Source: a virus
Taxonomy: Duplodnaviria > Caudoviricetes
IMG/VR virus record: IMGVR_UViG_3300046062_000033
Coordinates: 1-46,725 of that record
DNA: 46,725 bases
Reading direction: 5' to 3' (one strand)
Shown here: positions 1 through 46,725 of the stretch, piece after piece
Layout: each line of letters opens with the position of its first letter
Position numbering within the stretch: position 1 is the stretch's first letter
Translations under genes and position numbers: made by a program
Notes under the pieces: model-generated
Told to the model about the DNA's origin: nothing
Databases searched by the model: none
Seen by the model: the letters and a program-made list of their open reading frames with translations, nothing else

Positions 1-98
1 CACCCACTTCCCGCCGCACGAATGCTATGTCGAAGCGTTCGCGGGGGGGGGGGCAGGGGTGCTCTACCACAAACCCCGGTCGAAGGTCGAAGTCTATA
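1..98. repeat. Terminal direct repeat, copy 1 (circularisation overlap)
   Basis: Identical to 46630-46725 except that the G tract is G11 here (43-53) and G9 there (46672-46680). Confidence 0.95.
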
Positions 99-763
99 AC
101 GACATAGCCGGCGGTGTGTGGAACTTTTTCGACGTCTTCGTTCGACGCACCGACGACCTCATCGACCGGCTTGACGACGTGTATCACGCGAAGGCTCAAT
201 ACGACGAATGGACCGACACGATCCCGGACGACGACGTCGAACGGGCCGCCCGGTTCTTCTTTTTCCGGTATGCGAACTGGGGGTCGAAGTTAGACCCCGC
301 CGGCTTCCGGCGTATGACGCACCGAAGCGTCGCCGACAACTTCCGCGACGCCGTCGACGCGCTCCCCGACAAGGCCGACCGCTTACACGGCGTCACGATC
401 GACCGGTTAGATTGGGCCGAATGCGTCGACAAATACGACGGCGACGACACGCTGTTCTATTTCGACCCGCCGTACGTCGCCGCCGGCGACGACCTGTACG
501 CCCACGACGACGACTTCGACCACGGCCGATTCGCCGACCGGCTACACGATATCGACGGCGATTGGGTCGTGTCGCTCGAACGCGTCCCCGACAGCTTCCC
601 TGAATACGACGCCGAAGCCACACGGGACACGAAAGACCGCGTGTCGAACGGACAAGAACCCGACCCGACGGAACGAACCGAACGGCTTTGTATGAGCTTC
701 GACCCCGCCGAACGCGCCCGGTTTACCGCCGCCGACCAAGCGTCGGTCGACGCGTTCAGATAA
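1..763 (+). CDS. Dam-like (D12 class) DNA adenine methyltransferase, main part; the gene starts at 46571 across the junction (~273 aa)
   Basis: YVEAFAGGGAGV SAM-binding motif I, EVYND, and catalytic FYFDPPY. In frame through G11. Ends in PIP-like DQASVDAF. Confidence 0.92.
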   Translation, partial: THFPPHECYVEAFAGGGAGVLYHKPRSKVEVYNDIAGGVWNFFDVFVRRTDDLIDRLDDVYHAKAQYDEWTDTIPDDDVERAARFFFFRYANWGSKLDPAGFRRMTHRSVADNFRDAVDALPDKADRLHGVTIDRLDWAECVDKYDGDDTLFYFDPPYVAAGDDLYAHDDDFDHGRFADRLHDIDGDWVVSLERVPDSFPEYDAEATRDTKDRVSNGQEPDPTERTERLCMSFDPAERARFTAADQASVDAFR

Positions 764-826
764 CCCACACCGACACCGATTACGGGGCGGCGAAGCGTTA
801 TCACGGTCGACCACCACGGTCCGGGT

Positions 827-1219
827 ATGTCGAGCGACGATAGTGACCGGTCGCGGGCACAAGTGATCGGGGGGTATGCCCGCACGATCGAAGACCCCGG
901 CGGGTCGAAGACGTACAGCTACGCCTACCTGACCGTGCTGTTCGCCGTGATCGTCGCCGGCCTCGCCGCCTCGATATACCTCGGGATCGTCACGCCGGAC
1001 GTCGACGTCACCGCGACGCTGTCGATCGGGTGGATTCTCGAATACACGGTCGCCGGGATCGTCGTCCTGTTCTTCTTTTGGACGGCCGCCCAGATCGCGA
1101 ACGTCGTCGGCATGAGTTTCGTCGGCGGCACGATCGGCCTCGTCGCCCGGATCGCCGACAACTACGAACTGCCGAACCAGGCCGACGCCGGCGGCGGTGG
1201 TGGCGACGACGAAGGTTGA
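827..1219 (+). CDS. Membrane protein with 2-3 TM segments (possible holin-like)
   Basis: Hydrophobic stretches YLTVLFAVIVAGLAASIYLGIV and VAGIVVLFFFWTAA. Confidence 0.7.
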   Translation: MSSDDSDRSRAQVIGGYARTIEDPGGSKTYSYAYLTVLFAVIVAGLAASIYLGIVTPDVDVTATLSIGWILEYTVAGIVVLFFFWTAAQIANVVGMSFVGGTIGLVARIADNYELPNQADAGGGGGDDEG

Positions 1220-1476
1220 TGGGTGGGCTATGGCCGCCGTCGCTCCCTGAATGGCATGCGTCGGTCGTCGGGTTCGGCGCCGGGTTCGCCTTCGGCGCGG
1301 CCGACGGCGATCGCGGCGTCTCACGGGCGTTCACGCGGGCCGTGTTCGTCGTCGACCACGACGCGGGCCACCTCGGCCACCTCGACGACGAAGCGGCGTA
1401 CGCCGCCGCGTGTTTCGTCTTAGGGTCGGTCGTCGGATCGCGGTTCGACACCGTCACGTCGAACGAACCCGGCTAA
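1219..1476 (+). CDS. Small membrane protein (85 aa, MGGLWPPSLPEWHA...)
   Basis: ATG overlaps the upstream TGA; two Gly/Ala-rich hydrophobic segments; ends 3 nt before TerL. Confidence 0.65.
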   Translation: MGGLWPPSLPEWHASVVGFGAGFAFGAADGDRGVSRAFTRAVFVVDHDAGHLGHLDDEAAYAAACFVLGSVVGSRFDTVTSNEPG

Positions 1477-1479
1477 ACC

Positions 1480-2940
1480 ATGTCGACGACGCGACTCACC
1501 GCGCCGGACGGCACACCGATATACGCCCCCGGCGCCGTCGACCTGTCGGACGACGACGTCGAACGCCTCCGGCGCGACGGCGCGGTCGTCGACGCCGGCG
1601 ACGGATCGATCGACATCACGTGGGCGTTCTGGAAACCACAACGGACCGCGCGGGCCGCCGTGTACTCGGGCGACCACGACCTCGTCGGGTTCGTCGCGGG
1701 CTTCCGGTCGGGCAAATCCGTGACCGGCGCGCGGGTCAGTATCGAAGTCGCGCTGCGGAACGACTTCGCGCCGGCCCGCGTCCTGGCGATGGGCAAGACG
1801 TACGCCGAAGCGAAGAAAACCACGTACCCGGTCCTGTTCGAAGAACTCCCCGGGAATAACTTGGACCCGTTTCTGGGCGATGGCGACCCGACGAATAGCC
1901 CGATCGTCAGGAGTTGGACGAAACAGGACGGCGTCATTACGCTGATTAACGGGTCGGTGATCATCCTGGCGTCGGCCGACAAGCCGAACCGGTACGACGG
2001 CGGGAAGTTTTCGTTCGCGTGGCTCGACGAAGCCGCCTATTACGACCACCTGAACGGGATACGGAAGACCGTCGGAGAACGCCTCGATTACAAACCCGTC
2101 GGGCCCCGCTGTATCCTCGTCACGACGACGGGCAACGGCTTCAATGATGCCTTTGACCTCCTCGAACGGAACGTCGATCCGGCCGACGACTCGCCGCTCG
2201 GCATCCGGACGACGCTCATTACGGCCTCGACGTCGAACAACCCGTTTTTGACGCCGGACGACCGCGACCGCCTGTCGCGGGTCCACGGCGGCACCGGGCG
2301 GGAAGGCCAGGCGTTGCACGGGTCGTTCGAAGCGACCGAAGGCCGGGTGTATTCGGCGTTCCGCCGGCATTCACACGTCGTCGACGTCGACCCGGACGGG
2401 TCGATCCCGGCGTACGACACCGCGATCGACGGCGACTGGCGGATATACGGATTCGACGCGGGGTGGGATAACCCCCGCGTGCTGCTCGAAGTCGCGAAGA
2501 CGCACGCCGGCCAGTACGTCGTCGTCGACGAATTCTACCGGTCCGAATCACACGTCGAAGATTTGGTCGGCGGCCCGAACCACGACACGTATTGGCTCGA
2601 AGGGAAGCCGAAGGGCCGGATTCACGCCGAGCACGAACCCGGCGATATTCAAAAGATGCGGCGTCGGGGGTGGAAGGCAGGGAAGGCGGAAAAGTCGGTC
2701 GACGCGGGGATCGACGAAGTCAGATATCGGCTTCGCGAAGATCACCACGGTCGCCCCGGGCTATTGGTCGCGTCGCGGTGTGAATCGACGATTAAGGAAC
2801 TATTGGGCTATACGGAAGACGACGTCGGCGGGTCGGACGTCGACGACCACGCCGTCGACGCCCTTAGATACTGCATCTATACTGAATCGGTACGGTCGTC
2901 GTCGGGTTCCGGCGGGTCGTCGACGGTCGACACGGCGTGA
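1480..2940 (+). CDS. terL: Terminase large subunit
   Basis: Walker A AGFRSGKS, Walker B AWLDEAAY, motif III TTTGNG, nuclease motifs GFDAGWDNP and DDHAVDALRY. Confidence 0.95.
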   Translation: MSTTRLTAPDGTPIYAPGAVDLSDDDVERLRRDGAVVDAGDGSIDITWAFWKPQRTARAAVYSGDHDLVGFVAGFRSGKSVTGARVSIEVALRNDFAPARVLAMGKTYAEAKKTTYPVLFEELPGNNLDPFLGDGDPTNSPIVRSWTKQDGVITLINGSVIILASADKPNRYDGGKFSFAWLDEAAYYDHLNGIRKTVGERLDYKPVGPRCILVTTTGNGFNDAFDLLERNVDPADDSPLGIRTTLITASTSNNPFLTPDDRDRLSRVHGGTGREGQALHGSFEATEGRVYSAFRRHSHVVDVDPDGSIPAYDTAIDGDWRIYGFDAGWDNPRVLLEVAKTHAGQYVVVDEFYRSESHVEDLVGGPNHDTYWLEGKPKGRIHAEHEPGDIQKMRRRGWKAGKAEKSVDAGIDEVRYRLREDHHGRPGLLVASRCESTIKELLGYTEDDVGGSDVDDHAVDALRYCIYTESVRSSSGSGGSSTVDTA

Positions 2941-3000
2941 ATACTTGTTCAATCACCGATATGCTTTTGCCGGTGTTGGTATAGTGAAAGAACGACACGT

Positions 3001-3782
3001 GTGACGCCGAAAGAATACCGGGAGCAAGCCGCGCATTCGGCTTGTGTTGATATATATAGCGTGGGGGGGGCGGCCCTTCGCCCCGGTATTATTGGCCGTT
3101 CAAGTTGGAACACGTCGGAACGGCACGGATGGGGACGCGAGAAACGTGCGACGTCTACATGATGGATAGCGGGATACGGAACGACGATATTACGAACGAA
3201 GACGTGTTAGACGCTGCCGAAACGTACGGCGCGGATTACGTTATTCCGAAAGATTATTTGAATGACCAATATAAAACGACGCAAAGCGTACACGAATTTC
3301 TTGACATATATCGATCGCATTCGTGCGACGCGGAGTATCTGATACCATTACAACCGCCGCACGACAGGCACTTCGAAGATTTCAAACAGTACGATACGTT
3401 CGCCTTGGGCGGTATCGCGAAGAAGCCGCCGTCGGCGCAACTCGATTATATACGGAAGTTCCGCGACGTGGCGGGCGACGACGTCTATGTTCACATCCTG
3501 GGGTTGGGGGCAAGCCGGGAATTGATCGACGCCTTTCGAACCGATCCGGGGTTTGTTGACAGTATCGATACGTCGACGCCCGTGAACGCCCCGAAGCATG
3601 GGGAAATACCCGACGCGACGTTCATACAGAACCGACAGAAGTTCCAAATCCCGGCGGGTGATGGGTCGTCGACGGGACACGCGATAGCGTGCGAATTCAT
3701 CTTATGGGAAATGGCACAGATGCTAAACCCGGATTGGTCGTCGGCCGAAGATAAAAACCAATCGGGGTTAACCGACTTCTAA
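3001..3782 (+). CDS. TGT-fold (DpdA-like) guanine transglycosylase, frameshifted at a G8 tract (3063-3070)
   Basis: Motifs MDSG, PKD, IPLQ, ALGG, VHILGLG and DSIDTSTP. The N-terminus (GTG 3001, MTPKEYRE...DIYSV) is in another frame, and the catalytic frame is closed by TAG at 3057-3059. G6 or G9 would fuse the two. Ends in PIP-like NQSGLTDF. Lower GC than the flanks. Confidence 0.8.
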
Positions 3783-4255
3783 TGCCGACGCACGTGATCG
3801 TCGGGTGCGGCAAATCCAAACGGGACGGCCCGACCGAAGCCCGCGACCTATACACCGCGAACTACCGAAAACCGATTAAGAAATACGCCCGTGTCGTCGG
3901 CGACTTCGACTATATCTTTAGCGCCAAGCACGGTATCATTCCCGGCGACCTTGTTATCGAACCGTATGACGTTCGTGCGTCGGACGTCCCCGACGACGTC
4001 TTGCGCGACCGGGTCGACGACACCATCGACGACGGCGGTCCCGGTAATAGGTGGTCGCGTGTCGATCGCGTGGTCGTGTGTGCCGGGATGGATTACGTCG
4101 AACCGACCCGCGACATTTTCGAAGACCGCATCGACGCCGACGCCGACTTCCCGTTTCAGGACGTCGAGGGGATGGTCGGGAACGGGGCACAAGCGGCGTG
4201 GTGTAAGCAACGGGTCGCCGACGTGACGAACGCGGGTGTCGACGAGTATTTGTAG
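3782..4255 (+). CDS. DUF6884/YaaA-like protein
   Basis: IVGCGKSK...ARDLYT...IFSAKHG...IEPYD signature; translationally coupled to the TGT-like gene. Confidence 0.75.
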   Translation: MPTHVIVGCGKSKRDGPTEARDLYTANYRKPIKKYARVVGDFDYIFSAKHGIIPGDLVIEPYDVRASDVPDDVLRDRVDDTIDDGGPGNRWSRVDRVVVCAGMDYVEPTRDIFEDRIDADADFPFQDVEGMVGNGAQAAWCKQRVADVTNAGVDEYL

Positions 4256-4276
4256 TGAACGGCAGGTAGTGTAACA

Positions 4277-4293
4277 CCGACACACTTATTTTT
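4277..4293 (+). promoter_or_regulatory. Viral promoter motif CCGACACACTTAT
   Basis: Same BRE/TATA-like motif as at ~30792, 35718, 41937 and 46533. Confidence 0.6.
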
Positions 4294-4401
4294 CCGGCGG
4301 GCGTAGGTTTCCCCGTCGACGGCACGACGCCGCGACCGGCACGCCGGGCGCCCCCGTGCGTGTCGACTCGAAGCACGCCCCGACCGACCGAACGCGAACC
4401 C

Positions 4402-5190
4402 ATGACCCGACCCACCAATTCGAACGACACGGACGAATCGCTCACACACGTCGACGCCGACGCCCTCACCGACCACGAACTACGGGCCGTACTCCCCGAC
4501 TGCGACGTCGTGGTCGTCGGGTACGACTCGGTGTATTCCCCTGCCGACGTGACGACGACACGCGTCACCGACCCGGAATACGACGCGAACACGGTCCGGC
4601 ACTCCCCAGTCCCGATCACCGGCGTCGACGCCGACGACCCCGAACGCGGGATCGGCTTCGGCACCGACGACGTCCACACGGTGACGACGGGTGCGCGGAT
4701 CGGCACCGTCCGGTTCGTTCGCTACCCGGCCCCGCCACTCGACAAGACCCGGTATACCGTCACGTTCCGCGCGCTCGCCGGGAACTGGACGACGGCGCGG
4801 GACCTCGACGACCTCGACCCGGTGTCGCTCGCCGAATCGACCGCCGACAAGCACGCGTTCGACGACGCGGAACGCCCGCCCGCCGACGACTGCCGCGTCG
4901 TCGATATCGACGTCGGCAAACCGCGCCCGCGTCGTCGGGCGACCGTCGACGTGCCGGTGACGATCGTCGACGTCGACACGGCCGACCGCGACGCCGTCGT
5001 CGAACGCGCCCGCGAACGGCTCGGCTCGACCGGCGGCGACCGACCGGACGTGGCGGTGTACCGCGACGACCTGCCGCCCGTCGGCGACCACCTGATTACC
5101 CGGAACGGGGTCGCCCGCCGCGACACGAACCTGCGGGCGGCGCCCCGGTACCTCATCGAGGACGTCGACGTCGACGCCGAACCGGTCTAA
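4402..5190 (+). CDS. Hypothetical protein
   Basis: Acidic ORF with genome-typical codon use; alternative GTG start at 4360. Confidence 0.65.
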   Translation: MTRPTNSNDTDESLTHVDADALTDHELRAVLPDCDVVVVGYDSVYSPADVTTTRVTDPEYDANTVRHSPVPITGVDADDPERGIGFGTDDVHTVTTGARIGTVRFVRYPAPPLDKTRYTVTFRALAGNWTTARDLDDLDPVSLAESTADKHAFDDAERPPADDCRVVDIDVGKPRPRRRATVDVPVTIVDVDTADRDAVVERARERLGSTGGDRPDVAVYRDDLPPVGDHLITRNGVARRDTNLRAAPRYLIEDVDVDAEPV

Positions 5191-5194
5191 CCAC

Positions 5195-5225
5195 GCCGAC
5201 CCCCGACGGGGTCGGCTTTTTGTTT
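5195..5225 (+). terminator. Hairpin plus T-tract terminator
   Basis: GCCGACCCC-CGAC-GGGGTCGGC followed by TTTTTGTTT, immediately after a stop codon. Confidence 0.75.
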
Positions 5226-5272
5226 GCCCCGAACGGGGCACGACCGACAGTTTCATACCCCGCTATTGAGAC

Positions 5273-5956
5273 ATGGATAGCGTCGCGACGCGGTCGCGAC
5301 CGACCGACCCCATGACAGATACCGACCCTGGCGGTGCCGTCGACCACGACTTCGACGACGCCGCGACCGACGCCGAAGCATCGCTTCACAAGCATATCGC
5401 GGCGTACCCGGCGACGATCCGGGCGGGCGACGTCGTGATCGACCTCGTCGAGGGGCGGCCGCTGTACGTGCACGAACGGAAGGGCACCGCCGTCGACGTC
5501 TTCGAATCCGAAGCGTTCGACCTAACGACCTACAAGGCCCATCCGTGGCTGCCGATCACGCCGACCGACGACGTCTTCGAATGCATATTCCTCCCGACGA
5601 AGCCGTCGGACCTCCCGACCGACAAGCAGTCACAAACGTATTCGTATCCCCGGGGGCGGCTCGCCCGCGTCGCCGTCGAATACCTGTACGATAGCGACAC
5701 GCACCGCCACGACGAACACACGATCGAAACCCTCGCGGTACTGTGCGAATACGCCCCCGACGACGACGCGCGGCAAACGGTCGTCAACGTCGCCGTCGAC
5801 GCCGTCGGCATGGAATTAGTCGGCCTCGCGCTCGAAATGGGCGGGCACAACCCGTCGACGTACGGCGTCGCCCCTGACGCACACCGGGTGGTGGACGACA
5901 ACGGTGACGGGGACGACGGTGACGACGGTCCGGGTAGCTTCGAGTCGAATTTATAA
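5273..5956 (+). CDS. Hypothetical protein
   Basis: Acidic ORF; the YSYPRGRL motif resembles small SH3-like haloarchaeal proteins. Alternative ATG at 5312. Confidence 0.7.
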   Translation: MDSVATRSRPTDPMTDTDPGGAVDHDFDDAATDAEASLHKHIAAYPATIRAGDVVIDLVEGRPLYVHERKGTAVDVFESEAFDLTTYKAHPWLPITPTDDVFECIFLPTKPSDLPTDKQSQTYSYPRGRLARVAVEYLYDSDTHRHDEHTIETLAVLCEYAPDDDARQTVVNVAVDAVGMELVGLALEMGGHNPSTYGVAPDAHRVVDDNGDGDDGDDGPGSFESNL

Positions 5957-5959
5957 CCA

Positions 5960-6040
5960 ATGTCGGACATGTTTCTCCTCCTCTACGGCGGTGCATCGTG
6001 GGCGATCGGCGTGGCTGCTGGATACGTGTTCGTCTGTTAA
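5960..6040 (+). CDS. Putative 26-aa single-TM micropeptide (MSDMFLLLYGGASWAIGVAAGYVFVC)
   Basis: Starts 3 nt after the upstream stop and is almost entirely hydrophobic; below the ORF-track cutoff. Confidence 0.5.
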   Translation: MSDMFLLLYGGASWAIGVAAGYVFVC

Positions 6041-6130
6041 CTCGGCCCGTTCCGATCCGGATTTACGACGTTCGTAACAACAGCGGCACGTTTTTCCGAC
6101 GGCCGGGTGAACGGCGGGACGGTGCGAGCC

Positions 6131-6478
6131 ATGGAGCACACACCTGACGGCCGACTCTCGACTGGCGTATATCACGACGACCGCGAAGTCGCGATCCGGG
6201 CACGGTCCCAACATAGCCGCGACGCCCACATCCCGACGACCGACGCCGACGGCACCGTCACGTTCAGCGGCGGCGAACCCGTCCCCGAATGCGGCGTCGA
6301 CCCACACACCGACACCGAATGGGTGCTCCGGGCCGTCGACACCGTGTCGAACCGGGGCACCTGCCGGCGGTGTTTCGACGCCGACGACGTCGCCGCCCAG
6401 AACGCGACGAACGGCGGGTCGCCGTCGTTTGCCCGCCGCCGACGGTACGGCGAATCGTGGGGGACGGGCGAATCGTAA
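6131..6478 (+). CDS. Small Cys/His-containing (putative Zn-binding) protein
   Basis: AHIP...ECG...CRRC; T-rich promoter-like element at ~6090. Confidence 0.65.
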   Translation: MEHTPDGRLSTGVYHDDREVAIRARSQHSRDAHIPTTDADGTVTFSGGEPVPECGVDPHTDTEWVLRAVDTVSNRGTCRRCFDADDVAAQNATNGGSPSFARRRRYGESWGTGES

Positions 6479-6532
6479 CGTCGAACGGACGGTCGCCGGT
6501 AGTTTTTCGGCCGTCGAGGTGAATACGGTCGT

Positions 6533-6838
6533 ATGCCGGCCGACGTCGCCGTCGACGACCCCGACGGCATCGACTCGACGTGCCACGCGACCCCGCACGG
6601 CGCCGAGGGGCCCGCCGACGTCACCTGTGACGGCGACGCCGTGTCCTACGTGTTCAGGCCGGCCGGGCACCGCGTGTATCTGTGCCGCGACCACGCCGAC
6701 GACGTGACGCGGTTCGGCGACGACGCCTTTGCCGACGGCCACCCGACGGCCGTCACGTGCACCCGTTGTCTCCGGTATACGCCCCGGCACCGCGTCGACG
6801 CCGACCGAATCTGTACCGACTGTCAAACCACCGGATAA
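6533..6838 (+). CDS. Zn-finger protein
   Basis: CH...C...CRDH and CTRC...CTDC. Confidence 0.65.
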   Translation: MPADVAVDDPDGIDSTCHATPHGAEGPADVTCDGDAVSYVFRPAGHRVYLCRDHADDVTRFGDDAFADGHPTAVTCTRCLRYTPRHRVDADRICTDCQTTG

Positions 6839-6841
6839 CGC

Positions 6842-7879
6842 ATGGATTTGAATACCGTACCGTTAGAAGATGCCGACCATACCCGGGTCGACCGGCTCGT
6901 CGACGGAAACGTGTTCTCCCGGAGTGAAGCCGAAGCCGTCGTCCGGTTCGCGAAACTCGACCGCGACGACCGCGACCCCGACATGGTGCGGGCGTACGTC
7001 CGGCCCAACCGCGACGACTCGGCTGTCGAAGACGGCCTGACCGCCGACGACTGTGCGGCGATTCGCCGCGACATGGATTCGGCGCACCGGCCGACGACGG
7101 TGATCGACGCCTGGGCGACGCACCCGTCGGTGATCTTCCGGCACGCGACCGGGCGGTGCGGCCACGACGCCGCCGTCGCCCCGACGACGTCGCCGCGCAT
7201 CCGGTCGGACGAATGCCGCGAAATGCGGGTCGACGTACAAACGGGCGGCACCGTCGAAGACGTCCGCGCGACGTACAACCGGTCGGCGAACGCGGTCGTC
7301 AACCACGTGTTCGGGCGGTGCGACCACGACTTCGACCACGACCGTCGCGGCCGGGGGCTGTCGACGTCGGTGTGTGTCCGGATGCGGCGGGCCTACCGGG
7401 AGCACACGGCGGCGTCGATCGCGGATATCTCGCGGGCCTTCATCGTCGGGGTTTCAACCGCGCATCGACACCTCACCGGGGCGTGTGGGAACCGTGACGA
7501 CGTCGAAGCGCCGATCGACTCGAACGGGCCGACCCCGATCACGGACGCCGAATGCAACGGGATGCGGGCCGCCTACGGCGACGACGACGCGCCGGCGGCG
7601 ATCGCCGCCGACCACGACCGCGACCAAACCGCCGTCCGCCGCCACGTCTTCGGGCGGTGCCGGCACGGCACCTCAACGTACGCACCGTCGCGGGACGCCG
7701 TCGGCCCGGACCGGTGTGCACGGATTCGATCGACGTATCGAACGCGGGGCGACGACTCGGTCGCGTCGTGTATCGACCGTGTAGGCGTGACGAAGGGCAC
7801 GTTTTACTTTCATCTAAAAGGGGAGTGTTCGCACGACCACGGCGTCGACGCGGTCGTCGTCGCCGCAGACAAACCTTAA
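6842..7879 (+). CDS. Protein with five tandem Cys/His-clamped HTH-like repeats
   Basis: Five units of Cxx(M/I)R-x(~25)-HxxGxCx(H/N). Confidence 0.8.
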   Translation: MDLNTVPLEDADHTRVDRLVDGNVFSRSEAEAVVRFAKLDRDDRDPDMVRAYVRPNRDDSAVEDGLTADDCAAIRRDMDSAHRPTTVIDAWATHPSVIFRHATGRCGHDAAVAPTTSPRIRSDECREMRVDVQTGGTVEDVRATYNRSANAVVNHVFGRCDHDFDHDRRGRGLSTSVCVRMRRAYREHTAASIADISRAFIVGVSTAHRHLTGACGNRDDVEAPIDSNGPTPITDAECNGMRAAYGDDDAPAAIAADHDRDQTAVRRHVFGRCRHGTSTYAPSRDAVGPDRCARIRSTYRTRGDDSVASCIDRVGVTKGTFYFHLKGECSHDHGVDAVVVAADKP

Positions 7880-7909
7880 AGCGGTGTCGCGGAATGGCAT
7901 ACGCAAGGA

Positions 7910-10663
7910 ATGGCCCGTTTTGCGAACTTGATTAAGGGACTGACGTCGCCGTTCGTCGACGACGCCGACCCGGATTCGGCCCGAGAAAAGCGTACCCGGG
8001 TTCGGGATCGGCGGCGGTCGCGGTTCAATTCGGCCGACCGGGCCGACAAGGGTGAACGGGGGCAAACGCGGAAGGACGAACACGGCGGCGTCGACCGGAC
8101 GGTGACGGTCAACCGGGACGTTCGCGAATCGATCGGGGGGAACGTCCGGTCGAAACCGTACGACCCCGTGTTCTTGCGCGATATTTCGGCGAACGCGGTC
8201 GTGCAGGCGTACGTCGACACCCTCGCCCAGGACGTCGCCGGGGCGAACTGGTCGATCAAACCCCGGGACGAAGACGCCGACATTTCGGACGAAGCCCTCG
8301 CGTCGGTCGAACGCCGCCTCCGGGACCTCCCGCCGGGGAGCGAAACGTTTCGAGACCTGCTCGAATCGACGACGCGGGCCCTGCTCGAATTAGGTGACGC
8401 CGCCCTCGTCAAGCACTACTACGAAGCCGACCCCGGGCGGGTCGCGGAACTGATACCCGTCGATTCGGCGTCGATGTTCAAGCTCGTCGACGAACACGGC
8501 CTCACCGAAGGGTTCGTCCAAATCTCCCGGCGGGACGGCACGACGCACGACGACTTCCGCGTCGACGACGTCGTGTGGGTCGAATGGTCGTCCCGCTCCG
8601 ACCGCTTCTACGGACAAGGCCCGCTCGAAAAAGCCCAAAACGAAGTCGAACTGATCGAAGAACTGGCCGAAAAGGAACGCTTGGACCTCTTGCAGGGCGG
8701 GCCGCCGGGCGTGCTGTCGCCGGAAGCCCTTGACGAGTACGGCGGCCTGCCGAACGACGAGGATTGGGACACCTTCGTCGAAGGGATGCGGTTGGACGAA
8801 GGGGAGCGGCACCGCGTCGGCTACTCGAAGACGCCCGTACAGTTCGAACCGATCAACGGGACCTACCAGGAACTACAAATCCTCGACCGGTCGAAATATT
8901 GGGTGACGGTGATCGGGTCGGTCTTCAAAGTGAACCCGTCCTACGCCGGCTTCGACTTCGAGAACGTCAACCGGGCGACCGACGAATCACAACGGGCGGC
9001 CTACCAGCAACGCGGCTTCCGCGTCACCCTTCGACAGTTAGAAGAATCACTTAACGAAGGATTGATTTGGGCGGATTATTCGGACGATATCAAGTTCGAA
9101 TTCGAACAGGAACAGACGATCGGCGAGAAGGCCGACCGGGCGGGGCTACTGGAATCGCAGGCGACCGCCGGGCAGGAAATGGCCGACGCCGGCCGCGACG
9201 TCGCCTACCGCGACGGCCGGGTGGTCGTCGAGGACGGCGCGATCGAAGCGCCGGACGACAGCGTCGGGGGCGGATTGTTCGGTAGTGTCGACGCAACCCC
9301 AGGGGTTGACGCCGGGGAAACGGGGTCGCGGAAGGACGACGACGGGGTGCGACTGCACGTCCCCCAGGGCGGGATCGCCCATAGCGACGACGGCGATTGG
9401 ACGGGGTTTCTCCGTGACGTCGCCCGTGCCGGCGGCCGGATCATCGACACGAAGGGGTTCGACAACGGGAGCGACCGCGTCTATCCGCCGGCCGAACCCG
9501 ACCCGCACGACCCGCGCATGGTCGTCTACGGCTTGGACGAAACCGACGTGCTGTCGGTCTTGGACCGGCACCCGGACGTGCACCTGCGGATCAACACCGA
9601 CGCCGACTCGAACGTGAAAGCGAAGGCCACGGCCGACCCGGACGCCGCGCGGAAGGCGGTGACGGTCGATGCGGTGTGTCTCCGGGCGTTCGAACGCCAA
9701 ATCGTGCCGCCGTCGGTCGCGGCGATCGAAAAGGACGCGTGGACGTCCGACGAGGACGTCCCCGAGTACGTCGTCGACCACATCGAAACCGTCGTCGACA
9801 CCGACGGCGTGTGGGACGACTTCAAGTCGCTTCCCGGCCGGGTCGCCGACGTGATTCAGGGCACGCTCAAGGACGCCCTGACGCAACCGCAGGGATGGTC
9901 GTTAGATAGCATGGTCGACCGGATGGCCGACGAACTCCCGCGTGCCGACCCGGACGACCTCGAAACGATCGCCCGCACCGAATCGGCGTCGGTACTGAAC
10001 GACGCCCGCGAGGACGGCTATCGCGACCGGGGATTGGACGACGCCCTGTTCTATTGGCAAGGGCCGAGCGATAGCCGCGAGACGGACGCGTGTGAAGACC
10101 TGAAAGACGAGACGAACCCGTCGTACGGCGGCGACCCGGTACCGCTATCGGAACTTGTCACGAAGGAGCGGAACGTGCACGCTGAATATTTCGATAACTT
10201 ATCGTTCCGCAAGCACGTGATCCATCCGAACGAACGGCACACGTTCGTCCGGGCGACCGGCACCGGCACCGACATAGACGTCGACGTCGACGTGCCGTCG
10301 GCCGAGGAGCTACAGGACGACTTCGACAGCGACGACGCCGCCGTCGACCCCGTCGAACTGTCGGCGAACGACGACACGGGGCACGACGACCGGTATCACG
10401 ACGTCGTCACGCGGGTCGCCAAGGCCACGGACCCGACCCGGCGAATGCGGGAAGTCGAACGGGCGGTCGGTGGCTACATCCCGTCGATCCTTCGGGAATG
10501 CCTCGAAGCGTCGGGCGGGTCGAAAGAAGGCGCGCTTCGCGAACTGAACCGTCGGCTCCGGGACGCCGACGGGTACGACCACGACGAACACGGCGAGGTG
10601 TCGAAGCCGACGTTATACGAGTGGGCTGGGCGGTACGACACGCACGTCGACCACCTCACCTAA
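7910..10663 (+). CDS. Portal protein fused to a MuF/SPP1 gp7-like head morphogenesis domain
   Basis: N-terminal ~440 aa is portal-like (LELGDA, LIPVD, FYGQGPLE, IGSVFKVNP). MuF motifs TIARTE, DSRETDAC and HPNERH follow, then a C-terminal HTH-like extension. Confidence 0.88.
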   Translation: MARFANLIKGLTSPFVDDADPDSAREKRTRVRDRRRSRFNSADRADKGERGQTRKDEHGGVDRTVTVNRDVRESIGGNVRSKPYDPVFLRDISANAVVQAYVDTLAQDVAGANWSIKPRDEDADISDEALASVERRLRDLPPGSETFRDLLESTTRALLELGDAALVKHYYEADPGRVAELIPVDSASMFKLVDEHGLTEGFVQISRRDGTTHDDFRVDDVVWVEWSSRSDRFYGQGPLEKAQNEVELIEELAEKERLDLLQGGPPGVLSPEALDEYGGLPNDEDWDTFVEGMRLDEGERHRVGYSKTPVQFEPINGTYQELQILDRSKYWVTVIGSVFKVNPSYAGFDFENVNRATDESQRAAYQQRGFRVTLRQLEESLNEGLIWADYSDDIKFEFEQEQTIGEKADRAGLLESQATAGQEMADAGRDVAYRDGRVVVEDGAIEAPDDSVGGGLFGSVDATPGVDAGETGSRKDDDGVRLHVPQGGIAHSDDGDWTGFLRDVARAGGRIIDTKGFDNGSDRVYPPAEPDPHDPRMVVYGLDETDVLSVLDRHPDVHLRINTDADSNVKAKATADPDAARKAVTVDAVCLRAFERQIVPPSVAAIEKDAWTSDEDVPEYVVDHIETVVDTDGVWDDFKSLPGRVADVIQGTLKDALTQPQGWSLDSMVDRMADELPRADPDDLETIARTESASVLNDAREDGYRDRGLDDALFYWQGPSDSRETDACEDLKDETNPSYGGDPVPLSELVTKERNVHAEYFDNLSFRKHVIHPNERHTFVRATGTGTDIDVDVDVPSAEELQDDFDSDDAAVDPVELSANDDTGHDDRYHDVVTRVAKATDPTRRMREVERAVGGYIPSILRECLEASGGSKEGALRELNRRLRDADGYDHDEHGEVSKPTLYEWAGRYDTHVDHLT

Positions 10664-10668
10664 GGGAT

Positions 10669-12135
10669 ATGTCGAACGAAAACGAAGTCGAACGGCACGA
10701 CCGGATGCTTCGCGGGCCGACGGACCTCACCGGCGCGCTGAACACGGCGGAGTATATCGCCCAGTTCACGATTCAACCCGGCGGCAAATACACCGATCGG
10801 GGGTTCGACACTCAATCGGTCTGGTATTCGGACAACGGCGGCGCGGTGTCGTCGCTCAAGCCCGACGCGACGCTGGCGGAACTGTCGACCGACGCGTCCC
10901 AGGCGGATTCGACGGTCGCGATCGAATCGCCGACGCTCGTCTATCGGCCGGGGACGGAACTGTCGGCGTCGGCGGGCGTGTTCGTCGACGTCATGCCGAC
11001 CGGCGACGCGACGTATGAAGTGCTGTACGGCCGCGAACCCCGAACGATCGCCGACCCGTACACGGGCGAGTTGGTCGCCGTCGGCACGGAATACGGCGGC
11101 TTCCGCATGGTCGCCGACGCGTCGACCGACCGCGACGTCGACCTCGAATTCGTCGTCGGGAGCGACCGCGACGGCGACGGCGACCCGACCGAAGTCGTCG
11201 TCCCGGTCACGGCCGGCGAGTGGGGGTCGGAAGACTTCGTCGGGACGTTCGACGAATCCGACGCCGGCGGCCCGAGGGGTCGGGCGTACGGGATCGATCC
11301 CCTCGATGGGGACGGCCGGTCGAACATCGACTTCGACCCGTCGGACGGCTACGTGTTCGGGATCGACGTCGGGTGGTACGCCCCGACGGCGATGGTGCCG
11401 TACGTCGTGAAAACGACGGACGTCGGCGGCGACTGGAAACAGCGGCGACACCCGCTGTTGATCTTCGACCCGGCCGACGGCCCGACGATACAGCGGCCGA
11501 ACCAACCGATCCGCGTCGTCGCCGATAACGGGTCGTCGGGCCAGGCATTGTCGGCGCGACTCGGCGGTCGGGCGGGGGCGTATCGCGGTGACGTCGACGT
11601 GCAAACGCGGCCGGACGCCCACACCGTCACCGGGCAAACGATCGCCGCCACGGGCGGCGTGACGGGGACGGAGGGCCTGGGCTGGTATGTCGTCGCGGTC
11701 GTGAAACCGGCCGCGACCGATCCGGACGCGATTATCTCCCCTGAAACCCCGACGTTTTCGGGGGATAATCAGGCCGTCGCGATGGTTCGGATCGTCGACG
11801 AATCGTCGATTAGCGGCACGATCGAATACGACGAACCGTCGAACATGGCGCGGCAGGACGTCGCGTTCGCGATCGACGCGAAGTCGGATACGCCCGACCG
11901 GCTGTCCCTGGGGACCTCGACGATCGACGGCGAGGCGAAGTTCGACGGCGTGAAGACCGGCGAAGGATTGATCGCGTCGGGCGGCGGCGGGATCGGGTCG
12001 GAAGCGCTCACGACGCCCGATAACGTCTTCGGCTTCCCGATCCCGCGCGACAACGTCTTCGTCGTCATGGCCGCCGCACGGACGACGTCGGACGTCGCGT
12101 TGGACACGTCGATCCGCGTGATCACGTCGGGGTAA
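10669..12135 (+). CDS. Putative virion structural protein (beta-rich, 488 aa)
   Basis: Lies between portal and protease; Gly/Thr/Asp-rich; ATG 5 nt after the portal stop. Confidence 0.65.
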   Translation: MSNENEVERHDRMLRGPTDLTGALNTAEYIAQFTIQPGGKYTDRGFDTQSVWYSDNGGAVSSLKPDATLAELSTDASQADSTVAIESPTLVYRPGTELSASAGVFVDVMPTGDATYEVLYGREPRTIADPYTGELVAVGTEYGGFRMVADASTDRDVDLEFVVGSDRDGDGDPTEVVVPVTAGEWGSEDFVGTFDESDAGGPRGRAYGIDPLDGDGRSNIDFDPSDGYVFGIDVGWYAPTAMVPYVVKTTDVGGDWKQRRHPLLIFDPADGPTIQRPNQPIRVVADNGSSGQALSARLGGRAGAYRGDVDVQTRPDAHTVTGQTIAATGGVTGTEGLGWYVVAVVKPAATDPDAIISPETPTFSGDNQAVAMVRIVDESSISGTIEYDEPSNMARQDVAFAIDAKSDTPDRLSLGTSTIDGEAKFDGVKTGEGLIASGGGGIGSEALTTPDNVFGFPIPRDNVFVVMAAARTTSDVALDTSIRVITSG

Positions 12136-12174
12136 CTGTCCGGCATATTTATCCCGTTCGCGTCGGAATGGGCG

Positions 12175-12318
12175 GTCGGCGGGTCACCCCGTCAGGTCGG
12201 TCGCGGGTGTCGTCGTAGGGTTCGCACCAACCTCACGTCCCGCGCCGCGTCGTCGTCGGGCGCCGGTCGACACACGGGCCGGCGGTCGATGCACACGCTT
12301 CGACCACTTCCCCCTTTC
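12175..12318 (+). ncRNA. Candidate structured non-coding RNA
   Basis: TTTAT box at 12148, several GC stems (two with ACAC-containing loops), a pyrimidine tract at the end and no credible ORF. Confidence 0.3.
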
Positions 12319-12423
12319 ACATTGTCCGTGTAGACGACCGTGTAGCCGTCAGGCGGTCAGTATCGGGGAGATTACACTAAAGGGACTTCGTCCGTAACGT
12401 GTTCGGGAGGGTCGGCTAACAGG

Positions 12424-13968
12424 ATGGGCGACGACGAACGAACCACAAGCAAACCGTTCACGGGGCCGGACGGCCAAACCTTCGAGGACTTCGACGCGTG
12501 CGTTCGCACGTTCGAGGACGAAGACGGTATCGACGACCCCGACGCGTTCTGCGCGTGGTTACAGGACGAAGGCAAAGACGCTCTTAGCGACCCGAACGCC
12601 GAAGAAGTGTTGACGACGCTGGAAGTCGAATTCGTCTCTCCCGTCGACGAACCCGCCCAGGATTCGGAATGGTTGATCGCCAAGGACGCCGAAGGTCCCG
12701 ACGGGGAAACCCACCGGTGGCGGACCGACGCGACGCTGTACGTCCGCAAGGACCGCGACGGCGGCGAGGTGAAGCAAGTCGCGTTCGCCCCGGTGTTGAT
12801 CCCCGAAGAAGCCGACAAGCAAGGCGACGTCGTGCCGACGCCGGCGATCGAAGACGCCGCCCACACGTACCTGTCCGAATACCGGAAGGTCGATTCGGAT
12901 CACGACCTCCGCGACGGGAAGGGCGTGCCGGTCGAATCGTGGACGCTGAAACACGACACGACGTTCGACCGTCCCGACGGGAGCGAAAGCCGCGAATACC
13001 CCGAAGGCACCTGGGTGATGGGCATCAAGTTCGACGACGCGACGTGGGACCGCGTCGTGTCCGGCGACTTGAACGGCCTGTCGATCTACGGCGGGGCGAA
13101 ACCCGTCGACGTCGACACACTTCTCGGCAAGGGCAGTCGGCCCGGTGCCGACGCGACACCGACGGCGGCCGCGAAGGACGCCGCCGGCGACGCCGACGGC
13201 ACCGACGCCGACGCGACCACACACGATACTGATACCATGGCAACCGACGACGACCCCGACGACACGGGGCACGACGACGAATCGACGACCAAGCAAGAGC
13301 TTTCCGCCGACGCGGTGTCGGGGATGCTCTCGGAATTCCGGACGATGGTCGAAGACGGCAGTCTGTCACAGGACGCGTCCGTCGAAGACTTCGTCCGAGG
13401 GCTCATCGACGCCGGGAACATCGACGAATCGTCGATCACCGGCCTGAGTATGTTCCTGAGTGGCGGGGACACGGACGCCGACGGCGGCGACGCGGCCGAC
13501 GACGACGCGATGTCGGACGACGCCGACGGAGCGGACGACGACGGGATCGACCTCGACGCCGACAAGGCCGCCGACGACGCCGGCGACGGCGACGCGTCGG
13601 ACGACGGCGACGTGCAGAAGTCGGTCGGCGACGCCGACGGGACGTTCGACGACGCGCCCGGGTGGGCGAAGACGCTCAAGTCGGAATTCGACGACCTGCG
13701 CGAACAGGTCGAAGACCCGCCGGACCCCGACCGGATGGCGAACGAAGACGAACTGCACGACCGGATCGTGAAGGACCTCGCCGGCGTCGACGACGCGGAC
13801 GTCGCCCGGAAGGCGATCCGCGAACAGGTCGAGAAATCCGACGACGCGGTCGACGGCGTCGATTACGACGGCATCACGGACGACGAGGACGCCGGCGCGT
13901 CGGCGTCGGACGCAAGCGCCGCCCATTCGGCCGCCGCGAACACGCGGATGGTCGGCGGCGACAACTAG
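12424..13968 (+). CDS. XkdF-like prohead protease fused to an acidic scaffold region
   Basis: EFVSPVDEPA, VLIPEEADKQGD, PVESW, GTWVMG and LNGLSIYG; extremely acidic C-terminal half; directly upstream of the capsid gene. Confidence 0.85.
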   Translation: MGDDERTTSKPFTGPDGQTFEDFDACVRTFEDEDGIDDPDAFCAWLQDEGKDALSDPNAEEVLTTLEVEFVSPVDEPAQDSEWLIAKDAEGPDGETHRWRTDATLYVRKDRDGGEVKQVAFAPVLIPEEADKQGDVVPTPAIEDAAHTYLSEYRKVDSDHDLRDGKGVPVESWTLKHDTTFDRPDGSESREYPEGTWVMGIKFDDATWDRVVSGDLNGLSIYGGAKPVDVDTLLGKGSRPGADATPTAAAKDAAGDADGTDADATTHDTDTMATDDDPDDTGHDDESTTKQELSADAVSGMLSEFRTMVEDGSLSQDASVEDFVRGLIDAGNIDESSITGLSMFLSGGDTDADGGDAADDDAMSDDADGADDDGIDLDADKAADDAGDGDASDDGDVQKSVGDADGTFDDAPGWAKTLKSEFDDLREQVEDPPDPDRMANEDELHDRIVKDLAGVDDADVARKAIREQVEKSDDAVDGVDYDGITDDEDAGASASDASAAHSAAANTRMVGGDN

Positions 13969-13972
13969 GACA

Positions 13973-15178
13973 ATGCGACAGGATTACAACACGGTCACGA
14001 AGGCAAGCACCGCACGGAACGGGACGATCAGCAAGAAGGAACAGGTCGAAGCGCACGCCGCCGCGTTCGGCGACCTCCTACAGACGGTCGCGAAGGAAAC
14101 CGGGCTCCCCGGCGACGAAGTCCTGTACAAGGACTACATGGGGTTCCACACGGGCGGCGACCCGGTCGACCTCGTGTCGAAGATGTACGACGCCGGGTGG
14201 GACGACCGGTTCACCGAATTCAACGCGCTGGTTCGGGACGGCGCCGAAGTGCGGGAAGCGGCGAAAGAAGCGGTCGCGAAGGCGGCCGACACCTCGGGGT
14301 TCAGTCTCCCGATCTTCGTATCGCCCGACGTCACGATCACCGACGCCGAACAGACGCCGGTCGCCGACATGATCGCCCGCGTCGCGACGGACGAAGCGAC
14401 GTACAAGACCGACGAACTCACCGACCACGGGGCGGTCGAACGGTTCTACGAACCCGGCACGAATTCGGGGACCGACGAAACGTGGGTGGATAACGACGAT
14501 TCGTACGCGACGCATTCGTACGACGTCGTCCCGTACGGCCGCCAGACCGCCGTCACCGACTTCTTGCAGCTCGCGACGAACACGCTCCGGTCGTCCCGGT
14601 CGCTCACCGAAGAAGCGCTGATGCGGTCGATCCGGCACTACGAAGAAGCCCAGATGATTCAGGGCACCGGGTCGGTGACGAACGTCGGCGGGAACGACCC
14701 GAACGGCTTCGAGGGGATGTTCGACCTCGCGGCGTCGGGCAACCTCACGGACGAAGGCGGAGCCGGCACGCTCGACGAGTCGAAGGTTCGGTCGGACGTC
14801 CGCACCCTCCGGCGAAACGGCGCCGATTACGACGATATCGTCGCCGTCACCGACCACAAGTCCTTCGAGGACCTGAAGGATAGCGTCGACGACTTCGTCC
14901 GGTATCAGTCGCCGGGCGACGAACTGAACTTCGGGTTCCGGGCGCTGAACATCGACGGCGTGCCGATCGTCGAATCCCACGGGTGTCCGGATTCGTCGGG
15001 CAGTCGGCTGTTCATCATGGCCGATATGTCGACGGTCGTCATGGCGATGCTACAGGACGCGACGCTGCACCCGCTGGCCCGGACGACGCCGCAAGAAGAC
15101 GTCGCGGTCGACTCCTACGGTGTGCTTGCGGCAAGCGCGCCGGACGACCGGATCGTCGGCCGGTACCAGTTAGCCTAA
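13973..15178 (+). CDS. Major capsid protein (HK97 fold)
   Basis: Position after the protease; 401 aa; EEAQMIQG, NGFEGM and GFRALNIDGVPIVES. Confidence 0.88.
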   Translation: MRQDYNTVTKASTARNGTISKKEQVEAHAAAFGDLLQTVAKETGLPGDEVLYKDYMGFHTGGDPVDLVSKMYDAGWDDRFTEFNALVRDGAEVREAAKEAVAKAADTSGFSLPIFVSPDVTITDAEQTPVADMIARVATDEATYKTDELTDHGAVERFYEPGTNSGTDETWVDNDDSYATHSYDVVPYGRQTAVTDFLQLATNTLRSSRSLTEEALMRSIRHYEEAQMIQGTGSVTNVGGNDPNGFEGMFDLAASGNLTDEGGAGTLDESKVRSDVRTLRRNGADYDDIVAVTDHKSFEDLKDSVDDFVRYQSPGDELNFGFRALNIDGVPIVESHGCPDSSGSRLFIMADMSTVVMAMLQDATLHPLARTTPQEDVAVDSYGVLAASAPDDRIVGRYQLA

Positions 15179-15184
15179 CCGACC

Positions 15185-15475
15185 ATGGCCTTCGAACAAG
15201 TCAAAGGCGGCAAGGCGGACCCGACCGGCGACGGTCGGGTGTGGGCCGGCGTGGTCACGCTGTCGACCGGTACGGCGAAGATCAACTATTCGGACGACCT
15301 GCCCGGCGTCGCGAACGACCTGCCGGCCGAACCCGTAATCACGGTGTCGGCGAAAGGGAGCGACGATTACGTGTACGTGTCGGCGACCGGGACGGCGGAA
15401 GCGACGGTGAACGGGTCGGGCGACACGGGGTCGTACGACGTGAACGTGCGGATTCACGAACAGGGAGGGACGTAA
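15185..15475 (+). CDS. Putative capsid cement/decoration protein
   Basis: Small beta-rich protein directly after the capsid gene. Confidence 0.55.
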   Translation: MAFEQVKGGKADPTGDGRVWAGVVTLSTGTAKINYSDDLPGVANDLPAEPVITVSAKGSDDYVYVSATGTAEATVNGSGDTGSYDVNVRIHEQGGT

Positions 15476-15538
15476 CGGCGGGGTCGGCCGGAGGGTGGGT
15501 AGCGAACGGTTAAGCCGGTTGGGTGATGATCGGTGGGT

Positions 15539-15853
15539 ATGCTTTCGGACGCGAATAAAGCCGACGTCGACGTGTCGGCGACGTTCACGGCGGCCCCCGA
15601 CGACGACTTCGACGGCGGCGAGTACGTCGGCGACGACCCGGTTCACGTCACGTTGTTCGTCGCCCGAACCGTCGTCGCCGACCGCGTCGACGCGACCGCG
15701 ATCGCGATGGTCGACGCCGTCACGGCACGCGACGGCTTCGCCGTCGTCGACGTCGACCTCGACGGCTTCTTTCGCGCGCCCAAGGCGGAGCGCGGCAACC
15801 CTGGCGCGACACACTACCGCATCACCGTCACCGCCCGGCGCCGCATCGACTAA
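15539..15853 (+). CDS. Hypothetical protein
   Basis: Acidic ORF with a TTAA box about 30 nt upstream. Confidence 0.55.
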   Translation: MLSDANKADVDVSATFTAAPDDDFDGGEYVGDDPVHVTLFVARTVVADRVDATAIAMVDAVTARDGFAVVDVDLDGFFRAPKAERGNPGATHYRITVTARRRID

Positions 15854-15913
15854 CGGCCGACCTCCCTTCCCCGACCGCGAACACCTTTGTAGTGACAACA
15901 CCGTTCGTCGAGT

Positions 15914-16753
15914 ATGCCCGTCGACACCCGACTGGTCGACACCGACGTCGTCTACGCCGCCCCCGCCGACGTCTTCCGCCACGTTCGAAACAAGAAATAC
16001 GCCGACCTCGAAACCGACCGCACGACGCTATCCCAGGGTGGACTCACCAAAACCGACGTCGACGACCTTCTCACCCAATCGTCCGAACGGTTCGACGCCT
16101 ACACGAAGACGGCCTACCGGACCCGGAAGGCCGTCGACGTCGAAGTCGACGTCGAATTCGGGCACAAGCAAAAGTCCGGACGACACCGCCGACGCCGGAC
16201 GCGCCGCGCGAACCGAACGGCGACCCGGCCGTCGTCGCGGGCGGTCGCGACCCTCCCACACACCCATATCAAGCCGATCGATTCAAACGAAGGCGACGCC
16301 GTCGTCGTCCTGAACGAACGGTCGACGAACGACGTCACCGACGACGACGGCCGAAGCGACGGGTCGTACGTCGTGTCGAACCGGAAGGGCGTCGTTCGCC
16401 CGGACGTCCGGCTATTCACGCCCGTGAGTACGGCCGGGCGGGGCGGCCGGGAACTCGACGACGGGATCGTGAAACTCCGGGTGTCGTACCGCTACGGCTA
16501 CCCGGCCGACGTTACCGATTACACTGGCGGGGCGGACACGTTCGGGGCGTCGACGACGTATGCCGTGTCGACGGAGGTGCCGGGTGACGTCACCGACGCC
16601 GTCGGGCTACTCGCGGCCGCCCGCCTTATCGGGAGCGACCAGTACGGCGAATTGGTGCCGAACGCCGGCGACGACACGCCGAACCTGTCCGACGCCGCCT
16701 CGACGTTCGAATCGCGTGCCATGGCGACGTTCACCAACTACCGGCGGGTGTAA
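15914..16753 (+). CDS. Head-tail adaptor protein
   Basis: YAAPADV N-terminus, RVSYRYG, VPGDVTDAV; neck position. Confidence 0.75.
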   Translation: MPVDTRLVDTDVVYAAPADVFRHVRNKKYADLETDRTTLSQGGLTKTDVDDLLTQSSERFDAYTKTAYRTRKAVDVEVDVEFGHKQKSGRHRRRRTRRANRTATRPSSRAVATLPHTHIKPIDSNEGDAVVVLNERSTNDVTDDDGRSDGSYVVSNRKGVVRPDVRLFTPVSTAGRGGRELDDGIVKLRVSYRYGYPADVTDYTGGADTFGASTTYAVSTEVPGDVTDAVGLLAAARLIGSDQYGELVPNAGDDTPNLSDAASTFESRAMATFTNYRRV

Positions 16754-16755
16754 CC

Positions 16756-17328
16756 GTGGGGACACAACGCGGGACGGCGAACGTCACGGTCGATATCGAC
16801 GAATCGAAGATCGACGAGTTGTTCGACCGGTTGGACGTCGTCGCGGTCGTCGGGTACGGGGCCGAGTACGCCGCCTACGTCGAATTCCCGACGTCGTACA
16901 CGGGGACACAACCGCCGTTCGAACCGCTTCACGAATGGGTTACGCGGAAGTGGGCCGACTTGGACCCCGGCCTGAAAGCCGCCGGACAACAGGACGCCGA
17001 CACGAAGGCGGAAGCACAACGGGCGGTCGCGTGGATCGTCGTCGCGGCGATCGCCGAATCGGGGACCGACGGCGTCTTCTTCTTGAACCGGGGGTTCAGG
17101 GCGGCACAGGACGCCGGCGAACAGTTCCTCGCGGCGTTCGAAGGGAGTGACGACCCCGACGCCGCCCGGAAGGCGATCACCCGGACGGTCGACTTTGCGT
17201 TCGAACAGTCCCAGGATATCGTGGCCGACGAAGCGACCGATCGCGGGACCTTGGTACAGTCGGGGTTTGTTGTCGTCGAACAGGGCGGGTCGACGGTCGC
17301 CGAAGTTGAGGGCAGGGGGAACCTCTAA
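16756..17328 (+). CDS. Neck/tail-completion protein (HK97 gp10-like)
   Basis: VGYGAEYAAYVEF, PPFEPL and DRGTL motifs; synteny. Confidence 0.7.
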   Translation: MGTQRGTANVTVDIDESKIDELFDRLDVVAVVGYGAEYAAYVEFPTSYTGTQPPFEPLHEWVTRKWADLDPGLKAAGQQDADTKAEAQRAVAWIVVAAIAESGTDGVFFLNRGFRAAQDAGEQFLAAFEGSDDPDAARKAITRTVDFAFEQSQDIVADEATDRGTLVQSGFVVVEQGGSTVAEVEGRGNL

Positions 17329-17780
17329 TGACGCAGCCGAACATATCCACAGTCGTAGACGACACGGTGTCGGGCGTCGATAGCGCGTGGGACGCGACGA
17401 ACACGTCGGGGGACAAACCGGTGATCGACAAGGCCGACGAGATCGGAAAGGGCCGGGACCTCTCCGTGTACGATTACGTCGAATTCTCGAAGACGAACCC
17501 GAACGCGATCGAGTATCACGATTTACCGATGAACTCGCAGGATATCGACGCGGCCGTGTTCGCCGAACTGAAGTCGTCGTCGGAAGCCCGTCGCGACGAA
17601 CTGTTCGACGAATTCCGCCGGACGATCGAAGCGAAGAACGACGAACACGGCTTCGTGTATTCGGACTTTGACCGGGTGGTCTTCGCCGACGTGACCTTCT
17701 TGGACGACGGCACGTTTTCGGCGTATCTCGTCGAAGTCACACTCCTATTCGAAGCGCGGGGCCGATCGGTCGAAGTCTAA
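17328..17780 (+). CDS. Putative tail terminator protein
   Basis: Size and position immediately before the tail tube gene. Confidence 0.6.
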   Translation: MTQPNISTVVDDTVSGVDSAWDATNTSGDKPVIDKADEIGKGRDLSVYDYVEFSKTNPNAIEYHDLPMNSQDIDAAVFAELKSSSEARRDELFDEFRRTIEAKNDEHGFVYSDFDRVVFADVTFLDDGTFSAYLVEVTLLFEARGRSVEV

Positions 17781-17832
17781 CGCGACCCCCGGCCGCGAAC
17801 TGTTAAGTCCGGTAGCCGTAATTCAGTAGCAT

Positions 17833-18834
17833 ATGAGCGATCCGTACGTCAGGCACGACGCTCAATTAGCGGTCGGGCTCGAATCCGACCAAGGCACCGC
17901 CGTCACGCCCGACCGGGGTTTCGGGAAGGTATCGGGCGACACCGATATGCCCGACCCGTCGATCGACTGGTTGGAAGAACGGTCGATTTCCGGCGGTTCC
18001 AGTCGGGAGTTGACGGGGAAGTACGCCGGGCAAAAGACGTACGACGGCGGGTCGGTCCCGATCATGCCCGTCGACGGCTTTCCGGTCGCGCTCGCCTTCG
18101 GGAACGATTCAGTTACCGCCGACACGAATCTCGACTCGTCCGGCTCGCAAGTGTCGGAAACCGGGACGACGCTGCACGAAATCACCGTTCTGGATAACAG
18201 GATACCGCCGACCGTCACGATCGAAGCCGCCCTGTACGGCCGGGGGACGGGCAGCGACTTCGTCCGGACGTTCGTCGGCGCGGCCCCGCCGTCGGTGTCC
18301 ATACAGGTCGATAACGAAGGCCGACTGTCGACCGACTTGGACTTCGTCGCGATGGGCGTGTCGCGAGGTAGCTCGCCGACGTCGGTGTCGGCAGACACCC
18401 GCGACCCGTGGGTGTTCGACGACGTCGAATCGGACCTGTCGCTCCACGGGAACACGTACGCTCGCGTCACCGACTTCGAACACGAACACACGACGAACGT
18501 CGACCCTCGCCACTATATCGCGTCGTCGTCGGGCCGCGACCCGTTCGAAGTCCTGTACGCGAACGCCGAACACGAAACGTCGGTGACGGTGACGGTCGTC
18601 GACGACCAACTGTTCGCCGACCTCGTCGGTGTCGACGACGCCGGCGACGCGTCGATACAGTTCAAAAAGCCGTCGACGGGCGAAGTCTTCCGGTTCGAAG
18701 CGACGAACGTCGGGTTCGAAGAATCCCCGCACAACATTCCCGAAGAAGGCGCGGTCGACGTCGACCTGACGTTGCTCCCGGACACGGCGACGGTCAAGGT
18801 GACGGACACGGACGCGTCGGCGGCGTACGTGTAG
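17833..18834 (+). CDS. Tail tube (major tail) protein
   Basis: N-terminal LAVGLESDQGTAVTP typical of siphoviral tube proteins; no sheath gene seen; TTAAG box upstream. Confidence 0.8.
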   Translation: MSDPYVRHDAQLAVGLESDQGTAVTPDRGFGKVSGDTDMPDPSIDWLEERSISGGSSRELTGKYAGQKTYDGGSVPIMPVDGFPVALAFGNDSVTADTNLDSSGSQVSETGTTLHEITVLDNRIPPTVTIEAALYGRGTGSDFVRTFVGAAPPSVSIQVDNEGRLSTDLDFVAMGVSRGSSPTSVSADTRDPWVFDDVESDLSLHGNTYARVTDFEHEHTTNVDPRHYIASSSGRDPFEVLYANAEHETSVTVTVVDDQLFADLVGVDDAGDASIQFKKPSTGEVFRFEATNVGFEESPHNIPEEGAVDVDLTLLPDTATVKVTDTDASAAYV

Positions 18835-18976
18835 GCGGTCCGCACGCCGGCCGTGACGCCGTCCGTCTTCGCCCGGGCCGTGTGGGTCGGCCGGGACGAC
18901 GAACGGCGTCACGGACCACTCACGGCGTGTGGTGCGACCGGGATGTTTTTGCCACCGCGCCGCCGACCGTTCGGGT

Positions 18977-19396
18977 ATGGCCGACGGCACCCCGAACGTC
19001 GACGCTCCGGACGGCTTCGACGTCGGCACGATCGACGACGCGGTCGTCGACGAATCGAAGACGACGACCGTGTGGGTGACGGACGACGACGCCGGCGTCG
19101 CCTATTGGTTCGAAATGAAAGCGGACGTGCCGCTCCGGAAGAAAAACGACGTGCTTGAACGGAACCTGACGACCGAACAGGGCCCGGACGGGGACCCTCG
19201 ACAGAACCTGTCGTCGGATTATTACACCGATTTGATCGAGTACATGGTCGTCGACTGGTTCGGGGCCGACGAGGATAACGACGACGTGCCGTCGCTCACC
19301 GTGTTCCTGAACAAAATGTCGGCGGTCTTTGAAGACTTGCAAGACGAAGTGCCGCCGCCGTTCGAATCGCTCCCCGACGGCGAACGAAAAAAATAA
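18977..19396 (+). CDS. Tail assembly chaperone (G)
   Basis: Lies between tube and tape measure; ends CGA AAA AAA TAA. Confidence 0.8.
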   Translation: MADGTPNVDAPDGFDVGTIDDAVVDESKTTTVWVTDDDAGVAYWFEMKADVPLRKKNDVLERNLTTEQGPDGDPRQNLSSDYYTDLIEYMVVDWFGADEDNDDVPSLTVFLNKMSAVFEDLQDEVPPPFESLPDGERKK

Positions 19397-19920
19397 CGTC
19401 GGCGGTGCGGGGTCGGCCCGCACGCACCGTCGGCGACCTTCGCGCCCATCGCGACGTCGTCGAATATATGCTCACGTCGAAGGCGGGCCTTAGTCGCCGC
19501 GATATCCGGGGTGACGAACGGTCGGGCTACCACCGCACCCCGCGACACGACGTCGCGGCGTCAGTTCGGCGCGTGTGTAGCCGTGTGGGGCGCCGACAGG
19601 TGTGCGCCGGTGTTGGTGCCGCATTCGCCGCCGTCGGCATAGCGGCCGTTTTAGCGGGCGTAGAATCGACCGCGTGGTTCGTCGGTGTCGTCGGCGGGAT
19701 CGTCACCGTCCTATGCTATTACTGGCTTCCCGACGTCGTCTTCGACCCGCCGCCGGACGTCGTCACCGAAACGCGGTCGTCGACGCCGGGCATGACCGAA
19801 CGCGAGGTGTACCGCACCCTCGCGATTCACGGCGAACGACAGGATTTGAAAGAGGAAAAGATCGAACAGGAACGGAAGCGTCGCGAACGTCGGGCGAACT
19901 ACGGTGGCTCGCACCGCTAA
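19387..19920 (+). CDS. Tail assembly chaperone -1 frameshift extension (T part of GT)
   Basis: Slippery A AAA AAA at 19387-19393; the -1 frame is open from there (KKITSAVRGRP...) to 19920. Confidence 0.75.
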   Translation, partial: KKITSAVRGRPARTVGDLRAHRDVVEYMLTSKAGLSRRDIRGDERSGYHRTPRHDVAASVRRVCSRVGRRQVCAGVGAAFAAVGIAAVLAGVESTAWFVGVVGGIVTVLCYYWLPDVVFDPPPDVVTETRSSTPGMTEREVYRTLAIHGERQDLKEEKIEQERKRRERRANYGGSHR

Positions 19921-19970
19921 CGGCTAAGGGTCGGGCCGGCGCTGTTCTACGTAACTGACGGTGAATTAGC

Positions 19971-21341
19971 ATTACGCAAATCGGAACGATCGAATACGAA
20001 GCACGGGTGTCTAACGTCGCCGACGCCCAGGCAAACGCGAATGACTTCGCCGAATCGAACCGCGAAATGGGCGCGTCGGCGGAAGACGCCGGCGAGGCGA
20101 CCGGCTTTTTGGCCGGCCGCCTCTCGACGACGTCGGACGAACAGGACGACGTGTCGAAAGGGGCCGACGACGCCGACGAAGGCTTCACGCTGTTACGCGG
20201 GACGGTCGTCGGCCTGACCGGCACGCTCGGGTCACTCATGCTCCGGTTCGTCGGCGTCAGTAGCGTCGTGGGTGCGCTGTCCGGGGCCGTATCGACGCTC
20301 ACGGGCTATTTGGGCGCGCTATCCCTTTCGGGTATCCTGGGGTCGGTGACGGGCGCCCTATCGACGTTCGTCGGGTGGTTAGCGGCAGGATCGGCGGGCG
20401 CGTTGGCCGTCGGCGCGGCGATCGGACTCGCGATCGGGCTGTTCGGCGTTTGGATTTTGGAGATAACCGGCGTACTCGATTGGATCGGACGGTTAGGGGA
20501 CACGCTGGCGAACGCCCTCCCCGGATGGGCCCGGGACGGCATTCTGGCGATTATCGGACTGTTCGCCGGCCCGCTCGCGATCATCGGCGGATTCATCGTC
20601 GGCTTTATCGAAGGCGGGTTCGACCGGGCGTTCGAACGGGCCGGCCAAATCACCGACATATTCTTCGGCGCGTTCAAACGGTTAGCCGGCGGCGCGTTCG
20701 ACTGGTTCAGGGGCGCGCTACGGGGCGTCGGGGACTTCGTCGGGGATATATGGCACGGGATCGAACGGATGGTCGGAGACGTGTGGGACGGGATACGGAA
20801 GACCGTTCGTGGCGCGATTAGCGGAGTGCAACGAACGATACAGTCGAAAACTGAACAAATCATTGGCGACCTTCGACGCGGCTTCCGAAACCTGAAGCAC
20901 GACGTTATCGGTTTCTTCGAAGATATCGGGGCGTCGGTCGTCGGGTCGGTCCGGACGGCGTTCAATTCGACGATCCCGGGCTCGGTCGCCGTGCCGTCGG
21001 TGACGATCGGCGGCGGGACATTCGCCGGGCAAGACCTTCCGTCGACGACGATCGGCGGCGGGACGATCGACCTCCCACAACTACAGTCGGGCGGGATCGT
21101 CGAAACGCCCGGGATCGCGGAAGTGCACAAGGGCGAAGCCGTCATCCCGGCGCCGCTCGCCGACCGGGCCGCCGCAAGCGGCGGTGGCGGGGGCGCGACG
21201 GTGCAGGTCGACCGCGTACAGGTCGAGTTGTCAGGCGACTTCGACCCGTCGAACGTCGACCGTCGGACGTTAGACGACCTGGCCGACCGGCTCGTCGACC
21301 GGATCGGGGCGAAGGCTAATCGGAAGTCGGGGATACGGTAG
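19971..21341 (+). CDS. Tape measure protein (probable ATT start at 19971; first GTG at 20007)
   Basis: Ala/Gly-rich, with hydrophobic segments and W/F periodicity; C-terminal GGIV...AEVHKGEAVIP. Confidence 0.85.
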   Translation: MTQIGTIEYEARVSNVADAQANANDFAESNREMGASAEDAGEATGFLAGRLSTTSDEQDDVSKGADDADEGFTLLRGTVVGLTGTLGSLMLRFVGVSSVVGALSGAVSTLTGYLGALSLSGILGSVTGALSTFVGWLAAGSAGALAVGAAIGLAIGLFGVWILEITGVLDWIGRLGDTLANALPGWARDGILAIIGLFAGPLAIIGGFIVGFIEGGFDRAFERAGQITDIFFGAFKRLAGGAFDWFRGALRGVGDFVGDIWHGIERMVGDVWDGIRKTVRGAISGVQRTIQSKTEQIIGDLRRGFRNLKHDVIGFFEDIGASVVGSVRTAFNSTIPGSVAVPSVTIGGGTFAGQDLPSTTIGGGTIDLPQLQSGGIVETPGIAEVHKGEAVIPAPLADRAAASGGGGGATVQVDRVQVELSGDFDPSNVDRRTLDDLADRLVDRIGAKANRKSGIR

Positions 21342-21344
21342 CCC

Positions 21345-21824
21345 ATGGCCGACACCACCGACCTTCGCGTGAAACTGATTCGGAACGACAACAGCGAAAC
21401 GTTCCGACTGAAGGCCGACACGGTCGAAACAAGCGTCGAAAACGGGTTAGTCACCGATTCGATCATATCGGGCGCGTCCCGGTCGGTCCTGGGCGGGAAG
21501 TTAGTGCTCGATTTACAACGGTACACGATCGAATTGGTAATTCAGGGGATGGGCCCGACCGATTACCCGAATAGCAGTCAGTACGACGGGTCGTCGGCGT
21601 CGACGCCCGACGACGACGATTACGGGTTTCGCGAGGAACTGATGCGGGCGTCGAAAGAATGGGGCTTCGACGTGTCGGACGGGTTCGACACGCTCCAGTA
21701 CGACGGCCGGACGATCGACGGCGTGATAACGGCGTTCAACCCGACCGAGGACACCTCGACCCGGCCGGCCCGGACGTACGACTGCACGCTTGAATGGACC
21801 CACTTAGACGGGTATATCAGTTAA
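21345..21824 (+). CDS. Putative distal tail protein
   Basis: Position after the tape measure gene; size. Confidence 0.6.
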   Translation: MADTTDLRVKLIRNDNSETFRLKADTVETSVENGLVTDSIISGASRSVLGGKLVLDLQRYTIELVIQGMGPTDYPNSSQYDGSSASTPDDDDYGFREELMRASKEWGFDVSDGFDTLQYDGRTIDGVITAFNPTEDTSTRPARTYDCTLEWTHLDGYIS

Positions 21825-21828
21825 CAGT

Positions 21829-23292
21829 ATGGCGAACTACAGGGTCGACGTCGACGGCACGACCGCCTCGAACGTCGTCGACGTGTCCTACGACAAGCCC
21901 GCCTCCGGCGAAATAGGCGAAGCGATCGTCACGGTCGGGAATTCCCAAACGAACCGGGACCTGTTTACGCCCGGCGCTGAAGTTGTCGTGTCGGTCGAGG
22001 ACCCGAAGAATCCCGGGTCGTATACCGTCGATTGGCGCGGTGAAGTCAATAGCAAACCGTCGGACACCTCGACGCGGAACCTGACGCTGGAAGTCACCGC
22101 CGAAATGACGGCGTCGCAACTCGAATACGGGAAGGTGTCGCGGCCGTTCATCGAACGGACGAATGCCGAGATACTCACCGACGCGATCCAAACGAAGGTC
22201 GACCCCGAATCGGGTCGCGTGCAACTTCACGCGGGGGAGACGAAGACGGGGTGGTCGGAAAACCTCGCGGAATTCGAACTGATGGATACGGTAAGCGACG
22301 TCGTCCGCGTCGGCGATAACGCGCTATACTTCGGGATATCGCCGGGGGCGACCGGCACGCTATACGCCGAATACACGGGCGGGCCGACCGTGCCGGGCCG
22401 CCGGGTCGACCGGCTCGAAACCGGGGTGTTGCTTGCCGACAAGGGGAAGAACTTCGACGGGTTCGTGTATCTCGTCGACGACGCCGGGATTCAATACAGG
22501 TGGGAGTTAGCATTGACCGGGCGGGCCGAGAACAAGGCGTACGAACTCCCCGTCGAGGACGCCGACATTACGACCGACGCCGACTATGCGAACGGTACGC
22601 TCCGGTACGAATTTGTGACCGACGGGAACGTCCCCGACGAACGCGCCCTGATGATCGATTATGCGGACGTGGTGACGTTTCAACTGAACGACCGCGACAC
22701 CGACGTCACCGCCGACGTCGAACCGACGGAGTACCGAACGACCCGCCGGTTGAACGGGTCGATCCTACAGATAGCGGCCCGGTTCGCCGAAGAAGACGGC
22801 TATACCGCGTACGTCGACGCGTCGAACGTCCTGTCGTACACGCCGTCGGGATCGGCCGACGCGCCGGTATCGATCGACGAACGCGACGGGTCGATCAACG
22901 TGGTCGGCGTCGCCGTCGACCGCGACTTCGACGTGCGGAACGTCGTCACGATACAGGGCAAGGACGACCTTCGGGTGTCGTTCGAATCGACCCAATCGAT
23001 CGCGTTCTATAACGCCCGATCGCCGAAAGAAGAACCGATCGACGACCCGTCGATTCGGACGGCCGACCAGGCCCGCCGGCGGGCGCGTGGGTTCCTCGAC
23101 GACAACGCGTTCGACGACGGCGCGGTATCCTTTACGGTTGCCGACCCGGCGTTCCGCGACGTTGTGCCCGGCCAATCCCTCCCCGTCACGTGGCCGTCGG
23201 AAGACCTCGACGGCGACTACGTCGTCGATAGCGTCGAACGCACGACCGACGGGTACACTGTCATTAACCTTTCAGGGAACATTAGCCTATAG
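21829..23292 (+). CDS. Tail tip/baseplate hub protein
   Basis: Hub-like motifs AYVDASNVLSY, VRNVVTIQG, IDDPSIRT and VVPGQSL...YVVDSVE. Confidence 0.72.
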   Translation: MANYRVDVDGTTASNVVDVSYDKPASGEIGEAIVTVGNSQTNRDLFTPGAEVVVSVEDPKNPGSYTVDWRGEVNSKPSDTSTRNLTLEVTAEMTASQLEYGKVSRPFIERTNAEILTDAIQTKVDPESGRVQLHAGETKTGWSENLAEFELMDTVSDVVRVGDNALYFGISPGATGTLYAEYTGGPTVPGRRVDRLETGVLLADKGKNFDGFVYLVDDAGIQYRWELALTGRAENKAYELPVEDADITTDADYANGTLRYEFVTDGNVPDERALMIDYADVVTFQLNDRDTDVTADVEPTEYRTTRRLNGSILQIAARFAEEDGYTAYVDASNVLSYTPSGSADAPVSIDERDGSINVVGVAVDRDFDVRNVVTIQGKDDLRVSFESTQSIAFYNARSPKEEPIDDPSIRTADQARRRARGFLDDNAFDDGAVSFTVADPAFRDVVPGQSLPVTWPSEDLDGDYVVDSVERTTDGYTVINLSGNISL

Positions 23293-23293
23293 C

Positions 23294-24223
23294 ATGGCGC
23301 GGGATATCACCGATATCGTCGTCGACACCCGACGGCGGTTAGACCGCACGTCGTCGCGGTTCGTCGCGATCGACCCCAACCAGCAACGCGGGCTGTTCTT
23401 CGGGACCCAAACCGTCGAAACGTCGGTATCGACCGAATTACAGAAGCGGCCGTCGGGCACGACCGACCCGTGGCAGGACGCGACGCCGGCGAAACGAAGC
23501 GGCGTCGTCACCGTCGACGGGCACGAACTGACGGCGGCGTCCCTCTACGGGGCCGGGTCGACGCCCGACGTAATCGCCTACGGCGACGACACGACCGCCG
23601 CCGACAAGTTCGACACCGCCCTGGGAAACCAATTAGGCACGCTGAACATCGCGTCGACGTCGACGCCCGGGAGCGACGCCGTGTGTACGTCGGCGTCGAC
23701 GACGTCGAATTCGTTCGTCACGTCGCTGTACGAAGTCGGGGTCAAGGACGGCGACGCCGACCTCGTCTCCCGGGAAGTCTTCGACGGGGCGTCGTCGGTC
23801 GACCCGTCGAACGACGAAATACGGTTCGTGACGACGATCACGTTCACGGTCGACGCGTTTGGCCAAGGGCTATTCACCGACGCGGGCGCCGAGAACGTGC
23901 CCGAGGCAGTCGTGGATTCGTCGTTCGACCTGTTCATGGCGTTCGTGTTTTCCGATCAGGACGACGACTTGAAAAAGTCGCAAACGTCGCTCCCGAACGA
24001 AACGTTTCGGAATAGCGTGACCGAGGACCGGACGTCGGCCGACGTGATCGTCACGTCGCGGGTGACGACCGACGACACGGCATCGGGCTACCCGTACGAC
24101 ATCGTACAAGCCGGAGTCGTGACCGACAACGACGTCCTGATATGGGCGTCGGATAACCGCGCGCTCACCGTCGAATCCGACACGGAATTCACCGCCGAAA
24201 TACGGTTCGTCGTGTCGAACTAA
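23294..24223 (+). CDS. Tail/baseplate structural protein with an internal duplication
   Basis: IAYGDDTT...DTALGNQ...LYEVGV motif, followed by a second degenerate copy. Confidence 0.65.
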   Translation: MARDITDIVVDTRRRLDRTSSRFVAIDPNQQRGLFFGTQTVETSVSTELQKRPSGTTDPWQDATPAKRSGVVTVDGHELTAASLYGAGSTPDVIAYGDDTTAADKFDTALGNQLGTLNIASTSTPGSDAVCTSASTTSNSFVTSLYEVGVKDGDADLVSREVFDGASSVDPSNDEIRFVTTITFTVDAFGQGLFTDAGAENVPEAVVDSSFDLFMAFVFSDQDDDLKKSQTSLPNETFRNSVTEDRTSADVIVTSRVTTDDTASGYPYDIVQAGVVTDNDVLIWASDNRALTVESDTEFTAEIRFVVSN

Positions 24224-24257
24224 GCCTTTAGGGCCCGCACACCCGTCGGCGGTTTTA

Positions 24258-25001
24258 ATGGCGCTCGAAGAATCGACGCGGTTGGAACGGTTGCGGGTTA
24301 TCCGTGACGCCGAATTCGTCGATCGGTTCGAAGCATCAGACACGACGGTGACGCTGTCGCCCGGCGCCGACGAGGACGTGACGGGCGGCGCGACGCCGTC
24401 GTCGACGGTGACGCTTACGCCGGGCGTCGACGATTCGACGGCGGAACAACGGACTGGGCGGCTTATCGACGACTTTGAAGACGCCGACCTCGCGGAATAC
24501 CAGGGCGACGTAGACGACCCCGACATTACCGTACAGGGCAACGTCGTCGACGACGGCACGTATGCCCTGCAAATGACGACGGGCGACACGGGCACGACGG
24601 CGGATTATTTCATCTATTCGACCGCCGACCTCCCGATATACCCCGAACCGAACGATCGCTTCGAAGTATCCGTCTATATTACGTCACCCGATGCCGATTC
24701 AGTCTTCGCGTTCGGAGTGCAAAACGTCGACAATTTCTATTTCACCCGGATCGGTGCCGGTGAAGACGAATTCGAACTGGTAAAACTGGAAACCGGGACG
24801 GAAACGGTGCTGGATTCGACCGGCGTCACGATCCCCGAAGACGAATGGCTCACCGTCGACGTGTCGTGGTATACCGACGGGACGATCGAAGCCGGCGTGA
24901 CGAACGCGGCGGGGACGGCGATCGGAAGCGTCGCGGCGGTCGATTCGACCTTGGGGGCCGGCGGCGTCGGGTTCGGCGAAGCTCAAAATTTCGAAGACTA
25001 A
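24258..25001 (+). CDS. Putative tail fibre/adhesin with one DDFED...YP beta-sandwich domain
   Basis: IDDFEDADLAEY...LPIYPEPNDRF...GGVGF; homologous to the two repeats in the next gene. Confidence 0.65.
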   Translation: MALEESTRLERLRVIRDAEFVDRFEASDTTVTLSPGADEDVTGGATPSSTVTLTPGVDDSTAEQRTGRLIDDFEDADLAEYQGDVDDPDITVQGNVVDDGTYALQMTTGDTGTTADYFIYSTADLPIYPEPNDRFEVSVYITSPDADSVFAFGVQNVDNFYFTRIGAGEDEFELVKLETGTETVLDSTGVTIPEDEWLTVDVSWYTDGTIEAGVTNAAGTAIGSVAAVDSTLGAGGVGFGEAQNFED

Positions 25002-25036
25002 TGACGTTTAACCGAACGCGGTCGTAATCCGGCAGT

Positions 25037-26275
25037 ATGCCGAATACGTATTGGGACACGGCGAAAATTATCGATCAGTTGGTGTCGGGGCGGACGTCGG
25101 GCATTGTCGACGACTTTGAGGATAACGATCTATCGGAGTATTCGAGTATTGAGGGAGGTAATACGGCGACTCAATCGAACGTCGTTCACGATGGTACGTA
25201 CGCTATTCGTACGGAAGAACCGTCGAATTCCACCCGCGGATATGCCGGATCAACGTCGGGTTTACCGAGGTACCCCCAAGCCGGTGATACGTTTCAGTAT
25301 TGGGTTCGGACGGAGCAGGGAAACACGGCGCGGGCGGGTTTTGGGTTACAAGATGACACGAAAGATGACGGGTACGATATCTTATTCAGCGATTCAAAAA
25401 TTGAAATACGCCGTTTTGATAGTGGTGTTTACACGACTCTTTCGAAGACAAACGTATCGACGTCCGCCGCTACGTGGTACCGGCACGTTGTTAAGTGGGA
25501 AGAAAGCGGGAATATAACTGCTACGTTGTACGACGAATCGGGTTCCAAACTCGCATCGATATCGGCCACTGATACGAATTTCTCTGAAGGCGGTATATCG
25601 TTTTCTGGAAAAGGCTTGGACGGACATAAATGGTACTTTGATACGTTTGAAATTACGGAAGTTACAGCTCCTACCGGCGTTATCGACGGTTTTGAAGACG
25701 GTGACGTCGCGGAATACACAGAAGAATTGGCTTCGACGTTTACTGCCGCAACAGACACGGTACATAGCGGTACGTATGCTGGTAAGATTGAGGGTGACGT
25801 CGACGGGTTGCCGTCCAATGGCCGTTGGTATTCGAATTCGGGTTTACCACGATATCCCGAAGCGGGAGACGTCTTTGAATGGTGGTTTTACCTGAATCAA
25901 TCCGGAGATCACGCTATTATCGGTTGGTGCATGGAATCGGAGGGTCGGGGCGACAACTACCAAATCGCGGCATTAAACGATTCGGCCGAGGTAGGAAATT
26001 CGAGGTTCGAAATTAAGAAATATTCGGGTGGTTCAGCGACTATATTGACGGAAGAATCGGATGTTGGTATAAATACCGGCGCGTGGTATCGCGTCAACGT
26101 CGACCACGCAAGTGGTGGTGATATTACGGCAACGCTGTACGATTCTAACGGAACTCAATTGTCCCAAATATCGGCGACTGATTCGGAATATACTACAGGT
26201 GGGATTTATTGGAACGTTTATAACAACGATAACGAACCAGCGATTGCGTGGTTCGACGACGCCGAAATTATCTAA
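25037..26275 (+). CDS. Putative receptor-binding protein with two tandem beta-sandwich domains; low GC
   Basis: Two copies of D(D/G)FED..Y...SGLPRYP.AGD.F...WYR...ITATLYD..G....ISATD; visibly AT-richer codon use. Confidence 0.7.
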   Translation: MPNTYWDTAKIIDQLVSGRTSGIVDDFEDNDLSEYSSIEGGNTATQSNVVHDGTYAIRTEEPSNSTRGYAGSTSGLPRYPQAGDTFQYWVRTEQGNTARAGFGLQDDTKDDGYDILFSDSKIEIRRFDSGVYTTLSKTNVSTSAATWYRHVVKWEESGNITATLYDESGSKLASISATDTNFSEGGISFSGKGLDGHKWYFDTFEITEVTAPTGVIDGFEDGDVAEYTEELASTFTAATDTVHSGTYAGKIEGDVDGLPSNGRWYSNSGLPRYPEAGDVFEWWFYLNQSGDHAIIGWCMESEGRGDNYQIAALNDSAEVGNSRFEIKKYSGGSATILTEESDVGINTGAWYRVNVDHASGGDITATLYDSNGTQLSQISATDSEYTTGGIYWNVYNNDNEPAIAWFDDAEII

Positions 26276-26355
26276 CCGATGACCCCGCCGAAGCAAAGTT
26301 CGTTCGGTTTTTAGACACCGGATGCCTTTAACGCCGCCAGGACAGTACTCGATAT

Positions 26356-26760
26356 ATGCCGGCACTCACGACGGATTACGGCGAACAATGGTGGGCGGAC
26401 AACGCCCTTGGGGGCGTGACCGTCACCGTCACCCTCTACAATCAATCGTCGGACGGCCTGGGCGAGGGGTCCGATACCGGCGACATTACGACGGAACCGT
26501 CCGGGTCGTCGTACGCCCGCCAATCGTCGTCGGTATCGACGACGTCGTTCGGCGACGGCACGTACGGCTACGAAAACGATTCAACGCTCACTTTCGACAC
26601 CTCGGATTCGTCCCAAACCGTCGACCACGCCGCCTTTATCGCGTCGGTGGCGGGCGCCGACCACCTGGTCGCGATCGCCCCCCTGAACGACACCCGCGAC
26701 CTGTCGAACTTCAGCGAAATAAAGATCGAAACCGGTTTACTGACACACAAGGCGGACTAA
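26356..26760 (+). CDS. Minor tail/fibre-associated protein
   Basis: EPSGSSYARQ motif typical of phage tail-associated proteins. Confidence 0.65.
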   Translation: MPALTTDYGEQWWADNALGGVTVTVTLYNQSSDGLGEGSDTGDITTEPSGSSYARQSSSVSTTSFGDGTYGYENDSTLTFDTSDSSQTVDHAAFIASVAGADHLVAIAPLNDTRDLSNFSEIKIETGLLTHKAD

Positions 26761-26793
26761 GAACCACTTTACCGTCGGCGTGTGTGTCCTGTC

Positions 26794-27189
26794 ATGATGC
26801 TCTTGCAAACCGGTCCGATCGGTCCGTCGTCGATCGGGGTGTGGGCGGTCACGTTCATCTTTAGCGGCGTCGTCGTCGTCGTCGCGTGGCTCGTCCGCCG
26901 GCACTACAATATCGCCGTGCCGGCGTACGAACGCATCTTCGGGGCCGACGAAGACCCGACCGACGAAGGTCACTTGTCCGATACCGAATCGCACTTTTCG
27001 TCGGTCGACGACGCCGTCGCGGACCTGAAACGCGAAACCGAACAGTTACACGACGACGTGCGGACGATCGAACGCCGGCAAGAAGTCGTCCTGTCGAACC
27101 AGTCGGCGATCGCCGACGGCCTCGACGTCGACCTCGAACGGCCACAGTTCTACCGTGGCGGTCGCGGCGACGTCGAACCCGACGACTAA
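26794..27189 (+). CDS. Single-TM protein with a coiled coil (possible lysis function)
   Basis: VWAVTFIFSGVVVVVAWLV followed by a heptad region; last gene of the tail operon. Confidence 0.6.
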   Translation: MMLLQTGPIGPSSIGVWAVTFIFSGVVVVVAWLVRRHYNIAVPAYERIFGADEDPTDEGHLSDTESHFSSVDDAVADLKRETEQLHDDVRTIERRQEVVLSNQSAIADGLDVDLERPQFYRGGRGDVEPDD

Positions 27190-27671
27190 CCCGGCGATTC
27201 GACCCATTCGCCGAAGTCCCGAACTGCCGCACGGTCGACGTCGCGGGCTTTCGTGAACGTGTGGGACTTCCCGGCGTCGTGTAGGTCGTCGGCGCCCACA
27301 ACGAAGTCGCCGGTATAGTCGATGTGAACGAACGCGACGGGGACGGCTCCGGTCGCGGTCGCGTACCGTCGAAGCGCCGGGATGCCGCCGTTGCCGCCGT
27401 TCTTCCGGAACGACGCCCGGTCGCGGCCGGCCTTCACTTCCGCCGCGAACTGCTCGACCGATCCGTCGTCGCGGCGACGCCACACGTGCAAGTCGGGAAG
27501 ATCGTACGAAACGCCCGCCCCGGACGACGGCATTCGAACCGCTGTATAGTTCTCGACGACCCCGTACTCGGTTACGCCGAAGTCGTGGGCGTCGTGGAAC
27601 TGGTCGGGGGACGCGGCCGACAAGAGGTTTCGATATCTCCGTTCCCACACGTCTCCTTTTTTTGAACCCAT
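27186..27671 (-). CDS. hjc: Holliday junction resolvase, Hjc-type PD-(D/E)xK nuclease
   Basis: KGDVWER...VRMPSSG...LPD...AEVK. Confidence 0.8.
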   Translation of the reverse strand: MGSKKGDVWERRYRNLLSAASPDQFHDAHDFGVTEYGVVENYTAVRMPSSGAGVSYDLPDLHVWRRRDDGSVEQFAAEVKAGRDRASFRKNGGNGGIPALRRYATATGAVPVAFVHIDYTGDFVVGADDLHDAGKSHTFTKARDVDRAAVRDFGEWVESPG

Positions 27672-27830
27672 GAACGAAGGTGCCAAGCCCGGGCGTGTGA
27701 GTATGTCGGTGATATTTTTCCGGCGCGTGTGTGTGTGTTCGGCGTTCGAAGCGGTGGGGTGGGAGCGGCCGGAAGCGGTAATCGCACGAAGGCGGGGCGA
27801 AGCCCCGCCAAGGGGTCGGTTCCCGACCCC

Positions 27831-27852
27831 CTTACTTACTTACTTACTTACT
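27831..27852. repeat. (CTTA)5 tandem repeat in an AT-rich intergenic region
   Basis: cttacttacttacttacttact. Confidence 0.85.
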
Positions 27853-27902
27853 ATAATAGTGATAAAGTAAGTTGTAATGACTTCATAGCGTCACGCAAGG
27901 AA

Positions 27903-28003
27903 ACGCTACCGAAACATTCCGACCGGGGTATGTTTCGTTACGGTCTTTAATCGAATTCTTATCGACACGCTATCGAAACATATCTACCGGTATGTTTCGT
28001 TAT
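27903..28003. promoter_or_regulatory. Two palindromic operator/iteron-like sites CGAAACAT-N10/12-ATGTTTCG
   Basis: Sites at 27910-27937 and 27974-27999, each inside an imperfect direct repeat ACGCTAYCGAAACAT...TATGTTTCGTTAYG. Confidence 0.7.
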
Positions 28004-28055
28004 GATTTCTAACTAACTTCTTAGCGACACGTTTTTGCCGGGTGTACGGGGCTAC

Positions 28056-28802
28056 ATGGTCGTGGTTGGGACTGTACAACCAGGCGGGCGAATAGATCCC
28101 GAGGTGTGGGAACGGTTCAAATCATTCGTCGAAGAAAAGCACGGACGGACGCGGGGAGTGACCGGTAATGAATTAGAAAAAGCCCTTACTAACCACATGA
28201 GCGGGCAGAATCCGACCGAACCGATTCACCGGATCGAAAACGACGTGGCGACGATGAAGTCAAAACTGGCCCGTCTCGAAGACGCACTTTCGGAAACTGA
28301 CGGCGGCGACGTCGTGGCCGACCCGGGGGGCCCCCATCCCCCTCCGAACCCCGACACACACACACGCGCCGATATCAAGCGTGCGTGTCGTGACGACGAC
28401 CGACCCGACGGCGGCGAGGACGCCACCGACCGATCGAAGCCCGACGCACGGGCCCCGAAGGCCGATAAAGCGGAATACATCTTCGAAGACCTGAACGTCG
28501 ACGGGATCGTCACGTCGCCGAGGGTCTTCGATACGAAGGTGTCGAAGGCGTGGGGGTTCGGCGACCGGGCGACCGACGACATTCGCGAACGGATATTCGA
28601 GGCGTATCACGCCGAAGCGGTATCGACCGACGGGTCGTGTTGGCACGTCGCGGTCGGGAAGACCGAAGCCGACCGGGACGACGGTATCGATGATTGGATA
28701 GCCGGCCAAGAAGTCGCGGAAGACGACGTTGTTTTCGTCTCCGAAGCTAACTTCGAGGGGTTCGATACGAACGGCGTGCCGAACGGGGTGAAAAAGCGTT
28801 AG
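28056..28802 (+). CDS. Protein with an N-terminal RHH/CopG-like DNA-binding domain and coiled coil
   Basis: RIDPEVWERFKSFVEEKHGRTRGVTGNELEKAL; directly downstream of the palindromes. Confidence 0.65.
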   Translation: MVVVGTVQPGGRIDPEVWERFKSFVEEKHGRTRGVTGNELEKALTNHMSGQNPTEPIHRIENDVATMKSKLARLEDALSETDGGDVVADPGGPHPPPNPDTHTRADIKRACRDDDRPDGGEDATDRSKPDARAPKADKAEYIFEDLNVDGIVTSPRVFDTKVSKAWGFGDRATDDIRERIFEAYHAEAVSTDGSCWHVAVGKTEADRDDGIDDWIAGQEVAEDDVVFVSEANFEGFDTNGVPNGVKKR

Positions 28803-28830
28803 AAGGCGTCGGCGTAGGGTCGCGCCGCCG

Positions 28831-29400
28831 TCACTCGGCGATGTTGACGACCGCGATGCCGTCGGGGTCGGTGACGACGATCGGCGACGTCACCGACGGC
28901 GTCCGATCCATCCCGACGAAGACGGTCCGGGTGTCGACGGGGACGCGACCGACGGCCGCAACGTCGACCAACACGATGCAGTTCGACGGAACGGCGTCGA
29001 CCCGTTCGACGAGATACCCGTCGATCGCCGGCAGGAACGGGTCGGCCGCGTCGGCGTTGTCGTACGCGGCGGCGTCGTCGCATCGGTCGGCGGCGGTGTC
29101 GCCGGCGAAGAACGCCGCCCCATCCGGCTGTCCGTCGACTTCGTCGCCGTACAGGTCGGTCTTGGACAGGCCGGTCGACGCGTAGCCGTTCTGCCCGAGC
29201 CGGTGGAGTGCGTCGCGGAGGTGTCGGACGTCGAAGCTGTCGACGAAGGCTTCGGTCGCCGCGCCGTCGATGATGGTGTGCCACATGGCCGACCGCATGG
29301 CCGTCCCGACGTCGTCGTCGAACGACGTGACGAGCGATTCGGCGGGCGGGTCGACGTCGGTCGCGGCCAAGAAGTCGTGGAAGGTGTCGTCACCCGTCAT
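28831..29400 (-). CDS. Hypothetical protein, possibly resembling an HK97/encapsulin A-domain
   Basis: ATG overlaps the TFB stop; IDGYLVERVDAVPSNCIVLVD and DPDGIAVV. Confidence 0.6.
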   Translation of the reverse strand: MTGDDTFHDFLAATDVDPPAESLVTSFDDDVGTAMRSAMWHTIIDGAATEAFVDSFDVRHLRDALHRLGQNGYASTGLSKTDLYGDEVDGQPDGAAFFAGDTAADRCDDAAAYDNADAADPFLPAIDGYLVERVDAVPSNCIVLVDVAAVGRVPVDTRTVFVGMDRTPSVTSPIVVTDPDGIAVVNIAE

Positions 29401-30449
29401 GGGCCGACGCCTTCGGACACTAAGCGGTCGATCAAATAATCGCGGTCGGGTGTCATGCCGACGTCGACGTCGTGGTCGGCGGCGAGTTGTTTCAGGTCGT
29501 TGTAGGCGACGTCGTCGAATCGGGTGCGGTCGCGCCACTCGCGAACGTCGGTCACGCGGTTTACGACGGTCGATTTCGACACGCCGGCCGTGTCCGCGAC
29601 GTCGGTTTGGGAGACGTCGACGCGGGCGTCGGTCGCGGCGACGTAAACGACGCCGGCGGCGACGCCGGTCGGGTCGGTGCCGTCGACGAAGCCGGCGTCG
29701 GCGTCGATCGCGGCGTCGACGACGCCGACGGCGTCGGCCCGTACCCGGGCGGGCAGGCCGTCGATGCGGTCGCATAGGTCGTTCACCGCTGCCGTGATGG
29801 CGTCGGGGTCGCCGGGGGCGACGGCGTCGTCGCGACAGGCAAGGACGTCGCGGTACTGGTTTCGAACTGTCGTGACGACGACGTTCGCAGCGGCGGCGAC
29901 GTCGTCCTGTTCGACGTCGGCGTTCCGGTAGGTCGACGTTGCATAGACGACCGCTGCCGCGAATCCCGAGACGGATTTGCCGACGTGGACGCCGGCGGCG
30001 ACGGCGTCGTGGCACACCGCGACGGCGTCGGTTTCGAACGCGGGGTCGACGTCCAGGTCGTCGCAAATCCGTCGGACCCAGTCGGCCGGGTCTTCGGGTT
30101 CGACGGTGTAGGGAAGCGCCGAAAGTACGCGGTGGTAGATCGACACGACGGCGTCTTCGTCGACGTCGCGGTCGACGGGGTCGACGACGTCGGCGGGCTT
30201 GGTCGGAATGTCGCGAACGCGGGCTGCCGCGTAGACGGCTGCCGGGAACGCCGCTGCCGGGTAGCGTCGGGCGTCGCCGCTGAAGCGGCCGGCGCCGTCG
30301 CGTTCGGGCCCGGCGGCGATCACGCCGGCCTCGACGGCGTGGTCGAAGCACGTGACGGCCATGTCGCCGATCGTGTCGTCGAACCCGGCGTCGCGGGCGA
30401 TCCGCCGGAGGACTGTTGCGTACTCGTCGTCGGTCGCCGGTCGTGGCAT
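29397..30449 (-). CDS. tfb: TFB/TFIIB-like protein with three cyclin repeats and no Zn ribbon
   Basis: AAVYAAAR; GKSVSGFAAAVVY...EQDDVAAAANVVVTTVRNQY; GTDPTGVAAGVVY...SQTDVADTAGVSKSTV. Confidence 0.88.
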   Translation of the reverse strand: MPRPATDDEYATVLRRIARDAGFDDTIGDMAVTCFDHAVEAGVIAAGPERDGAGRFSGDARRYPAAAFPAAVYAAARVRDIPTKPADVVDPVDRDVDEDAVVSIYHRVLSALPYTVEPEDPADWVRRICDDLDVDPAFETDAVAVCHDAVAAGVHVGKSVSGFAAAVVYATSTYRNADVEQDDVAAAANVVVTTVRNQYRDVLACRDDAVAPGDPDAITAAVNDLCDRIDGLPARVRADAVGVVDAAIDADAGFVDGTDPTGVAAGVVYVAATDARVDVSQTDVADTAGVSKSTVVNRVTDVREWRDRTRFDDVAYNDLKQLAADHDVDVGMTPDRDYLIDRLVSEGVGP

Positions 30450-30534
30450 GACGGTCGACGGTAGGCGGACCGGCGGGAAAAGTATGTCGCTACTACACCA
30501 ACACATCGTATCACAAAACGGATAGAAGACACGA

Positions 30535-30553
30535 ACCGGCATTCTATGCCGGT
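30535..30553. promoter_or_regulatory. Perfect 8-bp inverted repeat in the divergent promoter region
   Basis: ACCGGCAT-TCT-ATGCCGGT. Confidence 0.45.
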
Positions 30554-30791
30554 AATTATAACTCTATCGCATACCCGCTCACACGGCGACATACGACGGG
30601 CTCACCGGGGTGAACCCCTCGAATCCATCCTGTTGTCGTGTCGGTGGTATGGGGCGGCCGAGGATTGAGGCGACTGTGACGGCCGTCACGCCGCGTAGAA
30701 CCGACGCTACAGTTACACGAATTTGTCGGTGTTATACTATGGAATGTGATATGACGCGGACGGCGGCGACCCACGCCGTGTAGTGCATCAA

Positions 30792-30840
30792 CGACACACT
30801 TATCACGCGGGCGTGTGTAGGCGACGGCATGGTGCGACCC
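30792..30840 (+). promoter_or_regulatory. Repeated promoter/start cassette
   Basis: CGACACACTTAT, with ATGGTGCGACCC starting 29 nt after the first T of TTAT. Confidence 0.7.
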
Positions 30841-32268
30841 GACCCCGACGTCGACGTCGAATCGTACACGACCGACCGCCTCGCGACCTACATCACCGAC
30901 GCCGCCCCGACCGCCGCCGCCCTCCCCGACGACGCCGCCCTCGAAGGACAACTCGTCGCGAACGTCGACGCGGCGATCGACGAATTCCGGTCGCGGCACG
31001 TCGCCACGGACGGCGGTACCGACGACGTCGCCGCCGCCGCCGACTGGCTCGCCCACCTCGACCCCGACACCGGCAACGTCCGGGTCCGGCACGACCAGAC
31101 GATCCGCACGACCGTCGACAACGGCGACGTCGTCCACACCGTCGTCGAACAGTACGACGACACCGCCGACGCCGCGTCCCTCTCGTTCGCCGGCGTCTAC
31201 GCCTGCCCCGACCCCGACCACGACATTCACACCGAGTACGACGGCGACGTGATCCGACACACCTGCGACGCCGACGACTGCCCGTTCGACGCGGCGGTCG
31301 GCTACCGCCCGACCCCCGACGACGAACCGAACCACACCACGCCGTCGTGGTACCGCGCCACCGTCCCACACGACACGGTCGTCGAACACGACGCCGACTT
31401 CGACCCTGCTGGATTACTCGACGACGCCGACGACGAATCGGCCACCGCCGGCGTCGCCCGACGCCTTATCCTGTCCCGCTACATCGTCGGCGTTCGCGAC
31501 GCCGCCCACGTGTCGGCCGAATACGACGGCGACCCCGTGCACGACGACGACGCCGAGAAAGTCGCCGACGCCTATATCGACACGTTCGACTGTGTCCGGT
31601 GCGGTGCCGAACACGACGTTGGTGCCGAACGGTCACACCCGGCGGAAGACGACCCGGTGTGCGAGGGGTGCGAAGACGACCCCGAATGGTCGGTCGAGGA
31701 CGCCGACCTGCCCGACGACGTCGAAGCGGTCGTCGACGACTTCGCGTCCGTCACCGCCGGCAAGTTCCGCGAGTTGCTTCGCGACGTGACGTATTACCCC
31801 GCGTGGGTCGCGGCGGGCGACGACGACACCGACGTCGCCGACGCCCCGGCGTGCCCGACCGGGGAGCAAGGCGACCGCCGCGTGCAGGGGCACGGGTCGC
31901 CCGGCACCGGGCTTCGCCGGCCGGACGGCGTCGCCCACGGCGATCCGAACTGGCGGGTCGTGCTCCGGGAAGCCCGCGACGCGGGTCTAATCGAACGGGC
32001 CGACGACGGCGTCACCGACGACGGCGACGAAATTGAATTCGACGATTCGGCCGCCCGGTGGGAGGCGACCGACACGGGCAAAGTGGTCTTCGACGAACTC
32101 GCCCGGTGTGTGTGGTGCGGCGGGCGGCGTCGGGCGTACCGGCACGAATACACCGTGAAATTGAGCCGCTGGAACACGACGACGAACGTCGACCTGATTA
32201 CGGCGTGTCCCGACCGGTGCCGCCACGACGTTCGTGGGTCGACGACCGACCTCACGGGCGACGTGTAG
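30829..32268 (+). CDS. Large acidic hypothetical protein with several CxxC motifs
   Basis: CVRC, CEGC and CVWC; wHTH-like AGLIER...WEATDTGK segment. Confidence 0.7.
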   Translation: MVRPDPDVDVESYTTDRLATYITDAAPTAAALPDDAALEGQLVANVDAAIDEFRSRHVATDGGTDDVAAAADWLAHLDPDTGNVRVRHDQTIRTTVDNGDVVHTVVEQYDDTADAASLSFAGVYACPDPDHDIHTEYDGDVIRHTCDADDCPFDAAVGYRPTPDDEPNHTTPSWYRATVPHDTVVEHDADFDPAGLLDDADDESATAGVARRLILSRYIVGVRDAAHVSAEYDGDPVHDDDAEKVADAYIDTFDCVRCGAEHDVGAERSHPAEDDPVCEGCEDDPEWSVEDADLPDDVEAVVDDFASVTAGKFRELLRDVTYYPAWVAAGDDDTDVADAPACPTGEQGDRRVQGHGSPGTGLRRPDGVAHGDPNWRVVLREARDAGLIERADDGVTDDGDEIEFDDSAARWEATDTGKVVFDELARCVWCGGRRRAYRHEYTVKLSRWNTTTNVDLITACPDRCRHDVRGSTTDLTGDV

Positions 32269-32459
32269 ACCGACAGCCGCCGCACACGACCGTTCGTCGT
32301 CGCACCCGGCGCACGCCCCGGCCCGACCGACGAACCGCTCACGACGCCACACACAGCTTTCACACCATTCGACGGATTAGGCCGGCGACCCGAACGGGCG
32401 ACGACCGACATACTTTTCCTACCGCCGCCGGACGCTGTCGGACGGACGGTGCACCCACG

Positions 32460-33452
32460 ATGGCGAACCCACTACTCGACCGCGTCACCGACGCCTTGGA
32501 CAGGGGCCGCCCGGACGACGAACGGGAAACGATCGATAACGCGGAGCGAGGTTGCGGCCATTTACACGCAAGTTCGTGCTATATCCGGTCGGACCTCGCC
32601 GCCCTCGGGTCGCCCGCCGGCGACATTCCGGCGTTCGTCGAATTTGACGACCCGGTCGAATACCGGGAACACACGGGTCGCGGCGCGATCATCCCCGGGT
32701 TCAAACCGTTTCCCGGCGAATCGTTCACGCTGCACTACGCCGCCGACGGCCGGTCGACGACGCCCGACGCCGACGTCGCCGCCCACATCGACCGCCTCCA
32801 ACAGTTCGGGTTCGACGGCGACCACTACGCCGACATAACGTCGACCCGGGCGATCGACCTCCTCATGTCGGTTGGCGTGTCGAACTACGACACGCCCGAC
32901 GCGTATATCGACGAATGCCGGGACCGTGGGCTGAACCTCAAGATCCCCGTGTCGTCGAATCAAGCGCCGCCCGTGATCGAGCCGCTTCGAACGCGGGTCT
33001 TCGTCATTCATCCGGACGGGTGCGGCGACGGCCGGCCCGGCATCATCGGGTATGCGTACGTGACCCGGAACGTGTTCACGGCCGGGGGCGGCGCGACGCC
33101 GGACGACCCCGACGTCCCCGGGTGGGCCGAGGACTATGCGACGACGCGCGAGGACTTCGACGTGGTCGACCGGGGCGACCCGATCGCGGCCGACGACGCC
33201 GTCGACGACGCCCAGGCACGGATCGTCGACGTCGTCGAGGACGACGAAGGCGGTGATATGCCGGACCGGGCCGCCGACGACGTCCCCACCGACGACCGCA
33301 TCCCGATCGAATCCGTCGACTATAACATCAAGAAGGCGAAGGCGTCGTCGGCAGGGATCGACGTCGGCCAATCGCCGTCCGAAGCCGACCTCGACGACGC
33401 GCTTCGGGACGCCGGTATCACGCACGCGACGCCGGGAGGTCAGGGCGAATGA
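32460..33452 (+). CDS. Phage hypothetical protein (ERGCG motif) with a C-terminal HeH-like domain
   Basis: ERGCG, LLMSVG...YDTPDAYIDEC and RVFVIHP; C-terminal domain similar to that of the viral TFB. Confidence 0.7.
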   Translation: MANPLLDRVTDALDRGRPDDERETIDNAERGCGHLHASSCYIRSDLAALGSPAGDIPAFVEFDDPVEYREHTGRGAIIPGFKPFPGESFTLHYAADGRSTTPDADVAAHIDRLQQFGFDGDHYADITSTRAIDLLMSVGVSNYDTPDAYIDECRDRGLNLKIPVSSNQAPPVIEPLRTRVFVIHPDGCGDGRPGIIGYAYVTRNVFTAGGGATPDDPDVPGWAEDYATTREDFDVVDRGDPIAADDAVDDAQARIVDVVEDDEGGDMPDRAADDVPTDDRIPIESVDYNIKKAKASSAGIDVGQSPSEADLDDALRDAGITHATPGGQGE

Positions 33453-33904
33453 CGGACAAGACCGTCACGGCGTGGCTCGTCGTCGATTGGAAAAGCGAAC
33501 GCGTGAAAGCTCGGAAGACGGAACCGCACATATCGGAACTCGGGACGAACGAACTGAAGGCGAAGGTCGACGCCGACGTCTCCGTGCCGGACGTCGACGT
33601 GCCGACGTTATCGCTCGAAATAAACGTGCCGGAACCTCGGGTGTACGCGGCGACGCTCGAAGCGATCGACGACGAAGACCTGCCCGAGTGGGCCGACGTC
33701 GCCCTCGAAACAGTCGACGACACCCGCGTCGCGTTCGAATCGGCCGGGAACGCGCCGGAATGGAAAACCGTCGTGGACGAAGTCACCGTCGACGTGCTCC
33801 GGGACGCCCCCGGCCGGCCGGACGTCGAGAACGTCCGGGACTTCGTCGACACGACCGCCCGCGACGCACACGACGTCGACGCGCCCGACGAGGTAGATCC
33901 ATGA
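33449..33904 (+). CDS. Hypothetical protein
   Basis: ATGA overlap with the upstream gene; acidic. Confidence 0.7.
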   Translation: MTDKTVTAWLVVDWKSERVKARKTEPHISELGTNELKAKVDADVSVPDVDVPTLSLEINVPEPRVYAATLEAIDDEDLPEWADVALETVDDTRVAFESAGNAPEWKTVVDEVTVDVLRDAPGRPDVENVRDFVDTTARDAHDVDAPDEVDP

Positions 33905-34089
33905 CCGGTCCGCATAGCGAACGAACGGACGCGATCGACGCGCTCGAACGGGCGAAAGACGCCGCCGAATCGGACGACCCGCGACGGGCGAAGTCGAACG
34001 CCGACGCCGCCGCCGCGTTACTCCGGGTGTACGAACGCCGATCGAAGGCGAAGCTCCCGTCGTACGCGGATACGGACGACACGTCGTAA
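33901..34089 (+). CDS. Small hypothetical protein (62 aa)
   Basis: ATGA overlap; MTGPHSERTDAIDALERAK... Confidence 0.55.
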   Translation: MTGPHSERTDAIDALERAKDAAESDDPRRAKSNADAAAALLRVYERRSKAKLPSYADTDDTS

Positions 34090-34102
34090 CAACACCGGAT
34101 TC

Positions 34103-34185
34103 GACGGGTTAGCCAAGTGGTCGACGGCACGGGTCTTAAGAACCCGCGTGGTAGCACTTCCGGGGTTCGAATCCCCGACCCGTCA
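34103..34185 (+). tRNA. tRNA-Leu (anticodon TAA)
   Basis: Acceptor stem GACGGGT/ACCCGTC plus A; D arm TAGCCAAGTGGTCGACGGC; anticodon arm CGGGT-CTTAAGA-ACCCG; long variable arm; T arm CGGGG-TTCGAAT-CCCCG. Confidence 0.92.
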
Positions 34186-34226
34186 TACGGGGCGTCGGCC
34201 CCCGTCACCCGCCGACTGACCGACCC

Positions 34227-35030
34227 ATGCCAGACTCACACCACGACACGGCGGTCGAAACGATCGTCGACGCCGACCTATGGACTGCCGTTTGCGACGG
34301 CGTCAACGGGATCGCGTCCCGACCCGAAGCGGCGTTCGAATTCGACAACGACGGGCTTCGCGTCCGGGTGCGGGAAGCCGCGAACGTCGCGATGATCGCC
34401 CAAACCGTCCCGGCCGACGCGTTCGACCACTACACGGTCGACGGCGACGTCACGATCGGGCTCAACACCGACACGTTCGCCGACCTCTTGGGCGTCGCCG
34501 ACGGCGACGACCCCGTCGCGTTCGATTTGAACGCCGAAACCCGGAAACTCGAATTCGAATCGCGCGGCGTCGAATACGACCTCGCCGGCATCAACCCGGA
34601 CGCGATGACCGGGACGCCGACCGACGTCCCGGCGGTCGACGACGAGTACGCGTGGACGATCGACGTCGACCTACCGGTCGAGTTGTGGGATCGCGGCACC
34701 GACGTCGCCGACCTTGCCGGGAGCGACACCGGGACGTTCGTCTACGACCCGGACACCGGCGACGTCGTGCTGGAAGGGGCGGGCGATACCGACGCGTCGC
34801 GGGTCGTGCTGTCGGACGCCGACGCGTTCGCGTGGCGGGACGGCCCGCCCGACGACCGCGTCGAATGCGTACAGTCGAACGACTATATGCCGAGCGTGAT
34901 CGACGTGATCGACGAAGACGTCGTGCGCTTCGTCACCGGCACGGAACTCCCGTATCACGTCTTCACCGAGCGGGCCGACGGCCGGATCGACACGAAATTA
35001 CTACAAGCCCCCCGGATCACCAGCGGGTAA
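34227..35030 (+). CDS. pcn: PCNA sliding clamp
   Basis: GLRVRVREAANVAM, AFDHY, IGLN and ETRKL, plus C-terminal LQAPRI, all matching haloarchaeal PCNA. Confidence 0.9.
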   Translation: MPDSHHDTAVETIVDADLWTAVCDGVNGIASRPEAAFEFDNDGLRVRVREAANVAMIAQTVPADAFDHYTVDGDVTIGLNTDTFADLLGVADGDDPVAFDLNAETRKLEFESRGVEYDLAGINPDAMTGTPTDVPAVDDEYAWTIDVDLPVELWDRGTDVADLAGSDTGTFVYDPDTGDVVLEGAGDTDASRVVLSDADAFAWRDGPPDDRVECVQSNDYMPSVIDVIDEDVVRFVTGTELPYHVFTERADGRIDTKLLQAPRITSG

Positions 35031-35252
35031 ATGGTCGAGTACGACGTCGTGCCGGTCGCGCTGGCGGCCGTCGGCATGGCCGGACTCGTCGCGTTCGTCG
35101 TCGGCGCGTCGGCGCTGGCCGGCCAACACGGCGGCGTGTGGGCCGGCGTGACGACGACGGGCGCGTTCCTCATCGTCGCCGCCGTCACGCTCCTCTACGC
35201 CGTCGGTACGGTCGACGACCGGCCACGCGAGGACCGACGATGGGGCCGATAA
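35031..35252 (+). CDS. Small two-TM membrane protein
   Basis: Two long hydrophobic segments. Confidence 0.65.
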   Translation: MVEYDVVPVALAAVGMAGLVAFVVGASALAGQHGGVWAGVTTTGAFLIVAAVTLLYAVGTVDDRPREDRRWGR

Positions 35253-35701
35253 TGTACCACGTCGAGGACTTCGACGACCTCCGCGACCGGCTCCCGCCCC
35301 GGGCCGCCGTGGTCGCGGCGGCCGTCCTACCCGCCCTGCCCGACAACGAATGCCTCGTCAGAATTCACTACCGGCCCCGATACGACCGTCCCGGCGACAC
35401 GGCGGCGTTCAAACGGCGGTGCCCGGCGCTTGCCGGCACCCGGCTTCGACGCGTCGAATTCGACGTCGACGCGGCCGCCGGCACGGCCGTCGAACTGACG
35501 CCGTCGCCGCACGCGATCCGGTCGTATTTGCTCGGCCCGGGGGACTTCGACATGTTCTACATCGGGGCCGACCCGGACTTCGACGATGCCGACCAAACCG
35601 CCCTGTCGGACTATGGCGTCACGCCCTCGCCGATCGACGCCGTCGACCGTGGCGTACGCACCGACGACACGTTCGACCGGCAGCCGATCGTGCCCGTCTA
35701 A
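35252..35701 (+). CDS. Hypothetical protein with a PIP-like motif
   Basis: TAATG overlap; MYHVEDFDD...; DQTALSDY near the C-terminus. Confidence 0.6.
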   Translation: MYHVEDFDDLRDRLPPRAAVVAAAVLPALPDNECLVRIHYRPRYDRPGDTAAFKRRCPALAGTRLRRVEFDVDAAAGTAVELTPSPHAIRSYLLGPGDFDMFYIGADPDFDDADQTALSDYGVTPSPIDAVDRGVRTDDTFDRQPIVPV

Positions 35702-35717
35702 TCCGTTCGGGCTAACG

Positions 35718-35767
35718 CCGACACAATTATGACCCCGGCGCGTGAACGGCTCGGTATGGTGCGACCC
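35718..35767 (+). promoter_or_regulatory. Repeated promoter/start cassette
   Basis: CCGACACAATTAT...GTGAACGG...GGTATGGTGCGACCC with the same 29-nt spacing. Confidence 0.7.
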
Positions 35768-37279
35768 ACGTCTGGCGACCGTATCGACGTCACGACCGAC
35801 GACCGAACCGTCACGGGCACCGTCGTCGACACCACAACCAGCTACATCACGACCGACGGCGGCGACGGCACGCACAAAGCGGACGTCGTGTCGTTCGACC
35901 GCGACGACGGCCACCGAATGAAGGTCTTCGACCACGACGCCGCAAGCGAGTACGACGACGCGGTCGACCTTTACACGACCCGGGGCGGCGTCGGGAACGG
36001 GCCGAAAGCGATCGTCGCGACCGACGTCGACGTCACCGTCACCGCCGTCGACGACGGCTTCACCCCGACCGACGACGTCGACCTTCGCGACGTCGACGCC
36101 GGCGACACCGTTGAATTCAGGACGTCAGACGGCGTTACCCGGTCCCGAACCGTCGCCGTCGTCGATACCGACAGACACGACCGAACCACGGTGGCGTTCG
36201 ACGACCCCGCCGACACCCGCATTCGTGATTCGTTCAAGGCGTGCGAACGGATCGACCAAGTCGACGGGCCGGGCGGCGTCACCTACATGGAAGGCGACAT
36301 AGCCGAACCGGAATACGATATGTTCGGCGTCGTCGGCATTCGCGTTCCCGAACCCGGCGTCGTCACGGACGGCGGCGACGACATTATCGTTGCCGACGAC
36401 GACGGCGTGATCCTCGACGACACCTGCGGCGAGCGTGGGCCGAACGGCGAACGGTGTGCCCGCGACGCCGGCCACGCCGGCCCGCACGCGGCGGGCTTCC
36501 CGGAGGACGCCGGCCGCCGCCCCGACCCCGAACCCCGACGCGTGTGGGACGACCGCGTCGACCCCGACGACGAGGGCGTCGAAATACTGTCCGACGGCGG
36601 CGTGCCGTACCGCGACCACGACGGCCCGGTATGTCGCGACTGCGGCACCCCGATCCACCGGCCGGACACGACCACGAAATGCGAGGCGTGCGGGACCATC
36701 GACCCCGACGGGATCGCCGTGTCGATCGCCGACTTCGAACGCGACGACCGCCGGTGTGACGGGGGCCGCCCGCCGCTCTCGACACACCCCGGCCCGCCGG
36801 ACGTCGACCCGTGCCGCGACTGTGGCCGGTACGCCCCACACCCCTTCGACCACGACCCGGCCTGTCCACAGTTCCGCCCGATCGACCACGAACCCGACGT
36901 TACCGACACCCCGTCGCCGGCGACGAACGGTGGCATGGAACACTCCCCGACCGACCGGTCGCCGGAAGCCCTGGCGTCGCGTATCGTCGCGGCCGACGTC
37001 GGCGACCGCGCGATCGTGCACGCCGACGGCGGTCGTGGGAAGGTCCTGATATACGACGGCGACGTCGTCGCGACCGACTACCATCGCGCCGTCGGCGGCG
37101 TCGGCGGCACCCACGTCGTCACGATCGACGTCCCCGACCGCCACGGCCACGTCGCCGTGCAGTTCGACCGCGACGTCGACCGCGACCGCATGGCCGTCAC
37201 CGAACCATCCCCCGTCGTCTACGACCCCGAGAGGGACGCACAGTTGGCCGTGACGGGCTTTGCCGTCGCGGACGAGTGA
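35756..37279 (+). CDS. Multidomain mosaic hypothetical protein (SH3-like modules and Zn fingers)
   Basis: Modules separated by TDGG/SDGG linkers; CGE..C..GHAGPH, CRDC..CEAC and CRDC..H..C. Confidence 0.7.
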   Translation: MVRPTSGDRIDVTTDDRTVTGTVVDTTTSYITTDGGDGTHKADVVSFDRDDGHRMKVFDHDAASEYDDAVDLYTTRGGVGNGPKAIVATDVDVTVTAVDDGFTPTDDVDLRDVDAGDTVEFRTSDGVTRSRTVAVVDTDRHDRTTVAFDDPADTRIRDSFKACERIDQVDGPGGVTYMEGDIAEPEYDMFGVVGIRVPEPGVVTDGGDDIIVADDDGVILDDTCGERGPNGERCARDAGHAGPHAAGFPEDAGRRPDPEPRRVWDDRVDPDDEGVEILSDGGVPYRDHDGPVCRDCGTPIHRPDTTTKCEACGTIDPDGIAVSIADFERDDRRCDGGRPPLSTHPGPPDVDPCRDCGRYAPHPFDHDPACPQFRPIDHEPDVTDTPSPATNGGMEHSPTDRSPEALASRIVAADVGDRAIVHADGGRGKVLIYDGDVVATDYHRAVGGVGGTHVVTIDVPDRHGHVAVQFDRDVDRDRMAVTEPSPVVYDPERDAQLAVTGFAVADE

Positions 37280-37515
37280 TGGCCCGGCACACGATCGAAC
37301 GCGATGCACGGGGGCGTGTCGCCGATATCAGCGGCACGTGCGGGTCGGATGCGTGCCCGGTCGAGGACGCCGACGACGACGGTGGGCTCGAATACCGGTG
37401 TCCCGTGACCGGCGACGTCCTGGCGGTCGTCGACGCCGTCGACACGCCCGACACCCCCGAGGACCGCCGGCCGGCGACCGTCGACGACGTCCGGTCGGAC
37501 CGCCGCCGGGAATGA
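37279..37515 (+). CDS. Small Cys-containing protein
   Basis: TGATG overlap; CGSDAC...RCP. Confidence 0.55.
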   Translation: MARHTIERDARGRVADISGTCGSDACPVEDADDDGGLEYRCPVTGDVLAVVDAVDTPDTPEDRRPATVDDVRSDRRRE

Positions 37516-37918
37516 CGCTTCGTATCGACCGGTGGACGCCGGGTCGGCCCGCCTTCGGTTACTCCCGATTCGGGATCGCGACGGGTCGGTGTACCGCGTC
37601 ACGTACGGCGACGCGTGGGCGGTCGTCGAACCGGGCGACGGCCGCATCCGTATTCCGTGGATTCAGGCCGACGGCGACACCCGGATGAAACAGTTGTGCG
37701 ACGCGCTCGTCGACGCCACCGGCACCCGGACGTTCCGGTTCGTGTCGCCGACGACACCCGACGATCCGCTTCGCGAGGCGTTCGGCATCGAGGACGTCCC
37801 GGCGCTGGCCGACGTGCTATGCGGGTACGATGAAGTCGAGGAACCGTGGCCGGACGACGCGCCGGAGGACGACGCCGTCACCGTGTGCTTCGACGTCGAA
37901 TGGAACCCCGACGTATAG
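37512..37918 (+). CDS. Hypothetical protein, probably with a 1-nt frameshift near 37585
   Basis: The coupled ATG at 37512 is out of frame with the acidic body (37532-37918). Confidence 0.5.
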
Positions 37919-37963
37919 TCACCGATACGTTTTTCCCGGGCGCCGACCCGTCGCCGCGTGGGT

Positions 37964-38350
37964 ATGAATCCGAACGCCCGAACGTGGTCGCGCTTATCCG
38001 CGTTCAAACGCGACATGGTCGTCGCCGTCCTCCGGTTGGGCGGCCGTCCCGACGCCGACGCCGCCGACCGGCCGCACGGCCAAGGGATCAAACGCGAACT
38101 GGTAGTGCTTCGCGACGAAGACGTGCACAACGGCCGACTGTACCCGAACCTGTCCGGCCTCGTCGACGCCAACCTGTTACACAAGGGCGAACGCGACCGG
38201 CGGACGAACACGTACCGCGCGACGGACCGGGCGACCGACTGTTTCGCCGCCTACCTGTCGACGTACGCCGGGATCGACGTCGACGACGCCGTCGTCGGCG
38301 TCATGGCACGACGCGCCTACGACGCCCAAACACACGCGGGGTCGGCCTAA
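37964..38350 (+). CDS. PadR-family (RosR-like) winged-helix regulator
   Basis: LSAFKRD...PHGQGIKREL...HNGRLYPNL..LV...KGERDRRTNTY. Confidence 0.9.
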   Translation: MNPNARTWSRLSAFKRDMVVAVLRLGGRPDADAADRPHGQGIKRELVVLRDEDVHNGRLYPNLSGLVDANLLHKGERDRRTNTYRATDRATDCFAAYLSTYAGIDVDDAVVGVMARRAYDAQTHAGSA

Positions 38351-38652
38351 TGCCCCGGACGCGCCACGGCGGGATCGGCCTGCCCGACGACGAGGACGAC
38401 GATCCGCCGTTCGACGTCACGTTCGCGGTTGAAGCCGACGGCGACGACGACGCCGTCGTCGACCACGTCGCGATCGCCGCCCGCGACGCCGGCGTCCGCG
38501 CCCTCCAGGCGTTCCGCGACGGCACCCACCCCGACGACTGTGACGGCATCCCCATGTCGATCGATTGGGACCGCGTGCTCGCCGAGTACGACGACACGTC
38601 GGACACCAACAACGCCGACCTGCCCGACGTCGGCGACGGGGGCGAGGAATGA
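38350..38652 (+). CDS. Hypothetical protein
   Basis: TAATG overlap; acidic. Confidence 0.6.
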   Translation: MPRTRHGGIGLPDDEDDDPPFDVTFAVEADGDDDAVVDHVAIAARDAGVRALQAFRDGTHPDDCDGIPMSIDWDRVLAEYDDTSDTNNADLPDVGDGGEE

Positions 38653-39008
38653 CGTTCGACGACGGATACGACCGGGGCGACGTCGTCCGCTTGTTCTTCG
38701 GGCACAACGCCGGCGGGACGACCGCCGCCCCGTTCGCCTATCGCGACGTCGCCGTCACCGCCGACGACGGCGACGCGATCGTCGGCTACCGGGCGGACGC
38801 CCAGGACGACACACTCGGCAGCCTCCGCGACGACGCCCCCGACGACCGGACGCCGGTGGTTCGCATCAAGCGCGACCCGTGCACCGTCCGTAAATCGGCG
38901 GTCGTGATGAAACGCGGATTCGGGAACGTCGCCGCCGGCGTGCACGTGACGAAAGACGAATCGAACGAATTCGGCGCCGACGACGTCACAGACACCAATG
39001 TCGAATAA
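38649..39008 (+). CDS. Hypothetical protein
   Basis: ATGA overlap; MTFDDGYDRG... Confidence 0.6.
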   Translation: MTFDDGYDRGDVVRLFFGHNAGGTTAAPFAYRDVAVTADDGDAIVGYRADAQDDTLGSLRDDAPDDRTPVVRIKRDPCTVRKSAVVMKRGFGNVAAGVHVTKDESNEFGADDVTDTNVE

Positions 39009-39213
39009 CTGCGAGGAATGTGCGGACCCGACGCCACGCGTCTATATGCGGACGTCGGCAGCGAACGGCTTCGACGGCACCGAAACCGAAGTCACGGTCG
39101 AAGGCGGCACCGACGACACGATCGACGACGTCGAACGCGCCGCCGAAGCACGGTTCGACCAGGCGGTCGCATCGACCGACGTCGACCACACGACACCCCC
39201 GGAATACCAGTAA
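38998..39213 (+). CDS. Small hypothetical protein
   Basis: Acidic 71-aa ORF within the operon. Confidence 0.55.
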   Translation: MSNNCEECADPTPRVYMRTSAANGFDGTETEVTVEGGTDDTIDDVERAAEARFDQAVASTDVDHTTPPEYQ

Positions 39214-39893
39214 TGTACAACGGCAACCCACACGCCCCGACGACCGCGTGGCTCGCATCGATCGTCGACAGTCACACAGCCGCCGCCGACCTCGCCGTCG
39301 GCGACACCGACACCGAAACGTTCTCCCGCGACGGCGCCACGTTCAACGTGACCGTCACCAAGGTGGCCGGCCCCGACGACGTCGACCCCGACGCGGCCGC
39401 CGACCCCGACCCCGACGGCACGCACGGCCGTCTCGACACCGCGTTCGTCGTCGCCGACAAACAGACGACGGTGTACCGCGTCGCGACCGACAAAGCGTTC
39501 GCTGGCGCCGAAGCCGCCCGGCTCGGGACGACCGTTCATACCGCCCCCATCGACCATACCACGCTCGACGCCGCTCCCGACGGCGGCCTCGACCGACTCG
39601 TGACGACCAACCCGTTCATCGTCGAACACGCGGTTCCAAAAGACGACGCCGTGACGTACTGCATGGTCGACTTCGACGCCGCGTACCACCCGGCGGGCGG
39701 TATATGGTTCCCATCCGACGTCGACTTCGACCCCGACACGTCCGGCCAAGTGCGACACGAACGCGACCTCCCGACGGGCGAAGTGATCCAATACCCCGTC
39801 GACGACCGGCCGCCGCGCGTCGTCGGCACAGACACGCTCCCCGGGTGGGTCGCCGACCGCGTCACGCCGGAGTACGCGGAGGGTGACCAATGA
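39213..39893 (+). CDS. Hypothetical protein
   Basis: TAATG overlap; acidic. Confidence 0.62.
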   Translation: MYNGNPHAPTTAWLASIVDSHTAAADLAVGDTDTETFSRDGATFNVTVTKVAGPDDVDPDAAADPDPDGTHGRLDTAFVVADKQTTVYRVATDKAFAGAEAARLGTTVHTAPIDHTTLDAAPDGGLDRLVTTNPFIVEHAVPKDDAVTYCMVDFDAAYHPAGGIWFPSDVDFDPDTSGQVRHERDLPTGEVIQYPVDDRPPRVVGTDTLPGWVADRVTPEYAEGDQ

Positions 39894-40048
39894 TCCCTCG
39901 GATCGCCGTCGACGTCGGGACCGTCGCGCTATTCGTCGTCGTCGCGACGGCCGCCGCCGTCACCGGCTTTTCGAACGTCGCGGCCGCCTTCGGCGCGCTC
40001 GCGGTCCTGACGGCGGGCGTCGTCGTGTACCAGGCCGTCCGCCGGTAA
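39890..40048 (+). CDS. 52-aa two-TM membrane protein
   Basis: MIPRIAVDVGTVALFVVVATAAAVTGFSNVAAAFGALAVLTAGVVVYQAVRR; ATGA overlap. Confidence 0.6.
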   Translation: MIPRIAVDVGTVALFVVVATAAAVTGFSNVAAAFGALAVLTAGVVVYQAVRR

Positions 40049-40177
40049 CGCGGGCACCGACACCTTTTCACCGACGACCGCGAACGAACCAGTAATACGC
40101 GACCCCGACCGACCGAACCAGTAAACTTATGGCCAATATCCAGGAAATCGGCCCGTTCCGGCGCCGACACGGCGAGT

Positions 40178-40999
40178 ATGGCGTGGCGTAACGTTCATCC
40201 GGCCGCGCCGACGGACGACGACGACCGGCCGGTACATCCGGAACAGGGCTATACGGTATGTGGGTACGAGAAGACCGACGCGACGGACAAGCTCGGGAAG
40301 AAACGGCACGATATCCCGTACTGTCTCTTATCGGCCGGGTGGGGGACCGACCGCGAAACCGGACATTGTTCGAAGCACAACGGGCACGGCCCTGGGGCGA
40401 AAGAGGGGTGGGCGAACCAGAACGCGCGGCACTTGCTGTATAGCGAACGGATGAACGACGACGACCGCGAAGCGTTCAAACGGTTGGTCGACGTCGGCGA
40501 CGGCGACCACGTCCCGATCGACGAATTCCGGTCGACGTTATCGAACATGATCGCGTTCGAGGAAATGCGGTTGACGCGGGCGATCGGCGTCCACCCGGAC
40601 GTCGACCAAATCGGGATGTATGAGTGTCCCCGGTGCGGGAAGTCCTACCGCCGGTCGGTCACGGGCGACGCCGCCGCCGTCGATCGGTGTACGGGCTCGG
40701 TTCGCGTCGAGCCGCAGGTGATCGAACCGTGCGAGTATTCGGGGGAGTTGGACGACGTACCCGGCAAGTCGTGGGTGGAATTCGGGGACGACGCGGTCGA
40801 ACAGAAGCAAGCCCATATCGCTCGGTTAATCAAGATACTGAACCGGGTCGCGGGGACCCAGGACGTGACCGTGTCGGGCGACCACGACGTGTCGGTCGAG
40901 GGCGGCGAGGACCCGATCGACGTGAACATCACGAACGTCGGCGTCGACCTACCCGACGACGTCGATGACGGCGAGGACGACGATGGGGGTGACGAGTGA
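40178..40999 (+). CDS. terS: Putative terminase small subunit with a Zn-ribbon insertion
   Basis: CG...YCLLSAGWGT...GHCSKHNG...NQNARHLLY (HGGxSTG-like), internal CPRC, and a C-terminal DVTVSGDHDV strand. Confidence 0.65.
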   Translation: MAWRNVHPAAPTDDDDRPVHPEQGYTVCGYEKTDATDKLGKKRHDIPYCLLSAGWGTDRETGHCSKHNGHGPGAKEGWANQNARHLLYSERMNDDDREAFKRLVDVGDGDHVPIDEFRSTLSNMIAFEEMRLTRAIGVHPDVDQIGMYECPRCGKSYRRSVTGDAAAVDRCTGSVRVEPQVIEPCEYSGELDDVPGKSWVEFGDDAVEQKQAHIARLIKILNRVAGTQDVTVSGDHDVSVEGGEDPIDVNITNVGVDLPDDVDDGEDDDGGDE

Positions 41000-41133
41000 C
41001 GTTCGTCGGCGTCACGGACCGCGTTACCCGTGATACGGCGTGGGTGATCGACGCGAAGCGGGACGGCATGACTAATAGTGACCAGTAGTCACCAAAAGTA
41101 AAGCCTTAGTTTATCGGTGCGTTAGTGGTGTCT

Positions 41134-41277
41134 ATGGGCAAGGCAGTCAAAGTCCCCGACCCGGTGTACCGGCAAATAGAACAACAAGCCGAACGACAGG
41201 ACGTCCCCTATGGCGTCGTCGTTCGCGACTGGATGGAGAAGGCAGACAAGTACGACGAAATGGAGGCGCGGCGATGA
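41134..41277 (+). CDS. 47-aa ribbon-helix-helix protein
   Basis: MGKAVKVPDPVYRQIEQQAERQDVPYGVVVRDWM; TTTAT box upstream. Confidence 0.65.
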   Translation: MGKAVKVPDPVYRQIEQQAERQDVPYGVVVRDWMEKADKYDEMEARR

Positions 41278-41396
41278 ACGAACGGAAGGCGAAGCAGAAG
41301 CGCCGAGAAATGGACTCAAATGAGTGTCAATTCTGCGGCGTGACGAACGAACAACACCTCGATGATCGCGACGAAGGCATTGGACAGATATACTGA
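41274..41396 (+). pseudogene. Truncated HNH endonuclease
   Basis: REMDSNECQFCGVTNEQH...EGI, then a stop before the expected HH motif. Confidence 0.5.
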
Positions 41397-41479
41397 CTAT
41401 GTGGGGCGGGTCGTTCAGGAACTCCGGTAGAACGACGCGAAGCCCGCCTTCAAGTGCCGCCGCCCGCTACACTCCGTGA

Positions 41480-41929
41480 ATGCCCGACGACGACGGCGAC
41501 CCGTTACCGACCGACGGGGCGGCCGACTTCATCTTCGAAGCCGCCCCGGACCCGGACGTCTTCGACGTGATGCGGCGGGACGTCGTCGAAACGCTCGAAG
41601 AAGATTACGCCCACCTTATCGGTACGGGCGTCCGGAACCACGCCCGGATCGACACGGTCGACATAGACCCGGCGGATTGGGACGTATCCGGCGTCCTGAA
41701 TGGCGGCCAGGACGTCGACTTCACGGTCACGCTCCGGGCGAACAGCGACGTCACCAAGGACGTCCTGACGTATCTTCGCGGCGTGATCGACGACCGGTAC
41801 GGGATGATCGTGCGGCACGAAGCGGTCGTGTTCCAGCGGATCGGGATGCGGCCGAACGCGTGGTTCGTCGACGCGAAGATCCCGCCGGCGACCGACGGGT
41901 ATTGGGTGGGGAACGACGACCGCCTGTAG
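41480..41929 (+). CDS. Hypothetical protein
   Basis: Acidic ORF. Confidence 0.6.
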   Translation: MPDDDGDPLPTDGAADFIFEAAPDPDVFDVMRRDVVETLEEDYAHLIGTGVRNHARIDTVDIDPADWDVSGVLNGGQDVDFTVTLRANSDVTKDVLTYLRGVIDDRYGMIVRHEAVVFQRIGMRPNAWFVDAKIPPATDGYWVGNDDRL

Positions 41930-41936
41930 TGTACCA

Positions 41937-41986
41937 CCGACACACTTATCTGACGGTGGGGTGAACGGCCGGGTATGGTGCGAACC
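41937..41986 (+). promoter_or_regulatory. Repeated promoter/start cassette
   Basis: CCGACACACTTAT...GTGAACGG...GGTATGGTGCGAACC with the same 29-nt spacing. Confidence 0.7.
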
Positions 41987-42559
41987 ACGACCCGCCGAAC
42001 GCGTACCGACCTCGAATACCTCGCCGACGTCGCCGACTCACCCATGTCGAACGAGTCGGTCGTCGAGGGCGCCGACGACGGCCCACGGAACACACGGCTC
42101 ATATCACACGGGTGGCTCACGGCCCAAGGCCGGGTGACCGCCGACGGCGCCAGCCTCGCCGCGACCGTCGACGTGCTCCGCCGCCGCGACGTCTTCGACT
42201 GCACCGTCGACACCGTCGGCGGGCTCCCCGCATTCGTCGACATAGCGACGGCGTGCCCGCCCGGCGACGTCGTCGCCTACCTCGCCGGCGTCCGAACGCT
42301 CGCAAGTCTCGTCGACGACGCCCGACACGACGCCGACACGCGCGACGACGAATACGACCACGACGGCACGTTCGCCCCGCATTTCGCCGACTTCGACCCC
42401 CGCGCCGGCACCGTCGAACTCCGGTTCAAGGCCGAGGCGACGGCGACCGCGTTCCGCGACGAGTGGACACCCGACCGGATGCAGGCCAACTACACGCACG
42501 ACGACCGGTTCGACGACGGGCACAACCCGCGTCGGCTCGTCGTCGCCGACGTCGTGTAG
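41975..42559 (+). CDS. Hypothetical protein
   Basis: Acidic ORF behind the conserved promoter. Confidence 0.65.
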   Translation: MVRTTTRRTRTDLEYLADVADSPMSNESVVEGADDGPRNTRLISHGWLTAQGRVTADGASLAATVDVLRRRDVFDCTVDTVGGLPAFVDIATACPPGDVVAYLAGVRTLASLVDDARHDADTRDDEYDHDGTFAPHFADFDPRAGTVELRFKAEATATAFRDEWTPDRMQANYTHDDRFDDGHNPRRLVVADVV

Positions 42560-42615
42560 CGGCCGGCGTAGCACCGACATTCTTTTGGCACCGTCGCCGG
42601 TAGGTAGCGACGACT

Positions 42616-43176
42616 ATGCGAACCCTCACCGCGTTCGACGTCGACACCGACGCGCTCGCCGACACGTTCGACCGGATGGCCGACGGGCTTCGGTCCGACG
42701 ACGTCCTGGTCGAACGCCTCGAATCCGGACACGTCGCCGACGCCGGCGACCACAGCGAATTCCGGTTCGACATGGAATTCAAAACGACGCACGGCTTCGT
42801 CGACGTCACCGACCCGATAGCATACGACGCAAACCACTACCTTCGCTTCACCGACGACCGCGTCACCCCGATCCTGTCGGGAGAAAAGTTCGCGACGGTT
42901 CGCGTCGGCTTCGAACGCGACTTCGACGTCGGCGACGTCGTCGACCTCATCGACGACGACCGCGACAAATTCGCCGACGCGACCATTGAGTCGATCCGGC
43001 AGGCATCAATTCTTGAACTGTCTAACGACCTTCGCGGGGTATCGGCGACGTCGATGCAGCAACTTATCCGAACGCTGAACGACCATTACGACGACGTCGA
43101 CAAGCGAACGACCGCGACCGCGTTCCGGTTCCAGGTCCGGGACGGGCCCGACAACCCGGACGGGAGCGACGAATGA
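42616..43176 (+). CDS. ASCH-domain protein
   Basis: LRF...PILSGEKFATVR...FDVGD...FADATI in the C-terminal half. Confidence 0.8.
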   Translation: MRTLTAFDVDTDALADTFDRMADGLRSDDVLVERLESGHVADAGDHSEFRFDMEFKTTHGFVDVTDPIAYDANHYLRFTDDRVTPILSGEKFATVRVGFERDFDVGDVVDLIDDDRDKFADATIESIRQASILELSNDLRGVSATSMQQLIRTLNDHYDDVDKRTTATAFRFQVRDGPDNPDGSDE

Positions 43177-43327
43177 CGACCGACGCCGGCCTCGACGACG
43201 CACACGACGCGCGGGAAACCGCACGGGAATCGCTTTGTTCCGGCGGGGAACGGGTGTCAAAAGGCCGTCAACGCGGCGGCGAATCGTGGTTCGGTATGCT
43301 ACTCACCCGTATTGTCCGGAGGGATGA

Positions 43328-44398
43328 ATGACGGGCGACGAATACGCCGACGCGGCGGCACGCCCCGACACACCGACCGACACGTTCACCCCCTCGTCGG
43401 TCGACGACCGCTTCCGAAAGACCGTTCGCGACGACCACGCCCCGAATCAGGCATTACACGACGCCCTCACGGCCACCGCCGACACCGACGAACGAATTCA
43501 TTCGGTGAACCTAATCGGCTCGCACGCCCCGGGGAACCGGGGGAAAGGCGAACCCCGGTATTACGTCAGGGTCGACGTGCGGAACGACGGCATGGGCCAC
43601 CCGGTCCTGGGCGCGACGGCCGTCGGCCGCCTGGTCGACCGGAACGACGTCCGGATCATCGACGTCGCCGAGTGTAGCGACGACCACGTGGTCGTCTGCA
43701 TCCGGCCGATCGAAACGCGGGTCGAACCGATCGAGGTGCCCGTCGACGACATGCCCGACGACGTTCGCGGCGTCGACGAATCGGCGGTCGCCGCCGCGCT
43801 CGGCGACATACGGACGCGGCTACACGAAGAACTACGGTCGGTGTCGGCGCTATGTATCTTCGACGACGTTGTCGCCGAGTACGACCGCGTCATTCCCGAC
43901 CCGGACCTCGACGGGGCCGACCACCGGCTTCGGCTGTTAGATGCGCGGTTAGACGACCACCCCGACGGTGCACCGGCGGTTATCCATCCTGACCGCGACC
44001 TGGCCGAACACCCGATGCCACCCTACCCGGCACCGGGCCGACCGCCGACCGCCCCGATCCGCGAATGGGTGAAGGACAATCCCGGCCTGTTCGACGCGTC
44101 GGTGATATTTGACGACGACGACTTCGCCGAATCGATCGCCCACCAAATCACCGCCGCTATCGAAAAAACGGGCGAACTGGGAGACGACGACCCGTTCGAA
44201 TCCGTCACGGTGCCGTGCGGGTGTGGCAAATACGACGTGGCGTTCATATCCACCACCGTCCCCGATTCATTCGACGTCGTTTGCCCGGAATGTGGGAATC
44301 ACTTCGGCCAAGGCCCGCCCCCCGATAGCGACGGTAAAATAGATTTTGAAGAATGGGAAGGTTCGTTTCGTGAACCGGGAACGGGGGTCGACGAATGA
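43328..44398 (+). CDS. Hypothetical protein with a C-terminal Zn ribbon
   Basis: PCGCG...CPECG. Confidence 0.65.
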   Translation: MTGDEYADAAARPDTPTDTFTPSSVDDRFRKTVRDDHAPNQALHDALTATADTDERIHSVNLIGSHAPGNRGKGEPRYYVRVDVRNDGMGHPVLGATAVGRLVDRNDVRIIDVAECSDDHVVVCIRPIETRVEPIEVPVDDMPDDVRGVDESAVAAALGDIRTRLHEELRSVSALCIFDDVVAEYDRVIPDPDLDGADHRLRLLDARLDDHPDGAPAVIHPDRDLAEHPMPPYPAPGRPPTAPIREWVKDNPGLFDASVIFDDDDFAESIAHQITAAIEKTGELGDDDPFESVTVPCGCGKYDVAFISTTVPDSFDVVCPECGNHFGQGPPPDSDGKIDFEEWEGSFREPGTGVDE

Positions 44399-44646
44399 CG
44401 ACCGGACGCCCGGAAGGCGGCCGGCGTGACGCCCGGCAGGCGATCTTTGAGGCGATCGATGCCCACGACGACGCCGACGACCCGGCCCGTATCTCGGCCG
44501 TCGTCGAGGACGCGGTCGTCGCCGACGTCGCCGGCCCGTCGGCGGTCTTCGACGCGTTCGCGACGCTGTTCCGCCACGGCGACGTCTACGAACCCCGACC
44601 GGGCCACGTCCGACGAACGACACCGCTCGACGACGGGGACGGATAA
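44395..44646 (+). CDS. Stand-alone winged-helix protein resembling the MCM C-terminal domain
   Basis: LFRHGDVYEPRPGHVRRTT, compared with the archaeal MCM C-terminal pattern L...GEVYEPR...LR. Confidence 0.6.
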   Translation: MTTGRPEGGRRDARQAIFEAIDAHDDADDPARISAVVEDAVVADVAGPSAVFDAFATLFRHGDVYEPRPGHVRRTTPLDDGDG

Positions 44647-44648
44647 CC

Positions 44649-44930
44649 ATGGCCCGCTATATTCACGATGCCGACGACCGGGTGTATGCGTGTCCGTCGT
44701 GTGACGCCGCCGGCGACGTCTACCGACGGACGCACGCGACCCGAGAGTACGACCACGAATTCAAGTGCCACAAGTGCGGCGCCGAATTCGACGACGCGGT
44801 CGAACGCGACCGGAAGCCGACGCCGGTCGGCACCGGGTACGCGCCACGTCCGGAGGACGACGACGGGTTGCCGCAGAACCTGAACGCGGCGGCGAAGGCG
44901 GCGATCCGGGCGGAACGGGAGTCTACCTAA
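44649..44930 (+). CDS. Zn-ribbon protein
   Basis: CPSC...FKCHKCG. Confidence 0.7.
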   Translation: MARYIHDADDRVYACPSCDAAGDVYRRTHATREYDHEFKCHKCGAEFDDAVERDRKPTPVGTGYAPRPEDDDGLPQNLNAAAKAAIRAEREST

Positions 44931-45445
44931 TGCCCTCGACCCACCAATCCGGTCGCGACACCGAGTACCCGACCGACGCCCACCGCATGATCGCCACGAA
45001 AAACGACCTCACGATCGCGGCGCTAATCAGGGGGATTCGGGACCCCGACCGGGCACAGGCGTACATCGACGCGGAAATCGAGGTAGCCGACGCCGACGAC
45101 CGCGACGTCCGAAAGTCCATAATCGGGGCGTGCAACCGACGGAAGATCGCGTTATCGGACGCACACGCCGGCGTGACCGACGCCGGCGCCGACGCGGGCG
45201 ATACTCCGGCCGGCGACGCGGACGACGACACGGCGGCACACGACCGGCCTAACGGCGACGACAGCGACGATGCCGACGACCCGTACCCGGGCGCCCCTCG
45301 GTTCGACTCGAAGCGCGCGCTGTCGACGGCGGTCGCCGGCCACGACCACGCCGGCGTGTTCACCGTCGCAAAACCCGTCGGGACGGTCGCCGGGTGCGTC
45401 GACTGTGACACCTATATCGGCGTCGACCCCCGCGACGACGACTAA
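44930..45445 (+). CDS. Hypothetical protein
   Basis: TAATG overlaps at both ends. Confidence 0.6.
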   Translation: MPSTHQSGRDTEYPTDAHRMIATKNDLTIAALIRGIRDPDRAQAYIDAEIEVADADDRDVRKSIIGACNRRKIALSDAHAGVTDAGADAGDTPAGDADDDTAAHDRPNGDDSDDADDPYPGAPRFDSKRALSTAVAGHDHAGVFTVAKPVGTVAGCVDCDTYIGVDPRDDD

Positions 45446-46512
45446 TGCCGGCGACCACGCCCGACGGGATACCGCTCACGCCCGACGTCCCCGACGCGCT
45501 CGCGACGCCACCCGGCGTCCCCCGCGACACGACGACGTGGATCGGTGACCGCCCGAGCGAATCCGACGGCGACCGTCTACGGTATGCCCTGTTCTCCGGC
45601 GGGGACGATTCGCTATCGATGGTTCACCACGTCATGTCGCGAATGGACGCCGATGCCGTCCTGTACCTGAACACGAACACGGGGCTTGCGGACACCTATC
45701 GATACGTCGTCGACGTCTGCCGCCGGTTCGAGTGGCCCCTCCGCGTCGAACGGTCGCCCGTGTCGCTCGCCGAACTCGGCATGACGTACGGGTTCCCCGG
45801 GTCGGCGTACCACACCGTCGCCTACGCCTACTTGAAGGAACGGCAACTGTCGGCGATCGCGGGCGAATACGACGGCCCGCCGACCTACGTCACGGGCGTT
45901 CGGAAGCACGAATCCGACCGGCGAATGACGACCGTGCCCGACGACCGCCGGTCGACCGGGGAGGGCGGTCGGTGGACGTGGGTGCAACCGATCCGGGGAT
46001 GGACCGACGGCGACGTCGTCGACTACCGCGAGTGCCACGGCTTGCCCCGGAACCCGGTCGCGGCGGCGATGCACCGGTCGGGTGACTGTTACTGTGGGGC
46101 GTTCGCCCACCGCGACGAACTCCTCGTCGACCTCCGGTCGAACGGGTACGACCGCCACGCGACGTGGCTGTTGGCCGTCGAAGCCCGCGTCCAAATCTAT
46201 CGCGGGCGGCTCGCGGTATTCGAACGCCGGTACCCGGACGAATGGGCGGCCGTCGACGACCGTCGCGACGACTGTACCCCGAAGCCGATGCGGCTCTCGG
46301 TCGCCCGCGAGGTGGCCCCCGACGCCGCCGCCGACATTGACGCGATCGGTCGCGACGACGCCCTCGCCGTCGGTCGTGACGACGCACGAAACTATTGGGG
46401 ACACGGCGATATGGCGAACGACGAACTCCGGGCGCTGGTCGCCGAACACGACGTCGGACAGGCCGAATTATGCCAGTTCTGCGACGGCGGCGGTGGTCGC
46501 CCCGACGAGTAG
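45445..46512 (+). CDS. PAPS reductase-family (PP-loop) protein
   Basis: FSGGDDS PP-loop, TGVRKHESDRR, PIRGWT..DV and SGDCYCGAF. Confidence 0.88.
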   Translation: MPATTPDGIPLTPDVPDALATPPGVPRDTTTWIGDRPSESDGDRLRYALFSGGDDSLSMVHHVMSRMDADAVLYLNTNTGLADTYRYVVDVCRRFEWPLRVERSPVSLAELGMTYGFPGSAYHTVAYAYLKERQLSAIAGEYDGPPTYVTGVRKHESDRRMTTVPDDRRSTGEGGRWTWVQPIRGWTDGDVVDYRECHGLPRNPVAAAMHRSGDCYCGAFAHRDELLVDLRSNGYDRHATWLLAVEARVQIYRGRLAVFERRYPDEWAAVDDRRDDCTPKPMRLSVAREVAPDAAADIDAIGRDDALAVGRDDARNYWGHGDMANDELRALVAEHDVGQAELCQFCDGGGGRPDE

Positions 46513-46570
46513 ATATCCCAATAGGTTTCTCACCGACACACTTACGCCAGTTAACGGATACGTTTCGGAC

Positions 46571-46725
46571 ATGGCGAACGGGTTTTTCCCATACCCGGGC
46601 GGCAAAGCCCAATACGCCGAGTGGATATACACCCACTTCCCGCCGCACGAATGCTATGTCGAAGCGTTCGCGGGGGGGGGCAGGGGTGCTCTACCACAAA
46701 CCCCGGTCGAAGGTCGAAGTCTATA
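46571..46725 (+). CDS. 5' end of the Dam-like methyltransferase; this copy has G9 and is out of frame
   Basis: MANGFFPYPGGKAQYAEWI...YVEAFAG (motif X and motif I). With G9 the frame reads ...SL and then meets TA(A) at the window end. Confidence 0.88.
   Translation, partial: MANGFFPYPGGKAQYAEWIYTHFPPHECYVEAFAGGGRGALPQTPVEGRSL
46630..46725. repeat. Terminal direct repeat, copy 2
   Basis: Matches 1-98 minus two Gs. Confidence 0.95.

Follow-up and report, generated by a model that had tools for sequence, protein, structure and literature searches.

The N6-adenine methyltransferase gene of a tailed halovirus carries a G run in its SAM-binding loop that stands in two lengths at the two ends of one contig, and real slippage of this run is the likely source of the difference. 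The window analysed here is the whole of a single-contig record of 46,725 nt. When its two ends were compared directly, positions 1-98 were found to be identical to 46630-46725 apart from two extra G (Table 1). A length difference within the assembly was confirmed in this way, as distinct from two alleles in the virus population. We consider it just probable that the run slips for real but by accident, as a hot spot in a gene that the virus can do without; a role as a selected on/off switch is unlikely.

To place the run in its gene, the reading frame was followed from an ATG at 46571 across the contig junction to a stop at 761-763. The product is a D12-class N6-adenine DNA methyltransferase, because its profile match lay above the cut-off (PF02086, 39.5 bits against a cut-off of 22 in the profile search) and motif I is N-terminal and followed by DPPY. 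The match to phrog_56 had an E value of 5.9e-41, and the family profile also matches the EcoDam, DpnM and T4Dam structures. The length of the protein to its first stop was computed as 272 aa for G8, 51 aa for G9, 54 aa for G10 and 273 aa for G11. The preliminary description had held that the overlap copies differ only by the G run, that the run lies inside the SAM-binding motif, that G9 truncates the protein at about 51 aa and that G8 is the canonical length, and all of this was borne out. The motif I loop was scored in 118 of the 122 homologues compared (four were left unscored), and in 118/118 it has 11 residues, so that G8 is the matched length. The G11 copy would have 12 residues in this loop, so that the earlier view of G11 as the working ON state is not supported, and G8 is present at neither contig end. 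In the five closest proteins (64-75% identical) the motif reads F-G-G-G/A-A/G-G-V. In a single predicted model (mean pLDDT 72.5, from a 19-row alignment that lacked the first 20 residues, and with no control fold), loop residues 16-20 had a pLDDT below 50.

Table 1. Coordinates of the features of the window that are discussed in the text.
Feature	Position	Strand	Remark
Terminal overlap, start copy	1..98	.	42 bases + G11 + 45 bases
Terminal overlap, end copy	46630..46725	.	42 bases + G9 + 45 bases; low-depth stretch of the other assembly
G11 run	43..53	+	in frame; motif I one residue longer than in every homologue examined
G9 run	46672..46680	+	+1 frameshift relative to the homologue-matched G8; sole length in the separate contig set
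D12-class N6-adenine methyltransferase, 5' part, G9 copy	46571..46725	+	out of frame after the run, 51 aa
D12-class N6-adenine methyltransferase, 3' part, G11 copy	1..763	+	open to 761-763; PF02086, phrog_56
Motif I (E-A-F-A-G-G-G-A-G-V)	32..61	+	SAM-binding glycine loop, Dam/DpnII family
Catalytic motif IV, DPPY	464..475	+	intact
PAPS-reductase-like gene	45445-46512	+	directly upstream of the methyltransferase
TFIIB gene	29397-30542	-	
PCNA-like gene	34227-35030	+	
DUF6884 gene	3782-4255	+	
CACCGACAC motif	46531..46539	+	upstream of the methyltransferase gene; repeated before several other genes
CACCGACAC, further copies	768, 4275, 40055, 41935	+	
CACCGACAC, further copy	30638-30646	-	

The two runs are the longest G/C runs of the whole contig, and the methyltransferase run is the G-richest 15-20-mer of the genome. 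By geometric extrapolation about 1.3 G/C runs of at least 8 would be expected by chance, 0.33 of at least 9 and 0.02 of at least 11, so a G8 is unremarkable and a G11 remarkable. With the codon use of this genome, the codon string GCG GGG GGG has a probability of about 0.04. The next-longest G/C run is an intergenic G8 at 3063-3070, at which the contig does not break and which offers a natural control for read mapping.

In order to look at the run from outside the record, the contigs of run X1, a halite metagenome, were used as a separate assembly, although they probably derive from the same reads as the window; X2 and X3 contain small shares and gave no cover at the G run. The X1 comparison covers the end of the window, and G11 is known from the start of the window alone. 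A 167-base X1 piece aligned to 46553-46719 without a gap and hence carries G9. Its depth was 3.66, against 10.1 for the neighbouring X1 contig, which was identical to the window in 2066/2066 bases, and the X1 assembly breaks on both sides of the G run. The depth of the last bin (3.23) is that of the G9 piece by itself; being accounted for in this way, it indicates that no G11 contig was placed there. Since contigs drop rare variants, the missing G11 contig in X1 does not amount to absence of G11. If reads of 150 bases are assumed, the G9 piece corresponds to about 4 reads, possibly from 1-2 molecules.

Two other origins of the contig ends were considered. A noisy long-read contig was ruled out by the codon-frame scan, which gave no clear frameshift, and by the 0 differences in 2066 bases. 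A genuine direct terminal repeat is unlikely, because depth falls there instead of rising and the contig ends interrupt the gene. When proteins of 28-90 aa were searched in the protein collection, no short protein of the OFF state was found.

A comparison of molecule likelihoods was then made with assumed stutter rates and is illustrative. With one G9 and one G11 molecule, a broad real mix came out 2-15 times likelier than the best of the single lengths. When three G9 molecules were assumed, the ratio of real mix to single length ranged from about equal to 4-fold. A true G8 with two expansions was the least likely source under these rates. A real mix is thus modestly favoured over a single length.

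Relatives of the virus gave no sign that the run is kept. L004, the nearest relative at the DNA level (80% nucleotide identity), has motif I as TTC GGC GGC GGT GCC; P0005, P0006, P0007 and P0123 were compared as proteins. G runs at motif I went up to 5 in 226 loci (some of them present in more than one collection), in 120 viral pattern matches and in 30 haloarchaeal loci (30 of 83 matches, from 72/401 genomes), and up to 2-4 in four halovirus isolates. The haloarchaeal scan for a run-bearing motif I returned 6 pattern matches in 5/401 genomes, none of which was motif I. The tract lengths in related genomes, which the preliminary description had wished to see compared, thus gave no run above G5 in any locus that had not been chosen for a run, and the run was not kept in relatives above codon chance. 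A conserved switch found no support here, the relatives being without the run and the methyltransferase gene missing in the fetched DNA of 2/3 syntenic relatives, namely L348, whose terminase is 83% identical, and L353. By this distribution the methyltransferase gene is accessory. Two cluster-mates of P0123 are N-truncated. As separate observations, L004 has two D12 methyltransferase genes in tandem (3001-3816 and 3806-4681) where the window has one, and the proteins P0008 and P0124, both closely related to the methyltransferase, have in common a replaced N-terminus that lacks motif I. Pseudogene decay was also considered and was unsupported, the window protein having 10 private changes where five relatives have 1-21.

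To see whether such runs occur elsewhere, all viral contigs were scanned for YVExF[GA] with a run of at least 7 G behind it. The scan yielded 13 loci, all of D12 type with DPPY about 150 residues on, and at most 75% alike. In 5/13 of these genes (L354, L355, L360, L362 and L366) the frame is lost at the run itself through a single extra G (+1); their runs are G9-G11, and 228-248 clean residues follow downstream. The codon string of L360 is the same as that of the G9 copy of the window. Frameshifts of +1 thus recur at runs of this kind in other viral D12 genes. A search of phage and plasmid records for near-identical copies of L358, L362 and L365 gave no long match above 80%. The number of runs was not raised overall, since about 2700 motifs would be expected to yield about 20 and 13 were seen. 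By type, and with small counts, F-G motifs had 12 runs where about 2 were expected and F-A motifs had 1 where about 13 were expected. Among 120 unselected motifs, 2 looked broken nearby.

As an essential-gene control, runs of at least 7 G were collected at what we take to be the Walker A motif of the terminase. Thirty-seven loci were obtained and 34 were kept, three being dropped (one poly-G contig end, L370, and two non-terminase loci); 14/34 were identified as terminases by profile and the remainder by the motif only. In this set 32/34 were in frame and 2/34 shifted, both by -1. The two shifted genes, L384 and L399, lack one G in the Walker A run, probably through assembly errors. In a Fisher test D12 and terminase genes differed with p 0.012 when any shift was counted and with p 0.0008 when +1 alone was counted. 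When only in-frame lengths of 8-9 were compared, 2/8 against 2/27 were shifted (p 0.22; p 0.047 for +1), and this length-matched contrast is weak; 3/5 of the shifted D12 genes have an in-frame G10, a length absent from the control. That all shifts are +1 is partly a matter of ascertainment, because the search pattern misses most -1 methyltransferase alleles. Among terminase G9 runs 2/9 were shifted, and the collection therefore contains probable errors at G9 length.

Length variation of the same kind is found in the records of Bordetella phages. In bpm, G8 is in frame in BPP-1 and in BbrP_003 (251 aa), and G9 in BIP-1 and G10 in BMP-1 are out of frame; BPP-1, BIP-1 and BMP-1 (AY029185, AY526909, AY526908) have no other difference in the bpm region. 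It is thus already known from the records that the length of a poly-G run can vary in an adenine methyltransferase gene of a phage, and the poly-G tract in the BPP-1 methylase is mentioned in a passage of 10.1101/2025.10.21.683753, citing Liu et al. 2004. With these phages and the 5/13 shifted D12 genes, the slippage at G runs of viral methyltransferases that had been proposed looks real. Like the window gene, bpm is a phage adenine methyltransferase gene that has its G run at motif I or beside it and is in frame with G8. In bpm, however, DPPY comes first, motif I last, and the run right before motif I, close to the 3' end, whereas the window gene is of D12 type and has its run within a motif I that is N-terminal; the bpm variation lies in three near-identical records and that of the window in one thinly covered contig.

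Other loci offer partial likenesses. In the window gene a long mononucleotide run in the 5' coding region sets the frame, as in contingency loci. The agt gene of coliphage T2 is described as a measured contingency locus between TgvAB and McrA/BC in the report by Gomez, Barrick and Waters (10.1101/2025.10.21.683753), where mutant reads averaged 7e-4 without selection. It shares with the window gene a homopolymer frameshift in a phage DNA-modification gene that is read as a restriction hedge, but there the tract is poly-A, the gene a glucosyltransferase gene, and reversion and phenotype were measured, whereas the window gene is known from contigs alone. The receptor-binding genes of Fletchervirus carry poly-G tracts (Sorensen et al. 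2021, as quoted in 10.1101/2025.10.21.683753 and cited in PMC10877375); according to these secondary mentions, tracts of G7-11 vary in phage genes there too, in receptor-binding proteins rather than DNA modification and in a bacterial host. Among haloviruses, HVTV-1 gp89 (AGC34458.1), HCTV-5 gp84 and HCTV-2 gp18 (AGM11792.1) are likewise N6-adenine methyltransferases, of type II/alpha, and are 37-47% identical to P0004, a close relative; the HVTV-1 and HCTV-2 homologues have no recognition sequence assigned (S4 Table). Unlike the window gene, these three have only G3-G4 at motif I. Phase variation in phiCh1 reportedly concerns adhesion proteins. In the literature that was searched, which covers few subscription papers, no archaeal virus with a homopolymer-switched methyltransferase was found. 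The concept itself has phage precedents (T2 agt, Fletchervirus, bpm), and the archaeal host alone would be new.

The window has genes of a tailed halovirus by profile search (terminase, portal, tail tube, TFIIB and PCNA-like). GATC occurs at 5.66 per kb, 1.12 of expectation over the whole window, and this density is below the range of 6.47-11.04 per kb that a passage of PMC8651126 gives for viruses with a phiCh1-like Dam. With a ratio of only 1.12 and the nearest characterised homologues without an assigned target, the Dam/GATC specificity earlier suggested did not find support. CTAG is nearly missing (1 against 29 expected in the whole window), and its scarcity is described for haloarchaea and their viruses in part of PMC6471742. 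GCGC, AGCT and GGCC are mildly under-represented over the whole window. The motif CACCGACAC, which precedes the methyltransferase in L004 as well, has 9 copies against 1.26 expected (0/100 shuffles reach 9), and three intergenic copies continue with ACTTA. It may possibly be a viral promoter element, and the virus encodes its own TFIIB.

In the reading that we hold to be just probable, the G run would arise by chance codon choice in the glycine codons of the SAM-binding loop and slip during replication, leaving part of the population with the out-of-frame G9 gene. Selection would tolerate this drift out of frame because the gene is dispensable. Both lengths would be real molecules, the ancestor presumably had G8, G9 would be the commoner state, and the changes of frame would be neutral; the assembly probably breaks at the run because few molecules cover it. 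The locus would act like a phage contingency locus in its mutability, without sign of selection. A technical origin is rather unlikely by comparison: here one length would be true and the other a slip of library amplification or assembly where the genome is richest in G, brought out by the very few reads from which the contig ends were built. The fall in depth from 10.1 to 3.66, the break of X1 on both sides of the run, the presence of G9 alone in X1 with one contig filling the last bin, and the probable errors at terminase G9 runs all fit such an origin, as does the rise of Illumina indel rates with run length and at long G/C runs (PMC4053816, PMC11140927). On the other hand, PMC4417121 describes short-read slips as mostly one-base deletions, with multi-base insertions the rarest class; the two-base difference would be a rare error, and both window lengths exceed G8. 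The likelihood comparison under assumed stutter rates (2-15 times for one G9 and one G11 molecule) and the otherwise clean contig also argue against it.

Selected phase variation, in which the run would be kept so that progeny toggle adenine methylation and hedge between ordinary and methyl-directed restriction, is unlikely. It draws on the trade-off demonstrated for T2 agt in 10.1101/2025.10.21.683753, on Mrr homologues that are patchy in haloarchaea according to PMC6471742, on the G8/G9/G10 of bpm, on the otherwise intact state of the frameshifted D12 genes and on F-G motifs, in which runs are about 6-fold more frequent than roughly expected. It is opposed by the ceiling of G5 at motif I in the 226 loci, the 120 pattern matches, the 4 isolates and the 30 haloarchaeal loci, by the 6 pattern matches in 401 haloarchaeal genomes (0/6 being motif I), by the lack of the canonical ON length at both contig ends and by the loss of the gene from 2/3 syntenic relatives as fetched. 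The hedge against Mrr-type restriction put forward in the preliminary description is likewise unsupported, given the GATC ratio and the homologues with no assigned target. It is doubtful that selection has made the motif I glycine codons a slippage switch that recurs among the D12 methyltransferases of viruses, with 5/13 run-bearing genes in a clean +1 OFF state and this halovirus as the first archaeal two-state case, toggling adenine methylation against patchy Mrr-type restriction.

If the variation is merely accidental, glycine-rich motifs would give rise to hot spots of slippage by which accessory genes of viruses are inactivated, and the case would also warn against relying much on contig ends that lie at G runs. 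For read-level typing, the 13 viral D12 genes with a run, of which 5 are in a clean +1 state, form a ready list. If the variation were both real and selected, the contingency loci of phages, which include glucosylation and receptor genes, would come to include self-methylation in an archaeal virus as well.

What the first reader, a model, noticed from the sequence alone, without database searches (positions are those of the whole stretch)
734..4255. Modification enzymes carry C-terminal PIP-box-like motifs and the virus encodes its own PCNA
Seen: the methyltransferase ends DQASVDAFR, the TGT-like protein NQSGLTDF and the DUF6884-like protein TNAGVDEYL (degenerate). The PAPS-reductase-like protein has GQAELCQF near its end, the 35252-35701 protein has DQTALSDY, and PCNA is at 34227-35030. 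Known: archaeal PCNA partners use a C-terminal Qxx(L/I/V)xx(F/Y) PIP motif. Inference: since no viral polymerase was recognised, the viral clamp may mainly act as a platform that brings modification enzymes to newly replicated viral DNA.
Basis: partly seen in the sequence, partly recalled or inferred. Interest (0 to 1): 0.8.

Follow-up and report, generated by a model that had tools for sequence, protein, structure and literature searches.

The report
Clamp-docking tails on viral DNA modifiers
Three DNA-modification proteins of this salt-loving archaeal virus end in a short tail that is conserved in many relatives and likely docks them on the DNA sliding clamp, either the host's or the virus's own, so that newly copied viral DNA would be modified quickly; two of these genes also carry runs of G that may switch them on and off.

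Summary
The motifs are in the sequence. A strict QxxhxxF/Y lies in the last 20 residues of 3 of 4 modification proteins, 0 of 17 structural and 1 of 29 other proteins. The Dam-like and DpdA-like tails are conserved in relatives, and DUF6884 relatives carry canonical ones. The PAPS-reductase motif is a conserved QxxLCxxC, and the 35252 motif is internal in an orphan protein. The viral PCNA keeps its PIP pocket and is predicted to bind the DpdA tail there (0.81 against a best control of 0.02; textbook pair).

The inference that the viral clamp is mainly a platform for modification enzymes is not supported. The same tails occur in genomes with only one PCNA match and in two viruses with no detectable PCNA, and PCNA-encoding haloviruses are not richer in tails (1 of 8 against 2 of 7). 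Non-halophilic relatives often end in beta-clamp-like tails instead.

An unplanned finding: the only homopolymers of 8 or more bases are G-runs in the Dam-like gene (11 and 9 G in the two contig-end copies) and the DpdA-like gene (8 G, frameshifted). These are candidate on/off switches; variation in reads is not shown.

The parts
2..763 (+). Dam-like (D12 class) adenine methyltransferase, body of the gene; C-terminal PIP-like QASVDAF at 737-757
   Evidence: Pfam PF02086 E 7e-10; PHROG 56; tail conserved in 10 of 19 closest relatives strictly, 15 of 19 as Qxxh core
46571..46725 (+). 5' end of the same methyltransferase; window end 46630-46725 repeats the window start, so the genome is circular or permuted
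   Evidence: tblastn of P0403 and P0021
43..53 (+). G11 run in methyltransferase motif I (in frame, one Gly more than 16 aligned relatives)
46672..46680 (+). Same site in the end copy, G9, frameshifted
   Evidence: a source-run contig over 1-92 shows 2 gaps
3001..3070 (+). True N-terminal part of the DpdA-like gene, in another frame, ending in a G8 run (3063-3070) where the frame shifts
   Evidence: tblastn of P0272 (60% over residues 3-34, E 8e-8) and P0005
3060..3782 (+). DpdA-like (TGT-fold) DNA guanine transglycosylase; C-terminal PIP QSGLTDF at 3759-3779
   Evidence: HRTV-29 DpdA E 9e-20, hhalign 100%; Foldseek TGT and DpdA 7UI4; tail pLDDT under 50 alone; predicted in the PCNA pocket
3782..4255 (+). 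DUF6884 (YaaA-like) protein, partner of the DpdA-like protein; degenerate tail NAGVDEY at 4229-4249
   Evidence: PF21818 E 2e-17; fused to DpdA in P0004-P0006; cellular relatives end in QSTIGSF-type tails
34227..35030 (+). Viral PCNA, about 30-34% identical to host-type clamps, PIP-pocket segments retained
45445..46512 (+). PAPS-reductase-like protein; QAELCQFC at 46459-46482 is a conserved QxxLCxxC, PIP role doubtful
   Evidence: PF01507
35252..35701 (+). Orphan ORF next to PCNA with internal QTALSDY (35594-35614); not shown to belong to the system

Best explanation
The Dam-like methyltransferase, the DpdA-like transglycosylase and DUF6884 end in short tails that are likely true PIP boxes and would tether these enzymes to PCNA on newly replicated viral DNA, using host or viral clamp alike. 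Shown: the motifs, their enrichment and conservation, the TGT fold, and the retained pocket segments of the viral PCNA. Predicted: the DpdA tail sits in the canonical pocket of the viral PCNA. Inferred: the virus is copied by host polymerase and loaded by host RFC, since none of its own was recognised. Clamp tethering would concentrate post-replicative adenine methylation and 7-deazaguanine insertion (host-made precursor, as no synthesis genes were found) behind the fork, protecting progeny DNA from restriction. The tail appears to be a general trait of these mobile-element enzyme families, matched to the host's clamp type, and not an adaptation to the viral PCNA. The viral PCNA is more likely a general supplement of clamp for viral replication that the enzymes can also ride.
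For: Enrichment in the genome. DpdA family: strict motif in the last 25 aa of 31 of 149 representatives against 1.1% of internal windows; Qxxh core 65 of 149 against 12.4%. Dam relatives: 10 of 19 strict, 15 of 19 core, on a tail after the last conserved segment. DUF6884-DpdA fusions carry a PIP-like tail at the fusion's end (P0004-P0006). DpdA+DUF6884 pairs with PIP on both proteins in G038, G175, G361, G369, each with one PCNA match; 18 of 24 DpdA-bearing genomes have one match. HRTV-29 and HCTV-2 lack PCNA (HFTV1 as positive control) yet have QTSLGG, QAGFEAY, QASLGGY tails. Motif swap: 0 of 95 distant Dam relatives have a strict PIP but 59 of 95 end in LF/LL; 7 of 7 lysine-rich viral DUF6884 relatives end QRKLF, matching the beta-clamp motif as I recall it. 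Complex model: score 0.81, best control 0.02; the mark was reached by 116 of 157 solved and 2 of 215 mismatched pairs; runs agree in at least 82% of contacts; partner pLDDT at least 57; contacts are PCNA 49, 52-56, 131-135, 240-242, 259-266 with tail 231-240.
Against: No binding was measured. The complex is a textbook pair and may pass by likeness to solved structures; host PCNA and the other tails were not modelled. Most family members lack the strict motif (118 of 149 DpdA-like). Among the 30 best Dam loci from haloarchaeal genomes only 1 is strict, 12 have the core, and 14 have no tail by eye. The four cellular pairs have near-identical tails and count as about one lineage. HRTV-29 DUF6884 has no tail. 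DpdA chemistry and Dam activity are inferred from family membership only, and the DpdA gene is frameshifted in this assembly.
Confidence: 0.68

Rival explanations
1. The viral PCNA is mainly a dedicated platform that recruits the virus's own modification enzymes, preferring their tails over host partners.
For: Pocket retained and predicted to bind the DpdA tail. No viral polymerase recognised. This genome has more tailed enzymes than any of the six named viruses examined. In G008 and G212 a second PCNA lies within about 9 and 24 kb of a DpdA homologue. T4 alpha-glucosyltransferase interacts with the phage clamp gp45 (PMC6024577, passage).
Against: Tails occur without viral PCNA. PCNA-positive viruses: 1 of 8 modification enzymes with a strict tail, and CGphi46 has PCNA but no annotated modification enzyme. 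The tails look like ordinary host-type PIP boxes. PCNA lies about 10 kb from the modification cluster.
Confidence: 0.17
2. The tails are inherited, now functionless remnants or chance matches in acidic disordered termini.
For: Patchy conservation. One non-modification protein of the window also matches (35729-37279), as do 5 of 366 other proteins in named viruses. My classes were assigned after seeing the motifs.
Against: About 18-fold enrichment over internal windows. Retention across 40-70% diverged relatives and in three unrelated families. The switch to LF-type tails in non-halophilic relatives.
Confidence: 0.1
3. The tails bind PCNA, but their main effect is to compete host partners off the host clamp, with the viral PCNA making up for the loss.
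For: Phage Mu protein C has a clamp-binding motif and is proposed to deplete the clamp when overexpressed (bioRxiv 10.1101/2025.01.04.631326, passages).
Against: The tails sit on full-length enzymes whose substrate is DNA, and the same pairs reside in cellular genomes.
Confidence: 0.05

Closest known systems
Archaeal C-terminal PIP motif proteins (NucS, NreA, PolD, PolY)
   Same: QxxhxxF/Y at the extreme C-terminus on an unstructured tail; consensus QXXhXXaa (PMC4929162, first third of the text read; PMC7776575, passages).
   Different: Here on virus and mobile-element base-modification enzymes; one aromatic residue only; not reported for these families in my searches.
T4 alpha-glucosyltransferase with the phage clamp gp45
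   Same: A viral post-replicative DNA-modifying enzyme linked to a sliding clamp (PMC6024577, passage citing Sommer 2004).
   Different: T4 encodes its whole replisome and loader; this virus has only a stand-alone PCNA and three unrelated enzyme families.
HRTV-29 DpdA with YaaA-like neighbour (Dpdavirus)
   Same: Same DpdA subfamily, adjacent DUF6884/YaaA-like gene, PAPS reductase and a methyltransferase, no preQ0 synthesis genes (PMC8651126, passages).
   Different: HRTV-29 has MCM and no PCNA, opposite gene order, and no G-runs.
Stand-alone PCNA of haloviruses (phiH1, phiCh1, HSTV-1, HFTV1, CGphi46)
   Same: PCNA homologue at 27-34% identity; the role of clamps without a viral polymerase is named as an open question (PMC4889955, passages).
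   Different: HSTV-1, HFTV1 and phiH1 encode MCM or RepH; none was recognised here. Their modification enzymes mostly lack strict tails.
Phage contingency loci (T2 agt)
   Same: A homopolymer in a viral DNA-modification gene giving frameshifts (PMC12633550, passages).
   Different: G-runs in an archaeal virus, in two genes; reversibility is not shown here.

Membership tests
PIP-box proteins | Qxx[LIMV]xx aromatic consensus | tested here: met
   Dam-like and DpdA-like match; DUF6884 has N for Q; none has the second aromatic residue
PIP-box proteins | Motif on an exposed, unstructured terminus | tested here: met
   DpdA 231-240 pLDDT under 50; Dam tail follows the last conserved segment. Not met for the 35252 protein
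PIP-box proteins | Conservation among homologues | tested here: met
   partial, a minority strict in distant relatives
PIP-box proteins | Physical binding in the PCNA pocket | not testable with these tools
   Only a model for the DpdA tail with viral PCNA
PIP-box proteins (PAPS-reductase-like protein) | Aromatic residue at position 7 conserved | tested here: inconclusive
   Phe in 8 of 103 QxxhCxxC homologues but 8 of 9 among the closest; 33 of 36 long-tailed homologues have a separate Qxxh core further on
PCNA | Two-domain clamp sequence with PIP-pocket segments | tested here: met
   Full-length match to 3HI8 and 1RWZ; AANVAM, linker, ELP and APRI segments align
PCNA | Trimeric ring loaded by RFC | not tested
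   No loader recognised in the genome
DpdA DNA-guanine transglycosylases | TGT barrel fold | tested here: met
   Foldseek TGT E about 1e-7, DpdA 7UI4 E 6e-7; invariant DSG, PxD, HxxG and SxD segments
DpdA DNA-guanine transglycosylases | Score above the curated DpdA family cut-off | tested here: not met
   NF041059 15 bits against cut-off 200; no DUF6610/DpdA4 match. It groups with HRTV-29 DpdA
DpdA DNA-guanine transglycosylases | 7-deazaguanine in the viral DNA | not testable with these tools
   Needs LC-MS of virion DNA
Contingency (phase-variable) loci | Homopolymer in the coding 5' region that sets the frame | tested here: met
Contingency (phase-variable) loci | Several tract lengths in one population or among close relatives | tested here: inconclusive
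   11 and 9 G in one contig's two ends; low-depth contig with 2 gaps; off-frame start of P0002/P0401 implies another length, DNA not seen; an assembly error is not excluded
Contingency (phase-variable) loci | Reversible high-frequency switching | not testable with these tools
   Needs deep reads or a cultured virus

The most novel reading that the evidence does not exclude
This virus runs a switchable, clamp-coupled epigenome: poly-G slippage turns Dam methylation and 7-deazaguanine insertion on and off independently, and the stand-alone viral PCNA is the preferred carrier of the enzymes. More widely, mobile-element base-modification enzymes carry clamp-docking tails that switch between PIP and beta-clamp type with the host domain.
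Probability: 0.22. Interest if true: 0.78.

Novelty: new variant of a known kind. Interest (0 to 1): 0.52.

Why it matters
The role of viral PCNA genes without a viral polymerase is a stated open question (PMC4889955), and this genome gives a direct test: one clamp, three tailed enzymes, and relatives without the clamp. If the tails work as predicted, clamp tethering is a general way for mobile-element modification enzymes to reach newly made DNA before restriction does, and a C-terminal tail becomes a cheap marker for unknown DNA-acting proteins such as DUF6884 and the viral PAPS-reductase-like family. The G-runs, if real switches, would extend phage contingency loci to a DpdA gene and to an archaeal virus.

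Tried and rejected
Viral-contig scans with the DpdA-like protein and with PCNA as single queries found no relatives. A DNA pattern for a G-rich motif I found nothing in viral contigs. No RNA holder was listed. Read-level evidence for the end-copy G-run is lacking, so allele shares are unknown.

I asked whether tailless cellular Dam relatives sit in restriction systems and tailed ones in proviruses. Pfam on 74 of 99 neighbouring ORFs gave a mixed picture (integrase, MCM lid, other methylases and an HNH near tailed; Cdc6-like, GmrSD, PIN and transposase near tailless), so no rule.

The 35252 protein has no usable homologue, so its motif cannot be tested. G-runs are not a family trait: none in the 30 cellular and 78 viral Dam loci, the 34 DpdA hits (several the same gene) or the 73% identical relative L003. 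The phiH1 G10 has the same length in both records and phiCh1 lacks it, so it gives no evidence of switching.

The SIRV2-PCNA paper (Gardner 2014, recalled) is not held. Six literature searches listed no paper on PIP tails of haloviral modification enzymes; subscription journals are mostly missing and no supplements were read.
Full report
Setting. The window is a whole 46.7 kb virus record with terminase, portal, capsid and tail genes, acidic proteins and about 65% GC. Its reads come from a halite metagenome that may be its source. It is a haloarchaeal tailed virus. The last 96 bases repeat the start, so the order across the junction is PAPS-reductase-like, Dam-like methyltransferase, membrane protein, large terminase, DpdA-like, DUF6884. 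PCNA lies at 34227-35030. Pfam on 45 plus 75 ORFs and PHROGs on 27 recognised no polymerase, helicase, primase, clamp loader or preQ0 synthesis gene; remote homologues could be missed.

Observation. All motifs are present. In 50 hand-delimited genes the strict pattern Qxx[LIVM]xx[FY] lies in the last 20 residues of 3 of 4 modification proteins, 0 of 17 structural and 1 of 29 others, against one internal match in 10,761 residues; Fisher p = 0.0008, or 0.014 without the PAPS protein. The classes were set after I had seen the finding. The 35252 motif is 28 residues from the end of an orphan protein. The PAPS motif is QxxhCxxC in 103 of 119 homologues, mostly with Ser, Thr, Asn or Asp at the aromatic position, which points to a metal-binding pair (inference). 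Two facts keep a PIP role open there: 8 of the 9 closest motif-bearing relatives have Phe, and 33 of 36 longer relatives carry a separate Qxxh tail.

Identity of the enzymes. The TGT-like protein matches the HRTV-29 protein annotated DpdA. Its model (pLDDT 81.5) matches TGT structures and DpdA 7UI4, though it is far below the NCBIfam DpdA cut-off. Liu et al. suggest HRTV-29 uses host preQ0 (PMC8651126, passages), and Cui et al. describe DpdA insertion as post-replicative (10.1101/2023.04.13.536721, passages). DUF6884 is fused to it in three homologues and adjacent in HRTV-29.

Conservation of the tails. DpdA family: 31 of 149 representatives (best 150 of 239, the window's own left out) have the strict motif, Trp allowed, in the last 25 residues against 1.1% of internal windows; the Qxxh core occurs in 65 of 149 against 12.4%. 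Dam: 10 of the 19 closest relatives are strict and 15 have the core; of 95 more distant ones none is strict and 59 end in LF or LL. Seven of seven lysine-rich viral DUF6884 relatives end in QRKLF, which fits the bacterial beta-clamp motif as I recall it. Against this, the 30 best Dam loci from 73 of 401 haloarchaeal genomes give 1 strict, 12 core and 14 tailless, so the tail is optional in the family.

Which clamp. The viral PCNA is 30-34% identical to host-type clamps and keeps the segments that form the PIP pocket. The DpdA tail was predicted in that pocket: score 0.81, best control 0.02, runs agreeing in at least 82% of contacts, partner pLDDT at least 57; 116 of 157 solved and 2 of 215 mismatched pairs reach the mark. 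This is a textbook pair, so it shows compatibility and not preference. The tails do not need a viral clamp. DpdA-like genes were found in 24 of 401 haloarchaeal genomes, 18 of which have one PCNA match. Four of these carry DpdA and DUF6884 side by side, both with canonical tails (about one lineage). A PCNA profile finds HFTV1 but not HRTV-29 or HCTV-2, which still have tailed enzymes. Over six named viruses (phiH1 half, HRTV-29 35 of 37 kb), a slightly wider pattern marks 3 of 15 annotated modification enzymes against 5 of 366 other proteins (p = 0.0025): 1 of 8 in PCNA-positive and 2 of 7 in PCNA-negative viruses. Some PCNA-positive methylases have degenerate tails that the pattern misses, and G008 and G212 have a second PCNA near DpdA, so a link is not excluded.

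Mechanism. Most likely host polymerase and RFC copy the viral DNA, and clamps on the new duplex recruit the methyltransferase and the DpdA-DUF6884 pair by their tails, giving early protection from restriction (inferred, 0.68). The dedicated-platform reading gets 0.17, remnant or chance 0.10, clamp sequestration 0.05.

G-runs. The only homopolymers of 8 or more bases are G11 at 43-53 and G9 at 46672-46680 (one site, two copies) and G8 at 3063-3070. Relatives show that the DpdA gene starts in the frame at 3001 and shifts at the run, and that the methyltransferase shifts at G9. G11 adds one glycine to motif I relative to the aligned relatives. A source-run contig over 1-92 has 2 gaps at depth 3.7 against 9.3 next to it, while G8 lies ungapped in a 12 kb contig. 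A relative at 87% identity was called from the third frame in two assemblies (P0002, P0401), implying another off-frame length; its DNA was not seen. By simulation 20% of genomes of this composition have two or more such runs, and the chance that both fall in the four modification genes is 0.005. Relatives usually encode the glycines without runs. This fits contingency loci like T2 agt (PMC12633550, passages), but sequencing error at G-runs or plain gene decay remain possible; I put switching at about 0.45. Unchecked earlier notes of this scan describe similar runs in other viral methyltransferases, which lowers novelty and is not evidence.

Comparison and verdict. Known parts: C-terminal PIP boxes in archaea (PMC4929162, first third read; PMC7776575, passages), T4 glucosyltransferase with gp45 (PMC6024577, passage), a plasmid methyltransferase acting with Pol I (PMC7736820, passages), stand-alone viral PCNA as an open question (PMC4889955, passages); DNMT1-PCNA is recalled. 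Searches listed no report of PIP tails on these haloviral enzymes. New variant of a known kind, interest 0.52.

Noticed in passing
window 43-53, 46672-46680, 3063-3070: The genome's only homopolymers of 8 or more bases are G-runs that set the frame of the Dam-like and DpdA-like genes; candidate phase-variation switches.
   Followed up: partly
L203:21071-21080 (phiH1, MK002701): G10 run, the only run of 8 or more in the 29 kb fetched, in an in-frame leader of the methylase yhdJ/dcm4; same length in X80164, absent in phiCh1.
   Followed up: yes
P0272: A DpdA relative whose sequence derails after PGGGG near its C-terminus, possibly another G-run frameshift; DNA not seen.
   Followed up: no
P0025, P0404, P0403 (one 90% cluster): Full-length and N-terminally truncated forms of a close Dam relative in one cluster; cause unknown.
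   Followed up: partly
L190-L196; L019-L096: Non-halophilic viral DUF6884 proteins end in QRKLF and many phage Dam proteins in QPxGLF-like tails, suggesting beta-clamp docking.
   Followed up: partly
L003:3199-4878: A related virus carries two Dam-like genes in tandem, both ending in canonical PIP tails.
   Followed up: partly
window 29397-30542 (-): Virus-encoded TFIIB-like protein on the opposite strand (Pfam TFIIB E 1e-23).
   Followed up: no
window 35729-37279: Unknown 516 aa protein ending QLAVTGFAVADE, the one non-modification strict match; probably chance.
   Followed up: no
window 42616-43176: ASCH-domain protein; ASCH-like genes also lie near a DpdA homologue in L097.
   Followed up: no
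window 6842-7879: Protein with repeated helix-turn-helix-like units ending in H..G.C.H motifs, no family match.
   Followed up: no
L097, L098: One 40 kb contig of a Halobacteriales genome holds two nearly identical DpdA-like copies about 34 kb apart.
   Followed up: no

Follow-up and report, generated by a model that had tools for sequence, protein, structure and literature searches.

Whether a run of G in a viral gene is a switch, a scar of gene loss or a sequencing error is the question raised by a locus at positions 3,001 to 3,782 of a 46,725-base virus record (65% G+C), the whole of which was analysed and is called the window here. At this locus, a gene resembling the DpdA and TGT enzymes is divided between two reading frames at eight consecutive G. 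A preliminary description had called it off-frame as assembled and had paired it with another G run in a methyltransferase gene. We examined the frames, the homologues, the predicted protein and the run lengths in turn, and we consider a pair of reversible switches the probable explanation.

The record, from a virus of salt-loving archaea, encodes a terminase, portal, protease and tail tube in a Pfam scan, and its capsid protein is 51% identical to that of halovirus HHTV-2. Among the sequencing runs that contain it, the best is from a halite metagenome, which may be where it originated. Its ends overlap: positions 1-98 equal 46630-46725 except for the length of a G run, 11 versus 9. Other features include a TFIIB-repeat protein at 29397-30542 on the minus strand (PF00382, E 1e-23) and a PCNA-like protein at 34227-35030 on the plus strand (PF00705, E 1e-07). 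Across the whole window, CTAG (1 seen versus 30 expected), CCGCGG (1 versus 48) and GGATCC (0 versus 8.5) are strongly avoided. A cluster of short repeats in a gene-poor stretch, (GT)6 at 27727-27738, (CTTA)5 at 27831-27850 and (AC)6 at 28354-28365, is a possible origin or regulatory region. An A7 at 19387-19393 ends the frame 18929-19396, between the tail tube and probable tape-measure genes, at the same place as the annotated tail-chaperone frameshifts of HCTV-2 and HRTV-29.

A gene divided at a G run

On the plus strand, the frame that begins at GTG 3001 enters the G8 run at 3063-3070 and stops after 53 codons, so that the G8 allele has a truncated product of 53 residues (3001-3162). Its first 21 codons (3001-3063) encode an N-terminal helix and a conserved first strand. 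The catalytic frame (3060-3782, 240 codons) is closed by TAG 3057-3059, then runs open to TAA 3782; it encodes a TIM barrel with no zinc site, as frames, fold and profiles indicate. When the run was set in silico to between 5 and 13 G, only G6, G9 and G12 gave long products from 3001 (259, 260 and 261 residues). All the coordinates in the preliminary description check out, as does its expectation of a single protein of ~ 260 residues from G9 or G6, to which G12 can be added; the locus is one frameshifted gene of TGT/DpdA fold, split at G8. For a GTG TTG pair in the third frame (3044-3049) to continue into the catalytic frame, the run would have to be G7 or G10, the latter giving 246 residues; this pair is the start called in a close relative (P0001/P0019). 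The same G8 is found in a Logan contig of run X1, a second assembly, probably of the same sample, which is unbroken over 1,601 bases at a depth of 10.1; the site is covered by this one run, as contigs rather than reads, and runs X2 and X3 reach neither this gene nor the methyltransferase run. Directly downstream, a DUF6884 (YaaA-like) gene at 3782-4255 on the plus strand (PF21818, E 2e-17), whose ATG overlaps the DpdA-like stop, is the likely partner.

The homologues show where the gene begins. The segment of 21 residues ahead of the run has gapless alignments to the three closest full-length homologues (P0003, P0004 and P0005) just before their catalytic domains, and none of 500 shuffles did as well in any of the three. 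Against seven more distant homologues, the best two comparisons were equalled by 12 and 29 of 500 shuffles, and the other five gave no meaningful match. We infer from its conservation that this segment contributes a strand of the barrel. Across 124 family members, a median of 30 residues precede the conserved proline. Only two members have fewer than 18, and both keep the strand encoded before the run; the homologues do not begin at the position of TTG 3105, a case that the preliminary description had named as counting against it. Because homologues carry the N-terminal segment, starts at TTG 3105 or ATG 3129 would leave out segments that they possess and would give no normal protein, and both were rejected. 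All 12 of the more distant genes with available DNA are open across the run region, with longest G runs there of 3-5, so the long run is particular to the lineage of the window.

The family is large, exceeding 200 clusters (239 with E no higher than 0.001). Two intact homologues (P0004 and P0006) have a loop of three or four glycines at the run position, and their DNA may carry in-frame G runs. Five members (P0278, P0297, P0313, P0342 and P0393) share their called start, an internal position, with the truncated call of the window; frameshifts, contig edges and miscalled starts are all possible causes. Two loci (L006 and L007) each hold two TGT-like homologues, ~ 1.6 kb apart. Gene callers truncate genes of this kind, as in P0002, which is started 53 residues late, and switches are therefore easily missed.

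The predicted enzyme and its likely partner

A structural model of the catalytic frame (pLDDT 82.8) was compared with 48,161 chains. The best match was bacterial DpdA 7ui4 (Z 15.7, rmsd 4.0, 219 residues aligned), followed at ranks 2-4 by archaeal TGT (Z 14.9), bacterial TGT (14.5) and QTRT2 (13.0); unrelated TIM barrels scored Z 12.9 and below, close beneath the TGT matches. Sequence profiles agree weakly. The DpdA profile NF041059 gave E 0.007, with 15 bits versus a cut-off of 200; PF01702 matched 4 of 17 family members (best E 0.00045); and the top three hits of a PDB sequence search were 7ui4 and two TGT chains, at a weak E of 0.6-0.8. The homologue P0006 falls in an Atlas cluster where PF23859 DpdA is found on 17% of members with a score of 0.94, the recognition value being below the tool threshold. 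DUF6610 (PF20314, DpdA4; PMC10516641) matched one of the 17 members, at E 0.1, and the window protein not at all; one supplement file of that paper holds no entry for HRTV-29.

All 17 of these members keep three aspartates, a glutamine, a GG pair and a histidine, with D36, D65, G117, G118 and D170 (numbered in the 3060 frame) invariant. The active site of DpdA is reported to comprise D95, D130, the nucleophile D256 and G206-G207 (PMC10164549). The GG pair and D170 align to G206-G207 and D256 of 7ui4, though the match is weak (E 0.63) and the numbering assumes a 20-residue tag offset, and D36 and D65 are equated with D95 and D130 by motif order only. The structural zinc site described as conserved in the bacterial DpdA family (PMC10164549) has no counterpart here: the motif CxCxxC...H is absent from the window protein and from all 124 family members. 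We predict from the modelled fold that the gene at 3001-3782 encodes a small DNA-guanine transglycosylase of DpdA/TGT type.

DUF6884, described by Pfam as a probable DNA-binding, base-flipping protein (PMC11701544), is fused to the TGT-like domain in three homologues (P0003-P0005). No QueC match was found in the virus genome, no FolE or Que family was found among the 87 frames scanned with Pfam, and no DpdB or DpdC partner was recognised in the scanned frames of the genome. Given the missing QueC match, the 7-deazaguanine precursor would be host-made. Phages with a stand-alone dpdA are described as weakly modified (7-11) or unmodified (Orion) (PMC6884629), so activity of the window enzyme is not assured; in the literature consulted we found no demonstrated DNA modification by a member of its family. 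The gene has 54% G+C, against 65% for the genome, and is absent from the complete relative whose terminase is closest (83% identity), which is consistent with a recently gained cassette.

Run lengths in relatives, in the methyltransferase gene and by chance

One relative, known as protein only (P0001/P0019), is 87% identical to the window protein and is called from the third-frame start. With G10 and read from 3044, the window gives 246 residues, the length of P0019, and 213 of the 246 are identical without a gap; other run lengths give 7-21 identical positions. In the first 28 residues, the single difference between window and P0019 would be silent in the true frame but is not so in the third. 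The relative therefore appears to carry G10, which would be off-frame in the direction opposite to the G8 of the window, and the two lineages appear to sit one base either side of G9; the G10 allele is deduced from predicted proteins in one Logan and one JGI entry, which may be one sample. No in-frame (G9) allele of the gene was seen, both close lineages being off. Scans with the window protein found no relative among viral sequences, two distant Halorientalis genes among genomes, and at least eight loci among metagenomes, all of them distant among the matches listed. Two DNA patterns for the gene of the relative returned one unrelated match and none, respectively.

The 32 differences between the two lineages are unevenly placed: one falls at the 54 conserved positions and 31 at the 181 others (Fisher p 0.0015 with conservation defined at a 70% threshold; p 0.004-0.010 at three other thresholds). 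The lineages keep 49 and 50 of the 54 conserved columns. The differences avoid conserved columns, which shows that the catalytic frame has been under purifying selection, and the pattern is unlike that of a long-dead pseudogene.

The second run lies in a gene that reaches across the end overlap, from ATG 46571 to 763. Its 5' part (46571-46725, plus strand) contains G9 at 46672-46680, which is out of frame and gives 51 residues, and the remainder (1-763, plus strand) contains G11 at 43-53, which is in frame and gives 273 residues from ATG 46571; G8 and G11 both give products of 272-273 residues. The tract is variable in length, in support of the preliminary description, and is open at the start of the record and broken in the overlapping end. 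The Logan assembly also has G9, on a 167-base contig at a depth of 3.66 versus 10.1 alongside, or about one third; G11 did not appear in the stretch of that assembly that was compared. By its profiles and motifs, the gene is a Dam-family (D12 class) adenine methyltransferase: PHROG 56 matches at E 6e-41 and TIGR00571 at E 2e-10, the latter below its cut-off, Pfam and TIGR scores are below cut-offs on the partial frame, and motif I and the DPPY motif are present. GATC occurs at 1.11 times expectation, which is uninformative on the target.

The methyltransferases of four isolated haloviruses all encode the same motif with G runs of 2-4. We also selected, from other viruses, 13 Dam-like genes that have a G run at the motif, and six were shifted exactly there, with frequencies of 0/4 at G6, 1/2 at G8 and 5/7 at G9-11; none of the 13 was left out, and L048 is counted as unshifted, though interrupted later. 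The six (L038, L041, L042, L045, L046 and L050), from unrelated viruses, are +1 at G8-G11 in motif I. All six shifts being +1 could come from an error process, and the survey favours lengthened runs; the pattern suggests either a recurring switch or a recurring error. L048 is in frame at G6, is then interrupted by extra sequence with stops, and then resumes. Two short related methyltransferases (P0027/P0143) start after the motif with a different N-terminus and were left out of the counts. Near the methyltransferase are a weak ASCH-domain gene at 42616-43176 and, directly upstream, a PAPS-reductase-domain gene at 45445-46512. A PAPS-reductase-like gene is also found in HRTV-29 and near the L010 homologue; the gene here, which has no long run, is possibly a third modification function.

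A list of every homopolymer in the window with at least 6 bases contains just three that reach 8: G11 at 43-53, G8 at 3063-3070 and G9 at 46672-46680. C runs do not go beyond 6 bases, and A and T runs reach at most 7. This agrees with the by-eye impression in the preliminary description that the two modification genes hold the only G runs of this length, the methyltransferase tract being present twice, and the list contains no equally long G run in an unrelated gene. Markov simulations trained on the window (150 for each order) produced G/C runs of at least 8 at a mean of 1.33 per simulation for order 2 and 0.48 for order 4, with two or more such runs in 39% and 9% of simulations. By count alone the runs are only weakly beyond chance, and the count is not significant under the Markov models. 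No G/C run of 8 or more was found in the 273 kb of six related or gene-sharing halovirus sequences, namely G001, G003, G004, HRTV-29 and, for HCTV-2 (54 kb) and HHTV-2 (53 kb), the first 50 kb of each. The probability that both run events fall in the window's share of window plus controls is ~ 0.02 by hand calculation. The two modification genes make up 3.4% of the genome, and the probability of both runs lying inside them is ~ 0.001, a post hoc figure that is weakened by both sites being glycine-rich motifs.

A probable reversible switch and its alternatives

We think it probable that the two G runs act as ON/OFF switches for two DNA-modification genes, flipped reversibly by slipped-strand mispairing. 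As in simple-sequence contingency loci, the length of the focal run sets the frame, and the rest of the gene is intact and selected (1/54 versus 31/181). For the methyltransferase run, two lengths, G9 and G11, stand in one record; for the focal run the sample has G8 only, and G10 is deduced from the protein of the relative. Slipped-strand mispairing during replication would add or remove one G at 3063-3070. With G9 the whole 260-residue enzyme would be made (ON), while G8 and G10 would give stubs of 53-56 residues (OFF). Judging from its fold and residues, the ON enzyme would excise guanine and insert host-derived 7-deazaguanine, and translation of the DUF6884 partner may fall when the upstream frame breaks. 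The outcome would be a form of bet-hedging, in which marked DNA resists ordinary restriction enzymes and unmarked DNA escapes modified-base defences. Together with the methyltransferase switch, up to four marking states could arise, and the four genome-modification states put forward in the preliminary description are a reasonable prediction. A stronger version, in which the Dam-like gene and a minimal zinc-free DpdA-like gene with its DUF6884 partner switch independently and each lineage throws four marked genome types, we regard as possible but tentative, and somewhat doubtful.

Several published systems bear on such selection. Phage HK243 is reported to escape the Dag1 glycosylase through a dpdA mutation and to become cuttable by restriction enzymes (10.1101/2025.10.29.685425), a trade-off that offers a precedent for selection on both states. 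END nucleases are described as acting on phages with modified G (PMC12191111). In haloarchaea, Mrr of H. volcanii is reported to act on GATC-methylated DNA and reduce its uptake; Mrr homologues are described as patchy among haloarchaea, and their distribution is reported to show no anticorrelation with Dam-like genes (PMC6471742). A haloarchaeal defence targeting deazaguanine was not found in the literature consulted.

Among the alternatives, one-way loss at a mutational hotspot seems unlikely: a dispensable gene, its glycine loop spelled by chance as a G run, would have been lost recently in each of two lineages by a slip, with reversal possible but playing no part in the life of the virus. 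Both close lineages are off and none is on, the closest complete relative by terminase does without the gene, the run count is not significant under the Markov models, and GGG is already 30% of glycine codons (244/826). Long runs may simply be tolerated, both lying in glycine-rich motifs of dispensable genes. Loss would, however, require two independent and very recent events at one site, in opposite directions and with no further decay; GGG-GGG is rare (2 of the 91 codon pairs for Gly-Gly across the genes that were counted), and a second modification gene carries such a run too, at two lengths within one record. Homopolymers are error-prone in sequencing, which raises the less probable case that the true run is G9, the gene is intact and the methyltransferase lengths are low-depth read errors. 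A depth of ~ 10, two assemblies that probably share reads, and the uniform +1 direction of all six shifted methyltransferases in other viruses would fit such an artefact. Against it, two assemblers agree on G8 over 1,601 gapless bases, the JGI and Logan entries of the relative are both shifted the opposite way, and a two-base difference at about a third of the depth probably exceeds what ordinary short-read error would produce.

To two further explanations we give little weight. Recoding, by which G8 would work and full-length enzyme would be made at a low level through -1 ribosomal frameshifting on G-GGG-GGG or transcriptional slippage, is very improbable. The heptamer is formally a perfect slippery site in the upstream frame, a -1 shift from it reaches the catalytic frame, and purifying selection on an off-frame gene fits; a G-C hairpin at 3067-3084 overlaps the run but starts inside it, and no stimulatory structure was found where one would normally lie, the stretch 3074-3133 being no more stably folded than its shuffles (z +0.79). 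Recoding would also need the opposite shift in the relative and leaves the two methyltransferase run lengths unexplained. Slightly more improbable still is that the G10 allele of the relative is translated from the third-frame GTG or TTG, leaving only the lineage of the window broken. That frame does give 246 residues with a hydrophobic stretch at the place of the first strand, and three homologues (P0175, L004 and L008) begin at the first strand without the helix; yet there is no sign of internal start use, the single difference in this region would leave the protein of the original frame unchanged but alters that of the third, and a change in run length would still be required.

Comparison with known systems

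The closest structural counterpart of the window protein, bacterial DpdA 7ui4, shares an alignable GG motif and nucleophile aspartate with it; it differs in size (~ 416 versus 260 residues) and in having the zinc motif. The only named phage homologue is gp33 of HRTV-29, annotated as DpdA (MZ334526, Dpdavirus) and homologous over the full length (probability 100%, E 2e-42). It is stand-alone and adjoins gp32, annotated as YaaA, as DUF6884 does here, and the authors who described it suggest that preQ0 is supplied by the host (PMC8651126). Unlike the window gene, to which it is ~ 30% identical, gp33 is intact, its longest 5' G run is 4 and the gene order is reversed; its activity is predicted.

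If the DpdA-like gene is indeed switched, marking with 7-deazaguanine would be costly enough to favour random shut-off, which would in turn point to an undescribed modification-dependent defence in haloarchaea. Were both switches real and independent, no earlier contingency locus would have been described for an archaeal virus or for 7-deazaguanine DNA modification, and a haloarchaeal defence against deazaguanine-marked DNA would be implied. G9 and G8 would also form a natural ON/OFF pair for probing the uncharacterised DpdA-like family and its DUF6884 partner. A full-text literature search, with most subscription papers outside it, found no contingency locus described for archaeal viruses or for dpdA genes.

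Viral contingency loci are reported to have been named only in 2025 and tested in coliphages. The nearest parallel is the agt locus of phage T2, where A runs slip by +/-1 and opposite host defences select each state (Gomez, Barrick, Waters 2025, PMC12633550). There, as proposed here, a homopolymer in a viral DNA-modification gene switches the mark by +/-1 slips; T2 differs in using A runs in a glucosyltransferase gene of an A+T-rich bacteriophage with more than 100 such runs, whereas the window, from a G+C-rich archaeal virus, has no long runs besides its two of G, and its DpdA-like gene is known from sequence alone. Coding G runs of similar length are known from the receptor-binding genes of Fletchervirus (poly-G 7-11; Sorensen 2021) and from BPP-1, where the poly-G lies in a methylase gene (Liu 2004), both as cited in PMC12633550; these are bacteriophages, with no archaeal host and no 7-deazaguanine enzyme. 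Coding-run switches on viral modification genes are already known in bacteriophages, and the case of an archaeal virus with a DpdA-like gene, if it is a switch, appears to be new in the literature searched.
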